Source of the DNA: Halogeometricum borinquense DSM 11551 | GTDB lineage: Archaea > Halobacteriota > Halobacteria > Halobacteriales > Haloferacaceae | NCBI RefSeq assembly: GCF_000172995.2 | Contig: NC_014729.1 | Location: forward strand, 750,001-782,000 | Reading direction: 5' to 3' | Length of the DNA stretch: 32,000 nucleotides | Program-made: the position numbers and the translations under genes | Part shown: positions 1 to 32,000 of the stretch, one piece after another | Layout: every line of letters starts with the position of its first letter | Position numbering within the stretch: position 1 is the stretch's first letter | The notes under the pieces: model-generated | What the model saw: only the letters and a program-made list of their open reading frames with translations | Told to the model about the DNA's origin: nothing | Database searches by the model: none

Positions 1-1455
1 GGTTTCGTCGGTGTCGGCGTCGTACTCGTCGGCATTGGCGTCGCCTCGCGGATCGGCGTCCTCGACACGAAACCCGACCGGACGGCGGGCGCACTTCCCG
101 CAGCCCTCTTCGGACTGATCGGGTTTGTCGTTGGGAGTCTTATCGGCTCCAGCACGCTCGGCTTCTCGACGTTCTGGCCGGTGTTCGGCATCGTTGGTGG
201 CGTTTCCCTCGCGGCCGCGGCACTCCTTCCCCGTGAGGATCTCGGCGTGACTATTCCTGCTGGTGGACTCGCGCTGTTCGGCGGGCTCACGTTCCTTACC
301 GGTCTCATCACGCCGTCGTGGACGTGGGAGCCCATAGCCGGATCGGCGACGTACACTGGTACGTTCGTTATCCCGTTCCTTGCTCTCTTCTTGGGCCTCC
401 TCACAGCGTGGGTCGGTGCCGAAGCCTACGGCGGATTCGGGACTCGCGGGCGTCAAATGGGTGCTTATCTCCTCATCGGTGCGAACGCAGTTGGGATGCT
501 CTCACTTCTCGTCATCCTTGTTGCGTTCGTCGTCAGTAAGGGATTCGCCCCGATGACTCGCGGGATCCGGTTCGGTCTGTTCTGGGAGCCGCTGACGTGG
601 TTCTACTTCCCGCCAATCGACAAATACGTCGTTATCGAAGGGCCGTTAGTGTGGTTCTACTGGCCGTTCGTGATGGAGGGCGTCGCGCTGATGACCGAGA
701 TCAACGGTATTTTCCCGGCAATCGTCGGCACGGTCTGGGTCGTCTTCGGCGCTGTCGTCTTCGCGATTCCACTCGGCGTCGGTGCGGCGGTTTTCCTGAC
801 CGAGTACGCCGAACGCGGGTGGTTCACTAAACTTGTCGAAATTTCAACCGATGGGTTGTGGAGTACGCCCAGTATCGTTTACGGGCTGTTCGGGCTGGCG
901 TTCCTCGTTCCCCGTCTCGGGAACACCACGTCGCTGCTCTCTGGAATGCTCGTTCTCGGCTTCATGATGCTTCCACTGGTGGTTATCACCAGCCGGGAGG
1001 CGCTCAAGAGCGTTCCTGACGACTACCGCGACGCCAGCGCTGCGCTCGGTGTCGGGAAATGGGAGACGATAAAAAGCGTCGTCCTCCCCGCCGCGATGCC
1101 CGGTGTTATCACCGGTGCCATCCTCGGTATTGGACGTATCGCGGGCGAGACGGCGCCGATCCTGCTCGTGATGGTCAGCGATCCGTTCCCCTCGCGTGCG
1201 ACAGATGTCTTCGCACCGGAGTTCGCCTTCGTCTCGGACTTCCCGTTCGTCCACGCACAAGTGATTGATCCGAATGCGTTGCTACAACCGACGAGTGCGC
1301 TCCCATACCAACTGTACGCGATAATTACAGCAGGTGTCGGCCAACGTGAATCGTTCGCGTGGGGGACGGCACTTGTGCTTCTCTTGGTCGTCTTGAGTTT
1401 CTACGTGGTCGGTATTGGCTCACGGATGTACTTCCGACGGAAGCTAGAACAATGA
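1..1455 (+). CDS. pstA: Phosphate ABC transporter permease PstA (5' end outside window)
   Basis: Frame 1 is open from nt 1, with no stop before the GTG at 181 that the ORF track uses. The product is a multi-TM protein with the ABC permease EAA-like region ([20 protein letters not shown]) and the tail [11 protein letters not shown]. It sits directly upstream of pstB with an ATGA overlap. Confidence 0.85.
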
Positions 1456-2360
1456 GTAACATGACACAGACGAATCCGGAAACTGAGGAAGCGAACGAAC
1501 AGATGACCGTCGTCGGAGAGAGCGACGAGGAACTCCGCGAGGAGTGGATCCAATACGAGTTCGAGGGCGAACCGAAGTTCTCGGTCCGCGACCTCAACGT
1601 GTGGTACGGCGACGACCACGCACTTCACGACATCTCGATGGACATCCCCGAAAAGAGTGTGACCGCACTCATCGGGCCGTCGGGATGTGGGAAGTCCACG
1701 TTCCTCCGATGCCTCAATCGGATGAACGACCGCATCAAAAGTGCGCGTGTCGATGGGTCAGTTAAGTTCGAGAATCAAGAGATATACCAGGACGGCACCG
1801 ACCTCGTAGAACTCCGAAAGCGCGTCGGACAGGTGTTCCAGTCGCCGAACCCGTTCCCGAAGTCGATTCGGAAGAACATCTCGTACGGCCCGCGAAAGCA
1901 CGGCGACATCAATACTGGACTTCTCGCACGCCTTACCGGCCGGGACGACTCCGACCGCGAAGACGAACTCGTCGAACGGTCGCTCAAACAGGCGGCCCTC
2001 TGGGACGAAGTGAGTGACCGACTCGGCGACAACGCGACTGGACTCTCTGGCGGACAACAACAGCGTCTCTGCATCGCACGGGCGCTGGCAACGGATCCGG
2101 AGGTCATCCTGATGGACGAACCTGCGTCCGCCCTTGACCCGGTCGCAACCTCGAAAATCGAAGATCTCATCGTCGATCTCGCGGAGGACTACACAGTCGT
2201 CGTCGTCACCCACAACATGCAACAGGCGGCCCGTATCTCAGATCAGACGGCTGTCTTCCTCACCGGTGGCTACCTCGTCGAGTACGACGACACCGACAAA
2301 ATCTTCGAGAATCCCGAGAGTCAGCGCGTCGAAGACTACATCACGGGCAAGTTCGGATAA
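1452..2360 (+). CDS. pstB: Phosphate ABC transporter ATP-binding protein PstB
   Basis: Walker [13 protein letters not shown] signature LSGGQQQR, Walker B ILMDEP and the PstB-typical [18 protein letters not shown] tail are present. The ATG at 1452 overlaps the pstA stop (ATGA). The track ORF start at 1359 would lie inside pstA. Confidence 0.93.
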
Positions 2361-2523
2361 CGTCGCTCTCAACGGACGGCGGTTGTCAGCTTCCTGCTTC
2401 TGACTGCGCTGTGCGAAGCAGTTTATACCGACACTCGATTTCGCGAATACGGAAATCCTTTCATCTGGCCTTCACGACCGCCTTTTCGCGCATCTTGGTC
2501 TCGGTATTGGTTCGCACGACACG

Positions 2524-2529
2524 TTTATT
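2524..2529 (+). promoter_or_regulatory. TATA-like box (TTTATT) for a leaderless phoU transcript
   Basis: The A/T hexamer is centred about 27 nt upstream of the ATG at 2554, which is the usual archaeal TATA-to-TSS spacing. Confidence 0.45.
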
Positions 2530-2553
2530 CGACTCCGCCGTGTGCGCCACACT

Positions 2554-3231
2554 ATGCCCCGAGAACAGTATCAGGACGCACTTGAGTCGCTCCGCGACGA
2601 CGTTCTCTACATGAGCGAAGTCGTCGCAGAGCGACTTCGAATGGGTCTGGATGCACTCGAACAGAAAGACGACCAGCTCGCAGAGGAGGTAATCGAGGGC
2701 GACGGCGAGATCAACCGAATGTATCTCGACCTCGAACAGGACTGCATCGACCTCATCGCGCTCCAGCAACCGGTTGCCTCGGACCTGCGTTTCATCGCCG
2801 CCTCGTTCAAGATCATCACGGATCTCGAACGAATCGGCGACTTGGCGACGAACCTTGCAAACTACGCAACTGAGGCGCAACGAGACGTGTTCCCCGAAGT
2901 CGATATTCAGCAGATCGGTGACGGAACGCTGGAAATGCTCGACAAGTCGATGGACGCGTACGCAGAAGAGAACCCCGAACTGTGTCGTGCTGTTGCCACT
3001 CAGGATGACGACATCGACGCGATGTGTGAGGCCGCAAGCGAGATGGTCGTCAGAGACCTGATCGAGACCGACCCGTTCGGTGAAGAAGACCGCGACGCAG
3101 AGGCCTATCTGTCTGATATCTCTCGGCTTCTCTTGACGGTTCGTGACCTCGAACGCGTCGGCGACCACGCTGTGAATATCGCCGCACGAGCGCTCTATAT
3201 GGTCGAAGACGACGACGAACTGCTCTACTAG
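2554..3231 (+). CDS. phoU: Phosphate uptake regulator PhoU
   Basis: Two PhoU repeats are visible (DLIALQQPVASDLRFIAASFKIITDLERIGDLATNLA and LLLTVRDLERVGDHAVNIA). The ORF opens at a GTG at 2542, but the ATG at 2554 fits the TATA spacing better. Confidence 0.9.
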   Translation: MPREQYQDALESLRDDVLYMSEVVAERLRMGLDALEQKDDQLAEEVIEGDGEINRMYLDLEQDCIDLIALQQPVASDLRFIAASFKIITDLERIGDLATNLANYATEAQRDVFPEVDIQQIGDGTLEMLDKSMDAYAEENPELCRAVATQDDDIDAMCEAASEMVVRDLIETDPFGEEDRDAEAYLSDISRLLLTVRDLERVGDHAVNIAARALYMVEDDDELLY

Positions 3232-3236
3232 ACCGC

Positions 3237-3242
3237 TTTTTT
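3237..3242 (+). terminator. Oligo-T terminator after phoU
   Basis: A T6 run lies 6 nt after the phoU stop codon. Archaeal termination signals are oligo-T tracts. Confidence 0.5.
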
Positions 3243-3382
3243 GCAGATTCGGTATTTTTCTCTGTTCCCTCTAGCGGTGTCGCCGAAGATCTCTCCTGCG
3301 GGTTTCCAAGCCGGTCTGGCGACGGATCAACACAATCGTTCTTCATATGACCGACACCGATTTGTGTTAGATCGGTGAATGA

Positions 3383-3568
3383 ATGTCTATGAACGTCCGT
3401 TCGACAACTGCGCAAGAGTGGTGGTCGTGGCAGTGGACTGCGACATTCGCAGTCATGTTCGGGTACTTCTTCGGAGCGATGCTCTGGGTCGCCGGATTCA
3501 AGATTTCCGCCGCACTGGTCGGTGTCATCGCCGTGCTTCTCGGGATGTCCGTTATCGCATCAGAATAG
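3383..3568 (+). CDS. Small hydrophobic membrane protein (61 aa), unknown function
   Basis: ORF MSMNVRSTTAQEWWSWQWTATFAVMFGYFFGAMLWVAGFKISAALVGVIAVLLGMSVIASE has two predicted TM helices. It sits in an otherwise empty intergenic gap. Confidence 0.45.
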   Translation: MSMNVRSTTAQEWWSWQWTATFAVMFGYFFGAMLWVAGFKISAALVGVIAVLLGMSVIASE

Positions 3569-3629
3569 TCGCACTGGCTCAACCCAATCGTTCTTCACGA
3601 GACGAAGCGCGTTTCGGGGTGTTGACAGC

Positions 3630-3648
3630 GGTGCGCGGAAGGCGCACC
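3630..3648. terminator. Stem-loop between convergent genes
   Basis: GGTGCGC-GGAAG-GCGCACC forms a 7-bp stem. A TTTTCTT tract on the minus strand (3654-3660) directly follows the cdc48 stop. Confidence 0.35.
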
Positions 3649-3666
3649 CGAGTCAAGAAAACGGTG

Positions 3667-5892
3667 CTATTGGAACCCGATCCGACCGTCGCGCCGGTCG
3701 GTGAGTTGATCGCGTGCGCCGCCTTTGAACTGATCTTGCATCTGTTCGTAGTAGTCCATCAGTTCGTCCGTGATCGTCGGACGGACGGCTTCCATCGCTT
3801 TGCGGAAGTGACGCATTTCGATCTCTTTTGCGTCGTCATCCTCACGAAGCGCCTCGATAGCGGCCTCACGCGCGATGGATTCGAGGTCGGAACCGACGTA
3901 GCCCTCGGTAATCTCCGCGATCTCACGCAGGCTCACGTCGGGGGCGAGCGGACTCGACTGCGTGTGAATCCGCAGGATCTGCTCGCGGCCCTCCTCGCCG
4001 GGTTGGCCGATGAGGACGAGACGGTCGAACCGTCCCGAGCGGATGAGCGCCGGGTCGATCATGTCCGGACGGTTGGTCGCGCCGATGACCATCACGTCGC
4101 CGTTCTCTTCGAGGCCGTCCAACTCAGTTAGGAGTTGGTTGACGACGCGTTCGGAGACGTTGTTGCCCATGTCGTTGCCCCGACTGGGTGCGAGGCTGTC
4201 CAACTCGTCGAAGAAGATGATGGTCGGACTGACCTGCCGCGCCTTGCGGAACGTCTGCCGAATCGCCTTCTCCGACTCGCCGACCCACTTCGAGAGCAAC
4301 TGCGGCCCACGAACCGAGATGAAGTTGGCGTTCGTCTCGTTAGCGACAGCTTTGGCGATGAGCGTCTTCCCCGTGCCGGGCGGCCCGTACAGGAGGACGC
4401 CCTTCGGCGGTTCGATACCCATCCGCTCGAACTTATCGCGCGACGTGAGCGGCCACTCGACGCTCTCTTTGACCTTCTGTTTGGGGTCTTCGAGTCCGCC
4501 GACATCGTCCCACGACACTTTCGGCAGTTCGACGAGGACTTCCCGCATCGCCGAGGGTTCTACCTCGGTGAGCGCGCCCTCGAAGTCGCTGCGCTTGACG
4601 ATCATCCGGTCGATGAGGCTCGGCGGGATGTCCTCCTCGTCTAAGTCGATTTCGGGGAGGTACCGCCGGAGCGCCTTCATCGCGGCTTCCTTCGTCAGCG
4701 ATTCGATGTCTGCACCGACGAAGCCGTGCGTCTCGTCTGCGAGATGATCCAGCGACACGTCGTCCGAAAGCGGCATCCCGCGGGTGTGAATCTGCAGAAT
4801 CTCCTTCCGGCCGGATTCGTCGGGCACACCGATTTCGATTTCGCGGTCGAATCGACCGGGACGGCGAAGCGCGGGGTCAACCGAATCGACACGGTTGGTC
4901 GCCGCGATGACGATGACCTGCCCGCGCGTCTCCAACCCGTCCATCATCGTCAGGAGTTGGGCGACGACGCGGCGTTCGACTTCGCCGGTCACGTCCTCAC
5001 GCTTGGGCGCGATGGAGTCCAGTTCGTCGATGAAGATGATCGACGGCGACTCCTCTTTTGCGTCCTCGAATATCTCGCGGAGTTGCTGTTCGGACTCGCC
5101 GTAGTATTTCGAGATAATCTCCGGCCCGGCGATGGAGAAGAAACTCGCTGACGTCTCGTTGGCGACTGCTTTCGCCAAGAGCGTCTTCCCCGTGCCGGGC
5201 GGCCCGTGTAACAGCACCCCTTGCGGCGGTTCGATACCCAATTTCTTGAATATCTGCGGGTGCTTCATCGGGAGTTCGACCATCTCCCGGACCCGCTGGA
5301 TCTCGCCTTGCAGGCCGCCGATGTCCTCGTACGTTATGCCGCCACCCGTCTTTTCGAACCCGGAGATGGGTTCCTCTCGGAGTTCCACCTCGGTGTCTTC
5401 GGTGACGAGACAGACGCCCTCCGGATCCGTCTCGACAGCGATAAGCGGGATCGCCTGTCCGGGCGACCGCATGAATGGGTGGTTCGTCGAGGACATCACG
5501 GGAACGATGTCGCGCTCGACGACCGGACGCTTGAGTATCTGGCGTTTGACCATTCCGGCGGCGTCGGAACCGAACTGGACGCTCGCTTCCTCCGGCGGCG
5601 CGAGGACGAGTTTCTCGGCCTTCGTCGCCTCTGCCTTCCGGATGGTCACCCGTTCGCCGATTCCTACATCGGCGTTCTGACGGGTGAAGCCGTCGATACG
5701 AACCGTGTCAGTGTTCCAGTCTTGGCGGTCGGCACGCCACACCTTCGCTGCCGTCGTCTCACCACCTTCGATCTCAATGATGTCGCCCGGTGAGAGTTTG
5801 AGATGGAGCAACGTGTCCGGGTCAAGACGGGCGATACCGCGACCCGAATCGTTCGGGTACGCCTTCGCCACTTCGAGTTGCACTTCGTTCAT
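3667..5892 (-). CDS. cdc48: Cdc48/VCP-type AAA+ ATPase (two AAA domains)
   Basis: The N-terminus [25 protein letters not shown] is the CDC48 N-domain. Two Walker A motifs (GPPGTGKT) and two Walker B motifs (IIFIDELD and IIFFDELD) are present. I chose the ATG at 5892; the upstream 36 codons of the ORF are basic and not typical of the family. Confidence 0.93.
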
Positions 5893-6053
5893 GATTTGCT
5901 CGCGGGGATATGTCTGATTTCTCGGTTTCGGTGCGGGATAAGTGCTTCCCCGACTGGGGATTCTCGTGCCCGCCTCACTAAGAGTGACACTCCGCGGCAC
6001 AGTACGGCACGAAGATACAAATTCCTACCGACTCCGTCTCTCGATGCCATGGA

Positions 6054-6060
6054 ATTTTTA
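6054..6060 (+). promoter_or_regulatory. TATA box (ATTTTTA) for leaderless larC
   Basis: The box is centred 27 nt upstream of the ATG at 6084. Confidence 0.5.
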
Positions 6061-6083
6061 CTCATAACCGCCTCCTTGAAGAC

Positions 6084-7694
6084 ATGCGTACACTTGCGTT
6101 CGACGGACGAATGGGTGCTAGTGGTGACATGATTCTCGCGTCGCTTCTCGCCGCCGGTGCCGACCGGGATGCACTGGCCCCTGTCGAGAACGCTCTCGAT
6201 GTTCACTACGATGTCTCGACGGTGGTCAAAAACGGGATCTCCGCTCGTCGCGTTCGTGTCCGCTTGGATGATACTGCCGGCGGCGGCGAGGGAGCGAACG
6301 ACGGACACGACGCTGACGGGGGCCACGAGCACGCGCACGAACACGGAGATCATAGCCACGGTCACGAACACCATCACCACGCACACGACCACTCCCACGG
6401 TGAAGGCCACACGCACGACCACTCTCACGGCGCAGGCCACACGCACGACCACTCTCACGGCGCAGGCCACACGCACGACCACTCTCACGGCGCAGGCCAC
6501 ACGCACGACCACTCTCACGGCGCAGGCCACACGCACGACCACTCTCACGGCGCAGGCCACACGCACGACCACTCTCACGGCGCAGGCCACACGCACGACC
6601 ACTCTCACGGCGCAGGCCACACGCACGACCACTCTCACGGGGACCACACCGAACACCCCCACGACGATGATCATGCACACGAGACACCCGCTGAGGGACA
6701 CGGTCCGCACCGCGCGTACGCAGAAGTAGTCGAGATAGTCGAGTCGATGGGCTTGCCGAACGGCGTCGAACGGGACGCGAAAGCTATTTTCCGGATTCTC
6801 GGCGAGGCGGAAGCAGCGGTCCACGGCACCGAGTTGGATGAGACGCATTTCCACGAAGTCGGCGCAGACGACGCCATCGCGGACATCGTCGGCGCGTGTC
6901 TCCTCCTCGCTGACCTCGACGTCGAACGCGTCGTCACGTCGCCTCTTTCGACCGGCGGCGGCGAGCAGTCGATGGCGCACGGTACGTATCCAGTTCCGAC
7001 GCCCGCTGTCGTCGAAATCGCCCAGCGCGCCGACTGGTCGTTGAAAGGTGGTCCCGTCGAGGCGGAACTGTTGACGCCGACGGGCGCGGCAATTCTCGCG
7101 CACGTCGCCGAAGGCGTCGAGTCGCTCCCGACGCTCGAAATCGATGCCTCGGGGTACGGCGCGGGCGGATACGACTTTCCGGACCACCCGAACGTCCTGC
7201 GAACGCTCGTCGGCGACGGTGCGGGCCGTCTCATCCGCGACGAGATAACCGTCTTGGAGACGAACCTCGATGATGCCGCGCCGGAACTCCTCGGCGGTCT
7301 CCAATCGACGTTGAAAGACGTGGGCGCGCGCGACGTGACTATCCTTCCGGCGACGATGAAGAAGTCCCGACCCGGACATCTCGTCAAAGTCATCGTCAAA
7401 CCGGAGGACGCCGAACGCGTCGCGAACCGCCTCGCTGTCGAGACGGGAACGCTCGGCATCCGAGAACACGGTGCCGGACACCGATGGACCGCATCTAGAC
7501 GATTCGAGACAGCCGAACTCGAAATCGAGGACGAGAGACACGAGGTGGCGGTGAAAGTCGCGTCCGATGCCGAGGGAGCGGTGTACGATTACAGCGCCGA
7601 GTTCGATGAGGCTCAGGCCGTCGCCGACGAAACGGGCCTGCCAATCCGTGAGGTCATGCGACGCGCGGAGAACATCGTCGCAGGCGACGACTGA
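6084..7694 (+). CDS. larC: LarC-family nickel insertion protein (DUF111) with an expanded His-rich insert
   Basis: The N-terminus MRTLAFDGRMGASGDMILASLLAAG matches the LarC/DUF111 start motif. The remainder (HFHEVGADDAIADIVG, LSTGGG, TPTGAAIL, TMKKSRPGH) also fits the family. The His-rich tract lies at the position where LarC proteins carry one. Confidence 0.85.
   Translation: MRTLAFDGRMGASGDMILASLLAAGADRDALAPVENALDVHYDVSTVVKNGISARRVRVRLDDTAGGGEGANDGHDADGGHEHAHEHGDHSHGHEHHHHAHDHSHGEGHTHDHSHGAGHTHDHSHGAGHTHDHSHGAGHTHDHSHGAGHTHDHSHGAGHTHDHSHGAGHTHDHSHGAGHTHDHSHGDHTEHPHDDDHAHETPAEGHGPHRAYAEVVEIVESMGLPNGVERDAKAIFRILGEAEAAVHGTELDETHFHEVGADDAIADIVGACLLLADLDVERVVTSPLSTGGGEQSMAHGTYPVPTPAVVEIAQRADWSLKGGPVEAELLTPTGAAILAHVAEGVESLPTLEIDASGYGAGGYDFPDHPNVLRTLVGDGAGRLIRDEITVLETNLDDAAPELLGGLQSTLKDVGARDVTILPATMKKSRPGHLVKVIVKPEDAERVANRLAVETGTLGIREHGAGHRWTASRRFETAELEIEDERHEVAVKVASDAEGAVYDYSAEFDEAQAVADETGLPIREVMRRAENIVAGDD
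6391..6650 (+). repeat. 30-bp in-frame tandem repeat inside larC
   Basis: The unit actctcacggcgcaggccacacgcacgacc occurs 7 times without a single mismatch (6421-6630). It is flanked by one diverged copy (6391-6420) and one partial copy. It encodes (HDHSHGAGHT)n. Confidence 0.97.
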
Positions 7695-7733
7695 ATCCGG
7701 TTCGACTGGGCGACCGGATTTCAGCGCGTCGCA

Positions 7734-8507
7734 TCACTCCGTACCGTCGGTTTCGGTGTTTTCAGCGCCGTCGTTGTTCTCCGATTGGTGTTCGGCCAGT
7801 GCCTCCGAGACGGTGAGGTCGCCCGCGGCGACGCGGCGGGCGAGTCGTTCGTCGATGGTGCGGTTGTTCTCGGAGACGCGGCGGGAGTGGTCTTTGATTC
7901 GCTGAAGTTCGCCTTGGGTCGGTTCGATATCGCGTGAGTCAACAACCTCACCGTTCATCCGGGCGATGTTGACCGCGGCGAGGACATCGCCCATCCCGCG
8001 GGCGCCGGTTCCGAGATATGGCGTTGTTCCGGTCTCATCGACGAGTTCGACAGTCACGTCTTCCAGTTCGTTTACGATAGTCGAACCTTGGAGGCGTGCG
8101 CCGTCACCGATACGAACGATGGCGTCCGGACTATCTTCGACCTCCTGCCGGATGGTTTCTACCGTGTCGGCGAGCGGGACGTGAAACGCGGCGACGATGG
8201 TGTCACCCGAGAGTACGGCGATCCCCGGTCGAGTGCCGGGGTCTACGCCGATGACCGTTCGACCACCGCCGCCGCGGAGGATACTGATCGCTTCCTCGAC
8301 GGCGCGGCGGGTTTCGCCTGCTGACGCGACGACAGTTTCGACGCCCGACGGAATCTCTACCTCGTCGGTCCCAGAAACGACGACGACGTCCGCTTGGTCG
8401 GGTATCTCGGCTCCGGGTTTGACCGTGGTGAAGGCGACACCCCTGTCACGGAGGTCGCCCACGATTTCGTGGTAGAGTTCGAAGTCAGCAGTGGCGACGA
8501 CTATCAC
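7734..8507 (-). CDS. RNase-H-fold (YqgF/RuvX-like) putative nuclease, conserved archaeal protein
   Basis: Motifs VIGVDPGTRPGIAVL, VELVDETGTT and GMGDVLAAVNIA resemble the GxDxG, DERxTT and DxxAAxxI motifs of YqgF/RuvC-fold proteins. The ORF extends to 8675, but that part is basic and overlaps the radB 5' region. A GTG at 8507 starts VIVVATADF. Confidence 0.6.
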   Translation of the reverse strand: MIVVATADFELYHEIVGDLRDRGVAFTTVKPGAEIPDQADVVVVSGTDEVEIPSGVETVVASAGETRRAVEEAISILRGGGGRTVIGVDPGTRPGIAVLSGDTIVAAFHVPLADTVETIRQEVEDSPDAIVRIGDGARLQGSTIVNELEDVTVELVDETGTTPYLGTGARGMGDVLAAVNIARMNGEVVDSRDIEPTQGELQRIKDHSRRVSENNRTIDERLARRVAAGDLTVSEALAEHQSENNDGAENTETDGTE

Positions 8508-8598
8508 TCGTGGACGTTTGCGAGGCGAGCGGTAAAACGTGTCGCGCGAGACGGCCGGACCGGGGGGTTTTTTCGGCAGACACGACTCACCTCCTCTC

Positions 8599-9294
8599 GT
8601 GTCCGAGTCAGTTACTACCGGTTGCCGTTCGCTCGACGACCTCTTGGGGGGTGGGTTCGAGCGCGGCACCGTCACGCAGGTCTATGGACCTCCGGCGGCG
8701 GGGAAGACGAACGTCGCCCTCTCAGCGGCGGTTCGTGTCGCTGCTGCGGGCGGAACCGTCGTCTACATCGACACCGAGGGGCTCTCGGTGGACCGGTTCC
8801 AGCAACTCGCAGAACACGTCGCTGGACCGGAGCAGTCGATAGAGGACGTGACTTCTCGACTCATCGTCTCGGAGGCGCACGACTTCGAAGAACAGGAGGA
8901 AGCCGTCCGCGACACCACGGAGTTCGCCGAACAGGCCGACCTCGTAGTTCTCGACAGTGCAACCGGGTTCTACCGTCTCGAACGGACGATGGACAAAGAC
9001 GGCGGGGAGTCGCTTCGCCGGGTCGCACGGCAGGTGACGCATCTGCTTTCGCTCGCTCGCAAACACGACCTCGCGGTGGTCATCACGAATCAGGTGTTCT
9101 CCGACCCCGACAGCGACCAGATTCGTGCCCTCGGCGGTCACACGCTCGAACACTGGACGGGGGCAGTGCTCCGAATTGACCGGTTCCGCGGCGGCAACCG
9201 CCGCGCAACACTGGAGAAACACCGCGCAAAACCTGCGGGTGAGACGGCTACGTTCGAGATCACCGACGGCGGCATCTCCTCGACGCAACTGTAG
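8599..9294 (+). CDS. radB: DNA repair and recombination protein RadB
   Basis: SVTTGCRSLDDLLGGGFERGTVTQVYGPPAAGKTNVAL carries the Walker A, and LVVLDS is the Walker B. The length is short for a RecA-family protein and there is no N-terminal HhH domain. The start is ambiguous: GTG at 8599 (typical RadB N-terminus) or GTG at 8539. Confidence 0.88.
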   Translation: MSESVTTGCRSLDDLLGGGFERGTVTQVYGPPAAGKTNVALSAAVRVAAAGGTVVYIDTEGLSVDRFQQLAEHVAGPEQSIEDVTSRLIVSEAHDFEEQEEAVRDTTEFAEQADLVVLDSATGFYRLERTMDKDGGESLRRVARQVTHLLSLARKHDLAVVITNQVFSDPDSDQIRALGGHTLEHWTGAVLRIDRFRGGNRRATLEKHRAKPAGETATFEITDGGISSTQL

Positions 9295-9424
9295 CGCACG
9301 CTTTTCGGCACACGCTAAGCACACGCCTTACAGTCTATTTCACTTGCCTCTCACCCGTCGCTCACGGCAGAGAATAGTGAGAGAGTGAGTCGAACCGTCG
9401 AGGTTGGTTCGGGGTGGCTCCGGC

Positions 9425-10594
9425 TTACAGGTCGCCGAGTTTCCGCATGACCTGTCCTTGGTACTTCTCGTCGGCGTTGACGCCTTTCAGTTCGAGCACG
9501 TTGCGTTCGAGTTTGTCGAGCGCGACGTGGAAGGCATGTTCTGCGCCGTAGCCTTCACCGCTCCCGGCCACCTGTCCGTGACTGGTGCGGAGTCGGACCT
9601 GACTCTGGATAAGCGGCGTCCCGCGGAGTTTCTCTTTGTGTTCGTGGAATCGGACGTGCGCGTGGTGAACCTGCATCTGCTGGTATTTGTCCACCACCTT
9701 CGTGATGGAGTCAACGACGCTGTCCCGCGTGAGCGTCTCCAGCAGGCCGATGTTGGTTATCTGCACGTCCATACGCTCTTCTTCGGTGAACGTCAGTGCG
9801 CGAAGCACGTCCGTCTTCGTGAGGATGCCGAGCACTTCGGTGTCGCTGTCGGTCGGCGTGACAACGACGCCCTCGATATCGTTGTCGAACATCCGCGAGA
9901 CGACCGTATCGATCTTCTCGCCGGGCGTCGCCGTAATGACGGGCGAAGACATCAGGTCGTACACCGGTAGGTCGAGCATCCGGTCGAGGTCACCGCGGCG
10001 GTCGCCGCGGCCCTGTCTGTCAGCGTTCCGGACCGAGAACTCGATGATGTCGTGCGTGGTCAACACGCCGGTGAGTTTACCGTCCTCGTCGGTAACGGGA
10101 AGCCGGGAGATACCGTTCTCACGCAGGCGGTTGATCGCCTGCCCGACGTGGGACTTCTCACCGATGGTGACAACATCCTTGGTCAGAATGTCCTCGACGG
10201 AAATTGCGTCAAGGTTGTCCAACACCGCTTCGAGGATGTCGTTACCCGTGATGATACCGTAGAGTTTCTCGCCTTCGTAGGCGGGTGCGATTCGGGTGTC
10301 GCCTTCGACCAGCATTCGGGCGGCCTCACGAACGTCTTCGTGACGGTCGATCTTCGGGGCGGATTTCATCACCGCAGACGCCTTCGTGTCGTCTTCCATG
10401 CGAGAGCGAACGAGTTGCTTCTCGCCGATGACACCGGCGTACTCCCCGTCGTTAGTCACGATGACCCCTCGAGAGTTTTCGCGCTCGAAAATTGATCGGA
10501 CTTTTCCCAGCCGTTTGTCTGCATCAACCTCGACGAAATCGGGAGTGGCAATATCAGCAATATTCATAGTCCGAGTAACCTCCATCGTTAACAT
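9425..10594 (-). CDS. Four-CBS-domain protein fused to a C-terminal HPF/RaiA-like (S30AE) domain
   Basis: There are two CBS pairs (aa about 10-270). The C-terminal 100 aa (MDVQITNIGL...HAHVRFHEHK...QVRLRTSHGQVAGSGEGYGAEHAFHVALDKLERNVLELKG) follows the beta-alpha-beta-beta-beta-alpha pattern of ribosome hibernation factors. An alternative start is the ATG at 10567. Confidence 0.75.
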   Translation of the reverse strand: MLTMEVTRTMNIADIATPDFVEVDADKRLGKVRSIFERENSRGVIVTNDGEYAGVIGEKQLVRSRMEDDTKASAVMKSAPKIDRHEDVREAARMLVEGDTRIAPAYEGEKLYGIITGNDILEAVLDNLDAISVEDILTKDVVTIGEKSHVGQAINRLRENGISRLPVTDEDGKLTGVLTTHDIIEFSVRNADRQGRGDRRGDLDRMLDLPVYDLMSSPVITATPGEKIDTVVSRMFDNDIEGVVVTPTDSDTEVLGILTKTDVLRALTFTEEERMDVQITNIGLLETLTRDSVVDSITKVVDKYQQMQVHHAHVRFHEHKEKLRGTPLIQSQVRLRTSHGQVAGSGEGYGAEHAFHVALDKLERNVLELKGVNADEKYQGQVMRKLGDL

Positions 10595-10780
10595 ACTCCG
10601 TCCTTTGTCTTGAAACTTCGCGCCATTCTCGTCGCGTAAGAGGACCTTCGGTCAACCCGTTTTGAGTTTCATCTCGGACGTGCCAAGACGCTAAGTGCGG
10701 TACCGTTTTCAGCGCGGATACTGTCGTTTCGAGTCGATGTCGGCCCCGCGAACAACCCTCCCCTCCACGTCCATACGGCC

Positions 10781-12088
10781 ATGACAGACGACGATTGGTG
10801 GACCCTCCTCATCGTCGCTGTCTGCGTTGCCCTCGTTGCGGCCAGCATCGGTGCTGTGGCGATGTGGGGACCAATACCGACGGTATCGATCTCGTCTCAT
10901 TCGCCCGATTCGTCCTCGCTCGACGATTTCGACACAGCGAGCATTACCGGTGAAAACGTTACTGTCGGCGTGATCGACGCGACCGGCTTCGACACTGAAC
11001 ATCCAACGCTAAACGGGCACGTCACCGCGACGCACGCATTCGGCTCTGAGCCGACGGTCAGAAACCGCGGGCAGAACGGTCATGGAACTGCCGCAGCGGC
11101 GACAGTCAACCGAGTCGCGCCGAATGCGTCGCTCGTGCTTGCTACCTTCGACTCGCCCCGCGGATTCCGTGATGCTGTCAATTGGATGGTCGAATCGAAC
11201 GTGGACGTGATTGTCGCTCCCGTTTCCTTTCTGGGAACGGCGGGCGACGGGAGCAGTCTCATCTCCCGTGTTGCGACGAGGGCAACGCTTGAAGGCGTCG
11301 TCTTCGTCGCTTCCGCCGGAAATCTCGCACGCGGTCACTGGTCGGGGCAGTACGACACCGTCCGAAACGGGACGCTTCAGTTCGGTGCTGACCGGCGACT
11401 GTACCTCTCGGGCGACGACCGCCGTATAACCGTCTGGCTCTCGTGGCCCGAGCGATTCCGTTCGCACGACTACACCGCCGAACTCTACCGAACGGGCGGG
11501 GGTCGAACCACTCTCATCGCTCGCTCGCAACCGTACCACGGTGACAACACGCCGAACAAACGGTTTGTCGTCCGCACGCGTCCCGGCGGGATCTACCACG
11601 TCGTTGTTCGCGGCCCTCAGAACGCAACTCACGTCCCGCTCGAACTGTCGTCACCGACGCACGACTTCCGCCAACCGACACCGTCGGGAAGCCTCACCGC
11701 GCCTGCGACCGCCCCCGGTGTTCTCACAGTCGGCGCACTCGACCCGAATACGGGCCGGTTAGAGCCGTTTAGTTCACGCGGACCGACTTCCGACGGTCGC
11801 CTCGGCGTAGACGTGGTGGCTCCGGACCGCGGTGTTTCGCCCACTTTCGAGGGACGATTTATCGGATCGTCAGTTTCGGCACCGTACGCCGGCGGTGTGG
11901 CGGCGCTCGTTCTATCGGTAGATCCGGATCAATCCCCGCGCGAGGTGGAGGTTCTCCTCGAACAGACGGCGACAGACATCGGGAAGCCGAATGCAGATCC
12001 TGCGACGGGATATGGGAAGTTGAATCCGACGGCGGCGGTTCGGGCCGCGGCAAACGAGACGAACGGAACCGCTCAAACCGACGTTTGA
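10781..12088 (+). CDS. Subtilisin-like serine protease (peptidase S8) with an N-terminal membrane anchor
   Basis: The catalytic triad contexts are GVIDATGFD (Asp), GHGTAAA (His) and GSSVSAPYAGGVAAL (Ser). The N-terminal hydrophobic segment is WWTLLIVAVCVALVAASIGAVAMW. Confidence 0.85.
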   Translation: MTDDDWWTLLIVAVCVALVAASIGAVAMWGPIPTVSISSHSPDSSSLDDFDTASITGENVTVGVIDATGFDTEHPTLNGHVTATHAFGSEPTVRNRGQNGHGTAAAATVNRVAPNASLVLATFDSPRGFRDAVNWMVESNVDVIVAPVSFLGTAGDGSSLISRVATRATLEGVVFVASAGNLARGHWSGQYDTVRNGTLQFGADRRLYLSGDDRRITVWLSWPERFRSHDYTAELYRTGGGRTTLIARSQPYHGDNTPNKRFVVRTRPGGIYHVVVRGPQNATHVPLELSSPTHDFRQPTPSGSLTAPATAPGVLTVGALDPNTGRLEPFSSRGPTSDGRLGVDVVAPDRGVSPTFEGRFIGSSVSAPYAGGVAALVLSVDPDQSPREVEVLLEQTATDIGKPNADPATGYGKLNPTAAVRAAANETNGTAQTDV

Positions 12089-12178
12089 ACTACGGATAGG
12101 ACTTAGTACGTCGCTGACAGACGAGGCACGAACGCAAGACGACGTGCGAGCGCAAGACGACGCACACCCCACTTCACG

Positions 12179-12778
12179 ATGTCTGGAATCATTGACAGTA
12201 TACAGGAACGAACCACACGCACTGACGAACAACCACGCGTCCTCGACGTGGATGACGCTGAGGCCGACGCCGTTATTGATGCCCTCTCTTCGGATACGCG
12301 ACGGGCAGTGTTCCGGAGTTTGTTCGACGAACCCGGAACCGCTTCCGACGTGGCTGACCGCCTCGACACGTCCGTCCAGAACGTTCACTACCATCTCTCG
12401 ACGCTGACGGACGCCGAACTCGTCGAGAGCGTCGATACCCGCTATTCGGAGAAAGGCAACGAAATGACCGTTTACGGGCCTGCGAACGATCCGATTGTCT
12501 TTGTCGGCAATCGGGATATCAGCCCACACGTCCGGCAGTCCTTGACTGACATCGTGGCCGGTCTGGGCGTTCTCGGTCTCGGCTCACTGCTTGTTCAGTG
12601 GGGTACGAAACGACTGGTTGCACCCGCGGCAAGAGGAATCGGCGTGGTCGAACCCGCGAGTCGGTCGGCGGCTGATTCGACGCTAGCGAACCTCGTTTTT
12701 GCGATTGCCGAACCGGGTGTACTCTTCTTCCTCGGCTGTCTCGTCGTTTTCGGTCTCGTCGCGTACGTGCGACAATAG
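12179..12778 (+). CDS. ArsR-like winged-helix regulator with two C-terminal TM helices
   Basis: IDALSSDTRRAVFRSLFDEPGTASDVADRLDTSVQNVHYHLSTLTDAELV is a typical ArsR/SmtB HTH. The C-terminus has two hydrophobic helices (IVAGLGVLGLGSLLV and GVLFFLGCLVVFGLVAYV). Confidence 0.7.
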   Translation: MSGIIDSIQERTTRTDEQPRVLDVDDAEADAVIDALSSDTRRAVFRSLFDEPGTASDVADRLDTSVQNVHYHLSTLTDAELVESVDTRYSEKGNEMTVYGPANDPIVFVGNRDISPHVRQSLTDIVAGLGVLGLGSLLVQWGTKRLVAPAARGIGVVEPASRSAADSTLANLVFAIAEPGVLFFLGCLVVFGLVAYVRQ

Positions 12779-12807
12779 AAGACGTTCGAGGGTCGGTCTC
12801 CGTCGAG

Positions 12808-13821
12808 CTATGCTGATCGGAACAGTCCGAGGAGAGCACCGATACCGACAACACCGAGGACACAACCACCGATGATAGCGGTCAGCCCGGCGGAATCGCC
12901 GCCGAACACTCCGCCTGTTGACTTTCTCATACTGGCTGCGGTGTTAGTCGTCTGCTGGGTTGTCGTTTCTGTCACTTTCGTCTCCGTTGGCGTCGGGTTG
13001 GCCGGCGGCGCTTCGAGGATGACGAGCGAACCCACGGACGCTGGGTCAACCGAGGTGTCCGCCCCGGGATATATCTCCATCTGGTAGTCGCCTCGGTGAA
13101 TGAGATCTTCCAGTTCCCACTCCTCTTTCGGATCGAGACTGTACTTACTCCCATTGTCGAGGACGCTACCCGTCCTGTGATTAGTTCCAGCGTTTTCCGT
13201 ATCGAACAGGACAACGGCGCGGCCATCGTCGTCTCTGTCCCGGAGTGTCGCGACGTACTTGTAGTTCACTTCCTCGCTGCCGATGGTGATCGTGACCTTC
13301 TCCTTATCTCCGAAGGTGACGGGAATCCGAGCCGTTCTCGTCTGCGTTACCTCGACGACGGAGACCATATCAACGCGGTCAGGCGAGGGCTGCATTCCCT
13401 CGTCGGGTGTGTCGTGCTCAGTTACCGTCACGTCGGTACAGTTGCTGTCACAGGGGACGATTTTCCCTTCGGTCTCCGTGAGGCTGTCACCGTCATGAGA
13501 GACTGTCACTTCGAACGTCCCAGTTTTCGGTCCCTCGCTCATGTCGAAGTGCGCTTCGAACGTTCCGTGCTCGGTGACAGTCGTTTCCGACACTCGGAGG
13601 AAGGCCGGGCTCGTGTCACCTGTCGAGCTCATCCGGATACTCAGGGTCGTCCCTTCCGGGAGTGTCGTCTCTCCGCTGACCGTCTGTCCGGTACTCTGAT
13701 GGAGCGTCAGCGTGTCACCCTCGTGGACGATGGTGGCTGACTCTTCTGCGGCTATTACTCCTGCGGGCACGGTGGCCGCACAGAGGATACAGGCGAGGAG
13801 TGCGACACGGAATCTCGTCAT
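12808..13821 (-). CDS. Secreted or cell-surface protein with a Thr-rich linker and C-terminal TM anchor
   Basis: A signal-peptide-like N-terminus (MTRFRVALLACILCAATVPAGVIAAEE) is followed by acidic beta-rich domains and a PTPTETKVTETTTQQTTNT linker. The C-terminal hydrophobic helix has no PGF motif. The ORF extends to 13851, but the ATG at 13821 gives a normal signal peptide. Confidence 0.65.
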   Translation of the reverse strand: MTRFRVALLACILCAATVPAGVIAAEESATIVHEGDTLTLHQSTGQTVSGETTLPEGTTLSIRMSSTGDTSPAFLRVSETTVTEHGTFEAHFDMSEGPKTGTFEVTVSHDGDSLTETEGKIVPCDSNCTDVTVTEHDTPDEGMQPSPDRVDMVSVVEVTQTRTARIPVTFGDKEKVTITIGSEEVNYKYVATLRDRDDDGRAVVLFDTENAGTNHRTGSVLDNGSKYSLDPKEEWELEDLIHRGDYQMEIYPGADTSVDPASVGSLVILEAPPANPTPTETKVTETTTQQTTNTAASMRKSTGGVFGGDSAGLTAIIGGCVLGVVGIGALLGLFRSA

Positions 13822-14011
13822 CGCATCACCTCGTCGGTTCGATTCTGCCACTGTGTGATGCTGGAGGGCATCATACTCGAAGTCACAACTGTTAGGCAGT
13901 TAGTACGACCGATAGCTCAAAGCGTGCGTTGAGGTATACAGGTACTCGTTCACTGATGCTCATTTCTTGCCGGACCGAAAGGAACTCAAAGGTTGACACC
14001 TGTTCACCGGT

Positions 14012-14269
14012 ATGACCAGTGGACTACTGACGCTCCTTCCCGAACTCGTCGAACTCGCCATCTTCGGCCTCGGAAGCCTCGTACTCTCGGGCGTCGGCGT
14101 CTATATCGAACAATTCGCACTCTCGATGGTCGGGAGTGGCCAACCGGAACTCAGTGTGTGGGCGGCCGTGATGGGTGCCATGGCGTTCGGCTTCTCGTAC
14201 CTGCTCGCTACAGACCAGTTCCGACCTCGTCTCCAGCGTTTCCTCGACGCGAACGCTGACCGTCAGTAA
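14012..14269 (+). CDS. Small membrane protein (85 aa, 2 TM), unknown function
   Basis: The ORF has two clear hydrophobic helices and an acidic or charged tail. A T5 run follows it. Confidence 0.5.
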   Translation: MTSGLLTLLPELVELAIFGLGSLVLSGVGVYIEQFALSMVGSGQPELSVWAAVMGAMAFGFSYLLATDQFRPRLQRFLDANADRQ

Positions 14270-14299
14270 GAACGTCGACAGACGAGACTTCGCACGCTG

Positions 14300-14304
14300 T
14301 TTTT
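14300..14304 (+). terminator. Oligo-T tract after the small membrane ORF
   Basis: A T5 run lies 31 nt after the stop at 14269. Confidence 0.35.
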
Positions 14305-14393
14305 CACGCGTACCGCAACAGGAATCTTGGGACTCTATCCTTCGGTCCGATCACGACCTTCGTCGCCGGTCTCAAACAGCCGTTCGCGCCGTG

Positions 14394-16106
14394 TCAGTTA
14401 TCGACTGGATCCGCGTCGAACGCGAACTGCCACGCCGCTCCCTCCCAGTCGTCGGCGTCGGCTGACTCGGGTATCGACGTGTCGCAGTATCCTAACAGCG
14501 AGACATTGCGCTTGTCATCCTTTCCCTGCCAGATGATGGATGCCGTTCCGTCCGGGGGTGCCCCCGACGGGTGTTTGGGCGGCGTCTCGTCCGGTCCGAA
14601 CGAGCCGTACAAACCGCTACTCTCGTCGGATTCCATAACGCCAACTCGTTCGACAGTGCCGACGGCCGGCCCGAACGTGAGACGGATGTGTCGCGGGACG
14701 AGTGCCGATTTTCCACCCAACAGTCCCGTTCGCGTTTGGGTGTCTGTTGTGTCTGCGCCCATCCAGAGCCAGTGTCGGTAGTCGGCTTCGTCGTCGTCCG
14801 GCAGTGTAACTGTCATCTGCATCGCTCGGATGACTCCCGGGCCGGAGACGCGTTCCCACTGGTCTGCGAGTGCTTCGACCATCACCGTCGCACCGTCGAA
14901 CCGACTGGTTTCGTCGTCACTAGTTACCGTCGGCAACTGGTTTTCGACCTGTTGGCTGTTCTCCGTGAGCATGCTGACTGCGCTCTCCTGATCGAACGAG
15001 CGGTCAGCACGCCGACTGCCGCGGATGGCGTACGCCTTCGGCGTGGCGGCTGACACTGCCGCAGTCCCGATAACTGTTGTTCCAACTGTCGCCGCCGCGG
15101 CACGGAGCATGCCTCGCCGTGTTGGCTTCCCTGTCTGGTCCGACTTCGATTGCTCGCGCGACCGCAAATCCGAGAGGACTCGGTCGGCGACGACCGTCGC
15201 GCCGTTTTTGTAGGACGGTGACTCCATCGATGCCTGTGCGGCGGCGACCGCGGCGTCCTCGTCGCCGACGACGGAGAACCCGCGGAGGTCCCGCAGTCGG
15301 CTGGCGACACCCGACTGCTCGTCGGTTGCAGGATATACCACGCAGTGGGTGCCCGCTACTGCGGCGTCCATGACGGTCGAGTACCCGGAGCAAACGACGG
15401 CGTCGGCCGCGCGGAGGTACGGAAGCAGGGAGGGGACCGCTTCCCATCCCTCGGAGCCAACGTTTACAACCGACAGGCCGCGGTCTGTGAGTCGCTCCCC
15501 GACCGATTCGAGGTTGGAGTAATGGCTTGGGACGACGACGACATCGATATCTGCGGGGACGCCATCATCCGATCCGTCGAGGGCAATCGGCGGGACGTGA
15601 ACCGCTTGGTCGGGATCATCGGGTTTCGGTTCCCAGACGGCGGGGTAGAAGAACTCCCGGGAGACGGACAGTTGCAGCGAACAGTGAAACTGCGCGCCGA
15701 GTCGTTCCGTTCGGTCCTCGTAGATGCTCGGCATGTCGTGTTTCACGACGTACTGCGGGATGCCGACTCGGACGGCGGCCATCACGGCAAACATGTCGTC
15801 GGTGACGACGGCGTCCGGGTCGGTTTTGCGAAGCCACTCCACGATTTCGGAGATCCGACGGGTCGTGTCGGGGATACTTCCTGCAAGGAGATCAGTCACC
15901 GTTCCGTCTTGATAATCGCCGATGTAATCGACGGTCGTCGGTTCGAACGCGTCGTATCCGTTCAAATCGACGAACCGGGCGCCCGCTCCACCACCTGCGA
16001 TCTGGATTTCACAGCCCGCGGATTCGAGGGCGCGGGCAATCGCTAGCATCCGCGTCGCGTGTCCCGCACCTTCACAGTAGTGGATGATGGCGATGTTGGA
16101 GGGCAT
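14394..16106 (-). CDS. GT-B glycosyltransferase (MurG/GT1-like) continuous in frame with a Tat-signal-bearing domain of unknown function
   Basis: N-terminus MPSNIAIIHYCEGAGHATRMLAIARAL resembles the glycine/His-rich first loop of GT-B enzymes. The C-terminal lobe includes AADAVVCSGYSTVMDAAVAG. At aa 334-369 there is a full Tat signal (KPTRRGMLRAAAATVGTTVIGTAAVSAATPKAYA), followed by about 210 aa with no recognisable family. I chose the ATG at 16106. The track start at 16130 is a TTG. Confidence 0.7.
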   Translation of the reverse strand: MPSNIAIIHYCEGAGHATRMLAIARALESAGCEIQIAGGGAGARFVDLNGYDAFEPTTVDYIGDYQDGTVTDLLAGSIPDTTRRISEIVEWLRKTDPDAVVTDDMFAVMAAVRVGIPQYVVKHDMPSIYEDRTERLGAQFHCSLQLSVSREFFYPAVWEPKPDDPDQAVHVPPIALDGSDDGVPADIDVVVVPSHYSNLESVGERLTDRGLSVVNVGSEGWEAVPSLLPYLRAADAVVCSGYSTVMDAAVAGTHCVVYPATDEQSGVASRLRDLRGFSVVGDEDAAVAAAQASMESPSYKNGATVVADRVLSDLRSREQSKSDQTGKPTRRGMLRAAAATVGTTVIGTAAVSAATPKAYAIRGSRRADRSFDQESAVSMLTENSQQVENQLPTVTSDDETSRFDGATVMVEALADQWERVSGPGVIRAMQMTVTLPDDDEADYRHWLWMGADTTDTQTRTGLLGGKSALVPRHIRLTFGPAVGTVERVGVMESDESSGLYGSFGPDETPPKHPSGAPPDGTASIIWQGKDDKRNVSLLGYCDTSIPESADADDWEGAAWQFAFDADPVDN

Positions 16107-16139
16107 CGTCTGCCTCATGAATGTGCACAATCATATTCC

Positions 16140-16420
16140 TTCTGACTTTACTGCGGAGATAGGCCCCGTTATTTCGAGATAGGAACAGCTGCGGGCTCTC
16201 TTTTGTGTTGGTCGGAACACTATGACATCCTCCTCGCCGTTCACGGCGAGGTTTCCTCGCGCTGGGGTATCGTTTACCGACCCACGGAGGCAACTTGCGG
16301 GTTCGTATGCTCCTCGTTGGGACGGGGAGAGCGTGATGACTCCAACCATTCGTGGTTGTCCCACTTGAGGCATACAGGCCGTGCCATCGACCGTGTTACC
16401 GTCGTCTGCCGTTGACGAGA
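16140..16420 (-). ncRNA. Predicted TnpB guide RNA (omega/reRNA) scaffold region
   Basis: By analogy with characterised TnpB systems, the guide RNA overlaps the 3' end of tnpB and the IS right end. Downstream of the stop the minus strand has mutually exclusive hairpins GCGAGG-AAA-CCTCGC and CCTCGCCG-TGAA-CGGCGAGG. Boundaries are inferred, not seen. Confidence 0.3.
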
Positions 16421-17608
16421 CACAGAGTGTCTCGTTCGCCAATCAGAACTCAGAGAGTTCTGATGACGTCTCAAGAACGTCTCTGACGCCACGAGGTCAG
16501 CGTGCCCCTCGAAGCCACACGGACACGTCAGCGTATCTCTGTGGCGCGTCGTCTCCTCTGTCGAACCACAGTTGGGACACTCCTGACTCGTCCACGCCTC
16601 CGACCGAACCTCTACCGACATACCGTATTCCTTGGCGGTACACGCCACCCGGTTCACGAACGCCCTGAACGCCCAGAAATTGTGCGTTTTCGCGTTCGTC
16701 TCTACCGACCAGTGCGTTTCCAACACGTCAGTTAACGCCCCAACGTACACCGTCGAAACGCCTTCATCGTAGAGGCGTTCGATGAGGTCACGGGCGAGTG
16801 CGTCTTGGGCGTGGTCACGTCGCTTGGTACGTCGGTCGTACAGGCGTCGGATTCGGTGACTGCTGTATCGACCTTCCTCCAACAGTGATTGGAGTCGGGC
16901 GATTTCTCGTGTCGTCTCGCGGAACCTGTCGAACAGGTCACGTCCTTCGTACAATAGTTGTTGACCGGTTGTGGTTGTGCAGGCGACGAGGTTGTTCGCA
17001 CCAATATCCAGAGCGGCTTCTTCCGAAGCCAGTGGTTGTGCCAGTCGAGAATCATCGACGGTGACTGGCTGAAAGGCCCTGAACGATTGTGCTTGCTCGT
17101 CGTAGAACAACTCCAATCGACCCTGCTTCTCATACTCCGTCCAGTTCGGGTCGCCCCGAACTTCGAGCCGGAGGCGTTCGCGGTGTCCCAACCCGTACTC
17201 GTCTTTCAGGTCTTTGCCGACGAGGATTTCGAGCCGGGAGTATTCACCCCACTCGACCGAGTACGACGTGTTTCGGATGTACGTGCGGAGTTCTCGACCT
17301 TCGTCTGCGTTGCCCCAGTATCCGGGTTTTCCGTTGGCTTCGCCTTTCTTCCTAAGGCTGAAGAACGACTTCCACGCTTCGCGGTTCTTGCGCTCGATTT
17401 GCTGAACCGTGGACGCCCCGAGAACACCGCCGTAGCGACCACGATACTCGCTGATGTCCCACACGTCTCCGTCTGGGTCAGCATAGTGTTCGCGGCGCTC
17501 GTAGTTGATTTCGTTCCAGAGAGCGGCAGAAGCGTCCAACAGGCGTCGAAGCAACTCCTCGTCCTCGTCGGACAGAGGAACCACCTCGAACGTGTTGGCT
17601 CGCTTCAT
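16274..17608 (-). CDS. tnpB: TnpB (IS1341-type, RNA-guided nuclease family, OrfB)
   Basis: The 444-aa product has RuvC-I in [11 protein letters not shown], a zinc finger CPNCG...CPCG, and RuvC-III in [11 protein letters not shown]. The N-terminal [39 protein letters not shown] is typical OrfB_IS605. The RuvC-II glutamate is not obvious by eye ([11 protein letters not shown]). Confidence 0.9.
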
Positions 17609-17633
17609 CGACTACTGATTGCATCGGAACACA

Positions 17634-17640
17634 CATAAAG
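17634..17640. promoter_or_regulatory. Single A/T box (CATAAAG / CTTTATG) placed to serve both tnpB and the divergent RHH ORF
   Basis: This is the only A/T-rich element in the 53-nt gap. It lies 26-32 nt from the tnpB ATG (17608, minus strand) and 22-28 nt from the ATG at 17662 (plus strand). Confidence 0.4.
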
Positions 17641-17661
17641 ATGTGGTTTGTGTGCTACTAT

Positions 17662-17799
17662 ATGGTCGAAGTTCGCATCGAGTTCGATGACGACGAGCAG
17701 TACGAGCGACTGAAGGAACTGAAGAAACACCGTGGATTGACGTGGAAGGGGTTGCTCCTCGAAGGCGAGAAGAAAGTCAGGGAGGATACCCCGGAGTAA
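17662..17799 (+). CDS. Small ribbon-helix-helix (CopG/Arc-like) protein, 45 aa (52 aa if started at 17641)
   Basis: I translated it by hand: MVEVRIEFDDDEQYERLKELKKHRGLTWKGLLLEGEKKVREDTPE. The pattern is a beta-strand (VEVRIEF), helix 1, a G-x-T turn and helix 2, and the composition is acidic. It is too short for the supplied ORF track. Confidence 0.5.
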   Translation: MVEVRIEFDDDEQYERLKELKKHRGLTWKGLLLEGEKKVREDTPE

Positions 17800-17923
17800 G
17801 CGGCGAACGTGGGTTGTGCCGTAGAGTGTCGGATTCACGCCCGCCGTAAACGTCGGGACTCTCTCCTTGATTCAGGTAGCCGAGATATTGGCTGAGTTCG
17901 TGTCGAATGTGCTGGGCGTGCGA

Positions 17924-17950
17924 CCAGGAGTGATCAGCAGTAACTCCTGG
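17924..17950. other. Perfect 8-bp stem-loop followed by TCTTTT
   Basis: The sequence is CCAGGAGT-gatcagcagta-ACTCCTGG, then tcttttgg. It could terminate the RHH transcript or be a subterminal hairpin of the IS left end. Confidence 0.3.
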
Positions 17951-18013
17951 TCTTTTGGCACGGGCATTGCATTTTAGCGATTCCTGTCCGGAAATCAGTA
18001 AGGTCCGTCGCGG

Positions 18014-18925
18014 TCAATCGACGATTTCAACGTCGAACTTGCTGTGCCAGCGATAGCGCCGGCCACCCCAGACGAAGGTCCGACGTGCGTACGCGTAGGC
18101 CATCAGCGGCACCATGGCGAGTACCGACGGATAGGCGAGCAGTGCGGTCCATCGCCGCTGTCCAAACGCGAGGTAGATGGCTCCGTGCATGGCCGTCAAT
18201 ACTGCCCCCGTACCGAGGGGGAAGCGGATTGAGAAAGCGGTTAACACCAGTAGCAGAACAATATTGACGACCGCCGCTGGCGGATCGTGGTAGCGGACCA
18301 GTTTCATGAATCTGACGTGGCGTTCTAGCGTCTCTCGAACGGATCCGCCCATTTCAACGCGTCGAGCGCGCCGGAGCGTCGTCACGTCGATGTACTCCCC
18401 GAGCAGCCCGTCGTCGCTGATCGTCTGGCGTAGTTCCTTTCGAAAGGCGTCGACGTCGAGGTCCGAGCGCTCAAAGATCACGGCACCGCCCCATATGACG
18501 TCGCCAGCCCAGACACTGAACGTCCCGCCGAACGCGTATCCCGGTTCGAGCAGTATGGAGAGTGGGTCCTGGCCGACGAAGAAGGGGACTTCCGAGACGG
18601 GGCCGTGCGTTTCGTAGTCAGCGTTGAGAGTGGCCAGCCAGTCGTCGGGGTGGTGGAAGTCATCGTCGGTCCAGACGATGCGGTCGTGGCGTGCCCGTTC
18701 CATCCCGACGTCGATGGCGTTGGCCTTGCCCGAACAGCCATCGGGCACGCCCGCGACGACCACTTCGACTCCTGCGGGGAGGCCATCGCGGTCCGCGACA
18801 CGATCCGACTCGTCGTCACAGACCACGAGCAGTTCGTCGTCAGGCCCGAGCTGATCAGCGACTTCCTGGCATGCGGTGGTCCACGTGGTCGTCGGGAGAA
18901 GAACTGTCGTTGGCGGGCGGCCCAT
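18014..18925 (-). CDS. GT2-family (GT21/ceramide-glucosyltransferase-like) integral membrane glycosyltransferase
   Basis: The N-terminal GT-A fold has LLVVCDDESD, GKANAI and WTDDDF (DxD). The C-terminal part has several TM helices. This architecture is typical of lipid-directed GT2 enzymes. Confidence 0.7.
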   Translation of the reverse strand: MGRPPTTVLLPTTTWTTACQEVADQLGPDDELLVVCDDESDRVADRDGLPAGVEVVVAGVPDGCSGKANAIDVGMERARHDRIVWTDDDFHHPDDWLATLNADYETHGPVSEVPFFVGQDPLSILLEPGYAFGGTFSVWAGDVIWGGAVIFERSDLDVDAFRKELRQTISDDGLLGEYIDVTTLRRARRVEMGGSVRETLERHVRFMKLVRYHDPPAAVVNIVLLLVLTAFSIRFPLGTGAVLTAMHGAIYLAFGQRRWTALLAYPSVLAMVPLMAYAYARRTFVWGGRRYRWHSKFDVEIVD

Positions 18926-19105
18926 AGACCGGAGTTTTCATGAAACTGAACTTGAATTTTTTGAAATTTGTCTCGACACGAGCAAGGAACACGGGGAAGG
19001 GTTAATTGTATACCGGACAGGCGGCGTGGTACACGACTCGAAACCATGGAAGTCAGACTCGTAATGCGATTTCCACTCCGTCGGGCGCGGCAAACATATC
19101 AATGA

Positions 19106-19179
19106 TGCGAGGGGGGCTCGAACCCCACTCGTAACAAGTTGCTCGCTGGTTCGAATCCTTGGCTACCACACACCCTCGC
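19106..19179 (-). pseudogene. tRNA-like element that does not fold into a canonical cloverleaf (probable tRNA fragment mosaic)
   Basis: The minus strand reads GCGAGGG...GGGGTTCGAGCCCCCCTCGCA, with a tRNA-Leu-like acceptor and T-loop. The T-stem/acceptor register is short by C residues, and no anticodon arm could be drawn. An oppositely oriented GGTTCGAATCC T-arm fragment lies inside it. Confidence 0.35.
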
Positions 19180-19229
19180 ACGAGTGCGAGAGACACGGAG
19201 GTCTCTCGCGGTGATGTGCTCGGTAGAAG

Positions 19230-19325
19230 TGGGTTGGGGCGGATTCGAACGCCGGCGAACTCCCTTCGGTCGTCCGCTGCTTCCCGCCTCGCTCCGCTCG
19301 GCGGGAACGCCGGCCTGCTCCGTGT
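19230..19325 (-). pseudogene. Duplicate of the 3' half of tRNA-Val(CAC), interrupted by a 58-bp insertion
   Basis: Segments 19230-19256 and 19305-19325 together reproduce the last 39 nt of the intact tRNA-Val, apart from one missing C. A 10-bp direct repeat GAACGCCGGC (19247-19256 and 19305-19314) flanks the insert. No 5' half is present. Confidence 0.75.
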
Positions 19326-19349
19326 CCTTCACGAGGATGGAAAAACGAG

Positions 19350-19424
19350 TGGGTTGGGGCGGATTCGAACCGCCGGCCTGCTCCGTGTGAAGGAGCCGTC
19401 ATAACCTGGCTAGACCACCAACCC
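19350..19424 (-). tRNA. tRNA-Val (anticodon CAC)
   Basis: I folded the 75-nt cloverleaf by hand. The acceptor is GGGUUGG/CCAACCC. The anticodon stem is GCUCC/GGAGC with loop UUCACAC. The T-arm is GGCGG-UUCGAAU-CCGCC. A T5 run follows the 3' end. Confidence 0.9.
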
Positions 19425-19453
19425 AGGCAAAAATTTCTTTCCTCGGGTGAGAC

Positions 19454-19459
19454 TTAAGC
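19454..19459 (-). promoter_or_regulatory. TATA-like box (CTTAAG) for tRNA-Val
   Basis: It lies about 30 nt upstream of tRNA position 1 on the minus strand. Confidence 0.4.
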
Positions 19460-19473
19460 GTTCTTCTTCGGTC

Positions 19474-19743
19474 TTACTCGGATGCGCCACCTCGGTACCG
19501 CTTGATCCGACCGCGAGCCTTCTTGATGGCCTTCTTTCCACCGCGTTCGGCACGCCGCGGCACATCGCGGAGTTCCGATTCTAACCGCTCGCGCCCGGTT
19601 GGTTCCGACTCTTCTTCGCGTTCACGCCCGAGTGCTGACCGGATTCGTCGTTCGACCGGCTTGGCCTCTTCTCGCAGTCCGTCCGCGAGGTGATTTCCCG
19701 CACGTCGGAGGTAGTACCACGCATCTTCGAAGTGTCGATTCAT
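19474..19743 (-). CDS. Small conserved hypothetical protein (89 aa), charged and helical
   Basis: MNRHFEDAWYYLRRAGNHLADGLREEAKPVERRIRSAL... has an A/T-rich TATA-like tract (19765-19775) about 27 nt upstream of the ATG at 19743. The first 17 codons of the track ORF look like a spurious hydrophobic extension. Confidence 0.55.
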   Translation of the reverse strand: MNRHFEDAWYYLRRAGNHLADGLREEAKPVERRIRSALGREREEESEPTGRERLESELRDVPRRAERGGKKAIKKARGRIKRYRGGASE

Positions 19744-19797
19744 ATCTGTTCTTACGCAGGCAACTAATAAAAGAATTATGTGGGTAATTGTCATGCT

Positions 19798-19854
19798 CTG
19801 TTTTAGGCCCTCCTAAAACAGAAGATTTTAGTAGTTGTTAGGCGTGCCTAAAAC
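19798..19854. promoter_or_regulatory. Cluster of three GTTTTAGG/CCTAAAAC octamers forming two palindromes
   Basis: A perfect 10-bp hairpin CTGTTTTAGG-CCCT-CCTAAAACAG lies at 19798-19821. The palindrome TTAGGC-GT-GCCTAA lies at 19838-19851. The octamer CCTAAAAC recurs 35 nt apart. Confidence 0.4.
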
Positions 19855-20139
19855 TGGTGCGACGTCGCTCGTGACGGCGTCCATCGAGCGTCTATCCCTC
19901 GTGGCCGACCGTGGGCATCATACACAGTCGGTCCACAACATCCCTGTTTGTCGAGTCAGCAAGGCAACTACCGTGCCCCCGGTGACCGGCTCCACCGTGT
20001 TACGGTCATCGGTTCCTTTCCCGACTAGCGATTACCAGTGGGGGACTACCGTCGCGTCTGTAAGTCGCTGTCGATCAACGACCTTTCCCCGTATGAGTAG
20101 CTGCGTCCATCGGTGCAGATGCACTGCAGTAACTCCTCG
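19855..20139. ncRNA. Candidate structured non-coding RNA or long 3' UTR (unclassified)
   Basis: This is about 285 nt with no credible ORF. The only long ORF is basic and starts at TTG. Nested helices are dense, for example CGCTCG...CGAGCG, GACCG...CGGTC, TCGG-TTCCTTTC-CCGA and CCCCCGGT...ACC-AGT-GGGGG. Confidence 0.25.
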
Positions 20140-20673
20140 TTAGTACGTCGGTGACTCCTCAGGGACGCCATCGCGTTGGTTCACCAGTCGCGCAAATACG
20201 AACAGCGCGTCCGAGAGTCGGTTGAGGTACTGAATCGCTTGCTCGTTCACTGACTGATCTGTCGCCAGCGCGACGGCGCGGCGCTCTGCCCGCCGCGACA
20301 CTGCGCGCGCGTGGTGAAGTTTCGCTCCCGAATCGCCGCCACCGGGGAGGATGAACGACTGGAGCGGTTCGAGTTCCTCCTCTACGTCGTCGATATACGA
20401 CTCTACCTCCTCGACGTGCGCTTCAGCGATGACCGGATCATCGTCTTCAGGGTCCGGATTTGCGAAATCCGCCTGCACGATGTGGAGATGGTTCTGGATA
20501 CGCTCTAGTTTCTCGTCTATATCGTCGTATCCCGTCGGTCGGACGCTCCCGACGAGCGCGTTCACCTCGTCTACGGTCCCGTAGGCTTCGATCCGAGGGC
20601 TCGTCTTCGACACCCGCGACATGTCCCGAAGGTCGGTCATCCCCTCGTCGCCGCGCCCGGTGTAAATTTTCAT
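20140..20673 (-). CDS. pduO: PduO-type ATP:cob(I)alamin adenosyltransferase
   Basis: MKIYTGRGDEGMTDL...RIEAYGTVDEVNALVG...FILPGG...LHHARAVSRRAERR are hallmark motifs of the family. The start overlaps the upstream grx stop (ATGA). Confidence 0.9.
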   Translation of the reverse strand: MKIYTGRGDEGMTDLRDMSRVSKTSPRIEAYGTVDEVNALVGSVRPTGYDDIDEKLERIQNHLHIVQADFANPDPEDDDPVIAEAHVEEVESYIDDVEEELEPLQSFILPGGGDSGAKLHHARAVSRRAERRAVALATDQSVNEQAIQYLNRLSDALFVFARLVNQRDGVPEESPTY

Positions 20674-20909
20674 GCGAGGGTCCTCTCGATGTACTGCACG
20701 ATATTGTCGGACTCGCCCATCGTGATTCCCCGTTCGTCGTCCACGAGAACGGGCACGCTACGCTGACCGCTCACGCGTTTCACTTCGTTGCGTTCGGAGT
20801 GAAGCGCCTCGACCCACTCTGTCTCGTACTCGACGCCGTGTTCTTCCAGTGCGTCGTGTACCTTCTCGCAGTACGGACATCCGTCCAGCGCGTACACCGT
20901 GATGCTCAT
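20670..20909 (-). CDS. Glutaredoxin-like protein (CPYC)
   Basis: MSITVYALDGCPYCEKV...SVPVLVDDE...GESDNI is a thioredoxin fold with a CPYC active site. I chose the ATG at 20909. Confidence 0.8.
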   Translation of the reverse strand: MSITVYALDGCPYCEKVHDALEEHGVEYETEWVEALHSERNEVKRVSGQRSVPVLVDDERGITMGESDNIVQYIERTLA

Positions 20910-20963
20910 CGTATCGAGTTCGAATCCCGCGAGCAAAGAGATTTGGCCGTCGGCAGTCTGCCG

Positions 20964-23900
20964 CTACGACCGCCGCCACGCCAGTGTCACGACTACGAAC
21001 AGGCTCAGGATGGCCGCGAGCGGTCCAAATCCTGGAACGCCGGTTTCCGTTTCGGTCGGTGTCGCGGTTGGCGTCGCGGTCGGTGTCTGAGTTGCCGTCG
21101 GCGTCGGGCGCTCAGTCGGCGTCGGCTCGGTCACGCCAACGGTGCCTGCGGTTTGGTTCCCGACGCTGAGGTTGTACGTCCCGACTTCGTCGAACTGTAC
21201 GGTGAACCTCTCCGTCTCTGAGTCGCCAGCCCCGAGCGTCACGCGCCGCGTATCGGTCGTCGCATTGTCCACGGCGAGCGAGACGTATCCAGTCGCCGCT
21301 CGCGTCCCGTCGTTGGTCACTCCCGCTGAAACAGTGACTGTCTCTCCGGGTCGAATGCGCCGTTCACCGACGCTTGCGTTCGTCACCGCGACCCGGCCGC
21401 CGGACTCGCGGCCGACGGCGAACGTTGACAGTCCGGGCGTGTCGGCGTTGTAGACGTACGTCTCCTCTCGTTTCTCGACGAGGATTGCGTTCAATTCCGT
21501 CCACGTTCCGTCGTGATATCGGTAGAGAGCCACTTGATCCGGCGAAACGTTCCGCTCGTGCAGACGTTCCTCGTGTACGCCGAAGCGGAAGACCGCGTAG
21601 TCGATATCGCGGTCCGAGACGGAGTGGTCTACCTGCAAGTATCCGACCGTCTGCTCGTTGGGTGATGTCACGTTCGCGTCGATGGTAGCGTTCGGCGCGT
21701 CGTCGTGAACCGTAGCCTGTACCGAATACGTCTCGTTCTGTGACGCAATCGAGAGCGTGTCGAGGCTGACGTTCTTCGATTCGCTCGTTGTGTTCAGCGG
21801 AAGATCTACCAGTGACGACGGCTGTGCGGACTCCACGCGAACTGAAGATCCGTTTCGACCGGTCCGTTCGACGGAGACGTTCGCTCGCGGCGGTTCGGAG
21901 TCGTTGGCGTCGGTCTCGGATTCCGGGTCTGGTTCGATCACGACGATTTGTTCTTCGTCGCCACCGCCGCCTCCCCCACCGCCACCGCCGTTCGCGTCCG
22001 AACGTGATCCGTTCAGAGAGATCGTTGCCGATTGTCCGGACGCACCGTCGTTCCCGTTCGCGTCCGCGAGACGTGCCAGCGTCACCGTTACTGACCCATT
22101 CGATCCCACCGCGTGCGACGTCTCGTAGCTCGTCCCGCTCACCGAGAAGTCTGTCTCGTCGAGTGTCGCATTCGCCGACCCGGTCAGCGTGACGTTCACG
22201 TCGTTCAGCGTCTCCGAAGCGTCGAAGGCGATATCGACCGACGAGTCCGATCCCGCGGAGACGGAGAAATTCGAGACCGTCGGCGGGGTGTCGAGGGTGA
22301 GCGTTCCGGTCTGGGCTGACCGTTTGTTTCCAACGGTGTCCGTCGTCGTGACCGGGACCGACCGGTCGCCGTCGGCCGCAGTCGCGTCGAAGTCTACGGT
22401 GAGTGTCGCCGTGTAGGTCCCGTCGGAGTCGCCGTCAGCAATCGAGACCGCACTTCCGGAACCGAATGCACTCCCATCGACCGTCACCGACCCGATGCCT
22501 GCAGCGTCACTCACCGTCGCTGAGATATCTATCTGGTCGCCCGGCGCGACGACGCCGTCGCCGTCTGTCGCGTCAGTGAACGTCAGGCCGGTGACCGACG
22601 GCCCGGTCGTATCGAGCGTCAGCGACCCCGTCGTTCCGCTTCCGACCGTCCCCCGGTCGTCACTAGCTTGAATGGGTGCCGAGACGCTCCCGTCTGCGGA
22701 CGCGTTCGACTCGTCCACTGCGACCGTCGCGTTCCATGTGCCATCGTCATCACCGTCCGTCAACGTGACCGTTCCAGCTCCGATGGCCGAGAGGTCGGTC
22801 GTTACTGTCGCCACGCCGTTCGCGTCGGTCGCTGTCGCCTCCACAGTGACGTTCTCACCATCCGTGAGGACGCCGTCACCCGTCTCGTCCGTAAGCGTCG
22901 GACTCGATACGGTCGGACCAGTCGTGTCGAGCGTTAGCGATCCCGTCGTCCCGCTTCGGACGTTCCCCGCGCCGTCCGTCACATCGACGGCCACGCTGTA
23001 GTCGCCGTCGGGGTCCGCGTTCGCACCGTTTACGGTGACCGTCTTCGACCAATCGCCGCCGGTATCGGTGAGGGTGACGACGCCAGCACCGAACGCCGAG
23101 AGGTCGGCCGTCACCGACTGCACACCCGCAGTGCTATCCGTCGCTGTCGCGGACACGGTCACAGATTCGCCGTCAGCGACGATGCTGTCTCCGTCGGCGT
23201 CGTCTGTGACGCCCACTGAGGAGAGTGTTGGTTTCGCCGTGTCGAGGGTCAGCGTCTCGGTCGTAACGACGCTTGTCTGACCGGCCTCGTCGCTGACAGT
23301 AACGGACCCACCGTGCGAGCCGTCGGGATCCGCATTCGCGGCGTCAACGGAGACAGTCACATCCCACGTTCCGTCCGAGTCGCCGTCGGCCAAGGTGACG
23401 GTTCCGGCGCCGAACGCCGAGAGGTCGGCTTCGACGGTGCGAACCTCGCTTCCGGTTCCGTCGGGTGTGACGGAGACAGTGAGATCCTCGCCGCCCGCCA
23501 CGTAGCTATCAGCATCACTGTCGCTCAGTGAGAGCCCTGATGTTGATGGTGTGACAGTGTCGAGGGTGAGCGTTCCGACCGTCGTCTGATTTGTCTTCCC
23601 TTGACTGTCGGCGGCCTCGACAGAAACGGAGTGCTCTCCGTCCGCAACACCCGACGCGTCCACGACGAACGTACCGTTGTACACGTCCGAACTCCCGACT
23701 TGCGAGAGACTGACTGCACTGCCGCCGCCGAGTTCGGTTGCGTCCGCAGTGACAGTATCAACTGTCGTCGCGTCGGTCACGGTCAGTTCGACTGTCACCG
23801 TCTCTTCGTCCGCGACGACACCGTCACCGTCGGTGCCTGTGAGACTCCCGGCCGAAAGCGTCGGCGGGTTCACGTCCTGCGTCAACTCGTTCGTCGTCGC

Positions 23901-25784
23901 CGAGTTGGCGTTCCCGAGGTCGTCCGTCGCTTCGACGGTGAGACTGTAGTTGCCGTCGCCCGCGGCGTTGGTCCCGTTAACCGTGAACGACGTCTCGTAG
24001 GTGTCGCCGCCGACGTTCGAGAGCGTCTCGGTTCCGACGCCGAAATCTGATGCGTCCGTCGTCACTGCGGTGATTCCAGTCGTGTCCGTCACCGTCGCGG
24101 AGACAACGACTGTGTCGCCGTCGCGGACGACGCTCATGCCGCCGCTCCCGTTTCTGAGCGTCAGCGATGAGAGACTTGGACCGCTCGTATCAACGCTGAG
24201 CGTCCCTGTCTCTGTCGAGGCGGTGTTTCCCTCGTCGTCTGTCGCCGTCACCGAGGCGAGTTGGTCTCCCTCGGTCGGCGACTGACCGACCGCCGTCGTC
24301 AGGTTCCACGTGGACCCATCGGACGAGGTGAGTGAGACGGAACTCCCCAGATCGAACGCCGAGAGATCGGCCGTGACCGACTGCACACCGCTCGTGTCGT
24401 CGGACACTGTCGCTTCGACGGTTATCTCGTCTCCGTCGGTCACGTTCCCGTCGGCGTCTCCGTCAGTGAGTGAGAGAGGACTAATATCCGGCCCGGTCGT
24501 ATCCACAACGACTGTTTCGGATTCACTGCTTGCACCGTCTTTTCCGGTTCCGTCCGCGGCTTCATCGAGCGTGAACGTGTACGTCCCGTCGGTCGGCGCG
24601 TTGTACGTCGCCTCGTACGTGTACGGGGCCGACCCATCGGCCGTCGAGAACGCTGCCTCCGTAACTGTCGTCGAATCCGCTCCCGAGACGCTCACCGTGA
24701 TGTTCCCGAGCGTTTCGTCGCTGTCGAACGAGAGGCCGACCGACTGCCCCGAGGAGTTATCGACCGCAAACGATGTGATATTAGGATCCGTGTTCAGTGT
24801 CAGCGTCTCGACGGTCGTCTGATTCACGTTTCCGGCCGCGTCGCGTACGCGGACAGTTACCGGGTAGTCACCGTCGGTCGTCCCTCCTTCCGAGACGGTT
24901 ATCGTGGCGTTGTACACGCTTGATTCCGTTTCGTTCGTCAGCGATTCCGACGTACCTGCACCGAAATCCGAGAGGTCGGCCGTCACTGACTCTATCGCCG
25001 TCGTCGCGTCCGCCACATCTACCTCAACAGTCACTGTCTCGCCAGCATCGACGGTCCCGTCGTCGCCTGCTTCGGAGAGCGTCGTTGACGAGTACGTGGG
25101 CGCATTCGTGTCGAGACGAAGTGACGGCGAGTCGGTCCGATTGGTGTTACTCTGATTGTCGGCGGCGACGATGGTAACGTTCGTCTCCCCGTCAGCGGGA
25201 ACGCTTCCGCCGACGGTGAACGTCGCCGCGTAGGTGTCACCGTTCGTGAGAGAGAGCGAAACGGTTCCAGCACCGAAGTCAGACGCGTCGGCTTCGACAG
25301 ACTGCACGCTCGCTGTCGCGTCTACGACGTCGGCCCTGACGCGGACGGTGTCGTCCGAGGCGACGATTCCGTCTCCGTCCGAATCGTCCAGCAACTGCAC
25401 GTTCGTCACCGACGGTTCGGTGGTGTCTACGTACGCGCTATCGTTCAGTGAACTCTCTTTGACGAACTCGCCGGTGTAGTAGCCGTCACGACTCACGTTC
25501 GTCGTCGTCTCGTAGTGATACCCGCCGGAGATATTGGTTTCAGTGAACGTGTCGGCACCCAACACCTGATCGGAATCACCGTTTCGGTAGAGTAAAATAT
25601 CGAAGTCAGACAGTTGCTGTGTCGAGTCGAACGAGACGGTCAAGTTCTGCCCCTCAGGGTTCGAGATAGTGAAGTTTGATTGCTCCCCGCTGGCCGCCTC
25701 TGCGACTCCCGGACCGACTGCCGCCGCGGCCGCCAAAATCATGACTGCAACTGTGACGAGAGTAACGGAGACCCCTCGCGTCAC
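20964..25784 (-). CDS. Giant (1606 aa) repeat-built cell-surface glycoprotein/adhesin with PGF-pre-PGF, CARDB-like and PGF-CTERM domains
   Basis: It has a signal peptide (MTRGVSVTLVTVAVMILAAAAAVGPGVAEA). It contains nine modules of about 105 aa starting DTxxP and three modules of a second type. A Gly9 run follows. The PGF-pre-PGF-like block is VGYLQVDH...YRYHDGTWTEL...TPGLSTFAVG. The C-terminus has a TPT-rich linker and GVPGFGPLAAILSLFVVVTLAWRRS. NxS/T sequons are numerous. Confidence 0.9.
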   Translation of the reverse strand: MTRGVSVTLVTVAVMILAAAAAVGPGVAEAASGEQSNFTISNPEGQNLTVSFDSTQQLSDFDILLYRNGDSDQVLGADTFTETNISGGYHYETTTNVSRDGYYTGEFVKESSLNDSAYVDTTEPSVTNVQLLDDSDGDGIVASDDTVRVRADVVDATASVQSVEADASDFGAGTVSLSLTNGDTYAATFTVGGSVPADGETNVTIVAADNQSNTNRTDSPSLRLDTNAPTYSSTTLSEAGDDGTVDAGETVTVEVDVADATTAIESVTADLSDFGAGTSESLTNETESSVYNATITVSEGGTTDGDYPVTVRVRDAAGNVNQTTVETLTLNTDPNITSFAVDNSSGQSVGLSFDSDETLGNITVSVSGADSTTVTEAAFSTADGSAPYTYEATYNAPTDGTYTFTLDEAADGTGKDGASSESETVVVDTTGPDISPLSLTDGDADGNVTDGDEITVEATVSDDTSGVQSVTADLSAFDLGSSVSLTSSDGSTWNLTTAVGQSPTEGDQLASVTATDDEGNTASTETGTLSVDTSGPSLSSLTLRNGSGGMSVVRDGDTVVVSATVTDTTGITAVTTDASDFGVGTETLSNVGGDTYETSFTVNGTNAAGDGNYSLTVEATDDLGNANSATTNELTQDVNPPTLSAGSLTGTDGDGVVADEETVTVELTVTDATTVDTVTADATELGGGSAVSLSQVGSSDVYNGTFVVDASGVADGEHSVSVEAADSQGKTNQTTVGTLTLDTVTPSTSGLSLSDSDADSYVAGGEDLTVSVTPDGTGSEVRTVEADLSAFGAGTVTLADGDSDGTWDVTVSVDAANADPDGSHGGSVTVSDEAGQTSVVTTETLTLDTAKPTLSSVGVTDDADGDSIVADGESVTVSATATDSTAGVQSVTADLSAFGAGVVTLTDTGGDWSKTVTVNGANADPDGDYSVAVDVTDGAGNVRSGTTGSLTLDTTGPTVSSPTLTDETGDGVLTDGENVTVEATATDANGVATVTTDLSAIGAGTVTLTDGDDDGTWNATVAVDESNASADGSVSAPIQASDDRGTVGSGTTGSLTLDTTGPSVTGLTFTDATDGDGVVAPGDQIDISATVSDAAGIGSVTVDGSAFGSGSAVSIADGDSDGTYTATLTVDFDATAADGDRSVPVTTTDTVGNKRSAQTGTLTLDTPPTVSNFSVSAGSDSSVDIAFDASETLNDVNVTLTGSANATLDETDFSVSGTSYETSHAVGSNGSVTVTLARLADANGNDGASGQSATISLNGSRSDANGGGGGGGGGGDEEQIVVIEPDPESETDANDSEPPRANVSVERTGRNGSSVRVESAQPSSLVDLPLNTTSESKNVSLDTLSIASQNETYSVQATVHDDAPNATIDANVTSPNEQTVGYLQVDHSVSDRDIDYAVFRFGVHEERLHERNVSPDQVALYRYHDGTWTELNAILVEKREETYVYNADTPGLSTFAVGRESGGRVAVTNASVGERRIRPGETVTVSAGVTNDGTRAATGYVSLAVDNATTDTRRVTLGAGDSETERFTVQFDEVGTYNLSVGNQTAGTVGVTEPTPTERPTPTATQTPTATPTATPTETETGVPGFGPLAAILSLFVVVTLAWRRS
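22301..25427 (-). repeat. Array of diverged modules of about 315 bp (Ig-like repeats) within the giant surface protein gene
   Basis: The consensus DT(T/S)GP(S/T)xSxxxLTDxxGDGxVxxGExVTVxAxVxDxxxGVxSVTADLSAFGAGxVTL...GxxxTGxLTL recurs nine times. Coordinates were derived from amino-acid positions and are approximate. Confidence 0.8.
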
Positions 25785-25976
25785 GAACGAATCCGCCTCT
25801 TTCGCTGCCGCAGAAACCCGATACCCTGGTTCATATCAAGCCGAAAACAATGCTGTAACTAAGTGGTTTGTACTCTGTTATCAGATTTGGTTTTCAGAAA
25901 GAGTGGGGGAATGTGAGTAGATACCACCCGAACCGCACGACAGAACCGTTAACCACACCTGCGATTACAGTCGCGT

Positions 25977-26438
25977 ATGATCGATATCGAGGAGACGTAC
26001 ATCGAGAATCGAATTCTCGTCAATCCAAACGATACGAACAACTACGACATGGCTCACGGGGGGAACGTGATGAAGTGGATGGACGAGGTGGGTGCGATGT
26101 CGGCGATGCGATTTGCCGGCGAGACGTGCGTCACTGCTCGGATGGAGAGCGTGAACTTCCATCGGCCCATCCCACGCGGCGACGCGGCACTCATCGAGTC
26201 GTACGTCTACGGTGCCGGGACGACGAGCGTGAAAGTCCGCCTTCGCGTCTTTCGGGAAGACCCGCTCACGGGCGAGACGGAACTGACGACCGAATCGTAC
26301 TTCGTCTACGTCGCAATCGACGAGGACGGCGACCCGACGACGGTTCCGGAACTGGAGACGAACACCGAGTACGGACGAGACCTTCTCGAAGCCGCACTCG
26401 AAGGCGAGAAAGAGAATAACGGCCACGGCGACGATTGA
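25977..26438 (+). CDS. Acyl-CoA thioesterase (hotdog fold, YciA-like)
   Basis: VNPNDTNNYDMAHGGNVMKWMDEVGAMSA...TARMESVNFHRPIPRGD is typical of the acyl-CoA thioester hydrolase family. Confidence 0.8.
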   Translation: MIDIEETYIENRILVNPNDTNNYDMAHGGNVMKWMDEVGAMSAMRFAGETCVTARMESVNFHRPIPRGDAALIESYVYGAGTTSVKVRLRVFREDPLTGETELTTESYFVYVAIDEDGDPTTVPELETNTEYGRDLLEAALEGEKENNGHGDD

Positions 26439-26459
26439 GCGTCCGTTGTACGTCGGTGC

Positions 26460-26491
26460 CTGAAACGGGTTCTCTCTGAAACGGATTCTCT
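26460..26491 (+). repeat. Tandem 16-mer (CTGAAACGGRTTCTCT x2) upstream of the dehydrogenase gene
   Basis: The direct tandem duplication has one mismatch. It is followed by two GCCACCGC octamers and lies 54 nt upstream of the ATG at 26545. Confidence 0.6.
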
Positions 26492-26544
26492 CATCGGTTG
26501 CCACCGCACCAACCGCTTTTGCCACCGCGAACAGACCGACAGAT

Positions 26545-27477
26545 ATGACGATTCGACTCGGAATCCACCCGTCTGTCGGCCGCATCTTCCCGCCGTCGCT
26601 GCTCCAGTCGATGCTTTCCGACGCGGAGGCGACAGTGGATCTCACCAACGAGCGTCTGGATGCGAGTGAGTCCTTTAACGGTCTCGTCACGTTCGGCTAC
26701 GATCCGTCGTTTCTGGATGCCGGACTCGACTGGATACACGTCGTCCGCGCGGGATACGACGAGTTCCCGCTTGATACTCTCCGTGATCACGAGATCACGC
26801 TGAGCAACAGCACTGGAATTCACGGTGACGCCGTCAGTGAGGCTGTCGTCGGCTATCTGCTCCAGTTTGCCCGCGGTCTCCACCGCTACCGACTGCACGA
26901 ACCCGACCACGAGTGGAATCCGCCCGCGTGGGACGACACGTTCACACTCGACGGTGAATCAGTTTGCGTCGTCGGTCTCGGCACCCTCGGACGCGGTATT
27001 GCCCGCCGGGCGGACGCCCTTGGAATGTCCGTCTCGGGCGTCCGTCGTACGCCCACACCGGTAGACCACGTAGAGACGAGATACGGGCCGCAAGAACTCC
27101 TCGATGCCGTCTCGGATGTCCGGTTCGTCGTGGTCGCGGTTCCACTCACCGACCGTACCGAGGAGATGGTCGGCGCAGAGGCACTGTCGGCGATGCGCGA
27201 TGACGCCTATCTCGTCAACGTCGCCCGCGGCCCCGTCGTTGACCAGTCAGCCCTCGTGGACGCCCTCCGATCAGCGTCGATTGCGGGTGCGGCCCTCGAC
27301 GTGTTCGAGGAGGAGCCACTACCTCCCGAGTCACCGCTGTGGGAGATGGAACACGTCGTCATCACGCCCCACGCCGCAGCGGCGACTGAAGACTACCCGA
27401 ATCGAATCGCCGCGTTGGTCCGCGAAAACTCCCGTCGCCTCGCTGCAGGGGAGTCGCTGGCGAACCGCGTCGTCTGA
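26545..27477 (+). CDS. D-isomer-specific 2-hydroxyacid dehydrogenase (NAD-binding)
   Basis: It has a Rossmann motif VVGLGTLGRGIARRA, the catalytic-region motifs LVNVARG and TPHAA, and FEEEPLP. Confidence 0.85.
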   Translation: MTIRLGIHPSVGRIFPPSLLQSMLSDAEATVDLTNERLDASESFNGLVTFGYDPSFLDAGLDWIHVVRAGYDEFPLDTLRDHEITLSNSTGIHGDAVSEAVVGYLLQFARGLHRYRLHEPDHEWNPPAWDDTFTLDGESVCVVGLGTLGRGIARRADALGMSVSGVRRTPTPVDHVETRYGPQELLDAVSDVRFVVVAVPLTDRTEEMVGAEALSAMRDDAYLVNVARGPVVDQSALVDALRSASIAGAALDVFEEEPLPPESPLWEMEHVVITPHAAAATEDYPNRIAALVRENSRRLAAGESLANRVV

Positions 27478-27517
27478 GCCCACACTTCTTCTCAGTGGCT
27501 ACTGGCTCTGGTCAGGG

Positions 27518-27811
27518 TTAATCTTCGACGGTGTACCCACGCTCACGAAGTAGCTCTCGGACCCGACTCTCGTGGTCGCCTTGGATTTCGATGTGATCAT
27601 CTTTGACCGTTCCGCCGGTCCCAAGTGCGGACTTGAGATCGCTTCCGAGGTCGTCGAGATCGGTGTCCGTCTGGAATCCTTCGATGATCACCACGTGTTT
27701 TCCGTACCTGCGCTGTTCGGTCCGGGTCGTGAGTTCCTCGGTCGCACGATCCAGGTCGGTCATCGGATCGTCGGGGATGTCGAGGTCCTCGAACGGATCG
27801 TCTTCGCTCAT
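27518..27811 (-). CDS. Translation initiation factor aSUI1/eIF1
   Basis: The 97-aa product contains RRYGKHVVIIEGF...LKSALGTGGTVKDDHIEIQGDH, the SUI1 domain signature. Confidence 0.88.
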   Translation of the reverse strand: MSEDDPFEDLDIPDDPMTDLDRATEELTTRTEQRRYGKHVVIIEGFQTDTDLDDLGSDLKSALGTGGTVKDDHIEIQGDHESRVRELLRERGYTVED

Positions 27812-27987
27812 TGTCTGTACTGAATTTTGTGACCGAGCCGTAAGAGTATGTTCAGCGTACCGGTAGCGTCTACGGCGCTATTGCTGGCAGTCCCCCGATT
27901 TGCTATCGCAGTATGCAATATATTGATTGGTTACGACGCCACCTCGGAACCAGTATCTTCAACTTCGACCCCTGCAGAACCTCCCGT

Positions 27988-28152
27988 ATGAGCCTGGAGA
28001 TGGAGTACGATTGCCCCGAATGCGACAGTACGAAGTTCTGGAAGACGGCCTACATGGAGATTCACCTCGGGAAGAAAACGAAGTGGCAGTGCAGCGACTG
28101 CGGCTACGGATTTATCCAGATTAACGACGACATTACCACGGCCGAGGCCTAA
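27988..28152 (+). CDS. Small zinc-ribbon protein (54 aa, CPxC...CxxC)
   Basis: The sequence is MSLEMEYDCPECDSTKFWKTAYMEIHLGKKTKWQCSDCGYGFIQINDDITTAEA. The longer ORF from 27913 adds a basic, non-halophilic-looking leader. Confidence 0.5.
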   Translation: MSLEMEYDCPECDSTKFWKTAYMEIHLGKKTKWQCSDCGYGFIQINDDITTAEA

Positions 28153-28207
28153 CGTTTCGCGGCTACACTTCGTTCTTGACGTATCGTACTCCCAGCGGAC
28201 GCGCCCG

Positions 28208-28214
28208 AAAAAAA
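28208..28214 (-). terminator. Oligo-T (T7) terminator of the gcv operon
   Basis: An A7 run on the plus strand, which is T7 on the minus strand, begins 12 nt after the gcvPB stop. Confidence 0.5.
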
Positions 28215-28225
28215 CGCAGGTCAGG

Positions 28226-29641
28226 TTACTCTTCGTCCAGTGCGTGCCACGATAGTCGCGGTTCGCGCGCGGCACTCACCTGATCGATGCGCCGGGCGGT
28301 CGTCCGCGACGGCGCGTTCTCCAACTCCTCGTCGGAGTCGGCCATGGCGGCGTTGAACGCGTGCGCTAAGTCGTCAAGCGAGTCCCGATTCTCGATTTCG
28401 GTCGGTTCGGTGAGCATCGCCTCAGGCACGAACTCGGGCCACTTCGTCGTCGGCGGGTGAACGCCGTAGTCGAGCATCCGCTTTGCGACGTCGGCGGCGT
28501 CTTTGTCGCCCGCCGTCGCGGCGAATTCGTGGTGGAACGGACTGTACGGCACCTCGTAGTCCAGTTGCTCTGCGAGATAGTTCGCGTTCAGCACGGCCTT
28601 CGCGGAGGCATCTGCGAGACCAGCGTCACCGAGTCGCGCGATGTAGGCGTAGGCCTTCACGAGAACGAGCCAGTTGCCCATGTACCCGTGGACCTTGCCA
28701 ATCGTCTCCTCGGGGTCGAACAGTTCGTAGTTACCGCCCGACTCGCGGACGCGCGGACTCGGAAGGAACGGTGCCAACTCCTCGACGACACCGACCGGGC
28801 CGGCACCGGGGCCGCCGCCGCCGTGTGGCGTGGCGAACGTCTTGTGGACGTTGTAGTGCATAATGTCGAAGCCCATGTCGCCGGGGCGTCCCCGACCGAG
28901 CAGGGCGTTGAGGTTCGCGCCGTCGTAGTAGAGAAGACCGCCTACGTCGTGGACCATTTCCGCGATTTCGACGATATCCCGCTCGAACAGGCCCACGGTG
29001 TTCGGATTCGTGAGCATCAACGCGGCGGTGTCCTCGGAGAGGGCCGCATCCAACGCGTCCATGTCCACGCGGCCGTCCTCGCCGGACGGGAGTTCGACAA
29101 CGTCGTATCCGGCCATCGCGGCCGAAGCGAAGTTCGTTCCGTGCGCGGAGGCGGGGATGACGACTTCGCTGCGGTCGTTGCCCTGCGACTCGTGGTACGC
29201 CTTCGCCACGAGGATGCCCGCGAACTCACCTGCGGCACCGGCGGGCGGTTGGAGCGTCACGGCGTCCATTCCGCCGATCCGACCGAGGTAGTCCTGCAGA
29301 TCGTACAGGAGTTCGAGCGTCCCCTGCGAACTCTCGACGGAGCGGTCGGGGTGGACTGCCGCGTTCGGATCGGCCGCAACGTCCTCGGTGAACGAAGGAT
29401 TGTACTTCATCGTACAGGACCCGAGGGGGTACGGCCCACTCTCGACGCTCCAGTTCATCTGCGAGAGGCGCGTGTAGTGGCGGGCAAGTTCAGGTTCCGA
29501 CAGGTCGGGCAGTTCCACCGAATCACGCGTCAAGTCGTCGGGAAGCGGCGAGTCATCGATCTCGACGCGCGTCGAGTTCTTCTCCGCGAGGAGCGGTTCG
29601 TACTGGTCCTCGCGTGCGTATCGGGCTTGGTCGTAGTTCAT
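28226..29641 (-). CDS. gcvPB: Glycine dehydrogenase (decarboxylating) subunit 2
   Basis: The sequence contains MKYNP, HGTNFASA, the PLP-lysine context HYNVHKTFATPHGGGGPG, and a 471-aa length. It shares one nucleotide with the gcvPA stop (TAATG). Confidence 0.93.
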   Translation of the reverse strand: MNYDQARYAREDQYEPLLAEKNSTRVEIDDSPLPDDLTRDSVELPDLSEPELARHYTRLSQMNWSVESGPYPLGSCTMKYNPSFTEDVAADPNAAVHPDRSVESSQGTLELLYDLQDYLGRIGGMDAVTLQPPAGAAGEFAGILVAKAYHESQGNDRSEVVIPASAHGTNFASAAMAGYDVVELPSGEDGRVDMDALDAALSEDTAALMLTNPNTVGLFERDIVEIAEMVHDVGGLLYYDGANLNALLGRGRPGDMGFDIMHYNVHKTFATPHGGGGPGAGPVGVVEELAPFLPSPRVRESGGNYELFDPEETIGKVHGYMGNWLVLVKAYAYIARLGDAGLADASAKAVLNANYLAEQLDYEVPYSPFHHEFAATAGDKDAADVAKRMLDYGVHPPTTKWPEFVPEAMLTEPTEIENRDSLDDLAHAFNAAMADSDEELENAPSRTTARRIDQVSAAREPRLSWHALDEE

Positions 29642-30963
29642 TAGAGTACCTCCTCGAACGCCGCGACCAACTCATCGGCTTTCGGCGCGTTCAGGTCGGT
29701 GATACACACTTGCAGTTCGTGTTCTCCGACGACGTGGACGGCGAATCCCTCGGCTTCGAGGTCCGAGGCGATAGCCTGTGCTGGCTGGTCGGTGTGGGCG
29801 ACGAACTCGCGGAAGTGGTGTCTGTCGTGGACGGGTGCCTTGATCCCGCGTAGCTCCGTCAGATCCGACGCGAGCGATGCTGCGTCGGTGACACACTGCT
29901 TTGCCAAGTCGGTGAGTCCGTCGGGACCGAGGTAGGCGGCGTGCATTGCCGCCCGAAGCGCGACCCACGCCTGATTCGTACAGATATTCGACGTCGCTCG
30001 TTCCTTGCGGATGTGCTGTTCACGCGTCTGCAACGTCAGCGTGTAGGCGCGCTTCCCACCGGCATCTTCGCTCGCGCCGACGAGACGACCCGGAACCTGC
30101 CGTAAGAACGATTCACGCGTTGCGAACAGGCCGAGACCCATTCCGTAGGCTGTCGGCATTCCGAGCGCGTCCGCTTCGCCGACGACGATGTCGGCACCGA
30201 CGCTCGCCGGTTCTTCCAACAGGGCGAGCGCAACGGTGTCCGTACCGAGGCAGAACAGCGCGCCCGCGTCGTCGGCAACGTCGCCGATATCCGAGAGATG
30301 TTCTTCGATAGTGCCGCGAACCGTCGGATTCTCGGCGTACACCATCGCGGTATCCTCGTCCGCGAGTTCGGCCACTGCGTCGAGATCGACGTTACCGTCG
30401 TCCATCGGATACGTCTCGACGGTGAGGTCCGTTCCAGCGACGTAGTTGTCGAGGACGCTCCGTTTGCCCTCGTGCAGAATCTCGGGGACGAGGATTTGAG
30501 TTCCGGAGACGCGGCGAACGCGCCCGGCGAGTCGCGCCGCCTCGGCGAGTGCCGTCGCGGCGTCGTACATCGAGCAGTTTGCCACCGGTAGGCCGGTGAG
30601 TTCGACCAGTATCGACTGGTACTCGAACAGCGCTTGCAGGAACCCCTGCGTGATCTCGGGTTGGTACTGCGTGTACGAGGTCAGAAACTCAGACCGGCGC
30701 GTGATGTCGTCAACCAGCGACGGGATGTAGTGGCTGTGGTGGCCGCGTCCGAGGAACTCGGTGAGGTCTTGGTTTTTCTTGAACGTGGTCGCCAGTTCGC
30801 TCCGGATGTCGCGTTCCGAACGTGCTTCGATGCCGAACTCGCCGTCGAACCGAACGTCTTCCGGGATGTCGAACAGAGACTCTTCGTCTTCGACGCCGAC
30901 GGCGTCCAGCATCGCGGCGGTCTCTTCGTCCGTGTGGGGTGCGTAGGGGCTTCCGCGTGTCAT
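29641..30963 (-). CDS. gcvPA: Glycine dehydrogenase (decarboxylating) subunit 1
   Basis: [20 protein letters not shown]...[16 protein letters not shown]...YQPEITQG...[19 protein letters not shown] matches the family. The ATG at 30963 overlaps the gcvH stop (ATGA). The track start at 31044 would overlap gcvH. Confidence 0.92.
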
Positions 30964-31340
30964 TCGGTCTGGTCGCGGTACTCCTCCGGCGAGAGCAGTT
31001 CGTCGAACGCTCCTTCGTCGGATACTTCGACTTTGAGCATCCACCCGTCACCGTACGGGTCCTCGTTGACGAGTTCGGGCCGGTCGAACAGGTCCTCGTT
31101 GACATCGACGACGGTGCCCGAGACAGGGGCGTAGAGGTCGGAGACGGCTTTGATGGATTCGACGACGCCGAACTCCTCGCCTTGCGTCAGTTCGTCGCCC
31201 TCGTCGGGAAGTTCGACGAAGACGACATCGCCCAGCTCGTCCTGTGCGAAGTCGGTGATACCGATGGTGGCGACGTCGCCGTCGGTGGTTGCGTACTCGT
31301 GCGATTCCAGGTAGTTGCTGTTTTCGGGTACTTCGAACAT
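30960..31340 (-). CDS. gcvH: Glycine cleavage system H protein
   Basis: The 126-aa product has the lipoyl-lysine motif [16 protein letters not shown] and the tail [10 protein letters not shown]. Confidence 0.93.
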
Positions 31341-32000
31341 TTATTTGTCCTCTAAGAACGGTGTGCTGACGACTTTCGCGCGTTTCTCCTGTCCGCGGAC
31401 GACCACGCTGAGGGTCGTTCCGGGGTCGGCGTGTTCGACGGGAACGTAGCCGAGTGCGATGGGTTCACCCAACGTCGGACTCATCGTTCCGCTGGTGACG
31501 TGTCCGACGACGTGGTTGTCTGCATCTACGATATCGTATCCGTGGCGCGGGACGCCGCGGTCGAGCAGTTTCAGGCCGACGAACTTCTCTTCGACACCCT
31601 CCTCGTCGATCCCTTCGAGCGCGTCGCGGCCGACGAACTCAGTATCGAGTTTGACGGTGAAACCGACGCCCGCCTCGTAGGGATTTCGCGGTTCCGACTC
31701 GGGGTCGAAGTCCTCGCCGGAGAGGAGAAAGCCCATCTCCATCCGGAGTGTATCCCGCGCGCCGAGACCACACGGCTGACTCTCGTGGTCCTCGACAAAC
31801 GCGTTCCAGACCGTCTCAGCTTCCTCAACCGGGCAAAGGATCTCGAAGCCGTCCTCCCCGGTGTATCCGGTGCGGGCGACCCACGACCGGACGCCGACGA
31901 CATCCTCGTACGTCGCCTCGAACTTCGAGAGCGACCCAACGTCACCGTCTGCGGCCGCGACTACGGCATCTTTCGCATCGGGGCCTTGCACGGCGAACAT
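31341..32000 (-). CDS. gcvT: Aminomethyltransferase, glycine cleavage T protein (N-terminal part outside window)
   Basis: TGYTGEDGFEI, GLGARDTLRMEMGF and GHVTSGTMSPTLGEPIALGYV are GcvT motifs. The frame is open to the window edge, and the stop abuts the gcvH start. Confidence 0.92.
   Translation of the reverse strand: MFAVQGPDAKDAVVAAADGDVGSLSKFEATYEDVVGVRSWVARTGYTGEDGFEILCPVEEAETVWNAFVEDHESQPCGLGARDTLRMEMGFLLSGEDFDPESEPRNPYEAGVGFTVKLDTEFVGRDALEGIDEEGVEEKFVGLKLLDRGVPRHGYDIVDADNHVVGHVTSGTMSPTLGEPIALGYVPVEHADPGTTLSVVVRGQEKRAKVVSTPFLEDK

Follow-up and report, generated by a model that had tools for sequence, protein, structure and literature searches.

How the histidine-rich segment of an archaeal nickel-cofactor enzyme comes to carry seven identical copies of one 30-bp unit, and what the additional copies might do for the protein, is the question raised by the larC locus of Halogeometricum borinquense. 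We addressed it in a window of 32 000 nt (positions 750,001 to 782,000 of contig NC_014729.1), to whose numbering all coordinates refer, and in larC loci of other strains and other haloarchaea. A first-pass annotation had proposed that the repeats expand the His-rich segment of LarC, that their perfect identity implies a very recent origin and that copy number varies between strains, which would tune metal-binding capacity.

The product of the gene is identical to ADQ66411.1/WP_013440499.1 of H. borinquense ATCC 700274, the type strain. Its assignment to LarC was borne out by the profile searches: PF01969 (Ni_insertion) matches with E=1.9e-122 and 409.4 bits (cut-off 22.1), and both NCBIfam models score above their cut-offs (TIGR00299 for LarC1, 197 bits against 90; NF052512 for LarC2, 105.7 bits against 50). 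The gene, its parts and its divergent neighbor are the following:

3667-6000, minus strand: cdc48-family AAA ATPase, divergent from larC (TIGR01243 CDC48, 1023.6 bits)
6084-7694, plus strand: larC, 536 aa, nickel-pincer cofactor cyclometallase with fused LarC1 and LarC2 (profile matches)
6084-6266, plus strand: folded N-terminal LarC1 segment, aa 1-61 (AlphaFold pLDDT 86-98; strands and helices at 2-61)
6267-6692, plus strand: His/Asp/Gly-rich insert, aa 62-203, 142 aa (from composition; predicted unstructured loop)
6693-7208, plus strand: conserved LarC1 core, aa 204-375, with the putative Ni-binding His patch and E243 (gap-free alignment to Moorella thermoacetica LarC, PDB chain 12bi_D)
7245-7613, plus strand: LarC2 domain, aa 388-510, CTP-binding and hexamer-core (NF052512 match; Foldseek to 6bwo)

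Residues 3-34 of the protein align with residues 21-52 of 12bi_D, and beyond the insert the gap-free alignment places Moorella H108, H116, H118, H160 and E104 at H247, H255, H257, H299 and E243; the roles of these residues (His patch, catalytic Glu E104) are taken from PMC13510736. H209 is the counterpart of Moorella H70 and completes the putative patch. Across 122 haloarchaeal LarCs, H247, H257, H299 and E243 do not vary, and H255 is nearly invariant. The AlphaFold model of the C-terminal domain superimposes on LarC2 structures 6bwo and 6bwq (Foldseek; target-normalised TM-scores 0.81-0.86, with 0.86 for 6bwo). Judged by these alignments, the protein is a full LarC with its catalytic residues intact.

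Genomic context offers no Lar partner. Domain searches for larA, larB and larE were negative in the window, as the first-pass annotation had noted, and flank-ORF clustering found no lar partner within +/-10 kb of larC at 80 haloarchaeal loci. The recurrent flank clusters of those 80 loci comprise cdc48, an ORF of unknown function, radB, a CBS protein, pst/phoU genes, permeases, UspA and antisense shadow ORFs, and a PP-loop motif scan of the larC flanks matched a NadE-like protein alone. The downstream ORF at 7734-8507 (minus strand) was considered as a hidden lar component and rejected, being without a match in Pfam, NCBIfam or PDB; its best match is to DUF460 at E=0.06. In Haloferax volcanii, larB (HVO_0197) and larE (HVO_0190) lie away from larC and larA is not reported; missing lar neighbors and an unknown client enzyme are general features of haloarchaeal larC, published for Haloferax, and LarC function in haloarchaea is unproven (PMC8305020). 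Our literature search for LarA in haloarchaea found nothing. The cdc48 gene adjoins larC in 54 haloarchaeal loci. Since its product is annotated at 741 aa in two sister-strain loci (L001 and L002), the true cdc48 start in the window probably lies near 5892.

The insert that separates the two folded parts of LarC1 holds 52 His in its 142 aa (37%), and His, Asp, Gly, Ala, Thr and Ser together make up 93% of it, close to the approximately 130 aa of this composition described at first pass. AlphaFold gives block-mean pLDDT values of 40-49 over residues 71-200, and DSSP assigns no secondary structure between residues 67 and 201 of the model, so that the insert is predicted to be a disordered loop. 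The Pfam model bypasses it, the main match restarting at residue 203 (profile position 63), and the C-terminal end of the insert lies just before H209 of the putative nickel-binding patch. The whole protein contains 65 His and the LarC1 region at least 57 (52 in the insert plus H209, H247, H255, H257 and H299).

The repeats lie inside this insert and in the LarC frame:

6384-6413, plus strand: upstream diverged unit HDHSHGEGHT (3 mismatches against the core unit)
6414-6623, plus strand: core array of seven identical 30-bp units, CACGACCACTCTCACGGCGCAGGCCACACG, each encoding HDHSHGAGHT (the GA unit)
6624-6653, plus strand: downstream truncated unit HDHSHGDHTE (first 17 nt, 6624-6640, as in the core unit, divergent after)

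The seven mismatch-free repeats and their diverged flanking copies are thus present as first described, and the span of 6391-6650 given for them was approximately correct: the period-30 run without a mismatch covers 6404-6640, and TRF reports 6377-6640 (period 30, 8.8 copies, 97% matches, zero indels, score 493). This is the sole sizeable tandem repeat that we found in the window. At the DNA level the loop shows cryptic simplicity, a CAC (His) codon recurring roughly every 6 nt. Composition is not a sufficient explanation, as the array exceeds what shuffled codons of the insert produce: the longest exact periodic run is 207, against a mean of 12.8 and a maximum of 25 in 2000 codon shuffles, and the best TRF score in 300 codon shuffles was at most 120. 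The copies are near-identical and stand head to tail, and the unit length is a multiple of 3, as in an in-frame variable-number tandem repeat (VNTR). Because a 30-nt unit causes no frameshift and keeps the reading frame, we rejected an on/off phase-variation switch. We also rejected the overlapping ORFs 6157-6729 (plus strand), 6226-6687 (minus strand) and 5889-7541 (minus strand) as shadow ORFs of a high-GC gene, since homology to LarC is found in the +1 frame to either side of the array; their products, (TTTLTAQATR)n, (GRACGLRRES)n or (RVVVRVACAV)n, would be implausible.

We then compared the H. borinquense alleles, laid out by unit register. The type strain carries seven GA units in a LarC of 536 aa. 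GCA_004150395 has a single GA unit, with the upstream HDHSHGEGHT unit also present, in a LarC of 476 aa, and GCA_010692885, GCA_040679015 and SRR26441317 have zero GA units and share a 472-aa allele; in the wsp4 lineage the upstream unit is present as a 27-nt derivative, a 7-aa first unit being among the allele differences. The number of His is 52 in the type strain, 28 in a 79-aa insert and 25 in the shortest allele. Counting units in the orthologues therefore gave a number that is not invariant across the H. borinquense assemblies, and the predicted strain variation was found as seven, one or zero GA units across a sample of three alleles, with the copy numbers of those assemblies built from short reads to be read as lower bounds. 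Whole-unit differences between conspecific strains are among the features of an in-frame VNTR. Exact scans of JGI metagenomes gave zero matches both for two adjacent GA units and for an anchor common to all three alleles, and hence the sample stays at three; for the 536-aa product there is no independent record in the contig index.

Apart from the whole-unit differences, larC differs between the type strain and GCA_004150395 at 8 of 1431 nt and between the type strain and the other allele at 38 of 1419 nt; the genes are 97-99.4% identical elsewhere and the flanks of larC 97-99.7% identical between H. borinquense strains. Two of the eight differences are an identical CAC-to-CAT change at matching positions in neighboring units, a sign that units of the array have changed in concert. 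By parsimony the type-strain lineage gained six units, since about three are present in the sister strain and in the outgroup lineage alike. The identity of the units was seen as described at first pass, but the conclusion drawn from it, a very recent origin, is weaker than claimed. At the observed strain divergence (8/1431) the 180 extra bases would be expected to show approximately 0.5-1 substitution, and perfect identity therefore fits any date since the strains split. The direction of change, a gain in the type strain, follows from parsimony and not from unit identity.

The same loop has been expanded in other haloarchaea. In 92 haloarchaeal LarCs it measures 26-139 aa with 8-52 His, as taken in a slightly narrower window in which the H. 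borinquense type strain counts 139 aa. The loop sequences are unrelated even among close relatives, and the inserts of other Halogeometricum species are short and non-homologous. No consequence is known of this five-fold variation in loop length among species. Of 68 haloarchaeal larC N-terminal regions, 54 give TRF matches, and the periods within the His region are multiples of 3. Salinirarus marinus larC carries a 27-bp array of 7.7 copies at 98%, and haloarchaeal larC genes from metagenomes carry 4.4 copies of a 27-bp unit at 100% and 5.2 copies of a 33-bp unit at 97%. Near-perfect in-frame arrays in the LarC loop are accordingly present in at least three further haloarchaeal lineages; going by their different unit lengths and sequences, these are independent of the H. 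borinquense array. Independent arrays at a common site mark the loop as a recurrent expansion hot spot that evolves by slippage across Halobacteria, which would account for the spread of LarC length in the class. Identical 469-aa products with the 33-bp array were found on five contigs from separate samples; this constancy suggests that such arrays are not hypermutable and that the 33-bp array is stable over short time scales. The seven-unit array is a real and fairly ordinary in-frame length polymorphism of a loop whose variability was already known.

Taken together, we regard it as probable that the array is an in-frame 30-bp minisatellite in a disordered loop of LarC1 which expanded in the type strain, and that its extra units act as low-affinity Ni(II) sites. 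Repeated CAC-rich DNA would favor replication slippage or unequal recombination between adjoining units; strain comparison and parsimony show that an ancestral tract of three units was enlarged in the type-strain lineage by multiplication of the middle unit from one copy to seven. This expansion adds 60 residues and 24 His and leaves the folded catalytic parts unaltered. As the loop end adjoins the H209 patch, the extra HxHxH units are, by analogy with HypB, most likely additional Ni(II) capture or buffer sites that would feed the catalytic site. His tracts of HypB bind several Ni(II) per monomer (24 His/9 Ni; 17 His/4 Ni) and have been proposed as a nickel store or buffer (PMC7055735); from these ratios we infer a gain of about 6-9 Ni sites per monomer. 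Native LarC of Hfx. volcanii co-purifies on Ni-NTA via its His-rich domain (10.1101/2025.07.03.662939). Moorella LarC is active with just 8 His in LarC1, its His patch being essential (PMC13510736), and haloarchaeal loops can be as short as 26 aa, which suggests that the tract is dispensable for core catalysis. A bolder version makes the loop a nickel 'antenna' or store that can be tuned, with unit number as a kind of contingency locus adjusting nickel buffering. Expansions would then have been selected because they capture more nickel in hypersaline brines, and LarC would serve as a reservoir similar to Hpn or HypB, possibly linked to Cdc48, its conserved divergent partner. This version appears improbable to us.

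Errors of repeat assembly could in principle have produced the seven-unit count or the low counts elsewhere, given that short-read assemblers often collapse perfect arrays exceeding the read length, that wsp4 (CP048739) was assembled from Illumina NextSeq reads in CLC with DSM 11551 as reference (PMC7490331) and that the exact 536-aa product occurs in one record only. We nevertheless consider this highly improbable. For the type strain there is a finished genome, built from Sanger reads at 9.7x together with 2,826 finishing reads (PMC3035229), and the tract of ~240 bp is short enough for one Sanger read. Collapse cannot produce the differences in unit type by which the other alleles are distinguished (CAT variants, no GA unit, 7-aa first unit), and the 472-aa allele is the same in three independent assemblies. 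Moreover, the k=31 Logan contig is continuous across the site. In de Bruijn assemblers a collapsed perfect array would normally break a k=31 contig. The same single record, the missing metagenomic match and the zero divergence of the seven units are also what one would see if the six extra units had arisen in the cultured strain PR3 after isolation and were absent from the natural population. This too is quite improbable in our judgement: zero divergence is equally expected of a natural expansion at the observed strain divergence, and comparable arrays in environmental contigs of other lineages demonstrate that such alleles occur in nature.

More weight has to be given to a neutral length polymorphism, although we still rate it as the unlikelier outcome. 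Slippage is random, and if the loop needs just flexibility and richness in His and Asp, seven copies might be without effect on activity, nickel or fitness. The unrelated loop sequences of close relatives, the 26-139 aa range and the short Halogeometricum inserts all agree with this, as do a Moorella enzyme that functions with 8 His in LarC1 and the viability of a larC deletion in Hfx. volcanii (10.1101/2025.07.03.662939). Against it, at least 8 His are kept at the loop in 92 of 92 measured homologues, which argues that loop composition is under selection, and the independent expansions are all built of HxH-type units. Neither the retention of His nor the HxH-type expansions prove that length matters.

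If copy number does alter nickel capacity, as the preferred reading of extra low-affinity Ni(II) sites would have it, the three natural alleles form a ready allelic series for the role of the LarC His-rich region, which a 2026 structure paper left open as nickel density was not seen. In the purification of haloarchaeal proteins on Ni-NTA, native LarC is known as a contaminant, and the allele with 52 His should be a particularly strong contaminant. Short-read assemblies are prone to mis-size larC. In other respects the variation is of a kind to be expected in a known protein.

Among the closest known systems are Lactiplantibacillus plantarum LarC1 and Moorella thermoacetica LarC (12bi), which have the family and domain in common with the H. 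borinquense protein. The residues of their His patch and acidic pocket are present in H. borinquense (H209, H247, H255, H257, H299, E243), and a variable His-rich segment adjoins the patch. The LarC1 part of H. borinquense has at least 57 His, compared to 21 in L. plantarum and 8 in Moorella, with the perfect 30-bp array making up much of the excess, and unlike in these two proteins the unit number differs between conspecific strains. Literature searches found no description of a tandem-repeat architecture or strain polymorphism of LarC. HypB ('nickelin' of Bradyrhizobium japonicum; Rhizobium leguminosarum) resembles LarC in having a dense His tract on a nickel-delivery protein, which in H. 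borinquense adjoins H209; however, HypB is an unrelated GTPase with the tract in an N-terminal tail, whereas that of LarC is an internal loop. For HypB-type tracts, neither a tandem DNA repeat nor strain-level copy-number variation was found in literature searches. Low-complexity His-rich nickel-binding sequences are also known from the tails of UreE, SlyD and CooJ. Hpn and Hpn-like of Helicobacter pylori have sequences of this kind comparable to the LarC loop, and one low-complexity run of Hpn-like is variable among strains of H. pylori (PMC8704837). Hpn and Hpn-like are storage proteins in their own right, and it is a Gln run that differs among the strains, not His-containing units. With prokaryotic coding VNTRs the array shares identical head-to-tail units, a length that is a multiple of 3, whole-unit variation between strains and a disordered or tolerant segment. 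The classic examples are surface or antigenic proteins. LarC differs from these in being a cytoplasmic cofactor-maturation enzyme whose repeated units are metal-binding motifs.

The 30-bp unit CACGACCACTCTCACGGCGCAGGCCACACG, which encodes HDHSHGAGHT (GA unit), is found in seven identical copies at positions 6414-6623 of the window. The mismatch-free repeat described in the first-pass annotation was thus confirmed, and it lies in frame within one gene, with a diverged copy on either side:

6084-7694, forward strand: larC ORF, 536 aa, repeat in frame
6384-6413, forward strand: upstream copy of the unit, three mismatches to CACGACCACTCTCACGGCGCAGGCCACACG
6624-6653, forward strand: downstream copy of the unit, first 17 nt identical to CACGACCACTCTCACGGCGCAGGCCACACG, divergent after

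The exact period-30 run covers positions 6404-6640, and TRF reported 6377-6640 (period 30, 8.8 copies, 97% matches, no indels, score 493) as the sole sizeable tandem repeat within the 32-kb window. Because the larC tract is extremely CAC-rich, we used a null model that preserves composition by shuffling the codons of the insert. The longest exact periodic run was 207, compared to a mean of 12.8 and a maximum of 25 in 2000 shuffles, and the TRF score was far above the best value reached in 300 shuffles (at most 120). The host gene had been named correctly as well: the ORF matches Pfam Ni_insertion (E=1.9e-122), exceeds the cut-offs of both NCBIfam models, LarC1 and LarC2, and is identical to ADQ66411.1/WP_013440499.1, the LarC of Halogeometricum borinquense ATCC 700274 (2.82-Mb chromosome). 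ORFs in other frames or on the opposite strand over the repeat were rejected as shadow ORFs, the genome being 61% GC. One of them, an antisense ORF of 550 aa across larC (5889-7541, reverse strand), recurs as a 'conserved' ORF at 59 loci and gets through a GC3 filter; we regard it as the shadow of a high-GC gene and as an example of how ORF lists mislead in such genomes.

At the protein level, the repeat belongs to an insert of 142 aa (residues 62-203) consisting to 93% of His, Asp, Gly, Ala, Thr and Ser (52 His, 26 Gly, 19 Asp, 14 Ala, 11 Thr and 10 Ser; 49 His codons are CAC and 3 are CAT), for which the Pfam Ni_insertion model has no positions. In an AlphaFold2 model built from a 122-sequence alignment, block-mean pLDDT is 40-49 over residues 71-200, compared to 85-98 elsewhere, and secondary structure is absent between residues 67 and 201. 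A PDB sequence search matched full-length Moorella thermoacetica LarC (12bi), gap-free over residues 204-307. After subtraction of the 18-residue tag, its residues H70, H72, H108, H116, H118, H160 and E104 correspond to H209, A211, H247, H255, H257, H299 and E243. In the 2026 cryo-EM study these patch histidines lie on the surface and were taken as the nickel site, although nickel density was not seen; H108, H118 and H160 are essential and H72 is dispensable (PMC13510736). H247, H257, H299 and E243 are invariant across 122 haloarchaeal LarCs, and the C-terminal domain of the model resembles LarC2 crystal structures (TM-score 0.86, normalised to target). The catalytic apparatus is thus intact, and what the repeat lengthens is a loop predicted to be flexible, its end lying five residues N-terminal to H209, one of the patch histidines.

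Next, we compared strains. The 90% identity cluster of this LarC has three members of 536, 476 and 472 aa, all from H. borinquense, whose DNA we arranged in 30-nt register:

536 aa, type strain (the window): one GE unit (HDHSHGEGHT), seven GA units, truncated unit (HDHSHGDHTE)
476 aa, GCA_004150395: one GE unit, one GA unit, truncated unit
472 aa, GCA_010692885 (strain wsp4), GCA_040679015 and SRR26441317: 7-aa unit, GE-type unit, truncated unit; GA unit absent

Copy number therefore differs between strains, as had been predicted, with seven, one or zero GA units. Leaving out the six extra units, larC differs from GCA_004150395 at 8 of 1431 nt and from wsp4 at 38 of 1419 nt; identity of the flanks to the type strain is 98.9-99.7% and about 95-98%, respectively. 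Since about three units are present both in the sister strain and in the lineage further removed, parsimony favours a gain of six units in the type-strain lineage. Of the 8 differences from GCA_004150395, two are one and the same CAC-to-CAT change, located in the first codon of each of two neighbouring units (larC nt 333 and 363; window position 6416 and the corresponding unit boundary), which suggests that this lineage too underwent concerted change, through slippage cycles or through conversion. The perfect identity of the units had been read as evidence of a very recent event. The identity stands, but it does not by itself prove such a date: with strains this close, 180 bp should have collected no more than about 0.5-1 substitution, so it fits any time since the strains split.

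An assembly artefact is an unlikely alternative to real strain differences. For strain wsp4, Illumina NextSeq reads were put through CLC, and DSM 11551 served as reference (PMC7490331), so unit counts from short reads are in principle lower bounds. The alleles differ in unit type and sequence, however, beyond what collapse can produce, and the 472-aa allele is agreed by three assemblies, one an unbroken Logan contig. The 2.81-Mb contig of GCA_004150395 suggests long reads. For the type strain, the genome was finished (9.7x Sanger, 21.8x 454 and 2,826 finishing reads; PMC3035229) and the tract of about 240 bp is short enough for one Sanger read. JGI metagenomes yielded no further allele.

Among the 122 closest LarCs, all haloarchaeal, loop length in 92 ranges from 26 to 139 aa (median 70) and the His count from 8 to 52 (median 20), the window allele being the maximum for both. 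Several of these loops show strong periodicity of the protein sequence, with unrelated units, and in the DNA three other loci carry independent, near-perfect, in-frame arrays at the loop:

1214-1421 of its locus, Salinirarus marinus: 27 bp x 7.7 copies, 98%, score 402
1211-1330 of its locus, metagenome contig (JGI 3300022777): 27 bp x 4.4 copies, 100%
1203-1372 of its locus, another lineage (JGI 3300026961/ERZ508597): 33 bp x 5.2 copies, 97%

In a survey of 68 larC genes (one genome per species) TRF matched 54 N-terminal regions, every period inside the His region was divisible by 3, and behind the window's 493 the highest scores were 234, 219 and 203. The protein with the 33-bp array is identical on five contigs from separate samples, so larC arrays are not wildly unstable. 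Judged from these sequences, the loop appears to be a class-wide slippage hot spot, with H. borinquense PR3 the most extreme case so far. One metagenome haloarchaeon (P0112, 558 aa) has LarC fused to a C-terminal DUF952 (PF06108).

Domains of LarA, LarB and LarE are absent from the 32-kb window, in line with the first-pass annotation, and no lar partner lies within 10 kb of larC across 80 haloarchaeal loci. This agrees with Hfx. volcanii, where larC (HVO_2381) is solitary and adjoins cdc48, larB and larE lie elsewhere and no larA is reported (Pfeiffer and Dyall-Smith 2021, PMC8305020, which also mentions the cdc48-larC pairing). Over the 80 loci the order cdc48, larC, unknown ORF, radB is kept (54, 74, 53 and 44 loci, respectively). 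Features of the window include:

3667-6000, reverse strand, and 6084-7694, forward strand: divergent pair cdc48 and larC, about 190 bp apart, kept in 54 of 74 haloarchaeal larC loci
7734-8507, reverse strand (longest version to 8675): acidic ORF, 257 aa, convergent with larC and adjoining radB, position kept in 53 haloarchaeal loci
12808-13851, reverse strand: 347 aa, DUF7827 domain and BGTF haloarchaeal surface domain, related to part of the S-layer glycoprotein
16274-17608, reverse strand: IS200/IS605-family TnpB (OrfB_IS605 and Cas12f1-like TNB), in a 1.65-kb segment (16221-17876)
19349-19424, reverse strand: tRNA-Val (anticodon CAC), the sole Rfam or ARAGORN match in the window
20964-25784, reverse strand: very acidic protein of 1606 aa (3% Lys+Arg) that carries PGF-pre-PGF and PGF-CTERM sorting domains and is likely to be a large surface protein processed by ArtA

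The ORF beside radB matched nothing in Pfam, NCBIfam or PDB beyond a DUF460 hint (E=0.06) spanning a 'GVDPG' motif, which could point to an RNase H-like fold. The window and GCA_004150395 both have the TnpB segment and the wsp4-lineage loci lack it, which indicates a strain-specific insertion or deletion. Further genes in the window are pstCAB-phoU, radB and those for glycine cleavage, together with genes for a CBS protein, a subtilase, an ArsR-type regulator, a glycosyltransferase and a PduO-type adenosyltransferase.

LarC with its His-rich region is already known, as are His-rich nickel tracts and coding VNTRs; our literature searches gave no account of how the LarC loop is built from tandem repeats, of its polymorphism between strains or of its recurrence across Halobacteria. 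Sequence and structure model together present an in-frame minisatellite in a predicted disordered, His-rich loop, with whole-unit strain differences and recurrent independent arrays. The array probably arose by replication slippage or unequal recombination, which the 6-nt periodicity of CAC would favour. As to function, the main rival to a gain in metal binding is that loop length is neutral, provided the loop remains His-rich. By analogy, added units would instead supply additional Ni(II) sites: LarC of Hfx. volcanii is retained on Ni-NTA via its native His-rich domain (10.1101/2025.07.03.662939), and HypB holds 9 Ni per monomer in B. japonicum (24 His) and 4 in R. leguminosarum (17 His) (PMC7055735). 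Scaled from these His:Ni ratios, we estimate that the 24 extra His of the type strain may add about 6-9 Ni sites per monomer.

Follow-up and report, generated by a model that had tools for sequence, protein, structure and literature searches.

Does a single haloarchaeal gene join a CBS-domain sensor to a ribosome hibernation domain, and is its product a hibernation factor of the kind known as AHA in Haloferax volcanii and as HibA in Thermococcales? The question is raised by an open reading frame (ORF) in a 32,000-nucleotide stretch of the Halogeometricum borinquense DSM 11551 genome (NC_014729.1:750001-782000; hereafter the window, with positions counted from its first nucleotide), for which a preliminary description had proposed two CBS pairs followed by a C-terminal domain resembling the bacterial hibernation factors HPF and RaiA. 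Database names point in different directions: the DSM 11551 protein is called 'transcriptional regulator' at NCBI, and several orthologues carry the automated JGI annotation 'CBS domain-containing protein/ribosome-associated translation inhibitor RaiA'.

The ORF list places a 389-aa ORF at positions 9425..10594 of the minus strand, exactly where the preliminary description had located it; the length of 389 aa, by contrast, has to be shortened to 380 aa when the starts of homologues are considered. The translated ORF matches a 380-aa H. borinquense DSM 11551 protein (WP_006053639/ADQ66414) with 100% identity, and all of the at least 120 homologues listed, which are ~380 aa long and have MNIADI or MDITDI at their N-terminus, start at the position of the third in-frame ATG. 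Since the identical protein and all listed homologues begin there, the coding sequence most likely starts at window position 10567, corresponding to Met10 of the 389-aa ORF, and spans positions 9425..10567 of the minus strand (380 aa beginning with MNIADI, followed by a stop codon at 9425-9427), a delimitation with which a gapless alignment to AHA over 380/380 residues agrees. Two further in-frame ATGs lie upstream, at 10594 and 10585, and probably do not serve as starts.

In the protein, four CBS motifs precede a C-terminal domain of ~115 aa. The four CBS stretches recognized by Pfam (E 1.1e-40) amount to two Bateman pairs, in accordance with the two CBS pairs initially described. Together they form an N-terminal CBS tetrad of two Bateman modules (residues 1-260; positions 9788..10567, minus strand), and a Foldseek search with the full-length model matched it to SriA/B, MJ1225, AMPK-gamma and Dri with E-values of 1e-21 to 1e-15. 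The G-h-h-T-x-x-D motif of CBS domains contacts ribose and phosphate. Among 33 haloarchaeal orthologues this motif is invariant in both CBS3 (G167, T170, T171 and D173) and CBS4 (G247, T250, K251, T252 and D253), and it is found in HibA too, as seen in the alignment to PDB entry 9SR9. The invariance of these ribose-binding motifs in CBS3 and CBS4 argues for selection on ligand binding.

Fold of the C-terminal domain

The C-terminal domain occupies positions 9428..9775 of the minus strand. A C-terminal module had been correctly placed in this part of the gene, but its proposed limits of 9479-9772 proved too narrow: the last helix reaches the C-terminus of the protein and the domain extends accordingly to 9428-9775. 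The full-length AlphaFold2 model is of moderate confidence (pLDDT 76.6) and is uninformative with regard to the relative orientation of the domains. When it was used as a Foldseek query, all 50 matches listed were CBS tetrads, a result which is uninformative on the HPF domain; the search was therefore based on a model of the domain alone. The latter was predicted with higher scores (pLDDT 88.2, pTM 0.76) and consists, in domain numbering, of a strand (8-11), a helix (21-33), three strands (40-54, 57-68 and 71-79) and a long final helix (82-119), with the same order of elements as in the full-length model.

When the domain model was compared with the PDB, the best 30 matches were all HPF, RaiA/YfiA, pY, RafH or MPY proteins, i.e. 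bacterial or chloroplast hibernation factors, with a best E-value of 1.3e-5, target-normalised TM-scores mostly of 0.65-0.78 and rmsd values mostly of 2.5-3.5 Å. The best match was the chloroplast PSRP1/pY (5mmj_y, E 1.3e-5); others included YfiA bound to the 70S ribosome (4v8i, as well as 4y4o, with a target-normalised TM-score of 0.78 and an rmsd of 2.7 Å), E. coli HPF (6h4n_x, E 1.4e-4, target-normalised TM-score 0.75), mycobacterial RafH and MPY, and the HPFs of Vibrio, Listeria, Acinetobacter and Coxiella. The first non-HPF fold, a dsRBD, appeared only at rank 31. We consider the HPF fold predicted by this model to be a solid assignment, and the HPF/RaiA fold that had been proposed for the domain was thus recovered by structure searches and, as detailed below, by profile searches.

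At the sequence level the relationship is more remote. The C-terminal domain matches the PF02482 family (Ribosomal_S30AE) with 19.1 bits (E 0.0022 for the domain scanned alone), below the gathering score of 23.7, and the NCBIfam model TIGR00741 (yfiA) with 15.9 bits (E 0.014), missing the cut-off of 40.9; taken by themselves, these scores are weak. When the last 120 residues were searched against a collection of 1.84 billion representative proteins, 75 clusters were retrieved at E <= 0.001: most of these are proteins of 375-417 aa in which the domain is C-terminal, and the rest are shorter, being fragments or stand-alone versions. The domain alignment comprised 32 diverse copies, 21-73% identical to the copy in the window. 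PF02482 was matched singly by 17 of 32 diverse family members at E <= 0.01, the best of them at 1.4e-5. Two motifs of the domain, HKEKLRGTPL and GEGYGA, are conserved in both the haloarchaeal and the family alignments. [quoted passage not shown]

The comparison of the domain profile with all PDB sequences yielded two strong matches, 9L96 (1e-36) and chain H of 9SR9 (2.7e-31), both of which are archaeal CBS proteins. Among the next 11 matches, nine were bacterial HPF, RaiA/YfiA or S30 chains, with E-values of 0.05-0.93. In these profile alignments the last-helix motif A-x-x-x-A-x-D-K-L-E-R-q pairs with NAIDLATNKLERQIRKHK of Bacillus subtilis and SIDLIVDKLERQIRKHK of Listeria, reproducing the DKLERQ-type helix motif to which the preliminary description had pointed. 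A phmmer search of the PDB with the single sequence of the domain retrieved the two archaeal CBS-HPF chains only, and bacterial HPF was not found. Because the profile E-values of 0.05-0.93 are individually non-significant, the sequence evidence for homology to bacterial HPF, which comes through the enrichment of such chains and not through any single significant match, is suggestive.

Orthology with AHA and HibA

Over its entire length (380/380 residues) the H. borinquense protein aligns with H. volcanii AHA (HVO_2384, D4GWN2) without gaps; 72% of the positions are identical and 88% are positives. Searching PDB sequences with the whole protein gave two hits spanning the full length, C-terminal domain included: a 406-aa 'CBS domain-containing protein' (9L96, E 1.2e-69) and the 392-aa chain H of 9SR9, deposited as 'Dehydrogenase' (E 1e-50), in which residues 11-386 of the ORF align with residues 5-388. 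The latter is HibA of Pyrococcus abyssi. We also considered whether the 9L96/9L98/9L9C/9L9V series might be the entries belonging to the paper on the ARC factors; this attribution was rejected, the ARC codes being 9XHK, 9XP4, 9XP5 and 21NN.

The genomic neighbourhood is conserved as well. Counting outward from the factor, the gene is followed by a convergent radB (positions 8539..9294, plus strand; NCBIfam RadB NF006861, 420 bits, cut-off 278), a conserved gene that matches no family, larC (Pfam Ni_insertion) and a gene for a CDC48-type AAA ATPase. The window and Haloferax share this five-gene order (CDC48, LarC, unknown, RadB and AHA) and the relative orientations of the genes. Of 30 haloarchaeal loci examined, 28 have radB downstream of the factor in convergent orientation, and one of the 30, a full-length Halobacteriales locus that is more distant, lacks the pairing. 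The radB gene is a synteny marker and not part of the factor: being convergent, the two genes are not co-transcribed, so that an operon link between radB and AHA is ruled out. On account of the gapless 72% identity and the conserved neighbourhood, we conclude, with a probability of roughly 0.93, that the gene is the H. borinquense orthologue of the ribosome hibernation factor AHA/HibA. Every trait of AHA and HibA that can be looked for in a sequence (CBS tetrad, HPF fold, full-length homology or orthology, and the CBS3 loop discussed below) was found, and the domain architecture, fold, orthology and conserved functional elements are thus properties of the H. borinquense protein itself. The labels 'transcriptional regulator' and 'CBS domain-containing protein' should accordingly become 'ribosome hibernation factor AHA/HibA'.

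The two namesakes have been characterized experimentally. AHA was found, independently of HibA, on 70S ribosomes in H. volcanii lysates, named by Souza et al. (bioRxiv 2026, PMC12934967) and resolved on the ribosome by cryo-EM at 2.4-2.8 Å (PMC12934967), and HibA came to light when ribosomes from stressed P. abyssi were mapped by cryo-EM (Madru et al., Nat Commun 2026, PMC13324472), where it was described as a four-CBS module (residues 1-269) followed by an HPF/RaiA-like domain (270-392). The HPF domain of both lies in the mRNA/tRNA channel of the 30S subunit, the site of bacterial HPF, contacting h18, h23, h24, h28, h30, h31, h34, h44, uS7, uS11 and uS12, and the CBS tetrad sits on the 50S subunit, where a loop of CBS3 ('loop 3' of AHA; 'PTC loop' of HibA, residues 190-207) enters the peptidyl-transferase centre near the universally conserved A2602 (PMC12934967; PMC13324472). 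The CBS module of HibA takes three positions, at the peptidyl-transferase centre, uL5 and the L1 stalk (PMC13324472), and such 50S conformers have been described for HibA only. [quoted passage not shown] By analogy with these orthologues, the H. borinquense protein would be expected to bind ribosomes and AMP and to play a comparable physiological role.

AHA is the closer of the two relatives. It shares with the H. borinquense protein the length of 380 aa, the four-CBS and HPF architecture, the CBS3 loop, the CBS3/CBS4 motifs, K311 and K313, the five-gene neighbourhood and the affiliation to the family Haloferacaceae. The two nevertheless belong to different genera, differ in 28% of their residues and have different upstream neighbours (an S8 subtilase here, PilB/T2SSE in Haloferax), and the H. 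borinquense protein is known from its sequence. HibA (P. abyssi, PDB 9SR9-9SRF and 9T7H; T. barophilus TERMP_00697; PMC13324472) displays full-length homology, the combination of CBS and HPF/RaiA domains and the same placement of the PTC loop, but is distant in sequence (E 2.5e-8 for the C-terminal domain alone) and comes from hyperthermophilic rather than halophilic hosts.

The reading of a CBS sensor and an HPF fold as an archaeal hibernation factor is supported by the orthology to AHA and by the full-length homology to HibA. The inference was correct, and the function was already known from AHA and HibA, since the family was described experimentally in 2025-2026; the accompanying premise that the silencing of archaeal ribosomes is poorly understood is outdated, at least five factor families having been reported in 2024-2026. 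The value of the present result for the window is therefore confirmatory: a reading of the sequence alone recovered a function the discovery of which took cryo-EM. In this family an HPF module of bacterial type and a nucleotide sensor resembling AMPK-gamma are combined in one protein, the most widespread ribosome hibernation factor of archaea. One survey found it in ~47% of archaeal genomes (PMC13324472), and another counted 3,160 AHA homologues in 2,723 of 6,968 archaeal species (PMC12934967).

Proposed binding mode and regulation

By homology to the cryo-EM structures, the CBS tetrad of the H. borinquense protein would dock on the 50S subunit with its long CBS3 loop pushed into the peptidyl-transferase centre. 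With the HPF part placed on the 30S subunit, one polypeptide would bridge both subunits. Such bridging is expected to block translation and to keep idle 70S ribosomes from falling apart or being degraded during stationary phase or energy stress. The extended CBS3 loop (residues 181-200, NADRQGRGDRRGDLDRMLDL; positions 9968..10027, minus strand) aligns without gaps to loop 3 of AHA and is aligned with the region of the PTC loop of HibA, and 11 of its 20 residues are invariant among the 33 haloarchaeal orthologues. [quoted passage not shown] Its pLDDT is low in the free full-length model, as expected if the loop becomes ordered on the ribosome.

The CBS3/CBS4 pair is predicted to bind adenine nucleotides, with a preference for AMP, and nucleotide binding probably ties occupancy of the ribosome to the energy state of the cell, either directly, via ribosome affinity, or via the sequestration of the factor by a partner. 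In ribosome-bound AHA, two AMP molecules occupy the CBS3/CBS4 interface, at places that match the regulatory sites 3 and 4 of AMPK-gamma (PMC12934967); HibA likewise binds AMP at CBS3/CBS4, with one site reported. Isothermal titration of the HibA CBS module gave Kd values of 12 µM for AMP, 65 µM for ADP and 113 µM for ATP, i.e. an affinity for AMP ~10 times that for ATP, and GTP and GMP were not bound by the isolated module (PMC13324472). Gating of ribosome binding by nucleotides is nonetheless presented as a hypothesis by both groups, those working on AHA and on HibA, and we treat it as such for the family as a whole.

The AMP density in AHA, the AMP preference of HibA and the invariant ribose-binding motifs of CBS3 and CBS4, through which ligand binding appears to be selected, all weigh against a different account of the regulatory step, as does the reported release of related ARC CBS factors by ATP. 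According to this account, which we regard as possible but doubtful, the binding mode is the same, the CBS tetrad is mainly structural, serving for 50S binding and as a plug of the peptidyl-transferase centre, and the switch is something other than a direct effect of nucleotides: acetylation of K311/K313, sequestration by the acetyltransferase Pat2 or by DNA-recombination/replication proteins, or simple competition, at times of slowed translation, with tRNA and mRNA. Several observations speak in its favour. Saturating AMP or ATP produced no clear shift in the ribosome binding or the conformer distribution of HibA in vitro, and its authors suggest a sequestering partner (PMC13324472); the abundance of AHA is independent of growth phase, being equal in exponential and stationary cells (PMC12934967); and K311 and K313 of HVO_2384 carry acetyl groups, while the protein was recovered together with an inactive variant of Pat2, a GNAT acetyltransferase (PMC12607858).

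The conservation of these two lysines, which H. borinquense shares, points the same way. Lys311-Glu312-Lys313 (positions 9629..9637, minus strand; the numbering is identical to that of AHA) form the tip of the β2-β3 hairpin in the domain model, within the stretch HAHVRFHEHK quoted in the preliminary description, and K311 and K313 are invariant in the 33 haloarchaeal orthologues. Acetylation of these residues and the co-purification with Pat2, together with the tail-to-tail pairing with radB and the HibA pull-downs, which in Thermococcales contain recombination and replication proteins, underlie a more specific proposal, namely that in Haloferacaceae the true on/off switch lies not in the AMP/ATP balance but in acetylation, or in the sequestration of the factor by an acetyltransferase or by proteins of DNA metabolism. 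We find this unlikely; were it true, hibernation would be coupled to carbon status or to the state of DNA repair. How adenine nucleotides, acetylation or partners might switch the factor, whose nucleotide-linked regulation we continue to favour, is a question for the family at large and not specific to this locus.

Other identities and related systems

The NCBI name, together with a weak match of 55 bits to the NCBIfam model of HhpR, could be taken to indicate a CBS-domain transcriptional regulator like HhpR, with a C-terminal domain that binds DNA or a regulatory partner. The match, however, falls far below the HhpR cut-off of 520 bits and reflects generic CBS sequence only; the Pfam scan did not detect a DNA-binding domain, the C-terminal domain has an HPF fold according to Foldseek, and the orthologue has been seen on the ribosome at 2.4-2.8 Å (PMC12934967). 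Consequently, a regulator of the HhpR type is effectively refuted, and we assign it a very small probability. A subunit of an IMP-dehydrogenase-like enzyme or of some other 'dehydrogenase', as might be supposed from the name under which chain H of 9SR9 was deposited, from the designation of one Haloferax member as IMP dehydrogenase and from NCBIfam IMPDH matches of ~50 bits, is still less probable and is refuted by the domain content, given that these matches are restricted to the CBS insert of IMPDH (residues 108-186) and lie far below cut-offs of 481-549 bits, and that the Pfam and NCBIfam scans found the catalytic TIM-barrel domain to be absent.

With bacterial HPF/RaiA and the chloroplast PSRP1/pY, the protein has a similar last-helix motif in common, and its AHA/HibA orthologues share their site on the 30S subunit. 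The identity to bacterial HPF/RaiA, however, is only 13-25%, the archaeal β2-β3 hairpin and C-terminal helix are longer and have been reported as archaeal-specific insertions (PMC13324472), and the domain is fused behind a CBS tetrad in a 380-aa protein, resembling neither a stand-alone HPF (~95-115 aa) nor a long HPF with its dimerisation domain. Unlike for bacterial HPF, no 100S dimers have been reported for a factor of the AHA/HibA type. Since the curated thresholds of PF02482 and TIGR00741 are missed and the architecture differs, the H. borinquense protein is homologous to bacterial HPF/RaiA at the level of the superfamily and does not belong to the curated families.

Among archaeal proteins, Dri of Pyrobaculum calidifontis (9E6Q) and SriA-D/ARC-A,P of Methanosarcina and Methanolobus are likewise hibernation factors built on CBS tetrads. 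Their tetrads can be superimposed on that of the H. borinquense protein by Foldseek (9znf_4, E 3e-21; 9e6q_3, i.e. Dri, E 5e-16), and Dri, too, reaches into the peptidyl-transferase centre with an equivalent loop (PMC12934967). Both groups nonetheless differ in being devoid of an HPF domain: Dri possesses two CBS tetrads and is rotated by ~180 degrees in its orientation on the 50S subunit, and the Sri/ARC factors are separate proteins which act in tandem. Membership in Sri/ARC or Dri was rejected, as the H. borinquense protein has an HPF domain and only four CBS motifs. The γ subunit of AMPK, finally, displays the same CBS tetrad fold, a resemblance already published (Foldseek E ~1e-17; TM-score 0.51 query-normalised and 0.63 target-normalised) at an identity of 15-18%; AMPK-γ acts within a kinase heterotrimer, which has no counterpart here, and the output of AHA/HibA-type factors is a steric block of the ribosome rather than the activation of a kinase.

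Conserved lysines and membership of the hibernation-factor family

Two lysines of the HPF domain of the hibernation factor, Lys311 and Lys313 (9629-9637, minus strand), are invariant in the 33 haloarchaeal orthologues aligned, and in the predicted structure they lie at the tip of the β2-β3 hairpin. The two acetylated lysines reported for the Haloferax volcanii orthologue HVO_2384 (PMC12607858) match these positions exactly. The pair could form a site at which the binding of rRNA is regulated.

The best PDB match of the hibernation factor is a 406-aa CBS-HPF protein deposited as 9L96, 9L98, 9L9C and 9L9V (E 1.2e-69), which is acidic and haloarchaeal-looking; no paper citing this series was found in the literature examined. 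Four cluster representatives retrieved with the C-terminal domain (P0147, P0151, P0158 and P0182) are about 400-417 aa long and, together with 9L96, suggest that the family includes a second, longer class of paralogues. The annotation of the family is behind the literature of 2025-2026: its members are variously named in databases 'transcriptional regulator', 'CBS domain-containing protein', 'Dehydrogenase' (PDB 9SR9 chain H) or 'Inosine 5'-monophosphate dehydrogenase', and RaiA is mentioned only in some JGI entries.

radB and the adjoining conserved ORF

The radB gene (8539-9294, plus strand) stands tail-to-tail with the hibernation-factor gene, their stop codons being separated by about 130 bp, and this pairing is kept in 28 of the 30 haloarchaeal loci compared. 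The two genes are convergent and therefore do not form an operon. In Thermococcales, according to PMC13324472, pull-downs recovered the homologue HibA together with proteins of recombination and of replication initiation. The pairing with radB could reflect simple synteny inertia or hint at a functional link.

The conserved ORF that runs divergently from radB (7734-8675, minus strand) spans at most 313 aa, and searches of Pfam and NCBIfam returned no match for it. tblastn located it at the same position in 24/30 loci, and its Haloferax homologue is 248 aa long. As listed, this ORF and that of radB overlap at their 5' ends, and the true starts of both are therefore probably internal to the listed ORFs.

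A histidine-rich array in LarC and other features of the window

The larC gene (6084-7694, plus strand) encodes a nickel-insertion protein (Pfam Ni_insertion, E 1.9e-122) and contains a 30-bp tandem repeat (6377-6640; 8.8 copies, 97% matches), translated as a histidine-rich array of the decapeptide HDHSHGAGHT. Since LarC is 536 aa long in the window, whereas its Haloferax orthologue has only 493 aa, the array appears to be a metal-binding tract that has expanded recently.

A TnpB-type gene (16274-17608, minus strand), with an OrfB_IS605 match (E 2.4e-26) and a Cas12f1-like TNB domain, represents a mobile element of the IS200/IS605 family, either a remnant or an active copy. Farther along, a very long ORF of 1606 aa (20964-25784, minus strand) carries DUF4625 and bacterial Ig-like Big_13 domains, and probably encodes a large protein of the surface or adhesin-like type; short tandem repeats of 12/24 bp lie within this ORF at 21053-21107.

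Follow-up and report, generated by a model that had tools for sequence, protein, structure and literature searches.

The window, the 32,000-nucleotide stretch of DNA analysed here, comes from Halogeometricum borinquense, a salt-loving archaeon, and carries a gene for a protein of 570 residues (Table 1). The listed open reading frame (14394..16130, minus strand) gives 578 residues when counted from a TTG. The ATG in Table 1 is the start used in the public annotation and in the orthologues, whose N-termini share M(S/P)xxIA(I/V)(I/V)HYCEGAGH. The product is 100% identical to H. borinquense DSM 11551 ADQ66419/ELY31139. It consists, in order, of a divergent GT-B-like glycosyltransferase, the motif T-RR-GMLR, an Ala/Gly/Thr/Val stretch of 20 residues and an acidic domain of 210 residues. 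Both the reading-frame listing and the sequence are free of stops from the transferase part through ...KPTRRGMLRAAAATVGTTVIGTAAVSAATPKAYAIRG..., and the twin arginines are invariant in six orthologues; the original prediction of a Tat-like segment in mid-frame of a transferase gene is thus confirmed.

Table 1 Features of the transferase gene (positions are those of the window)
Feature	Residues	Position	Strand	Remarks
Whole coding sequence	1-570	14394..16106	-	570 codons and TGA stop (14394-14396); ATG start at 16104-16106
Divergent GT-B-like glycosyltransferase domain, predicted cytoplasmic	1-313	15168..16106	-	Sub-threshold profile matches
Variable linker (LRSREQSKSDQTG)	314-326	15129..15167	-	Includes TTG at 15165-15167
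Basic n-region with twin-arginine motif (KPTRRGMLR)	327-335	15102..15128	-	Invariant RR
Weakly hydrophobic h-region (AAAATVGTTVIGTAAVSAAT)	336-355	15042..15101	-	Sole membrane-span candidate
c-region (PKAYA)	356-360	15027..15041	-	Y359 invariant
Orphan acidic C-terminal domain	361-570	14397..15026	-	Predicted beta-sandwich core at aa 418-570 (14397-14855)

Seven loci were compared, namely those of the window, Haladaptatus halobius, Haladaptatus sp. DYF46 and four metagenome contigs. Each carries one reading frame, the six orthologous loci being 52-60% identical, and so do four H. borinquense sequence variants taken from independent records. In RefSeq the Haladaptatus copy is a single CDS. A search of the genome collection recovered two Haladaptatus loci only, both fused; the sole match in the plasmid collection was the H. 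halobius megaplasmid copy, and the metagenome collection held no further family member or split version. The original prediction had made its proposal of a lost stop codon fusing two genes depend on whether orthologues carry one frame or two, and on those terms the proposal is refuted. A 347-residue member of the cluster was considered as a split form and rejected, since the truncation or frameshift that shortens it falls within the transferase domain, away from the linker. In a close pair of orthologues (L002/L003), dN/dS is low both in the signal-like segment (0.10) and in the transferase domain (0.14), which are equally constrained, somewhat higher in the C-terminal domain (0.21) and almost neutral in the linker (0.83). 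Judged by these ratios, transferase, segment and C-terminal domain are all under purifying selection. No conserved gene neighbour was found, the flanking genes differing at every locus compared; in the window a small membrane protein and a DUF7827 protein are encoded alongside, with no counterparts near the orthologues.

The assignment of the first 313 residues to the GT-B class draws on several mutually consistent matches, every one of them below threshold. The N-terminal half weakly resembles Glyco_transf_4 (aa 23-147) and the TIGR00661 MJ1255 family (aa 19-143), whilst the C-terminal half weakly resembles MGT (aa 239-289), Glyco_tran_28_C and the PDB entries for YjiC and EspG2 (aa 215-292); Glyco_trans_1_3 is a further match. 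Scores fall short of the cut-offs for TIGR00661 (27.4 against 195.9 bits), PF13528 (12.5-19.3 against 25 bits) and PF13439 (19-27 against 28.5 bits). The placing of a GT-B domain before about residue 320 in the original prediction therefore stands as a consistent but sub-threshold assignment. A conserved stretch, CSGYSTVM(D/E)AAVAGT...P.T.EQ, resembles a nucleotide-sugar-binding site. The full-length AlphaFold model (six sequences, mean pLDDT 48) alternates strands and helices in the transferase, but the pLDDT of its N-terminal half is below 50 and the transferase half is too poor for use. No membrane-helix candidate was found inside this domain, where the next-best estimated insertion energy is at least +2.9 kcal/mol. 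MurG, MJ1255 and YjiC-type enzymes (GT28/GT1-like) are the nearest known systems, with weak matches to both Rossmann halves; their classical members, however, are soluble or peripheral and lack a transmembrane extension, and the window protein lies far below the family cut-offs. Literature searches on haloarchaeal glycolipid GT-B enzymes and on MJ1255 returned nothing on this family.

More than 290 homologues of the transferase occur in haloarchaea, and public sources name relatives 'glycosyltransferase'. Among the best 120 homologues most have C-terminal extensions with hydrophobic segments and a minority is transferase only; one extension type is a conserved four-helix module. Paralogues from Halorarius, Haloarcula, Halosimplex and Halorussus, some tagged PF26268, are 50-61% identical in the transferase domain and likewise pass through a variable acidic linker into hydrophobic segments that begin at the same point. 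Their extensions differ from that of the window protein in being either a single hydrophobic stretch with an Arg-rich tail or the four-helix module, and none contains the beta-sandwich. By eye, helix 1 of the four-helix extension shows an RR...hydrophobic...Y..R/I likeness in the same register; common ancestry is not claimed, as the profile comparison of the two extension types was not significant (probability 0.6%).

The linker evolves almost neutrally but in frame. Its amino-acid identity is 31-44% between distant orthologues and 81% in the close pair, one orthologue has an in-frame indel of 3 residues, and stops occur at no locus. In the n-region behind it lie the twin-arginine codons CGG CGA (15114-15119), residues 330-331 of 570. 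T-R-R-G-M-L-R fits the class consensus S/T-R-R-x-F-L-K; a run of 20-21 uncharged residues comes next, with basic ones after it. R330, R331 and L334 are invariant in six orthologues, in the pattern [STG]RRx[MVLAI]L[RH], as are A339, G342, G347, A353 and Y359. The N-flank of the segment has a net charge of +4; its 15-residue C-flank is also basic, with a net charge of +4 in the window and +1 to +4 across orthologues. Every orthologue retains 18-21 uncharged residues in the h-region, which the AlphaFold model leaves unstructured at low confidence. A rough estimate from residue frequencies puts the motif and uncharged stretch at ~1e-6 per protein by chance, and the motif is invariant in six orthologues despite the freely diverged linker beside it; a chance origin is therefore unlikely. 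Near the end of the h-region lies a conserved small-residue motif, V-S-A-A (aa 351-354, 15045-15056), which reads VSA in one orthologue and TTAA in another.

Tat signals are defined and sought as N-terminal features, and TatFind scans the first 35 residues only. In haloarchaea most secreted proteins are sent via Tat. In each orthologue the segment next to the twin arginines is the sole candidate for a membrane helix. Its insertion energy is estimated at +0.84 to +2.26 kcal/mol, set against -0.24 to -2.92 kcal/mol for ordinary anchors and -1.3 and -1.7 kcal/mol for the Sec-type signal and anchor of a neighbouring protein under identical scoring; all these values are approximate, since the Hessa 2007 predictor was re-implemented to obtain them. 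A Tat h-region is uncharged over at least 12 residues and less hydrophobic than Sec signals and anchors, and this holds for the segment. TIGR01409, a Tat-signal profile, scores the six orthologues at 8.5-15.8 bits, below but near its cut-off of 16.7, and PF10399 reaches 14.6 against a cut-off of 24. True signals often escape short signal models. Each of the six segments weakly matches Tat models (TIGR01409, formate_TAT, MelC1, UCR_Fe-S_N). The original prediction of a complete Tat signal peptide holds for the twin-arginine motif and the h-region; the profile scores, however, are below cut-offs and the arginines lie far beyond the first ~35 residues. Tat c-regions carry a basic 'Sec-avoidance' residue and an A-x-A signal-peptidase site. 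Here the basic residues after the segment are conserved, but the predicted AYA site is not: it is PYA in two other H. borinquense variants and SYH, PYS, SYW or PYH in orthologues.

The last 210 residues are, as the original prediction had it, acidic and without a recognised family: no Pfam or NCBIfam family matches them, although they carry the invariant motif AD(Y/F)RHW(L/I)W. An exhaustive profile search found no free-standing homologue among 1.84 billion representative proteins; it returned the protein's own cluster and one weak match to a repeat protein of 1178 residues (E 2.5e-4), judged non-informative. On the sequences searched, the domain occurs only fused to this transferase. The AlphaFold model of the domain, likewise built on six sequences, has a mean pLDDT of 67.6 and pTM of 0.67, and its core (pLDDT 64-92) is all strands, a predicted beta-sandwich. 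A fold search of the PDB with this model yielded nothing at E <= 0.001, only generic beta-sandwich matches at E >= 0.005 and TM <= 0.33. No cofactor site or motif was recognisable in the domain.

We propose, with moderate confidence, that this single polypeptide is a bitopic membrane enzyme with a Tat-like internal anchor and its orphan domain outside. The first ~313 residues would be a GT-B-type nucleotide-sugar transferase that stays cytoplasmic. A short, freely evolving linker would lead into the basic twin-arginine motif and the 20-residue Ala/Gly/Thr/Val segment, which is predicted to cross the membrane in an N-in/C-out orientation, so that the last 210 residues would form an orphan beta-sandwich at the outer face. 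Tat would be the most likely route of insertion, acting on a signal-anchor that is internal and probably not cleaved: for the Sec route the segment seems insufficiently hydrophobic, and it is preceded by a conserved S/T-RR-x-hydrophobic-L-basic motif and followed by basic residues. The folded C-terminal domain alone would be threaded across, with the enzyme left behind as a loop. The anchor would keep the enzyme membrane-bound, a role probably played in most haloarchaeal relatives by their differing hydrophobic C-terminal extensions, and this suggests that the acceptor is lipid-linked. The outer domain, for its part, may be a binding or sensing module for a surface partner or for the glycan product. 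We infer membrane insertion, topology, Tat dependence, non-cleavage and the role of the outer domain. Of the three readings offered in the original prediction, the internal membrane anchor that places the C-terminal domain outside is the best supported, given the single reading frame, the constrained segment and its Tat-like physicochemistry.

It is common for an enzyme to combine a catalytic domain in the cytoplasm with one helix and a domain outside, as PknB-type kinases do. Internal Tat signals, moreover, work in nature (PMC5449189; PMC13186574), and the premise of the original prediction that a cytoplasmic transferase and a Tat-exported domain make no sense as one polypeptide is wrong. In the dual Sec/Tat-inserted proteins of Tooke et al. 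2017 (PMC5449189), as here, the signal is internal, the twin arginines directly precede the last weakly hydrophobic helix, insertion energy is positive, positive charges follow the helix and a globular C-terminal domain lies outside (a prediction in the present case). For the published Tat-dependent internal helices the insertion energies range from +0.23 to +1.76, and positive charges lie behind them (PMC5449189, Tables 3-6). Those proteins, however, have 2-4 upstream Sec-inserted helices and an exported domain that binds a cofactor, whereas the window protein has no upstream helix, a soluble enzyme of 313 residues in its place and an orphan domain with no recognisable cofactor site.

Uncleaved N-terminal Tat signal-anchors occur, for example, in the Rieske proteins of proteobacteria and plastids (reviewed in PMC7317946). 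These proteins resemble the proposed arrangement in that the signal is a permanent N-in/C-out anchor for a folded outside domain, but their anchors lie at the extreme N-terminus behind a short n-region, far from the mid-protein position seen here. PknB-type Ser/Thr kinases and many anti-sigma factors follow the same overall plan, in which one polypeptide joins, across a single span, an inner catalytic or regulatory domain to an outer domain that binds or senses. Their helices, in contrast, are normally hydrophobic, inserted by Sec/YidC and without a twin-arginine consensus, and both the enzyme class and the outside domain are unrelated. To our knowledge, the few internal Tat signals known all come after Sec-inserted helices that already hold the protein at the membrane. 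As evidence for a loop mechanism, Fincher et al. 1998 reportedly found that the thylakoid pathway leaves N-terminal extensions on the cis side. Literature searches found no natural precedent for a Tat signal behind a soluble cytoplasmic domain without an upstream helix. The more specific claim, that this small haloarchaeal family is a natural Tat substrate of which the C-terminal beta-sandwich alone is exported, by a loop mechanism on a signal ~330 residues in, behind a folded cytoplasmic enzyme and with no upstream helix, is put forward as a tentative and rather doubtful one.

Translocation could also proceed as proposed and be followed by cleavage, signal peptidase cutting after V-S-A(-A) so that the beta-sandwich is secreted while the former signal remains as a tail anchor of the transferase; the gene would then encode a precursor of two products. 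The small-residue motif is conserved and sits at the end of the h-region like a -3/-1 site, and a cleaved enzyme would resemble the many relatives that consist of a transferase and a short hydrophobic tail only. Yet the predicted AYA site is not conserved, Y359 and the basic residues right after the segment could equally be structural, and the domain has no free-standing homologue to show that it functions alone; we consider cleavage unlikely, if credible. The whole protein might instead be cytoplasmic, the Ala/Gly/Thr-rich stretch serving as a flexible or peripherally membrane-associating linker and the twin arginines resembling a Tat motif for other reasons. The positive insertion energy, which does not predict spontaneous or Sec-type insertion, and the sub-threshold Tat models are in keeping with this. 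So is the acidity of both domains (net charges -26 and -20), which in a halophile does not tell inside from outside. A mere linker, however, would be expected to match the dN/dS of the true linker beside it (0.83), but that of the segment is 0.10. The segment also has invariant Gly and Ala positions and an invariant RR-x-x-L, all orthologues combine the full class consensus with the uncharged stretch and a basic C-flank, and most relatives have unmistakable transmembrane extensions at the same place. A cytoplasmic location is judged about as unlikely as cleavage.

Two further explanations invoke separate genes. The secreted protein could be made from an internal start, beside or instead of the full-length protein, using the TTG in the linker here and an ATG or GTG adjoining the twin arginines elsewhere, and an internal transcript may serve it. 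Haloarchaea often start transcription inside genes. An ATG lies two codons before the arginines (M-I-S-RR) in Haladaptatus sp. DYF46 and a related contig, one contig has a GTG one codon before them, and the TTG of the window is in frame 15 codons before them, where it would give a plausible n-region. This TTG, described in the original prediction as the only in-frame start upstream of the arginines, is the nearest one, but an ATG lies 35 codons upstream. Against a nested gene, the adjoining codon is ATG in two of seven loci and GTG in one but CTG, CTA, CTC or CCA in the other four, and in one orthologue (L004) ATG, GTG and TTG are absent from the 60 codons upstream. No TATA-like element was seen by eye at the right distance upstream of the TTG; the promoter and terminator scan used a bacterial sigma-70 consensus, which says nothing on archaeal promoters, and was left unused. 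The near-neutral linker, which would tolerate stops and frameshifts if the fusion were irrelevant, shows none, its sole indel being in frame. Because the start codon is not conserved, an internal start, one of the readings of the original prediction, cannot be the conserved mechanism; it is possible in individual species, and as an account of this gene a nested one is improbable. A recent stop loss, or an assembly or sequencing error, might have run a transferase gene together with the gene of a Tat-secreted protein lying downstream. The junction does resemble a gene boundary, with the transferase fold ending, a variable stretch following and the signal then beginning, and the start-type codon adjoining the arginines in some orthologues could be the fossil of an old fusion. 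The same frame nevertheless recurs in the four H. borinquense variants, both Haladaptatus genomes and the four contigs, and a separate version of either arrangement was not found in the collections searched. Any fusion would therefore be ancient and thereafter kept by selection, and we regard a recent one as extremely improbable.

If the proposed Tat-dependent bitopic arrangement is correct, Tat can recognise a signal at a long distance from the N-terminus even when nothing anchors the protein to the membrane beforehand, and genome-wide secretome predictions miss such proteins. The loop or hairpin model of Tat transport could then be tested on a natural protein, and a transferase would be physically linked to a module outside the cell that may bind its own glycan product or sense it. 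Should the segment be an ordinary anchor, the finding shrinks to a domain architecture that is new for an enzyme family little studied so far. For haloarchaeal surface biology, the comparison points to an uncharacterised family of putatively membrane-anchored GT-B transferases, of which this clade carries the orphan, predicted outside domain.

Transferase, twin-arginine (RR) segment and C-terminal domain (C-domain) lie in one frame, for which the ATG is a more credible start than the TTG. The N-terminal motif M-x-x-x-I-A-(I/V)-(I/V)-H-Y-C-E-G-A-G-H is common to all aligned orthologues, and the 570-aa product is identical to hypothetical protein ADQ66419 / ELY31139 of Halogeometricum borinquense DSM 11551. 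Past about residue 313 the frame stays open through the polar stretch LRSREQSKSDQTG, the motif KPT-RR-GMLR, twenty uncharged residues AAAATVGTTVIGTAAVSAAT and PKAYA, which leads into a 210-residue acidic region. The absence of a stop between the transferase and the Tat-like segment, reported in the original prediction, is borne out.

Features of the window, with positions and strand
Feature	Position	Strand	Remarks
Transferase + RR segment + C-domain ORF	16130 (TTG) or 16104-16106 (ATG) to TGA 14394-14396	-	ORF listing
RR codons	15114-15119	-	in KPT-RR-GMLR
TnpB-type ORF, 444 aa	16274-17608	-	OrfB_IS605 and Cas12f1-like TNB domain
GT2/GT21-like gene	18014-18925	-	
tRNA-Val (anticodon CAC)	19349-19424	-	Rfam
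1606-aa ORF	20964-25784	-	DUF4625, Big_13 and other Ig-like domain matches
DUF7827 protein, 347 aa	12808-13851	-	
85-aa candidate ORF	14012-14269	+	two hydrophobic segments

A lost stop codon that fused two genes had been offered as one reading of this frame. Independent public records hold four distinct variants of the H. borinquense protein, each 570 aa long. Full-length relatives with 52-60% identity occur in Haladaptatus halobius (a single CDS in RefSeq, carried by an 816-kb replicon), in Haladaptatus sp. DYF46 and on four metagenome contigs, each with the three parts in one ORF; the fusion artefact is therefore rejected. The sole shorter relative, P0125 (JGI metagenome, 347 aa, clustered with the H. 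halobius protein P0002), has 34 unrelated residues in place of the first ~250 of the transferase and normal sequence thereafter. This break lies inside the transferase domain and not at the linker, so P0125 is not a split form; it is a frameshift or truncation, the mark of either a pseudogene or faulty assembly. When the C-domain by itself served as query in an exhaustive profile search over 1.84 billion representative proteins, no free-standing copy turned up; the only matches were its own family cluster and one weak, uninformative sequence. A word-indexed search with the 210-aa C-domain gave zero matches and missed even the parent protein, which the full-length query found; its negatives for sub-sequences are not to be trusted. 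In the closest pair, the two DYF46-type loci L002 and L003 (dS about 0.18), dN/dS is 0.14 for the transferase, 0.83 for the 16-codon linker, 0.10 for the RR/hydrophobic segment and 0.21 for the C-domain. The RR segment is as constrained as the enzyme, whereas change in the preceding linker is nearly neutral. Across all loci this linker holds no stop and no frameshift, and its sole indel is in frame, the pattern expected if the covalent link matters. The architecture is real, conserved and rare, not an artefact, and the single ORF is very probably the selected form.

A separate secreted protein made from an internal start was another reading to weigh. More than one in-frame start-type codon lies upstream of the RR; the TTG at 15165-15167, proposed as the only candidate, is the closest of them. 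We compared, across the window and six orthologous loci, the codon that precedes the RR by one or two positions: it is ATG in L002 and L003 (M-I-S-RR), GTG in L005, CTG in H. halobius (L001), CTA in L004, CTC in L006 and CCA in the window. In L004 none of the 60 codons ahead of the RR is ATG, GTG or TTG. Since the start codon is not conserved, the conserved function cannot lie in a nested secreted protein that is translated on its own, although one may occur in individual species. The ATG or GTG of some lineages might, speculatively, be the relic of an ancient fusion. As for processing, the AxA cleavage site noted originally is present in the window protein (AYA) but is not conserved, being PYA in two other H. 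borinquense variants and SYH, PYS, SYW or PYH in orthologues. After translocation, signal peptidase may cut at the conserved V-S-A-A, which would yield a tail-anchored transferase and a free surface protein.

In the intact protein the RR segment follows the pattern [S/T/G]-RR-x-hydrophobic-L-[R/H], matching the Tat class consensus, and in the orthologues the motif leads into an uncharged run of 18-21 residues with a net positive flank behind it. All six orthologue segments weakly match several unrelated Tat-signal models (TIGR01409, formate dehydrogenase TAT region, MelC1 and Rieske TAT signal), none passing its cut-off. The Tat signal and glycosyltransferase identities first proposed are matched by profile models, but both fall below curated cut-offs. 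Insertion energies are approximate estimates from a re-implemented Hessa 2007 predictor, which behaved as expected on a poly-Ala/Leu check. By this estimate the RR-adjacent segment is the best membrane-helix candidate in each orthologue (+0.84 to +2.26 kcal/mol; +1.0 in the window protein), and nothing else in the protein falls below +2.9 kcal/mol. Anchors of paralogue subfamilies give -0.2 to -0.7 kcal/mol and a core helix of the four-helix extension -2.9 kcal/mol. In dual Sec/Tat proteins the last helices, which depend on Tat, score +0.23 to +1.76, whereas the Sec-inserted first helices score below zero; these last helices combine low hydrophobicity with positive charges on the C-terminal side, features shown experimentally to make Sec release the helix (Tooke et al., PMC5449189). 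The RR segment resembles them in its positive insertion energy and C-terminal positive charges.

In mechanism, the nearest parallels are the dual Sec/Tat proteins that carry internal Tat signals (PMC3471235, PMC5449189) and the uncleaved N-terminal Tat signal-anchors. Unlike the former, the H. borinquense family has neither an upstream Sec-inserted helix nor a cofactor domain, and unlike a classical Tat signal its RR lies at residues 330-331. We therefore liken the segment to an internal Tat signal-anchor, as which it would work, and do not place the protein in either family. An enzyme inside, one span and a module outside is an ordinary general architecture. The limited literature covered yielded no description of a Tat-type signal that follows a large soluble domain in a protein lacking an earlier membrane helix. 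The main interest lies in a candidate natural internal Tat signal-anchor and in a predicted membrane-anchored, uncharacterised transferase with an orphan outer domain.

We propose a single polypeptide whose transferase would remain cytoplasmic, whose RR-preceded segment would cross the membrane N-in/C-out and whose beta-sandwich C-domain would lie outside. An extracytoplasmic C-domain is somewhat favoured; its translocation by Tat is put forward more tentatively. Tat would be the most likely route because the segment seems too polar to insert by a Sec-type route and bears the Tat consensus together with Sec-avoidance charges, and also because haloarchaea send most exported proteins through Tat. 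Tat would move the folded C-domain across and leave the enzyme on the cis side by a loop mechanism, in which the region before the signal reportedly stays on the cis side (Fincher et al. in 1998 are said to have described this).

The N-terminal part matches GT-B models in both halves, weakly throughout, and has >290 haloarchaeal homologues. Most of the best 120 are 380-557 aa long and continue from the same point into a variable acidic linker and hydrophobic segments, which take the form of one stretch plus an Arg-rich tail or of a conserved four-helix module; a minority, of 318-345 aa, consist of the transferase alone. Membrane attachment through the C-terminal extension thus appears to be a family habit, which would fit a lipid-linked acceptor of the kind used by MurG-like enzymes. 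The four-helix module (~130 residues) is found C-terminal to the enzyme in one subfamily of paralogues (P0007, P0008, P0029, P0030, P0037 and others; alignment A3), with motifs QQVAA, SLPTYAG, VPSVLLASGPVVGWA.NHW and EMALLYGG, and precomputed data assign some members to PF26268, a model outside the Pfam set searched. Two members have R-R-R-L-L-G ahead of the module's first helix, and a conserved Tyr comes after this helix at a position in register with Y359, the invariant Tyr after the RR segment's hydrophobic stretch; profile comparison of the module with the RR-type extension was not significant. The C-domain, described originally as acidic sequence of no recognised family, indeed matches none in Pfam or NCBIfam. 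The motif AD(Y/F)RHW(L/I)W is invariant among its orthologues, as are several aromatic and charged positions. It is modelled with moderate confidence as an all-strand sandwich (mean pLDDT 67.6, pTM 0.67; 64-92 over residues 418-570), with no convincing match among solved structures.

Gene neighbourhood differs in every locus compared. In the window the TnpB-type transposase ORF directly upstream ends 168 bp before the transferase start and sets the GT2/GT21-like gene apart from it; this insertion may have displaced the promoter of the transferase or split a former operon of two transferase genes. Just downstream, the DUF7827 protein has a Sec-type N-terminal signal (-1.3 kcal/mol, estimated insertion energy) and a hydrophobic C-terminal anchor (-1.7), and no counterpart near the orthologues. 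The 85-aa candidate ORF, on the opposite strand, runs towards the transferase gene's 3' end and has neither a family match nor a counterpart in the orthologous loci. The 1606-aa ORF probably encodes a large surface protein, and the tRNA-Val is the sole Rfam match in the window at the gathering threshold.

Follow-up and report, generated by a model that had tools for sequence, protein, structure and literature searches.

Between two glycosyltransferase genes, both on the same strand of Halogeometricum borinquense DSM 11551 DNA, there is an insertion sequence of the IS1341 type, in which tnpB and a 45 aa ORF are the only genes and no tnpA is present between the ends. The tnpB protein and its neighbours were found exactly on contig AOHT01000006.1 of this strain. 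At this locus the window, which is the whole 32,000 nt stretch of DNA that was analysed, contains the following, with positions counted from its first base.

16222 to 17879, minus strand: the whole IS1341-type (TnpB-only IS200/IS605) element, with limits from blastn and its first conserved bases, the probable TAM, counted in.
16274 to 17608, minus strand: tnpB, 444 aa, with a TAA stop codon at 16276-16274.
17662 to 17799, plus strand: a 45 aa ribbon-helix-helix-like (RHH-like) ORF, inside the element and divergent from tnpB.
14394 to 16106, minus strand: a glycosyltransferase (GT) gene of 570 aa, GT-B/GT1-like in its N-terminal half, with its ATG at 16106.

The end of tnpB at 16274, as given in the initial annotation, is confirmed from the sequence of this ORF. 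Its product matches the Pfam families OrfB_IS605 (PF01385, 2.4e-26) and Cas12f1-like TNB (PF07282, 4e-13), as well as the NCBIfam guided_TnpB profile, with 138 bits against a cut-off of 100, covering aa 13-380 only; a sequence search of the PDB aligned the C-terminal halves of Cas12f and TnpB only. The RuvC-I Asp201 (D201) and RuvC-III Asp371 (D371) are invariant, but the canonical RuvC-II Glu position is occupied by Gly290 in 63 out of 63 full-length members, so that the canonical D-E-D is not found at the standard positions. Glu337 (E337, in VRSEAWTSQ) is invariant and is a candidate for a relocated catalytic residue, on which nuclease activity of this TnpB would depend. This pattern matches the groups with a rearranged catalytic site, where Gly takes the place of the RuvC-II Glu and another Glu close by is predicted to make up for it (Altae-Tran et al., PMC10691335).

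The ATG of the small divergent ORF is 53 nt from that of tnpB. A gene call for this ORF is present on the public contig, and its protein is conserved in 53 of 80 related copies of the element, down to approximately 40% identity. Pfam and NCBIfam searches gave no family match. The AF2 model has a strand-like N-terminus and two helices, with a pLDDT of 71, and the best Foldseek matches are to CopG/Arc/VapB/NikR, with E > 1 and not significant.

The 80 related loci come from a scan with one genome per species across many haloarchaeal genera, and their TnpB proteins have 62-94% amino acid identity. The limits of the element were established by blastn of window positions 18100 to 15900 against these loci, in which the homologous stretch of most copies begins at 17879-17883 and runs to 16220-16223. 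The best plasmid match (query 72-1729, corresponding to 17879-16222) has limits identical to those of the blastn set. On the right, homology does not end at the tnpB stop codon, which would have spoken against a conserved downstream scaffold; it continues for a further 52 nt and is lost abruptly at 16222, after ...CGGCGAGGAGGATGTCAT. Because the ends are sharp and copy-independent, and the flanks are unrelated in copies from dozens of genera across 80 genomes, this comparison indicates that the lineage is mobile and not domesticated. In place of terminal inverted repeats there are subterminal hairpins at both ends, both of which covary across the copies.

17876 to 17879, minus strand: CTAC(C), the first conserved left-end bases and the probable, predicted TAM or target motif.
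17840 to 17857, minus strand: left-end subterminal hairpin CCCGACG-TTTA-CGGCGGG, with one A.G mismatch in the H. borinquense copy.
16232 to 16251, minus strand: right-end hairpin (hairpin 2), CCTCGCCG (16251-16244)-TGAA-CGGCGAGG (16239-16232).
16222 to 16231, minus strand: right-end tail AGGAUGUCAU, with which the element ends and in which GTCA is invariant.

At the left junction the conserved block begins CTACCTGAATCAAGGAGAGAGTCCCGCCG-TTCA-CGGCGGG and the 12 bases outside it are unconserved. CTAC itself is present in 48 of 49 copies, with no conserved base at positions -1 to -12 outside. In the IS200/IS605 family the target motif is directly 5' of the left end, as is TTAC in IS608, and the exact left boundary and TAM given here are predictions made on this pattern. 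The left-end stem has compensatory variants across the copies (CCCGCCC/GGGCGGG, CCCAGCC/GGCTGGG, CCCGGCG/CGCCGGG). The right junction reads ...CC[YC]CG[SC]CG-TTCA-CG[SG]CG[RG]GG-AGGATGTCA in every copy, with a T after GTCA in 51 of 56 loci and unrelated sequence thereafter. All related copies retain the 29 nt motif made up of this hairpin and tail, which has a single occurrence in the window and none in shuffles. Most copies have a UUCA tetraloop; in the H. borinquense copy it is inverted to UGAA.

The H. borinquense copy itself may now be immobile, because of its left-end hairpin mismatch and its inverted terminal loop (TGAA for TTCA). There is no direct repeat flanking this copy (...TCTCGG on one side, AGTGTT on the other). 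Look-ups of the exact proteins of both flanking genes in search of an empty site returned H. borinquense contigs only, all of which include the element or stop 20-30 nt into it. A metagenome scan for the left flank, 0-10 nt, and the right flank gave no match.

The initial annotation had proposed an omega (reRNA) scaffold and guide at the 3' end of tnpB, to be sought with a covariance model of the 3' regions of related copies. Such a model does recover a conserved scaffold on the minus strand with its right end at 16222. It is, though, mostly within the tnpB coding region: the scaffold and guide were expected to be squeezed into approximately 130 nt, but just 52 nt of the element lie past the stop codon.

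16222 to 16417, minus strand: omega RNA (reRNA/sotRNA) scaffold of nine helices and 53 base pairs, from RNAalifold and the covariance model.
16304 to 16376, minus strand: long-range stem, UGUAUGCCU (16376-16368) with GGAGCAUACG (16313-16304), enclosing three inner helices.
16255 to 16290, minus strand: stem of CCUCCGUGGG (16290-16281) with CCCAGCGCGAGG (16266-16255), with the tnpB stop codon in its loop.
16413 to 16469, minus strand: optional in-frame module of 57 nt, bordering the constrained zone on its 5' side and containing two perfect hairpins.

Alignment A1 comprises the 3'-terminal 194 nt of 52 copies and served to build covariance model R1. RNAalifold on A1 gives a consensus of 194 positions and 53 pairs, nine of which have changes on both sides. 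The sole significant R1 match in the 32 kb is at 16417-16222, with 220.5 bits, and its 3' limit is exactly the right end of the element, as it is for R1 matches in all copies. In 27 more distant loci held out from the model, R1 gave 27 full-length matches of 88-216 bits at the tnpB 3' end, including copies with only 62-70% protein identity. A wider alignment, A2, has double changes in 20 of the 53 pairs; 95.5% of its cells are paired, versus approximately 40% when the partners are slid by 1-3 columns, and none of 500 shuffles reaches the observed value, with the caveat that A2 was fitted to the R1 model and its pair counts lean towards the structure. The compensatory changes seen in A1 are as follows.

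Long-range stem: UGUAUGCC / GGAGCAUACG to UGUGCGCC / GGAGCGCACG, 14 copies.
Terminal hairpin: CG to and from UA, 20 copies.
Terminal hairpin: GC to and from CG, 25 copies.
GGGAC / GUCCC: one pair, GC to and from AU, 10 copies.
AACCA / UGGUU to GACCA / UGGUC: 10 copies.

The double changes in the long-range stem, AU to GC and UA to CG in either direction, are present in 14 of the 52 copies in A1 and in 16-18 of 38 in A2. They swap the encoded amino acids, Cys with Arg and His with Arg, and because these long-range compensatory changes alter residues, RNA pairing overrides protein sequence in the tail of tnpB. The stem around the stop codon is invariant in close copies, while in A2 it has UA to GC exchanges in 10 copies and GC to AU exchanges in 11. 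The UGUC of the right-end tail pairs with GGCA at 16410-16407 to form the closing helix of the scaffold.

The same constraint is apparent at the codon level. Across 63 full-length tnpB genes, synonymous-codon entropy is approximately 1.0-1.2 bits in codons 320-375 and falls to 0.23-0.42 bits from around codon 380 to the end, the drop coinciding with the end of the TnpB family profile at aa 380. The scaffold overlaps the last 65 or so codons of tnpB, which are outside the conserved TnpB fold, and this tail is constrained as nucleotide sequence. G.U pairs are frequent on the minus strand only, which suggests an RNA with the same sense as tnpB. It is thus highly probable, on this comparative evidence, that an IS1341-type TnpB element has its omega RNA scaffold at 16222-16417 of the minus strand; expression of the RNA and its binding by TnpB would be expected for such an element. 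The scaffold probably extends up to approximately 16470, through the 57 nt module, which the window shares with about 17 loci and which is missing from most. The hairpins of this module are at 16463-16455/16451-16443 and 16434-16427/16423-16416, its stems covary (GACAC/GTGTC versus GACGC/GCGTC), and RNAfold gives it -35.8 kcal/mol.

Within the 52 nt after the stop codon and on into the flank, the minus strand reads ACGATACCCCAGC GCGAGG AAA CCTCGCCG TGAA CGGCGAGG AGGATGTCAT AGTGTTCC... Two hairpins sharing CCTCGC can be drawn here, as had been noted, at positions correct to within about one base.

16246 to 16260, minus strand: hairpin 1, GCGAGG (16260-16255)-AAA-CCTCGC (16251-16246), not a conserved structure.
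16232 to 16251, minus strand: hairpin 2, as above, which is the last stem of the scaffold.

They had been described as mutually exclusive, which holds for the H. borinquense copy in that either can be drawn; that they are equivalent alternatives does not hold, since only hairpin 2 is conserved. Hairpin 2, which as RNA is CCUCGCCG-UGAA-CGGCGAGG and which is also the subterminal hairpin of the IS right end, has 98.3% of its cells paired, with 45 double-change cells, and none of 500 shuffles reaches the observed value. Hairpin 1 is 79.7% paired, which is the shuffled mean, and has no covariation; of its six pairs, one fails to form in 27 of the 52 copies and another in 31. It is rejected as a conserved structure on these broken pairs and the lack of any covariation, and hairpin 2 emerges from the alignment as the real one. 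The GCGAGG that would be the 5' arm of hairpin 1 owes its invariance to pairing with CCUCCG upstream, in the stem 16290-16281/16266-16255 that covaries in A2. A switch, in which the two hairpins are alternative RNA folds that toggle maturation or termination of the omega RNA, would draw on their being both drawable and mutually exclusive in this copy, but given the loss of pairs from hairpin 1, the commitment of GCGAGG to another stem in the wider set, and the retention of hairpin 2 in 98% of cells, it is extremely improbable.

Directly 3' of the last conserved base is the sequence that would be the guide.

16202 to 16221, minus strand: predicted guide AGTGTTCCGACCAACA(CAAA), 16-20 nt of flank.

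The lengths of 16 nt (16221-16206) and 20 nt (16221-16202) are those of characterised TnpB systems. Beyond GTCAT, 56 copies continue into unrelated sequences, which means that the guide position varies with the flank. There is no second close match to the predicted guide within the window. Homology and covariation thus favour what had been supposed, an omega-type scaffold at the tnpB 3' end with a putative flank-derived guide on the minus strand.

The RNA would most likely arise by processing of the tnpB transcript, in the sense direction, to give an omega RNA of approximately 190-250 nt with nine helices, the last being the right-end hairpin CCUCGCCG-UGAA-CGGCGAGG, then AGGAUGUCAU, and then as guide the 16-20 nt or so beyond 16222 (16221-16202). 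As single-stranded DNA, the same right-end hairpin may be recognised by a Y1 TnpA supplied in trans. Excision would join the left-end CTAC to the flank AGTGTTCC..., making TAM plus target. The predicted empty allele would then be ...ATATCTCGGCTAC joined to AGTGTTCCGACC..., in which the predicted guide target next to the TAM is AGTGTTCCGACCAACACAAA. TnpB with its omega RNA would recognise and cut this empty site, and the element would be restored by homing. In this scheme the guide length, the identity of the TAM, an active nuclease, and the homing role are predictions.

The conserved terminal hairpin might instead act as DNA alone. It would then be the right-end signal of a Y1 transposase, or the terminator of tnpB, with no functional guide RNA and a TnpB that is either inactive or a TldR-like RNA-guided repressor. 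That there is a similar hairpin at the left end is as expected for recognition by TnpA, and that Gly290 replaces the catalytic Glu in all 63 members would be in keeping with the loss of cleavage, but six further helices covary deep within the ORF, as far as 190 nt from the end, where no requirement is known for TnpA. Synonymous sites are likewise frozen over approximately 190 nt, and the G.U pairs are strand-specific. As to the repressor, TldR proteins are nuclease-dead, have no transposon ends, and have a guide aimed at a fixed host promoter. Here both ends have been retained and, in contrast to TldR, the guide position depends on the flank; the sharp ends with unrelated flanks are those of a mobile element. 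Two of the three catalytic residues (D201 and D371) and the alternative E337 are conserved, which fits the rearranged, probably active sites of PMC10691335. This alternative is very improbable, and the omega RNA remains the preferred reading.

Downstream of the guide is the GT gene. Its identical 570 aa protein is annotated in H. borinquense, and there are 321 homologues, many of which, among those with a source name, are called glycosyltransferase. NCBIfam gives weak MJ1255/MGT matches below the cut-off and the Pfam search gives no match. Its long C-terminal half might have been a fusion artefact, but the protein has five orthologues of 567-583 aa with 98-99% coverage. An ancestral synteny of the two glycosyltransferase genes, GT2 and GT, was likewise rejected, the sole orthologue with a visible upstream neighbour having an unrelated one. 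The start at ATG 16106 given in the initial annotation is borne out by the public annotation of 570 aa and by the homologue N-termini (MPS/MSPTIAV.HYxEGAGHATRM), which align at this codon. There are in-frame ATGs at 16118 and 16106, and the former is rejected since the homologues start at the position of the latter; a start at TTG 16130 is rejected since the TGA within GGAATATGA is an in-frame stop at 16133-16131.

16131 to 16145, minus strand: BRE/TATA-like box CAGAAGGAATATGA of GT, at -39 to -26 from the ATG, in the flank.

The TATA-like sequence that had been placed at 16132-16140 is GGAATATGA, at 16139-16131. It was compared between GT and five orthologous genes, three of which are on contigs that hold only 69-230 nt upstream, and five of the six genes (GT and four of the five orthologues) have an A-rich stretch followed by an AT-rich box at -33 to -25. 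In Haladaptatus halobius the upstream neighbour of the orthologue is a divergent amidase gene and the insertion sequence is absent; at the other four loci no opposite-strand upstream neighbour or insertion sequence was called within the contig. The alignments establish both the GT start and the conserved promoter-like box. As the box is kept at the same distance, including in the two visible contexts with unrelated neighbours, GT appears to have its own BRE/TATA-type promoter, in the flank beyond the guide.

It had been suggested that the guide abuts the GT promoter and that GT expression may depend on read-through from the element. The right end of the element is about 60 bases short of the promoter, and the 3' end of a 20 nt guide (16202) is approximately 62 nt from the TATA-like box (16139), so the two do not abut. 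Transcription that crosses the right end into GT, and that GT depends on or is materially driven by, would be favoured by the element having inserted between two same-strand glycosyltransferase genes, with tnpB and GT on one strand and just 116 nt between 16222 and ATG 16106. In this interval the minus strand has no T-run longer than 2, and a promoter and terminator scan of the minus strand from the right end to GT, limited to bacterial-type signals, found nothing. GT does, however, retain its box at -39 to -26, outside the element. The orthologues keep it at the same distance from the ATG, without an insertion sequence upstream where the context is visible, as in Haladaptatus, and the guide stops well ahead of it. 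Characterised TnpB systems also trim their omega RNA at the 3' side down to the protected guide. Some read-through may occur, but dependence of GT on it is quite improbable, and GT is a bystander.

A weaker version, that transcripts from a compact divergent promoter common to tnpB and the RHH-like ORF run on into GT as a second, transposon-controlled transcript, is suggested by the lack of a T-rich terminator between 16222 and 16106, and is unlikely. If true, expression of a surface-glycan gene would be coupled to the element's own regulator, and 3'-extended omega RNA precursors would overlap the GT promoter.

With GT as a bystander that has its own promoter, the value of the locus is mainly in annotation: precise boundaries for a TnpB element widespread in haloarchaea, and a covariation-supported omega RNA structure for a lineage missed by the current Rfam sotRNA families. 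The R1 model and the predicted CTAC motif could guide work on haloarchaeal TnpB with Gly for Glu at RuvC-II.

In Halobacterium salinarum, every IS1341-type tnpB gene has been described as having a sense-overlapping RNA (sotRNA) at its 3' end, and these RNAs have a right-end-like UUCA tetraloop in common with HgcC (Gomes-Filho et al., PMC4615843); the same group now equates sotRNAs with omega RNAs (PMC12558985). A permissive Rfam scan of the locus gave only HgcC and sot0042, with most of each alignment in the terminal hairpin and GAGGAGGUCA-like tail, and both are below the gathering threshold: RF02656 (sot0042) has 15.3 bits (E = 0.47) at 16231-16366, where gathering is 88, and RF00062 (HgcC) has 17.5 bits (E = 0.4) at 16214-16360, where gathering is 50. 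The RNA is like the sotRNAs (RF02656 sot0042, RF02657 sot2652) in being haloarchaeal, sense-overlapping at the 3' end of an IS1341-type tnpB, and terminated by a GC-rich hairpin with a UUCA-type tetraloop and then GGAGGAUGUCA-like bases. It differs from them in the inverted UGAA tetraloop of the H. borinquense copy and in scoring far below the RF02656 gathering threshold. In the case of HgcC the 3' hairpin and GAGGAGGUCA tail align, whereas the parts upstream of the hairpin do not.

Omega RNAs/reRNAs of ISDra2 and related IS200/IS605 elements (PMC8612924, PMC10097598) likewise extend into the 3' end of tnpB, fold into a scaffold that terminates with the right end of the transposon, and take their guide from the flanking DNA; these elements too have subterminal hairpins and no inverted repeats, and the predicted role, cutting of the empty donor site beside the TAM, is the same. 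Unlike ISDra2, the H. borinquense element has no tnpA, carries the small divergent RHH-like gene, has Gly at the canonical RuvC-II Glu position of its TnpB, and has CTAC(C) as its candidate TAM; there is no detectable sequence similarity between the two scaffolds. With IS608 it shares similar imperfect hairpins near both ends, with some 10 nt between the right-end hairpin and the terminus, a short conserved motif at the left boundary, and no visible target site duplication, but it encodes no TnpA and its ends are known from sequence comparison.

Among the TnpB groups of PMC10691335 there are archaeal proteins that have a rearranged site and an adjacent small RHH-like gene, as here, and the RIIr groups share the RuvC-II Glu to Gly change with a compensating Glu. 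In the published RHH/MazE clade the RuvC-III Asp is replaced by His, tnpB is downstream of the RHH/MazE gene, and the loci are non-mobile (PMC10691335). The H. borinquense element, on the other hand, has Asp371 intact, a small gene that is divergent, and a lineage that is clearly mobile. What is present at this locus is an ordinary omega RNA and the right end of a TnpB-only insertion sequence, with no new mechanism, and the comparison with these systems places the RNA as a member of the known sotRNA/omega RNA class from a lineage outside the curated Rfam families.

Within the RNA stem at 16304-16376 (minus strand), compensatory base changes force paired residue changes in the tail of TnpB, as in PVCLKW...EEHT versus PVRLKW...EERT, so that the RNA, rather than the protein, appears to have shaped the last ~65 codons of tnpB, which overlap the omega RNA. 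Several more distant haloarchaeal tnpB lineages, found in the plasmid records H19-H25, match the element only over query positions 1562-1728, which correspond to window 16389-16223. On these matches, no other DNA of the element is as well conserved between lineages as the omega RNA region.

This region also carries palindromic insertions, one of them in the tnpB tail, where the RNA-constrained zone has its 5' edge:

16413-16469, minus strand: 57-nt in-frame module containing two perfect hairpins

The hairpins of this module are of 9 bp and 8 bp, each with a 3 nt loop, and their stems covary across loci. The module is present at the identical site in ~17 of the related haloarchaeal loci, the distant L063, L065, and L069 among them, and is absent from most of the loci that are closer to the window copy. 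Further double-hairpin insertions of ~47 nt, with other sequences, are present in L003 (4350-4430), L004, L010, L016, L044, and L045, and also in L051 and L078. They are inserted into the terminal right-end hairpin, within its loop, or at other places in the omega RNA region, and the covariance model built from the 3' ends of 52 copies matches over its full length despite them. The ~47-nt insertions seem to be small palindromic modules that recur and are tolerated by the scaffold.

There are sequence differences at both ends of the element in the window copy. The window copy has TGAA as its terminal tetraloop (16240-16243, minus strand), as do L024, L051, and L066; nearly all of the other copies have TTCA. 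The two are an exact inversion of the loop, which is the expectation from template switching inside a hairpin. At the left end, the hairpin has an A.G mismatch at 17851-17857 (minus strand), CCCGACG versus CGGCGGG, where most copies are perfectly paired, and the window copy of the element may be decaying. In independent short-read assemblies of H. borinquense, the contigs are interrupted within the element, 20-30 nt from each of its ends (the end of L086 and the start of L092). This points to further occurrences of the end sequences in this genome, as more copies or as miniature derivatives.

Of the genes flanking the element, the downstream glycosyltransferase is 570 aa in length. Five orthologues, 567-583 aa long, match it over 98-99% of its length, and by this comparison its long C-terminal half is not an assembly or frameshift artefact. 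The H. borinquense protein also has a twin-arginine-signal-like stretch, TRRGMLRAAAATVGTTVIGTAAVSAA, mid-protein after the GT-B-like half (window about 15085-15125, minus strand). On the other side of the element, an inverted repeat, CCAGGAGT...ACTCCTGG, is located at 17924-17950 (minus strand), 64 nt downstream of the family-2 glycosyltransferase gene (18014-18925), and may be a 3' structure of that gene.

Two positions in TnpB bear on its catalytic residues:

16739-16741, minus strand: Gly290, at the canonical RuvC-II Glu position; Gly in 63 of 63 family members
16598-16600, minus strand: Glu337, in VRSEAWTSQ; invariant

Glu337 could be the relocated catalytic residue.

The element contains one further small coding sequence:

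17662-17799, plus strand: 45-aa ORF MVEVRIEFDDDEQYERLKELKKHRGLTWKGLLLEGEKKVREDTPE, within the element and divergent from tnpB

The start codons of this ORF and tnpB are 53 nt apart (ATG to ATG). The ORF is kept at the protein level in 53 of the 80 copies, with identity as low as ~40%. Its product has no match in Pfam or NCBIfam searches. In the AF2 model the N-terminus is extended and is followed by two helices. The best Foldseek matches fall exclusively on ribbon-helix-helix proteins (CopG, Arc, VapB, NikR), none of these matches being significant. The product may regulate the element. The published RHH/MazE-TnpB arrangement (PMC10691335) is unlike the layout of the 45-aa ORF and tnpB seen here.

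What the first reader, a model, noticed from the sequence alone, without database searches (positions are those of the whole stretch)
17606..17799. An unannotated 45-aa ribbon-helix-helix ORF sits head-to-head with tnpB across one shared TATA box
The gap between the tnpB ATG (17608, minus) and the next plus-strand ATG (17662) is only 53 nt. It holds a single A/T element (CATAAAG, 17634-17640). That element lies about 26-32 nt from the tnpB ATG and about 22-28 nt from the other, close to the archaeal TATA-to-start distance for leaderless mRNAs. The plus-strand ORF is too short for the ORF track. It reads MVEVRIEFDDDEQYERLKELKKHRGLTWKGLLLEGEKKVREDTPE, a textbook strand-helix-turn-helix RHH (CopG/Arc/MetJ) pattern. 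TnpB elements are normally described as tnpB alone or tnpA plus tnpB. I know of no description of an RHH DNA-binding partner at the tnpB promoter. Such a partner could act as a repressor that gates TnpB and guide-RNA expression, or as an accessory targeting factor. The 32 nt between the tnpB ATG and the first in-frame ATG of the RHH ORF (17641) is also too short to hold a normal IS605-family left end. This suggests the RHH gene travels inside the element.
Basis: partly seen in the sequence, partly recalled or inferred. Interest (0 to 1): 0.72.

Follow-up and report, generated by a model that had tools for sequence, protein, structure and literature searches.

The report
Transposon-borne small DNA-binding regulator gene
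A real, strongly conserved 45-residue protein gene rides inside a haloarchaeal tnpB-only insertion sequence, back-to-back with tnpB across a fixed 53-bp control region. It is most likely the archaeal counterpart of the Arc repressors recently shown to silence bacterial IS605-family transposons.

Summary
tnpB (16274-17608, minus strand) and a 45-codon ORF (17662-17799, plus strand) diverge across 53 nt. The ORF is a genuine gene. It has over 60 close homologues across many haloarchaeal genera, and dN/dS is about 0.05.

In 57 of 58 genomic copies the ORF sits beside the tnpB 5' end. The spacing is exactly 53 nt in 51 of them.

Copy-to-copy homology runs from 16222 to 17879. The ORF and an 80-nt left end with a covarying hairpin therefore lie inside a 1658-bp IS1341-type element.

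The ribbon-helix-helix (RHH) assignment is moderately supported:
- The AlphaFold model is strand-helix-helix.
- hhalign against CopG gives P = 1e-4, in register.
- The G-x-T turn between the helices is conserved.
- Pfam hits are sub-threshold, and Foldseek found nothing.

A wider family of 85 clusters also pairs with a second, unrelated TnpB clade and with a LAGLIDADG homing endonuclease.

The novelty claim is outdated. RHH "Arc" proteins in bacterial IS605 elements bind and repress the divergent tnpB promoter (bioRxiv 2026), and an archaeal RHH/MazE-TnpB pairing was described in 2023.

The repressor role and the shared TATA box are inferred here, not shown. Verdict: a new archaeal member of a known kind, of moderate interest.

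The parts
16222..17879 (-). Complete IS1341-type (tnpB-only) IS200/IS605-family element, 1658 bp. The top strand is the minus strand. The last 4-5 nt at the left end (GGTAG on the plus strand, 17875-17879) may be the conserved target/TAM rather than the element proper.
   Evidence: Alignments of independent copies lose similarity exactly at these positions. BLAST of the window region against 9 non-syntenic copies aligns only to window 16219-17880, all starting within a few bases of 16222. The window holds a single copy.
16222..16412 (-). Right end plus the putative omega-RNA scaffold. It overlaps and follows the 3' end of tnpB and ends ...GGAGGATGTCAT.
   Evidence: This region is nearly invariant across copies and far more conserved than the tnpB coding sequence. 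Sub-threshold Rfam hits to sot0042 (a haloarchaeal IS1341 sense-overlapping RNA) and HgcC fall at 16214-16366 on the minus strand, E about 0.4. The role is inferred from known TnpB biology.
16274..17608 (-). tnpB, a 444-codon ORF. RuvC-I is D201. The canonical RuvC-II Glu is replaced by Gly290. RuvC-III is D371. The CxxC...CxC zinc finger is present.
   Evidence: Pfam and NCBIfam hits. Alignment to Cas12f places G where the catalytic E sits. These residues are invariant in 33 aligned copies.
17609..17661 (.). 53-nt divergent control region, 41.5% GC against 61% for the whole window.
   Evidence: The length is exactly 53 nt in 51 of 57 copies.
17628..17638 (+). Conserved left block AAC-R-CACATAA. 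It is also a candidate operator half-site (CACAT).
   Evidence: Conservation is at least 95% at CACATA. The motif occurs only once in the 32-kb window. Its function is inferred.
17646..17657 (+). Conserved right block GTT-YR-TGTG-W-TA. RTGTG is the inverted partner of CACAT, with centres about 18 bp apart. It is a candidate operator half-site between the TATA box and the start of the small gene.
   Evidence: Conservation is shown. It is unique in the window. The 7-nt spacer at 17639-17645 is variable. Its function is inferred.
17662..17799 (+). 45-residue RHH-like protein gene. Predicted strand at residues 3-5, helix at 11-24, G25-L-T27 turn, and helix at 28-34.
   Evidence: (dN/dS about 0.05).
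17800..17879 (-). Left end of the element, with a subterminal hairpin. The stem is 17840-17846 paired with 17851-17857, and the loop TAAA is at 17847-17850.
   Evidence: The region is conserved in all copies. The 7-bp stem shows at least 4 different compensatory variants: CCCGCCG/CGGCGGG, CCCGGCC/GGCCGGG, CCCAGCC/GGCTGGG and CCCCGCC/GGCGGGG.

Best explanation
**What it is.** Window 16222-17879 is a non-autonomous IS200/IS605-family (IS1341-type) insertion sequence. Besides tnpB and its 3' guide-RNA scaffold, it carries a 45-residue ribbon-helix-helix-type DNA-binding protein gene. That gene is transcribed divergently from tnpB.

**Proposed mechanism.** The protein dimerises and binds the conserved CACAT...RTGTG blocks in the 53-bp intergenic region. 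These blocks straddle a single A/T-rich TATA-like core roughly equidistant (about 24-30 nt) from both start codons. Binding would occlude TBP/TFB/RNA polymerase. It would thereby repress both tnpB (and hence the omega-RNA read from the same transcript) and the protein's own gene. This would keep the element's RNA-guided nuclease at a low, self-limited level, as bacterial IS605 'Arc' proteins do.

**Shown here**
- The gene is real and under strong purifying selection.
- It lies inside the element.
- Its linkage to tnpB and the spacing are fixed.
- The intergenic blocks are conserved.
- Relatives pair with a second TnpB clade.

**Inferred**
- The RHH dimer.
- DNA binding.
- Repression.
- Leaderless transcripts from one shared TATA box.
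For: **Gene reality.** 65 homologues and dN/dS of 0.054 over 57 copies.

**Linkage to tnpB.**
- The tnpB 5' end lies beside the gene in 57 of 58 close copies, and the spacer is exactly 53 nt in 51 of them.
- The identical protein sits next to tnpB in 10 places in different genomic contexts.
- Several genomes hold multiple copies.

**Inside the element.** The homology limits are 16222 and 17879, and the left-end hairpin lies beyond the ORF.

**RHH-like fold.**
- The AF2 model is beta-alpha-alpha.
- hhalign against CopG gives P = 1.1e-4. The strand, helix A and the GL(T/S) turn align in register.
- Weak hits fall on RHH_1, ParD, NikA-like and RHH_3, and on a PHROG 'Arc-like repressor' family.
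- UniRef names include 'CopG family transcriptional regulator'.
- Natural tandem-duplicated relatives are consistent with an obligate dimer.

**Operator and promoter.** Conserved blocks flank a variable spacer, and they are unique in the window.

**Generality.** Relatives at 41-59% identity sit divergent to a different TnpB clade that is only 27% identical to this one.

**Precedent.** Bacterial IS605 Arc proteins, including those of arc+tnpB-only elements, bind the bidirectional promoter in ChIP-seq and repress reporter expression (bioRxiv 10.64898/2026.09.24.754181).
Against: - No significant match to any Pfam or NCBIfam model, or to PDB sequences.
- Foldseek returned nothing for either the monomer model or the tandem-relative model.
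- Model confidence is only moderate: pLDDT 68 and 71.
- The hhalign probability is 56%.
- The candidate half-sites are short and imperfect, and their centres are about 18 bp apart. That is not the roughly 10-11 bp typical of adjacent RHH dimers.
- No transcript, TSS or binding data exist for this element.
- The correlation between beta-strand residue 3 (E or A) and the operator variant is confounded by lineage.
- The predicted DNA-facing strand residues include two glutamates (E3, E7), which is unusual for a DNA-contact surface. Haloarchaeal proteins are, however, generally acidic.
Confidence: 0.6

Rival explanations
1. The small protein is a protein-level inhibitor or antitoxin of TnpB. It would bind TnpB or the TnpB-omega-RNA complex and block target cleavage, as proposed for the archaeal RHH/MazE-TnpB pairs. 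It would not act at the promoter.
For: PMC10691335 proposes exactly this for archaeal RHH-TnpB pairs, with co-folding models. The association with two unrelated TnpB clades fits a TnpB-directed function.
Against: - The genes are divergent, not an antitoxin-first operon.
- This TnpB keeps the RuvC-III Asp and the zinc finger, unlike the RIIIr-4 clade of that system.
- The elements are multi-copy and mobile.
- Relatives also pair with a LAGLIDADG endonuclease or stand alone. This fits a generic DNA-binding regulator better than a TnpB-specific binder.
- The 53-bp spacer carries conserved blocks, as expected of an operator.
Confidence: 0.1
2. The protein is a transposition accessory factor. It would bind the element's ends (the left end is only 40-80 nt from its stop codon) or the target. 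It would modulate excision or integration by a TnpA supplied in trans, or choose targets.
For: The gene abuts the left-end hairpin. The element lacks its own tnpA, so some trans-acting control is conceivable. RHH proteins such as NikA and other relaxosome accessory factors bind DNA-processing sites, and there are weak NikA-like hits.
Against: The intergenic motifs are not repeated in the left end, the right end or anywhere else in the window. IS200/IS605 ends act as single-stranded hairpins recognised by TnpA itself, which is established family knowledge. No accessory factor is known to be needed.
Confidence: 0.1
3. The protein binds the intergenic region but works as an activator or a switch. 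It might, for example, orient TBP/TFB on the symmetric TATA box towards one gene, rather than act as a plain repressor of both promoters.
For: Some RHH proteins activate transcription. AlgZ is cited in the Arc preprint. A single quasi-symmetric TATA box serving two genes would need a direction-setting factor. The two conserved blocks are not equivalent.
Against: Most RHH regulators, and all tested IS605 Arc proteins, repress. A site overlapping the TATA box favours occlusion.
Confidence: 0.12
4. The ORF is not translated. Its conservation would reflect DNA- or RNA-level constraints of the transposon left end.
For: The ORF is short, has no Pfam family, and lies next to the left end.
Against: Substitutions are overwhelmingly synonymous, with dN/dS of 0.054 and third-position variability 4-7 times that of positions 1 and 2. 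The protein family extends to 85 clusters at 33-60% identity, including fusions and tandem repeats.
Confidence: 0.01

Closest known systems
Arc (RHH) repressors encoded in bacterial IS605-family transposons and IStrons (Moon et al., bioRxiv 10.64898/2026.09.24.754181; first noted in bioRxiv 10.1101/2023.11.20.567912)
   Same: - A micro-protein of 50 residues or fewer with an RHH-type pattern.
- Encoded inside the IS boundaries.
- Oriented divergently from tnpB across a short intergenic region that acts as a bidirectional promoter.
- Arc+tnpB-only elements exist.
- Relatives also neighbour homing endonucleases.
   Different: - The host is archaeal, so the promoter is TATA/TBP-based, apparently with one shared TATA-like core and probably leaderless mRNAs.
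- There is no tnpA in the element.
- The protein family has no significant match to RHH Pfam models. Its homology to the bacterial Arc clade was not testable here.
- The partner TnpB has a Gly at the canonical RuvC-II Glu position.
- Binding and repression are not demonstrated.
Archaeal RHH/MazE-TnpB system (Altae-Tran et al. 2023, PMC10691335)
   Same: An archaeal small RHH-type protein genetically linked to a TnpB with a rearranged catalytic site.
   Different: In that system tnpB lies downstream of, and co-directional with, the RHH/AbrB gene. Its TnpB has RuvC-III Asp replaced by His and lacks the zinc finger. The loci are non-mobile and were proposed to be toxin-antitoxin pairs. Here the genes are divergent, RuvC-III Asp and the zinc finger are kept, and the unit is a multi-copy mobile IS.
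CopG / Arc / MetJ ribbon-helix-helix transcriptional repressors (Pfam clan Met_repress)
   Same: Size of about 45 residues, beta-alpha-alpha order, a G-x-S/T turn before helix B, an autoregulatory gene position next to the likely operator, and an in-register hhalign match to CopG.
   Different: Sequence similarity is below every curated threshold. The dimer and DNA binding are unverified. The conserved TW(K/R)G(L/M)LL signature in helix B is specific to this family.
Haloarchaeal IS1341-type tnpB elements with 3' sense-overlapping (sot) RNAs (PMC4615843)
   Same: A tnpB-only IS200/IS605-family element of Halobacteria with a conserved 3' RNA region. There is a weak sot0042 match in the right place and on the right strand.
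   Different: As far as I know, those elements are described as tnpB alone. This clade carries an extra conserved gene between tnpB and the left end.

Membership tests
Ribbon-helix-helix superfamily (CopG/Arc/MetJ) | N-terminal beta-strand followed by two helices (beta-alpha-alpha) | tested here: met
   AF2 with the family alignment gives a strand at residues 3-5 and helices at 11-24 and 28-34, with mean pLDDT 67.6. Confidence is moderate only.
Ribbon-helix-helix superfamily (CopG/Arc/MetJ) | Significant profile match to a curated RHH family | tested here: inconclusive
   The query itself has no Pfam or NCBIfam hit. Family members give only sub-threshold hits: RHH_1 (best E 0.0057), ParD, NikA-like and RHH_3. 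hhalign against a CopG alignment gives P = 1.1e-4 over 35 in-register columns, with probability 56%.
Ribbon-helix-helix superfamily (CopG/Arc/MetJ) | Conserved G-x-S/T/N turn at the start of helix B | tested here: met
   G25 is invariant and L26 and T27 at least 90% conserved in the close family. G25 and T27 stay at least 90% conserved in the wide family. The turn aligns to GLS of CopG.
Ribbon-helix-helix superfamily (CopG/Arc/MetJ) | Structural similarity to solved RHH structures | tested here: not met
   Foldseek against PDB found no match with E of 0.001 or better for the monomer model or the tandem-relative model. The models are short, monomeric and of medium confidence, so this is weak negative evidence.
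Ribbon-helix-helix superfamily (CopG/Arc/MetJ) | Obligate homodimer with an intersubunit antiparallel beta-ribbon that binds the major groove | not testable with these tools
   No multimer or DNA-complex prediction was available. The indirect hints are natural tandem-repeat relatives and the model of one of them, which has a beta-hairpin plus four helices.
IS605-family Arc repressors (Moon et al. 2026) | Gene lies within the transposon boundaries | tested here: met
   Homology between independent copies spans 16222-17879 and includes the ORF and the left-end hairpin.
IS605-family Arc repressors (Moon et al. 2026) | Divergent from tnpB across a short intergenic region that serves as a bidirectional promoter | tested here: inconclusive
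   The geometry is met in 57 of 58 copies, with a 53-nt spacer and a conserved A/T core equidistant from both ATGs. Promoter activity cannot be tested here.
IS605-family Arc repressors (Moon et al. 2026) | Sequence-specific binding to, and repression of, the transposon promoter | not testable with these tools
   This needs EMSA, ChIP or reporter assays. Here there are only conserved candidate blocks.
IS605-family Arc repressors (Moon et al. 2026) | Sequence homology to the bacterial Arc clade (e.g. WP_094548610.1, WP_003367503.1) | not tested
Archaeal RHH/MazE-TnpB system (PMC10691335) | tnpB downstream of, and co-directional with, the RHH/AbrB gene | tested here: not met
   The genes are divergent in every copy.
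Archaeal RHH/MazE-TnpB system (PMC10691335) | TnpB of clade RIIIr-4: RuvC-III Asp replaced by His, and no C4 zinc finger | tested here: not met
   D371 (HADLxAS) and the CxxC...CxC motif are invariant in 33 copies.
Archaeal RHH/MazE-TnpB system (PMC10691335) | Non-mobile, fixed locus | tested here: not met
   Several genomes hold multiple copies, and the unit appears in at least 10 different genomic contexts with sharp element boundaries.
IS200/IS605 family, IS1341-type (tnpB-only) insertion sequence | TnpB with OrfB_IS605 and zinc-ribbon domains, and no tnpA in the element | tested here: met
   The only ORFs conserved across copies within 16222-17879 are tnpB and the small gene.
IS200/IS605 family, IS1341-type (tnpB-only) insertion sequence | Subterminal hairpin at the ends, rather than terminal inverted repeats | tested here: met
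   The left-end hairpin shows compensatory changes. The right end is sharply conserved and ends in GTCAT. I did not separately test a right-end hairpin.
IS200/IS605 family, IS1341-type (tnpB-only) insertion sequence | Guide (omega) RNA scaffold at the 3' end of tnpB, extending to the right end | tested here: inconclusive
   A block of about 190 nt is nearly invariant, and there are sub-threshold sot0042 and HgcC hits on the correct strand. No covariance model was built and no expression data exist.

The most novel reading that the evidence does not exclude
A Halobacteria-specific family of micro-proteins with the signature EQYE.L...K..G(L/Y)TW(K/R)G(L/M)LL is the archaeal solution to transposon self-restraint. 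One RHH dimer set would gate a single, quasi-symmetric TATA box that fires two leaderless transcripts. This module would have been recruited independently by at least two unrelated TnpB clades and by LAGLIDADG homing endonucleases. Because the protein can diffuse, it would also act in trans on all copies and provide copy-number sensing or 'immunity'. It would be the first transposon-encoded transcription factor characterised in Archaea, and a natural on/off switch for archaeal TnpB genome editors.
Probability: 0.35. Interest if true: 0.6.

Novelty: new member of a known kind. Interest (0 to 1): 0.42.

Why it matters
- TnpB is the ancestor of Cas12 and among the most abundant prokaryotic genes. 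How its expression is restrained is only now being worked out, and so far only in bacteria.
- This locus extends the 'IS-encoded RHH regulator at the tnpB promoter' arrangement to Archaea. There it would have to act on a TBP/TFB promoter.
- The extension is not a one-off. The family forms a large haloarchaeal clade, and its relatives pair with a second TnpB clade.
- The locus offers a compact 53-bp, apparently bidirectional archaeal promoter with a dedicated 45-residue regulator. Both are easy to test in Haloferax volcanii.
- It also shows that IS1341-type 'tnpB-only' elements can carry a second gene that ORF-length cut-offs hide.

Tried and rejected
- **Curated family scans.** Pfam and NCBIfam scans of the 45-residue protein gave no hit.
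- **PDB sequence searches.** Searches with the close (A1) and wide (A4) family profiles gave only chance-level hits to uS13, FtsX and similar proteins.
- **Foldseek against PDB.** Neither the monomer model nor the model of the tandem-repeat relative P0073 gave anything meaningful. The second AF2 job ran without an alignment, which limited its value.
- **hhalign with single sequences.** A1 against single CopG and Arc sequences was uninformative, with probability below 1%. Only the wider profile against a CopG alignment gave a usable signal.
- **Empty-site search.** Searching metagenome contigs with the joined flanks found nothing. The exact TAM and whether 17876-17879 belong to the element therefore remain open.
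- **Classification as the RHH/MazE-TnpB toxin-antitoxin system.** Considered and rejected on orientation, catalytic residues, zinc finger and mobility.
- **'Conserved DNA, not protein'.** Considered and rejected on dN/dS.
- **Preferential retention of the small gene after tnpB decay.** About 12-15 copies have a disrupted tnpB, against 2 with a disrupted small ORF. I rejected this as evidence because the ratio matches the roughly 10-fold difference in target size.
- **Coevolution of residue 3 and the operator.** The E/A correlation with operator variants is confounded by shared ancestry, so I do not count it as evidence of coevolution.
Full report
**1. The observation**

- A 444-codon ORF on the minus strand (16274-17608) starts with an ATG at 17608.
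- A plus-strand ORF starts at 17662 and ends at 17799.
- Between them lie 53 nt (17609-17661). This stretch has 41.5% G+C, against 61% for the whole window, and holds CATAAAG at 17634-17640.

The long ORF is a TnpB. It hits Pfam OrfB_IS605 (2.4e-26) and Cas12f1-like_TNB (4e-13), and NCBIfam guided_TnpB (4.8e-40). The short ORF translates to the quoted 45 residues and matches no Pfam or NCBIfam model.

**2. The small ORF is a real gene**

A search of 5.8 billion proteins returned 65 homologues. Apart from two partial hits they are 67-100% identical, and nearly all are 43-50 residues long. They come from Haloprofundus, Halorubrum, Natrialba, Halomicroarcula, Halegenticoccus, Natronobiforma, Haloferax, Haladaptatus and others. 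All of them start at the MV(E/A)(V/I)R position, so 17662 is the true start, not the upstream in-frame ATG at 17641.

Over 57 genomic copies, mean pS is 0.59, mean pN is 0.068 and median dN/dS is 0.054. Variability is 0.069, 0.039 and 0.264 at codon positions 1, 2 and 3. One copy (L004) differs from the window by 17 synonymous and 0 non-synonymous changes. This excludes a chance ORF and excludes conservation at the DNA level only.

The protein is more conserved than its TnpB neighbour. In L053, for example, it is 87% identical against 68% for TnpB.

The gene is not absent from public annotation. RefSeq lists it as a hypothetical protein (WP_009762047.1, WP_006114978.1). UniRef names one member of the same 90% cluster 'CopG family transcriptional regulator', and names more distant relatives 'Ribbon-helix-helix protein, copG family'.

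**3. Linkage to tnpB and element boundaries**

A scan of one genome per species gave 60 loci.
- In 57 of the 58 loci with a close homologue, the tnpB 5' end lies head-to-head with the small gene. The exception, L039, is an N-terminally truncated remnant.
- In 51 of these the spacer is exactly 53 nt.
- The identical 45-residue protein occurs in 221 index blocks. All ten places read show the same geometry: nine are in unrelated neighbourhoods and have tnpB called, and in the tenth, the syntenic L077, tnpB is frameshifted.
- Several genomes hold 2-4 copies.

Aligning independent copies shows where similarity ends.
- On the small-gene side it ends at ...TTGATTCAGGTAG (window 17879), 80 nt beyond the stop codon.
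- On the tnpB 3' side it ends at ...GGAGGATGTCAT on the minus strand (window 16222).
- BLAST of the window region against nine non-syntenic copies aligns only to about 16222-17879/17880, starting within a few bases of 16222.

The element is therefore 1658 bp and occurs once in the window.

The 80-nt left end holds a 7-bp stem with a 4-nt loop (17840-17857). The stem has at least four different compensatory variants across copies, which is the subterminal hairpin typical of IS200/IS605 ends.

The last ~190 nt before the right end are almost invariant. They give weak, correctly placed and correctly oriented Rfam hits to sot0042, the haloarchaeal IS1341 sense-overlapping RNA, and to HgcC, with E about 0.4. 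I read this block as the omega-RNA scaffold. That is an inference.

A related strain (L077, 95.6% identical across flanks and element) carries the same insertion, with a frameshifted tnpB and an intact small gene.

**4. The TnpB**

Alignment to Cas12f places Gly290 (VYVGALTD) where the RuvC-II glutamate normally sits (qmEdL). RuvC-I D201, RuvC-III D371 (HADLxAS) and the CxxC...CxC zinc finger are present, and all are invariant in 33 copies.

This corresponds to the Glu-to-Gly rearrangement described for the major clade RIIr-5 in PMC10691335. It is not the RIIIr-4 clade, which has Asp replaced by His and no zinc finger, and which that paper links to RHH/MazE partners.

**5. What the small protein is**

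Evidence for a ribbon-helix-helix fold:
- AF2 with the family alignment predicts a strand at residues 3-5 and helices at 11-24 and 28-34, with mean pLDDT 67.6.
- G25 is invariant and L26, T27 at least 90% conserved in the close family. G25 and T27 stay at least 90% conserved in the wide family. They sit at the turn where RHH proteins carry G-x-S/T/N.
- hhalign of the wide family profile against a CopG alignment aligns strand, helix A and turn in register over 35 columns. The pairwise P is 1.1e-4 and the probability is 56%.
- Sub-threshold hits of individual members concentrate on RHH-clan families: RHH_1 (best E 0.0057), ParD, NikA-like, RHH_3 and DUF6290. One hit is to a PHROG 'Arc-like repressor' family.
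- Several relatives are natural tandem duplications, as expected for a domain that works as a dimer. The model of one of them shows a beta-hairpin followed by four helices, with pLDDT 71.

Evidence against, or simply missing:
- No curated threshold is reached.
- There are no PDB sequence relatives.
- There are no Foldseek matches.
- Dimer modelling was not possible.

I rate the RHH fold at about 0.8. It is not 'textbook'.

**6. The wider family**

An exhaustive HMM search of 1.84 billion cluster representatives found 85 clusters with E of 0.001 or better. All look like acidic haloarchaeal proteins sharing EQYE.L...K..G(L/Y)TW(K/R)G(L/M)LL.

Their genomic contexts vary:
- Members at 41-59% identity (L059, L062, L065, L063/L064) lie divergent to a different TnpB clade. 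That clade has the canonical VLEDL motif and is only 27% identical to this TnpB over the RuvC core.
- One member (P0110) overlaps the start of a LAGLIDADG homing-endonuclease gene.
- Others stand alone (P0083, P0128) or are fused to longer proteins (L061).

This distribution mirrors what is reported for bacterial Arc-like proteins, which neighbour TnpB, homing endonucleases and other genes.

**7. The control region**

Across 51 copies with the 53-nt spacer, the consensus is CAACTACTGGTTGTACCGGAACACACATAAATGTTCCGTTCGTGTGATACTGT. Two blocks are strongly conserved: AAC-R-CACATAA (17628-17638) and GTT-YR-TGTG-W-TA (17646-17657). A variable 7-nt spacer separates them. Each block occurs only once in the 32-kb window.

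CACAT and RTGTG are an inverted pair with centres about 18 bp apart.

The conserved ATAA core (17635-17638) lies 27-30 nt from the tnpB ATG and 24-27 nt from the small-gene ATG. This is the usual TATA-to-start distance for leaderless archaeal mRNAs, by general knowledge. The invariance of the spacer length argues for a geometric constraint.

No tool here can show promoter activity or start sites.

**8. Mechanism**

Best explanation, with confidence 0.6: the protein is an RHH-type autoregulator. It binds the conserved blocks around the shared TATA core and represses both tnpB (and with it the omega RNA) and its own gene. This would keep the nuclease low and self-limited.

The direct precedent is bacterial. 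Arc proteins of IS605-family elements, including arc+tnpB-only ones, bind the intergenic bidirectional promoter in ChIP-seq and repress reporter expression. Mutations in the beta-strand and in the binding site relieve that repression (bioRxiv 10.64898/2026.09.24.754181).

Rivals:
- **A protein-level TnpB inhibitor or antitoxin**, as proposed in PMC10691335 (0.1). The divergent orientation, the different TnpB clade, the mobility of the element and the non-TnpB contexts of relatives all argue against it.
- **A transposition accessory factor acting at the ends** (0.1). The intergenic motifs are not repeated at the ends.
- **An activator or direction switch on the symmetric TATA box** (0.12).
- **A non-coding artefact** (0.01). 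This is refuted by dN/dS.

**9. Comparison with what is known, and novelty**

- The Arc-like ORF was noted in IStrons and IS605 elements in 2023 (bioRxiv 10.1101/2023.11.20.567912).
- An archaeal RHH/MazE-TnpB pairing was described in 2023 (PMC10691335).
- Promoter binding and repression by Arc were shown in a September 2026 preprint.

The preprint's main text mentions archaea only in its reference list. I found no description of this haloarchaeal family or of a second gene in IS1341-type haloarchaeal elements, though I searched only the two term pairs, and my one in-paper check of a haloarchaeal IS paper failed on a term error.

The locus fails the defining features of the RHH/MazE-TnpB system. 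It fits the architecture of IS605 Arc elements. Homology to the bacterial Arc clade and DNA binding remain untested.

I classify it as a new, archaeal member of a known kind. The archaeal promoter context and the sequence-distinct protein family are its own features.

**10. Verdict**

The gene, the linkage and the location inside the IS are shown. The RHH fold is likely. The repressor role and the shared TATA box are inferred. The novelty claim is outdated.
- Interest is 0.42.

Noticed in passing
window 16274-17608 (TnpB residues 287-300): The canonical RuvC-II glutamate is replaced by glycine (VYVGALTD). This is invariant in 33 copies, with conserved D294 and E/D297 nearby. It matches the Glu-to-Gly rearrangement described for TnpB clade RIIr-5 in PMC10691335. 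Whether this nuclease is active is unknown.
   Followed up: partly
L018:2290-2820 and L023:2290-2820 (alignment A3, columns 248-294): Two copies carry an extra insertion of about 47 nt inside the otherwise invariant terminal part of the putative omega-RNA/right-end region. It is itself GC-rich and looks like a hairpin.
   Followed up: no
P0070, P0073, P0085, P0088, P0093, P0105, P0107: Some relatives of the small protein are natural tandem duplications: two TW(K/R)G repeats in one chain of 107-151 residues. They may be single-chain pseudo-dimers. The AF2 model of P0073 shows a beta-hairpin plus four helices.
   Followed up: partly
L067:607-1454, also L068-L070: A distant family member (P0110, 45 residues) overlaps by 4 nt the start of a LAGLIDADG_2 homing-endonuclease gene, forming an apparent operon. 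This echoes the association of bacterial Arc with homing endonucleases.
   Followed up: no
L059:2704-4138, L062:2665-4135, L065:1707-3141: A second haloarchaeal TnpB clade has the canonical VLEDL RuvC-II motif and is only 27% identical to the window's TnpB. It also has a divergently oriented member of the same small-protein family, at spacings of about 28-58 nt.
   Followed up: partly
L077 (CP050274.1), locus 1400-3138: A related strain is 95.6% identical to the window across element and flanks and has the same insertion at the same site. Its tnpB is frameshifted after 39 codons, while the 45-residue protein is identical. Overall, the excess of disrupted tnpB genes over disrupted small genes is about what the 10-fold size difference predicts.
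   Followed up: partly
window 16274-16340: The tnpB ORF here is 444 codons, whereas many copies stop at 424-426. The longer frames read on into the conserved RNA-scaffold region, so the C-terminal tail is probably not functional protein.
   Followed up: no
window 19349-19424 (minus strand): A tRNA-Val (anticodon CAC) gene lies about 1.5 kb from the element (Rfam 62 bits; ARAGORN). There is no sign that the IS targets it.
   Followed up: no
L001, L040, L041, L046, L048-L050, L052, L053, L055-L057: A sub-lineage of the element has a different left-end terminus...GCATGCGCTTGATTATATGTCA(C/T/A). The main type ends ...ACTCTCTCCTTGATTCAGGTAG. This suggests different target/TAM motifs: TGAC against CTAC on the top strand.
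   Followed up: no

Follow-up and report, generated by a model that had tools for sequence, protein, structure and literature searches.

[quoted passage not shown] Bacterial cis-mobilizable elements (CIMEs), described for the ICESt1 family, have lost the integrase, keep both attL and attR, and undergo tandem accretion, in which an incoming element integrates next to them (PMC5704250). The tandem islands at the ssrA 3' end of Dehalococcoides may be a further example of accretion (PMC3146451).

The stretch of DNA analysed here (hereafter, the window) comprises 32,000 nucleotides of the chromosome of Halogeometricum borinquense DSM 11551; all coordinates refer to it. As at tRNA attachment sites used by tyrosine integrases, direct repeats of the 3' part of a tRNA-Val(CAC) gene occur downstream of the intact gene. 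The boundaries of these repeats lie at the T-loop (a 23-nt core) and in the anticodon loop (a 39-nt copy), which corresponds to two of the three sublocations reportedly distinguished by Williams in 2002, namely the anticodon stem-loop, the T stem-loop and the 3' end. Unlike at the usual site of this kind, the repeats are stacked, with only about 100 bp of gene-less DNA between them, and the integrase gene expected beside the repeat is located not in the window but in five related loci from metagenome contigs (L024, L025, L028, L030 and L033). The module in one of these related loci, L030, resembles that of SNJ2 in having a homologous integrase and a core that corresponds to a tRNA 3' end, here that of tRNA-Val. 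It differs from SNJ2 in that the core is 23 nt long, belongs to tRNA-Val, and precedes the integrase start by 100-250 nt, with the gene on the other strand. Like CIMEs, the units described below keep core copies at both ends, contain no integrase and are arranged in tandem at the 3' end of the target gene; the position of the L030 integrase element directly beside two such units also parallels CIME accretion. In contrast to CIMEs, which span kilobases and carry genes, these units are archaeal, about 120 bp long and gene-less, and their mobilization is hypothesised.

ARAGORN and the Rfam tRNA model (62.1 bits) identified tRNA-Val(CAC) at 19350-19424 on the minus strand, with the boundary placed at 19349 or 19350. 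The sequence of this gene is identical in all H. borinquense strains compared. The core repeat B1, GTTCGAATCCGCCCCAACCCACT (19348-19370, minus strand), lies inside and just past the gene. It starts at the last base of the T-stem 5' strand, immediately before the T-loop, and extends to two bases beyond the discriminator. The same 23 nt are repeated exactly and in direct orientation at 19228-19250 (core copy B2, minus strand, 100% identical to B1). A further 18 nt of the gene, ACACGGAGCAGGCCGGCG (19371-19388), are repeated exactly at 19308-19325 on the minus strand. This piece, A', covers the tRNA from the anticodon loop to the T-stem 5' strand, so that the 39-nt copy begins within the anticodon loop. 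Comparable matches were absent from shuffled sequence, and the exact 23-nt and 18-nt repeats are therefore not due to chance. The initial annotation of this DNA had reported an intact tRNA-Val(CAC) with its 3' part again downstream, and the two tRNA predictions and the exact repeats agree with this. The 24-nt spacer (19326-19349) and the single base missing from the second copy are also as described there, and we likewise found the direct repeat of 10 bp (19247-19256 and 19305-19314) as well as the hairpin TTCCCGCC...GGCGGGAA (19281-19307).

The intergenic region behind tRNA-Val was aligned from seven sources. Two H. borinquense genomes, RZHH01000002 (L002) and CP048739 (L007), lack exactly 120 bp, corresponding to 19228-19347 in the window, and the limits of this presence/absence difference coincide with the 23-nt repeat. 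In both genomes TCTACCGAG stands immediately behind the tRNA; in the window, it comes after core copy B2. A single unit, here called unit 1 or the y-type unit (minus strand, gene-less), is therefore made up of the spacer, the interrupted copy and its core. The earlier observation of a second copy behind a spacer thus holds, but its anatomy has to be redrawn as a single 120-bp unit bounded by the 23-nt repeat.

Unit 1 consists of a spacer x, the tRNA piece A', an interior with two hairpins, and the core copy B2, which we regard as a displaced tRNA-Val 3' end. Spacer x (CGTTTTTCCATCCTCGTGAAGG, 19326-19347, minus strand) was read from the sequence and contains a run of five T residues (19341-19345) directly after tRNA-Val; the two genomes without unit 1 have no T-run in this position. 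The spacer differs between hosts, while the remainder of the unit is conserved. The interior (19251-19307, minus strand), which was delimited by fold and sequence and corresponds to the 58-bp insert of the initial annotation, holds hairpin a (19281-19307, loop GAGCGGAGCGA) and hairpin b (19255-19277, loop GACCGAAGGGA). From the strain alignment, we read the order of the locus as tRNA, unit 1, unit 2, where each unit ends in a tRNA-Val 3' end. Unit interiors, with core copies at both ends, measure 97-101 nt and contain no gene; they are too short to encode an integrase or a transfer gene.

Alignment of the units revealed that the 3' half of the unit 1 interior aligns with the neighbouring unit type. 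The segment GGCGGGAAGCAGCGGACGACCGAAGGGAG of unit 1 in the window matches GGATCCGAACCAGCGAGCGACCGAAGGGAG in unit 2 of H. pallidum, and the motif GAGCGGAGCGAGG is common to the unit 1 interior and H. limi. The 58-bp piece is thus the interior of a unit and not a foreign insertion. The suggestion that it might be a separate miniature element or an intron was abandoned in view of this homology and of the similarity to an integrase-proximal arm described below.

Two explanations take the insert as something other than a unit interior. The interrupted copy could be part of an intron-containing or split tRNA-Val, or an attP-type intron carrier as proposed for Thermoproteales; an insert that interrupts the T-arm of a 39-nt tRNA copy, exact apart from it, would fit such an origin, and intron transfer via intron-containing attP sites has been proposed for Archaea (Sugahara et al. 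2012, cited in PMC8371274). We consider this extremely improbable. No tRNA 5' half is present anywhere nearby, the functional gene lacks the insert in every locus seen, and inspection of the junctions revealed no 4-bp central helix; a bulge-helix-bulge motif would require pairing between the T-loop bases and the four bases that follow the 5' junction, which are not complementary. The ARAGORN intron search gave no result for the extra elements or for the integrase-linked loci. ARAGORN with a relaxed threshold and the Rfam tRNA model (E up to 10) found the intact gene only, at odds with the intron-like insert proposed initially. Lowering the ARAGORN threshold to 80% produced junk calls, one of them within a coding region.

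The second explanation does without an integrase: tandem duplication or slippage would have produced the copies, and an unrelated MITE-like sequence of 58 bp would then have inserted with a 10-bp target duplication. The 10-bp direct repeat on either side of the insert is what such an event would leave, and a TnpB insertion sequence is indeed present elsewhere in the window. This scenario is nonetheless very unlikely. The sequence after the second copy does not repeat the spacer, so that a simple tandem duplication does not apply. Classification of the insert as a MITE or an IS-derived element was rejected: the direct repeat is not accompanied by terminal inverted repeats, and no dispersed copies of the A' and core pieces exist in the rest of the window. 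In metagenome contigs recovered through the core, the y-type interior is always directly beside the core, and the boundaries of the units match the T-loop and the integrase-linked sites of other genomes.

Unit 2, the z-type unit, has a length of about 125 bp. Its interior (19127-19227, minus strand) contains the hairpin GCGAGAGAC/GTCTCTCGC (19186-19209) and a conserved block (19141-19173), within which a T-loop in reverse orientation (19148-19158) is located. This hairpin, the reversed T-loop and an acceptor-like pair, GCGAGGG/CCCTCGC, had all been noted before and are present, but the reading of the acceptor-like part as 'Leu-like' tRNA debris was not upheld by the strain alignment. The terminal core copy B3* (19106-19126, minus strand) has been overwritten to GGGGTTCGAGCCCCCCTCGCA, which forms the 'Leu-like' 3' end. 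At the same position, L002 has an intact tRNA-Val 3' copy, GGGGTTCGAATCCGCCCCAACCCA, which carries three changes in L007. Some 45 nt around it (19088-19132) were replaced in the lineage of DSM 11551: this patch differs at many positions from L002 and L007, and the sequences on either side are nearly identical. The piece is accordingly the end of a second unit, in which the tRNA-Val copy has been overwritten. As a result of the replacement, the former tRNA-Val 3' copy can form 8 bp with GCGAGGG upstream. A 'Leu-like' cloverleaf was called solely at the 80% ARAGORN threshold, alongside obvious junk, and was discarded. The possibility that the z-type unit is a decayed full tRNA-Val gene was discarded as well; its 5' part aligns with the tRNA 5' half no better than shuffled sequences do.

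Homologues of the z-type unit occur after tRNA-Val in H. limi, H. pallidum and many metagenome contigs. They are more diverged than the y-type units, with a mean column identity of 64%. The stems of the first z-type hairpin vary from unit to unit, while its loop, CGAGCG(N)AGCGAGG, is conserved. In the second hairpin, the 5' strand is the reverse T-loop and the 3' strand is the T-loop of the next core; all 11 of the units compared have this hairpin, and H. limi shows one double compensatory change in it. A scan of the genome collection with the z block matched the tRNA-Val loci of H. limi and H. pallidum and no others, which indicates that the block is not dispersed. No z block was seen beside an integrase among the loci sampled; all occurrences were at tRNA-Val loci. 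The pattern used in the scan fits the window sequence, yet the genome collection gave no match for H. borinquense. The representative of this species may be masked at the site or may differ there.

Upstream of tRNA-Val, H. borinquense, H. limi, H. pallidum and a metagenomic Halogeometricum have the same genes in the same order (glutaredoxin, PduO-type adenosyltransferase, DUF7553); the genes downstream differ in each of these species. The break in gene order is located exactly at the 3' side of tRNA-Val. Extra core copies in direct orientation are present in all Halogeometricum species compared, including three cores at a spacing of 123 nt in H. pallidum. In most related loci, the 21-nt core recurs 118-140 nt downstream of tRNA-Val; the distance in H. 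limi is 170 nt. Metagenome contigs were also scanned for the core outside a tRNA context, which yielded 17 loci. One of these (L029) is a tRNA-Tyr gene with the same 3' end. In nine of the 17, tRNA-Val(CAC) is accompanied by one unit of 118-140 nt with the core at its end; a further unit adjoins directly in two of these nine. One or two such units accompany nearly every sampled haloarchaeal tRNA-Val(CAC) gene with this 3' end. No tRNA-Val follows the DUF7553 gene in L022. The order of unit types varies between species, and the outer core copies are degenerate in several lineages.

Units of the type of unit 1 were identified in the metagenomic Halogeometricum (L016) and in three distant haloarchaea (L027, L039 and L030). 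The conserved part, a 72-nt y module, extends from 19318 through the interior to 19247, so that it includes the final 11 nt of A' and ends immediately before the T-loop. It is 92-97% identical in five contexts (the window, L016, L027, L039 and L030) and is almost as conserved across genera as the tRNA itself. The DUF7553 proteins of the hosts, in comparison, are 48-59% identical to the 89-aa DUF7553 protein of the window, which is itself 100% identical to that recorded for H. borinquense DSM 11551. Neither the 39-nt copy nor the 21-nt core nor a 21-nt piece of the insert had an exact match among IMG/VR viral contigs. When the whole region was compared by BLASTN with PLSDB plasmids and INPHARED phages, only unrelated tRNA genes were retrieved, with neither the y module nor the core among the matches.

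The core is linked to integrase genes in the five metagenome contigs named above. In all of them it is located upstream of the integrase start codon, at a distance of roughly 100-250 nt and on the opposite strand. The integrase genes are divergently oriented and encode proteins with Phage_integrase and SAM-like domains. The comparison with virus records covered the integrase from L030, which shares 35-40% identity across its entire length with the integrases of HRPV-9, HHPV-4, SNJ2, Halfgib1 and others (35.7% identity over 99% of the length and an E value of 4e-65 for SNJ2). The gene adjoining the L030 integrase has a weak match to primases. In the same contig, the integrase and the core are followed by at least two near-identical tandem copies of unit 1 (6330-6590, minus strand), the last core being truncated. 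This is the clearest case of an element beside such small units.

L033 was also compared with another contig, L034. The order in L033 is integrase, arm, core and flank, and that in L034 is tRNA-Val, unit, core and flank, followed by nos genes. The flanks of the two are nearly identical, and the similarity ends exactly at the 5' edge of the core. As judged from these contigs, this break is a population-level signature of site-specific insertion at the core. In the L033 arm, ACACGGAGCAGG..GGCGTTC, which lacks the same G, precedes a hairpin with the loop GAGCnnnGCGA, and the core comes next; this is the layout of A', insert and B2 in the window. In L024, too, the integrase adjoins an A'-like piece, with GGCGTTC and a hairpin behind it. 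By eye, an apparently decayed full-length tRNA-Val with a recognisable 5' half can be made out in the arms of L024 (about 2960-3070) and L033 (about 107-300, minus strand). This suggests that elements of the L024/L033 type may once have captured a whole tRNA gene.

The core beside five integrases, the edge shared by L033 and L034, the strain polymorphism of unit 1 and the break in gene order at the 3' side of the tRNA all point to the reading that the initial annotation had offered for the duplicated tRNA 3' ends. With a probability of roughly 70%, the locus represents tRNA-Val attachment-site remnants of integrase-encoding elements, at a site used repeatedly. The ORFs examined in the window and the gene calls of the region include no integrase, and the 32-kb window contains no distant att partner; integration is therefore not directly evident in DSM 11551. 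Three further points speak against this reading: the y module and the core had no match in the phage, plasmid and viral collections searched, the z block occurred at tRNA-Val loci but never beside an integrase, and the core precedes the integrase start instead of following the integrase 3' end as in the SNJ2 family. We infer integration in this lineage, as well as the exact crossover point, from the comparisons above. Whole elements would have been reduced to about 100 bp.

The following course of events is proposed. The 23-nt 3' core of tRNA-Val(CAC) would serve as the attachment site for a family of haloarchaeal tyrosine-integrase elements. Recombination at the core would rebuild the tRNA with a 3' end and a terminator supplied by the element, and the previous 3' end would be pushed downstream along with the integrase-proximal arm of the element. 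Oligo-T stretches end transcription in archaea. A T-run that belongs to unit 1 and is missing where the unit is missing would be expected if the terminator came from the element side. DSM 11551 would have kept two integrase-less units, of 120 bp and about 125 bp, each composed of arm-like hairpins and a displaced 3' end. Recombination between the flanking core copies could lead to loss or gain of a unit, as in the strains without unit 1. The outermost copy would be the oldest one and would be decaying or overwritten; degenerate outer core copies are what outward displacement of older copies predicts.

The uniform interiors of about 100 bp and the conservation of the y module between genera argue against purely passive scars. 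At 92-97% identity beside a DUF7553 protein of about 50%, the module is more conserved than passively decaying scars should be. This leaves room for hitch-hiking with helper elements or for a function in the host.

According to the first of these possibilities, the units of about 120 bp would be miniature integrase-less cassettes with att cores that move by hitch-hiking on a helper. An adjacent helper element would excise via a more distant core copy and take the unit to a new host. The units would then be a small archaeal equivalent of bacterial CIMEs. In addition to the contrast between the y module and the neighbouring protein, such a route would account for the uniform unit size (118-140 nt), the presence or absence of unit 1 among strains, the changing order of unit types between species, the L030 arrangement of an integrase, a core and at least two near-identical tandem y-type units, and hairpins whose stems differ while the loop motif is retained. 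No free or element-borne copy was found in the virus and plasmid collections searched (INPHARED, PLSDB and IMG/VR), however, and a 120-bp circle on its own is mechanically unlikely. Allelic recombination among haloarchaea, together with selection on the arms of parent elements, could also give the observed pattern. We regard hitch-hiking as possible but doubtful. It is with the same reserve that the units might be called the smallest known integrase-less integrative cassettes, spreading between haloarchaeal genera on SNJ2-like elements. Such cassettes would, equally tentatively, hold only arm hairpins with the conserved loops GAGCGGAGCGA and GACCGAAGGGA, bounded by the tRNA-Val core. If this were the case, the loops would mark the arm-binding sites of integrases or of their accessory proteins, and units mobilized in trans would represent a new size class of integrative element.

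The second possibility is that selection in the host maintains the units as a structured RNA or DNA feature that the host itself encodes at the tRNA-Val locus. Such a feature might be a trailer involved in termination or processing, a small RNA with complementarity to the T-loop, or a set of decoy att sites that shield the tRNA. The occurrence of units at the tRNA-Val locus in many genera, the second hairpin in all 11 z-type units with its double compensatory change, and the origin of the sole T-run after the tRNA from unit 1 could all be understood in this way. Several units also fold better than shuffled controls (z -2.8 to -4.7), but unit 1 is not among them (z -0.27, no better than shuffled sequence). 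Unit 1 is, moreover, dispensable in two strains, and the outer core copy gathers changes or is replaced. The covariation in the second hairpin is minimal, because one of its strands is the tRNA-derived core. A role in the host is thus unlikely to be the main explanation of the units.

Integration into tRNA genes is well known, and the locus is ordinary in that respect. Less ordinary are the uniform, gene-less units of 120 bp that are stacked behind one tRNA across many haloarchaeal genera; no description of att remnants in such a compact, conserved and stacked form was found in the literature searched. The conserved hairpin loops are candidate arm sites of SNJ2-type integrases, whose site requirements remain poorly defined. 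For annotation purposes, these pieces should be taken neither as tRNA pseudogenes of another amino-acid identity nor as introns.

The tRNA-Val locus had also been proposed to mark the right edge of an accessory block at 12.8-19.4 kb. Gene order does change between species at the tRNA, and this break is real, but the comparison did not corroborate an island with its edge at the site. The genes at 12.8-19.4 kb code for glycosyltransferases, a DUF7827 protein and an HTH regulator. Each of the H. borinquense genomes and longer contigs that were recovered and extend this far contains the block, and the gene order in AOHT01000006 is the same as in the window. No integrase, second core or clear shift in composition indicates a boundary near 12.8 kb, and a search for an att partner near 12.8 kb with up to 6 mismatches gave nothing beyond chance-level matches. 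Since the block is shared by all of these genomes and contigs and is associated with neither an integrase nor a partner site in the window, no island bounded by the tRNA-Val site is established. Its variable part is limited to the TnpB insertion sequence. This element of the IS200/IS605 type is about 1.65 kb long (16222-17875) and contains a TnpB ORF on the minus strand (16274-17608) with OrfB_IS605 and Cas12f1-like TNB domains. It is present in the window, in AOHT01000006 and in RZHH01000002, where it is 99.7% identical though no gene was called; in CP048739 it is absent and about 138 bp stand in its place.

The motif (A/C)C(C/G)(C/T)TTAAGTC is located some 30-35 nt upstream of tRNA-Val (19440-19470 in the window). 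It is kept in every sampled haloarchaeal locus with an upstream DUF7553 gene, with the rest of the spacer diverged, and occurs at the same position in L012, L014, L016, L026, L027, L038 and L039. This motif is probably the promoter of the tRNA gene. An ORF of 1606 aa near the locus (20964-25784, minus strand) has only faint matches to Big_13 and DUF4625; its called start varies between strains, resulting in proteins of 1592, 1605 or 1606 aa.

Follow-up and report, generated by a model that had tools for sequence, protein, structure and literature searches.

What occupies the long spacer between the DUF7553 gene and the PduO-type ATP:cob(I)alamin adenosyltransferase gene of Halogeometricum borinquense, in which no gene is called in any of seven assemblies? 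An earlier note on the 32-kb stretch of DNA analysed here (the window) had described roughly 340 nt of structured non-coding DNA headed by three octamers, and had offered a novel sRNA or an unusually long structured 3' UTR of the adenosyltransferase gene as readings of it.

A 396-nt spacer without a credible reading frame

The flanking features are as follows:

19474-19743, minus strand: DUF7553 gene, 89 aa, starting at ATG 19743 and not at 19794
19765-19773, minus strand: TATA box CTTTTATTA of the DUF7553 gene, starting 29 nt upstream of its ATG
20140-20673, minus strand: PduO-type ATP:cob(I)alamin adenosyltransferase gene, the HVO_2395 ortholog, convergent with the proposed sRNA

Pfam PF24430 matches the DUF7553 product (E=8.7e-14) over residues 18-102 of the long ORF; the gene callers give it 89 aa in seven assemblies, it is the ortholog of HVO_2394 (D4GWP1), and the adenosyltransferase matches PF01923 (E=9e-58). 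Because DUF7553 homologues all begin MN(K/R)HF and the gene callers set the start at ATG 19743, the true spacer is 19744-20139 and measures 396 nt rather than the 340 nt first estimated; the accompanying claim that it holds no believable ORF stands. The position of the DUF7553 box is conserved, in the form (CACAA)nnnTT(A/T)TAT, in every genus, whether or not the sRNA is present, and its distance of 29 nt from the ATG implies a leaderless mRNA. A role for DUF7553 as a DNA-binding regulator was considered and rejected, as only weak helical-bundle/apolipoprotein-like similarities were found (E >= 0.05).

The sole long ORF of the spacer (102 aa, TTG start, 19835-20143, plus strand) was likewise rejected as a gene, since it has no Pfam match and was left uncalled by the gene callers; its product would be strongly basic, rich in S, T and R, and unlike haloarchaeal proteins. 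There is no AUG in the sRNA described below. The folding z-scores of the whole spacer are -2.9 for the plus strand and -3.8 for the minus strand. The octamer CCTAAAAC occurs three times in the window with every copy inside the spacer (0.14 expected), and three copies were reached in 0 of 100 shuffles, which confirms that within the window the octamers heading the spacer are exclusive to it:

19800-19807, minus strand: octamer copy 1, reading GTTTTAGG on the plus strand
19812-19819: octamer copy 2, CCTAAAAC
19847-19854: octamer copy 3, CCTAAAAC

Conserved and lineage-specific halves of the spacer

In sequence comparisons, the half of the spacer nearest the DUF7553 gene is the only conserved half. 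Conservation in relatives, on which the earlier note had made its candidate depend, is extensive, in that a unit of palindrome, TATA-like box and RNA is found in 25 other species of at least seven haloarchaeal genera, as well as in metagenomes. This unit lies nearly always just upstream of DUF7553, the exception being one metagenomic variant that was recovered twice (L090/L092), and an unbiased pattern scan of metagenomes gave seven clear copies, each directly upstream of DUF7553. All H. borinquense strains share one and the same sRNA sequence, which in the sister species H. limi is conserved to position 19936. An nhmmer profile built from 30 non-Halogeometricum loci matches 19807-19921 on the plus strand with the operator included (E=5e-17), and the RNA part alone gives E=0.085; a Haloferax covariance model finds its best match, at full length, at 19854-19953 on the plus strand (11.2 bits, E=0.023 over 1.3 kb), and BLAST to the syntenic spacers of Haloferax gives E=1e-5 to 1e-3. 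These matches argue for homology to the Haloferax locus, with most of the weight carried by the operator and synteny and a weak signal from the RNA body alone. Covariance models made from Haloferax only (R1, R2) did not reach other genera with default filters.

Rfam 15 at the gathering threshold matched only the tRNA at 19350-19424, and returned no SRP RNA, RNase P RNA, cobalamin riboswitch or HEARO/omega RNA. A permissive scan of 19300-20300 gave mir-253 as its best non-tRNA match (16 bits, E=4.5). Thus the impression, formed by eye, that the spacer resembles neither SRP RNA, RNase P RNA nor a cobalamin riboswitch is borne out, and the scan that had been proposed as a check yielded no confident match to a known family.

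The other half of the spacer is of a different nature:

19954-20139, no strand: non-conserved filler of about 190 nt between the sRNA and the adenosyltransferase gene

H. limi, with a spacer of 240 nt, lacks it. Of the 12 substitutions that separate H. borinquense strains, about 10 fall within it, its folding z-scores are only about -2, and no similar sequence was found in other loci, plasmids or phages; we take it for lineage-specific filler with terminator-type hairpins. The direct repeat ACTACCGT that had been noticed next to C5 and G5 runs does exist (19967-19974 and 20045-20052, beside CCCCC and GGGGG), but it lies in the segment that H. limi lacks and not in the conserved RNA, and one repetition of an 8-mer within about 200 nt is near chance (about 0.4 expected, by estimate).

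It could be argued that the region, in whole or in part, is what remains of a mobile element, such as a MITE or an IS end, with a link either to the IS1341/TnpB element at a distance of 2 kb or to an integration event at the adjacent tRNA-Val gene. Another strain lacks the TnpB gene (16274-17608) that this strain carries, duplicated pieces of a tRNA 3' end lie at 19228-19250 and 19308-19325, and the distal arrangement of ACTACCGT...ACTACCGT around CCCCC...GGGGG resembles a target duplication around inverted ends, so that a small insertion with a target-site duplication is possible there. However, the conserved half is single-copy and syntenic in 7+ genera, neither the window nor 110 loci nor plasmid and phage collections yielded a second copy, Rfam gave no HEARO/omega-RNA match, and the repeat that defines the distal 70-nt candidate is the near-chance 8-mer. 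Dispersed copies with terminal inverted repeats and a target duplication, as expected of a MITE or IS, were not found in the window, the 110 loci, plasmids or phages, and we regard a mobile origin as very improbable.

A putative promoter bracketed by palindromes

The region directly upstream of the RNA contains three elements:

19798-19821: site 2, operator-like inverted repeat CTGTTTTAGG-CCCT-CCTAAAACAG, upstream of the sRNA TATA box
19826-19831, plus strand: TATA-like box TTTTAG of the putative sRNA promoter
19834-19854: site 1, operator-like inverted repeat GTTGTTAGG-CGTG-CCTAAAAC, between the TATA box and the predicted TSS

The TTTTAG box fits the haloarchaeal TATA consensus TTWT, which has been described together with the predominance of leaderless mRNAs in these organisms (PMC4983044). 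In all genera a conserved T-rich hexamer (TTTAGT, TTTTGT, TTTTCT, TTTATG) stands at the same distance, about 28-30 nt, ahead of the first helix of the RNA. We infer from the TATA-like box a TSS at about 19854-19857, and transcription of the sRNA would begin near 19855, in agreement with the TATA (about 19825-19831) and TSS (near 19855) first suggested for this locus, with the comparative data and with the Haloferax volcanii literature.

The perfect 10-bp hairpin that had been described is present at 19798-19821, and a terminator scan stretches it to 11 bp (19797-19822). The TTTTAG tract and the second palindrome re-using the same half-site were both located as well, the latter being the inner palindrome of site 1, TTAGGC-GT-GCCTAA(AAC), at 19838-19854. 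Both sites follow the general form TTTTAGG-N4-CCTAAAA. Among the 25+ species compared, no change is seen in the half-sites TTAGG/CCTAA, the four central nucleotides differ, and site 1 always adjoins the start of the RNA. The spacing between the two sites is exactly 35 nt, centre to centre, in 12 of the 12 two-site species (six genera), and Haloferax has site 1 without site 2. Site 1 and the RNA core motif occur together in 39 loci, are both missing from 16 and never occur one without the other (0 loci); the palindrome therefore follows the RNA and not DUF7553.

Half-sites that are conserved around a free centre, at a position fixed relative to the core promoter, are what is expected of operators, and the invariance of the half-sites together with the variable centre points to putative DNA operators, consistent with the operator role that had been suggested. 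The sequence TTTTAGG-N4-CCTAAAA was not matched to any described regulon. We also weighed whether the palindromes are instead RNA or DNA hairpins, that is, (bidirectional) terminators or 5' structures of a transcript. A consensus scan does mark 19797-19822 plus AGATTTTAGT as terminator-like on the plus strand, and the 10-11 bp hairpin is perfect; however, the scan yields one site against 0.9 expected in shuffles, and no plus-strand gene lies upstream to be terminated. Moreover, the arms are invariant in sequence across genera rather than covarying, the centre varies freely, and site 2, in other genera, is frequently not a perfect palindrome (TTTCGG...CCTAAA), so that an RNA copy of it would mispair, which together form the signature of base-specific recognition of DNA by a protein. 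The fixed 35-bp spacing about the TATA-like box also fits a role at the DNA level. Hairpins acting as terminators or transcript structures are therefore unlikely, though this reading retains some weight, and DNA operators are the preferred interpretation.

Parts and predicted fold of the candidate sRNA

The candidate RNA and the hairpin downstream of it are composed of the following parts:

about 19854-19953, plus strand: Hts5/HVO_2394s3-like sRNA, about 100 nt, two hairpins
19856-19885, plus strand: hairpin P2 (5', variable)
19888-19898, plus strand: single-stranded motif M2, GCGUCUAUCCC (GCGUCUaUCCC)
19901-19936, plus strand: hairpin P1, bearing motif M1
19909-19919, plus strand: invariant motif M1, CCGUGGGCAUC, in the apical part of P1
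19944-19950, plus strand: U-rich tail CUGUUUG
19979-20022, plus strand: hairpin CCGGTGACCG...CGGTCATCGG followed by TTCCTTTCCC (inverted repeat I1, 10 nt, 90% complementary)

The RNA would thus consist, in order, of the variable P2, the single-stranded M2, P1 with apical CCGUGGGCAUC, and a U/pyrimidine-rich tail. Across the family M2 reads GCGUCU(G/A)UCCC, and the sequences invariant across 25 species are GATGCCCACGG, GGGAyAGACGC and TTTAGG-N4-CCTAA; in Halorarius the motifs are kept with their order permuted. The folding z-score of the 100-nt RNA (-1.15) gives weak thermodynamic support. Of the cells in 13 Haloferax sequences 95.8% are paired, against only 25-49% in slid controls, and double changes occur at 12 of the 28 pairs. 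The P2 changes between H. borinquense and H. limi (A-U to or from G.U, and U.G to or from C-G) fit the plus strand, and the closing stem in Haloarchaeobius covaries (GGUCGG/CCGACC vs GGCCGG/CCGGCC), setting both ends of the RNA. Since the sequence of P2 defies alignment, RNAalifold on MAFFT alignments was unsuccessful for either strand, and insertions together with the permuted motif order prevent a clean cross-genus seed alignment for a covariance model.

The structured RNA of about 285 nt that had been envisaged is not upheld, as the conserved RNA spans only about 100 nt, though a long form may extend to about 20020. By analogy with H. volcanii, in which there is a 150-nt band and a 3' end 64 nt past the mature sRNA, the hairpin at 19979-20022 with TTCCTTTCCC is a possible terminator of a longer form of about 165 nt, and such a read-through form would probably end at the hairpin and U-rich tract near 20020.

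Strand of the RNA and cis-acting alternatives

Four signals favour the plus strand, namely the conserved TATA box, the U-rich tail after P1, the excess of G.U over A.C and the covariance-model match. The G.U and A.C cells number 26 vs 7 for the plus orientation in Haloferax, and the symmetric G.U/A.C folding count is too noisy for a choice of strand. Choosing the strand by raw MFE was rejected, as this favours the G-rich minus strand, yet the z-scores are about equal (mean across genera -1.18 vs -1.36).

It is unlikely that the conserved element acts on the minus strand, the strand of its neighbours, whether the upstream operon uses it as a structured 3' UTR or as a terminator, or whether it is an sRNA co-oriented with DUF7553. 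Such an element would have P2 and GUUUU as an intrinsic-type terminator with the palindromes just downstream, and indeed P2 directly precedes (G)TTTT in every genus and looks terminator-like on the minus strand. In addition, a P1 position beside the invariant ACGG is U.G on the minus strand and C.A on the plus strand in three genera, and raw folding energies are often lower on the minus strand. However, this strand is G-rich and its advantage is lost after shuffling controls, the T-run belongs to the palindrome so that TTTT stands on both strands, there is no conserved promoter upstream on the minus strand, and the upstream gene is not constant among genera. Furthermore, the G.U excess of the Haloferax sequences holds for the plus orientation, and the H. 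volcanii sRNA is opposite to its neighbours, with a high-coverage 3' end mapped on the opposite strand. The proposal that the adenosyltransferase gene has a long and structured 3' UTR here is not supported, since in other genera the element goes with DUF7553 and not with the adenosyltransferase, and the H. volcanii RNA comes from the opposite strand.

Wherever it was found, except in the L090/L092 variant, the element is immediately upstream of DUF7553, as would suit a leader that regulates the DUF7553 mRNA in cis, be it a riboswitch or an attenuator. However, DUF7553 has its own conserved TATA box so close to the ATG that its mRNA is implied to be leaderless, the same promoter is found in 16 species that lack the element, the H. 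volcanii RNA is on the other strand, and no Rfam riboswitch matched. A leader shares its strand with the gene it regulates and is co-transcribed with it, which probably does not apply here, and a cis-acting leader is hardly credible. Also rejected was a pairing between M2 and the GGACAGAT box that precedes the ATG of DUF7553, as this box occurs in species without the sRNA and lies upstream of the leaderless start.

Probable orthology with Haloferax volcanii Hts5

In H. volcanii, the sRNA Hts5 (HVO_2394s3) lies between HVO_2394 and HVO_2395, with its flanking genes oriented the other way; it is highly expressed, with northern bands of 110 and 150 nt and 3,074 reads in exponential phase but none at high temperature, and its deletion failed (Heyer et al. 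2012, PMC3495736). A plus-strand 3' end, antisense to HVO_2395 and with a mean coverage of 7,832, has been mapped 64 nt past 'HVO_2394s3.mature_transcript' (Berkemer et al. 2020, PMC7237163, Supplementary Table 1). We equated Hts5 with the conserved element on the basis of the same 259-nt spacer, strand and size. Placed on the H. volcanii chromosome, the element predicts a mature 3' end near 2,264,616-2,264,625 on the plus strand and a TSS some 110-118 nt before it. The H. volcanii-type locus fits the covariance model over 107 nt, on the strand of the mapped 3' end, and the synteny grx-pduO-[spacer]-DUF7553 is common to H. borinquense and H. volcanii-type loci.

Both loci occupy the spacer that separates the DUF7553 gene (HVO_2394) from the PduO-type adenosyltransferase gene (HVO_2395), and they agree, probably, in strand relative to the neighbours (judged here from sequence signals) and, further, in size class (a 107-nt model match vs a 110-nt northern band), and in the motifs CCGUGGGCA and GCGUCUG.CCC, the site-1 palindrome and the TATA box. 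They differ in the sequence of P2, in the register in which the apex of P1 pairs, in the second operator copy of H. borinquense, which is absent in Haloferax, and in an additional stretch of about 165 nt that sets the convergent gene of H. borinquense further from the sRNA, because of which the long form would not overlap the 3' end of the adenosyltransferase gene as it does in H. volcanii. Taken together, these comparisons indicate that the spacer probably holds an independently transcribed plus-strand sRNA gene with operators, the Halogeometricum ortholog of Hts5/HVO_2394s3. The proposed plus-strand sRNA thus fits both the comparative data and the H. volcanii literature, but it is not novel, having been published as Hts5/HVO_2394s3; the RNA is already known though uncharacterised, is probably not a 3' UTR, and has no Rfam family.

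Discussion

The three GTTTTAGG/CCTAAAAC octamers are half-sites of two inverted repeats placed symmetrically about the TATA-like box, one upstream of it and the other between it and the predicted TSS. Most likely these repeats serve as DNA operators, bound by a transcription factor in dimeric form through which synthesis of the sRNA would be gated. The operators of archaeal repressors such as MDR1, LrpA and Phr overlap the TSS just downstream of TATA; they share with the present locus the inverted repeat with variable centre between TATA box and TSS and a further site upstream, with the TATA box enclosed by the pair. Occupation of the TSS-proximal site by a factor would keep RNA polymerase from being recruited, as with these known repressors; their operators differ from the present ones in having cognate regulators, binding here being predicted from sequence.

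Our best guess is that the RNA would be trans-acting, its two invariant unpaired motifs binding a conserved partner, protein or RNA. No complements of the invariant motifs were found in the window, and the Haloarcula 16S-23S-5S operon held no complement with up to 2 mismatches above chance. An H/ACA or C/D guide RNA was rejected, there being no pseudouridylation pocket, ACA box, K-turn or C/D boxes. A known H/ACA RNA of H. volcanii, sR-h45, lies at another locus (HVO_2651s).

Like sRNA132, s479 and SHOxi, the RNA is predicted to be independently transcribed, about 100-150 nt long, regulated and trans-acting via unpaired seeds. Most H. volcanii sRNAs of Table 5 in PMC3956466, including sRNA132 and s479, were found in no other haloarchaeal genome. 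In contrast, the Hts5-like RNA is in at least seven genera, with invariant motifs of 9-11 nt, a conserved putative operator and no known target. We tentatively suggest, as a minority possibility, that the Hts5-like RNA with its palindromic operator is a Halobacteria-wide housekeeping RNA, perhaps essential, in which CCGUGGGCAUC and GCGUCUGUCCC dock a conserved partner, with possible coupling to DUF7553. The RNA and this small, charged, helical protein could be functionally coupled, for instance as an RNA-protein module under one regulator.

The sRNA unit accounts for an otherwise empty 400-nt spacer in the genome annotation. Hts5 is among the few archaeal sRNAs reported as undeletable, and it has no Rfam family; the H. 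borinquense locus and its relatives allow an sRNA family to be defined over at least seven genera. The two invariant motifs are obvious targets for mutagenesis, the transcript boundaries are probable, and the conserved putative operator TTTTAGG-N4-CCTAAAA may be used as bait for its regulator. Together, the family definition, motifs, boundaries and operator make the function and essentiality of Hts5 experimentally approachable.

Results

The spacer between the DUF7553 gene and the PduO-type adenosyltransferase gene of Halogeometricum borinquense holds a real and conserved feature, most probably the ortholog of a known, uncharacterised sRNA with its predicted promoter and putative operators.

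Features of the spacer and its flanks (window coordinates)
19743, minus: start codon of the DUF7553 gene
19798-19821: site 2, palindrome CTGTTTTAGG-CCCT-CCTAAAACAG (putative operator); consensus GTTTTAGG-N4-CC(A/G)AAA(C/T)C
19826-19831: TTTTAG, TATA-like box
19834-19854: site 1 (putative operator), consensus TTAGG-N4-CCTAAAAC; second palindrome TTAGGC-GT-GCCTAA(AAC) at 19838-19854
19854-19953, plus: candidate sRNA, with P2 (variable hairpin after site 1), M2 (GCGUCUGUCCC, between P2 and P1) and M1 (invariant CCGUGGGCAUC, carried on hairpin P1)
19979-20012: hairpin, then TTCCTTTCCC
20140-20673, minus: PduO-type ATP:cob(I)alamin adenosyltransferase gene

Both flanking genes, adenosyltransferase and DUF7553, lie on the minus strand, and the window sequence is identical to one contig of assembly GCA_000337855.1. 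The DUF7553 gene is called with 89 aa in seven assemblies, MN(K/R)HF is the N-terminus of every homologue, and similarity searches with the protein returned weak amphipathic-helix matches only. Because this gene starts at the ATG at 19743, the spacer is 19744-20139 (396 nt). The earlier note saw no believable ORF here; indeed no gene is called in the spacer, and its 102-aa TTG ORF (plus strand; basic, S/T/R-rich) belongs to no family. The sole match of an Rfam scan was tRNA-Val at 19350-19424, in agreement with the earlier note, which by eye saw no match to SRP RNA, RNase P RNA or a cobalamin riboswitch.

Species-representative genomes were scanned with the adenosyltransferase protein, which gave 80 loci, and the spacer was compared by sensitive BLAST. 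Conservation in relatives, on which the earlier note had staked its candidate, was found for the DUF7553-proximal half, the only part that recurs, and not for the distal part. Identity is 79% over 200 nt with H. limi, the nearest named relative found, and ~65% over window 19827-19934 with 14 Haloferax species; in Halegenticoccus, Haloarchaeobius, Halorubellus, and Halostella only the palindrome region matches, and it adjoins DUF7553, not the adenosyltransferase gene. The aligned unit reads, on the plus strand, site 2, T-rich box, site 1, P2, M2, P1 with M1, and a pyrimidine/U-rich tract. Site 2 to site 1 is exactly 35 nt in 12 of the 12 species having site 2; Haloferax has site 1 only. A profile of 30 non-Halogeometricum loci matched window 19807-19921 (plus strand, E=5e-17), and the RNA body alone was the top match in the window, yet with E=0.085. 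An independent DNA-pattern scan of metagenomes recovered 15 stretches, including seven clear copies, each with DUF7553 ~90-115 nt beyond, and a variant without DUF7553 recovered twice (L090/L092). Upstream of DUF7553, 39 loci have both RNA core and palindrome, 16 have neither and none has one alone, and this strict co-occurrence indicates that the palindrome is part of the RNA gene, not of DUF7553. Whether the sRNA is present or absent, a separate TATA box for DUF7553 stands 29 nt ahead of its ATG, so that, together with the sRNA promoter, the 110-bp stretch between both start sites would be a divergent control region.

In Haloferax, DUF7553 is HVO_2394 (D4GWP1), and the order is znuA1 (HVO_2397), grx4 (HVO_2396), adenosyltransferase (HVO_2395), spacer, HVO_2394. 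The sRNA Hts5 (HVO_2394s3) of H. volcanii, picked for study owing to the differing orientation of its flanking genes, is located exactly in the HVO_2394/HVO_2395 spacer; it gave northern bands of ~110 nt (major) and 150 nt, its reads numbered 3,074 under standard conditions (exponential phase) but zero at elevated temperature, and it alone of four sRNA genes tried resisted deletion (Heyer et al., 2012; PMC3495736). A 3' end at chromosome 2,264,689 (+), with mean coverage 7,832, lies 64 nt past 'HVO_2394s3.mature_transcript' and antisense to HVO_2395 (2,264,658-2,265,191) (Berkemer et al., 2020, Supplementary Table 1; PMC7237163). Our Haloferax covariance model gave a 107-nt match to the H. volcanii-type locus on the same strand as this 3' end, beginning just past site 1 and stopping 45 nt short of the adenosyltransferase stop codon; by our own mapping, the annotated mature 3' end is within ~10 nt of the model end. 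From spacer, strand and size, not from the Hts5 sequence, we infer that the conserved element is Hts5, and the "novel sRNA" proposed earlier would therefore be the ortholog of one already known. The H/ACA RNA sR-h45 was rejected as its identity because it belongs to a different locus.

The plus strand is favoured by several observations. Within Haloferax, comparison of sequences gives good support to a two-hairpin structure (95.8% of cells paired, slid controls 25-49%; 12 of 28 pairs changed on both sides; alignment fitted to the model). In plus orientation, G.U cells number 26 versus 7 A.C cells; in P2, the plus strands of H. borinquense and H. limi differ by A-U to G.U and U.G to C-G changes. 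In Haloarchaeobius, a long closing stem joining the RNA ends covaries (GGUCGG/CCGACC versus GGCCGG/CCGGCC). Pointing against the plus strand, three genera show a minus-strand U.G at one position beside M1. With default filters the Haloferax model had no matches across genera; with filters off over window 19400-20700, the best full-length match was 19854-19953 (plus strand, 11.2 bits, E=0.023), also in favour of this strand. Folding z-scores, modest for both strands, give no separation between them. The family is structurally plastic, with inserted hairpins differing between genera: Halorarius (L087, L089) has the M2 motif GUCUGUCCC beyond M1, as part of the loop of a hairpin that is 3'-terminal and followed by UUUU, and in Haloarchaeobius (L012, L013, L027, L049) the closing stem linking the 5' and 3' ends is 8-11 bp. 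M1 and M2 are nonetheless kept as unpaired sequence, which suggests a role as recognition elements.

Past 19936 conservation between H. borinquense and H. limi breaks off sharply, H. borinquense having ~165 nt extra, and ~10 of 12 differences among H. borinquense strains fall within 19954-20139 and none within 19854-19953. Folding z-scores of this distal segment are about -2 on either strand. Of the ~285-nt structured part described earlier, the ACTACCGT repeat around CCCCC...GGGGG exists and resembles a small insertion with target-site duplication; its statistical support is weak, and no second copy was found in the window, the other loci or the plasmid and phage collections. By analogy with H. 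volcanii, where the counterparts are the 150-nt band and the +64-nt 3' end (31 nt inside the adenosyltransferase gene) and a large GC hairpin separates the sRNA from the stop codon of the convergent gene, the hairpin at 19979-20012 with TTCCTTTCCC could be the end of a long sRNA form. The H. volcanii-type hairpin (L107:2745-2790; GAGCGACCGCGCCGACACCGG / CCGGTGCGGCGGCCGCTC) is likely a bidirectional terminator.

Elsewhere in the window, an IS1341-type element (16222-17875; TnpB ORF 16274-17608, minus strand, with OrfB_IS605 and Cas12f1-like TNB domains) is present in the window strain and L003 and missing from strain L001, indicating a recent insertion polymorphism; the Rfam scan found no omega/HEARO RNA for it. 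Two exact 3'-half pieces of the tRNA-Val(CAC) gene, of 23 nt (19228-19250) and 18 nt (19308-19325), are duplicated just downstream of it, where L001 is without 19257-19347; these look like scars of integration/excision at a tRNA att site. The ORF at 6084-7694 (plus strand) for a LarC-type nickel-insertion protein (PF01969) contains 8.8 near-perfect 30-nt tandem copies (6377-6640), which would encode a His-rich decapeptide repeat and may be a metal-binding insertion. At 20964-25784 (minus strand), a protein of 1,606 aa (1,591-1,606 aa across strains) has many Ig-like repeats (Big_13, DUF4625), with a DNA repeat period of ~310-630 nt.

Discussion

It seems that the sRNA promoter is under operator-type control. 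The octamers, both palindromes and the TTTTAG tract of the earlier note are present where it placed them, and CCTAAAAC occurs three times in the 32 kb, always inside 19800-19854 (expected 0.14; 0 of 100 shuffles reached three). The centres of the palindromes, 19809.5 and 19844.5, lie about symmetrically on either side of the TATA box. Across genera the half-sites do not change, whereas the four bases in the centre are free to vary and site 2 is often imperfect. This pattern is expected from base-specific protein recognition of DNA rather than from an RNA hairpin, and the palindromes are putative operators. The T-rich box, ~28-30 nt ahead of the first helix in all genera, agrees with the haloarchaeal TATA consensus TTWT (PMC4983044). 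Its position predicts the TSS of the putative sRNA promoter at about 19854-19857; together with half-site conservation, it accords with the operator, TATA (~19825-19831) and TSS (~19855) suggested earlier. A factor on site 1 would cover -20 to -1. Archaeal repressors at such positions block polymerase recruitment, and a site-1-bound factor would then do the same; such control would fit how strongly Hts5 depends on conditions. In Haloferacaceae archaeon 50 (L025:2369), a perfect ATTTTAGG-CTAG-CCTAAAAT site stands alone directly past a gene end, away from any sRNA core, a hint that other regulon members may be marked by the palindrome. Three Haloferax loci (L023:3613, L040:2479, L068:3681) carry a different palindrome, TTTAGAC-N3-GTCTAA, within or close to the divergent promoter region of znuA1/grx4 and ~320 nt ahead of where the adenosyltransferase gene starts; this palindrome may be a metal-regulator site.

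Guide-RNA features are absent from the sRNA, and a guide RNA was rejected on this ground. No complement of M1 or M2 was found in the window or a haloarchaeal rRNA operon. That DUF7553 is so persistently the neighbour may have a functional reason or be mere conservation of gene order. Our working model is that of a trans-acting RNA in which M1 and M2 would be the binding sites for a conserved partner.
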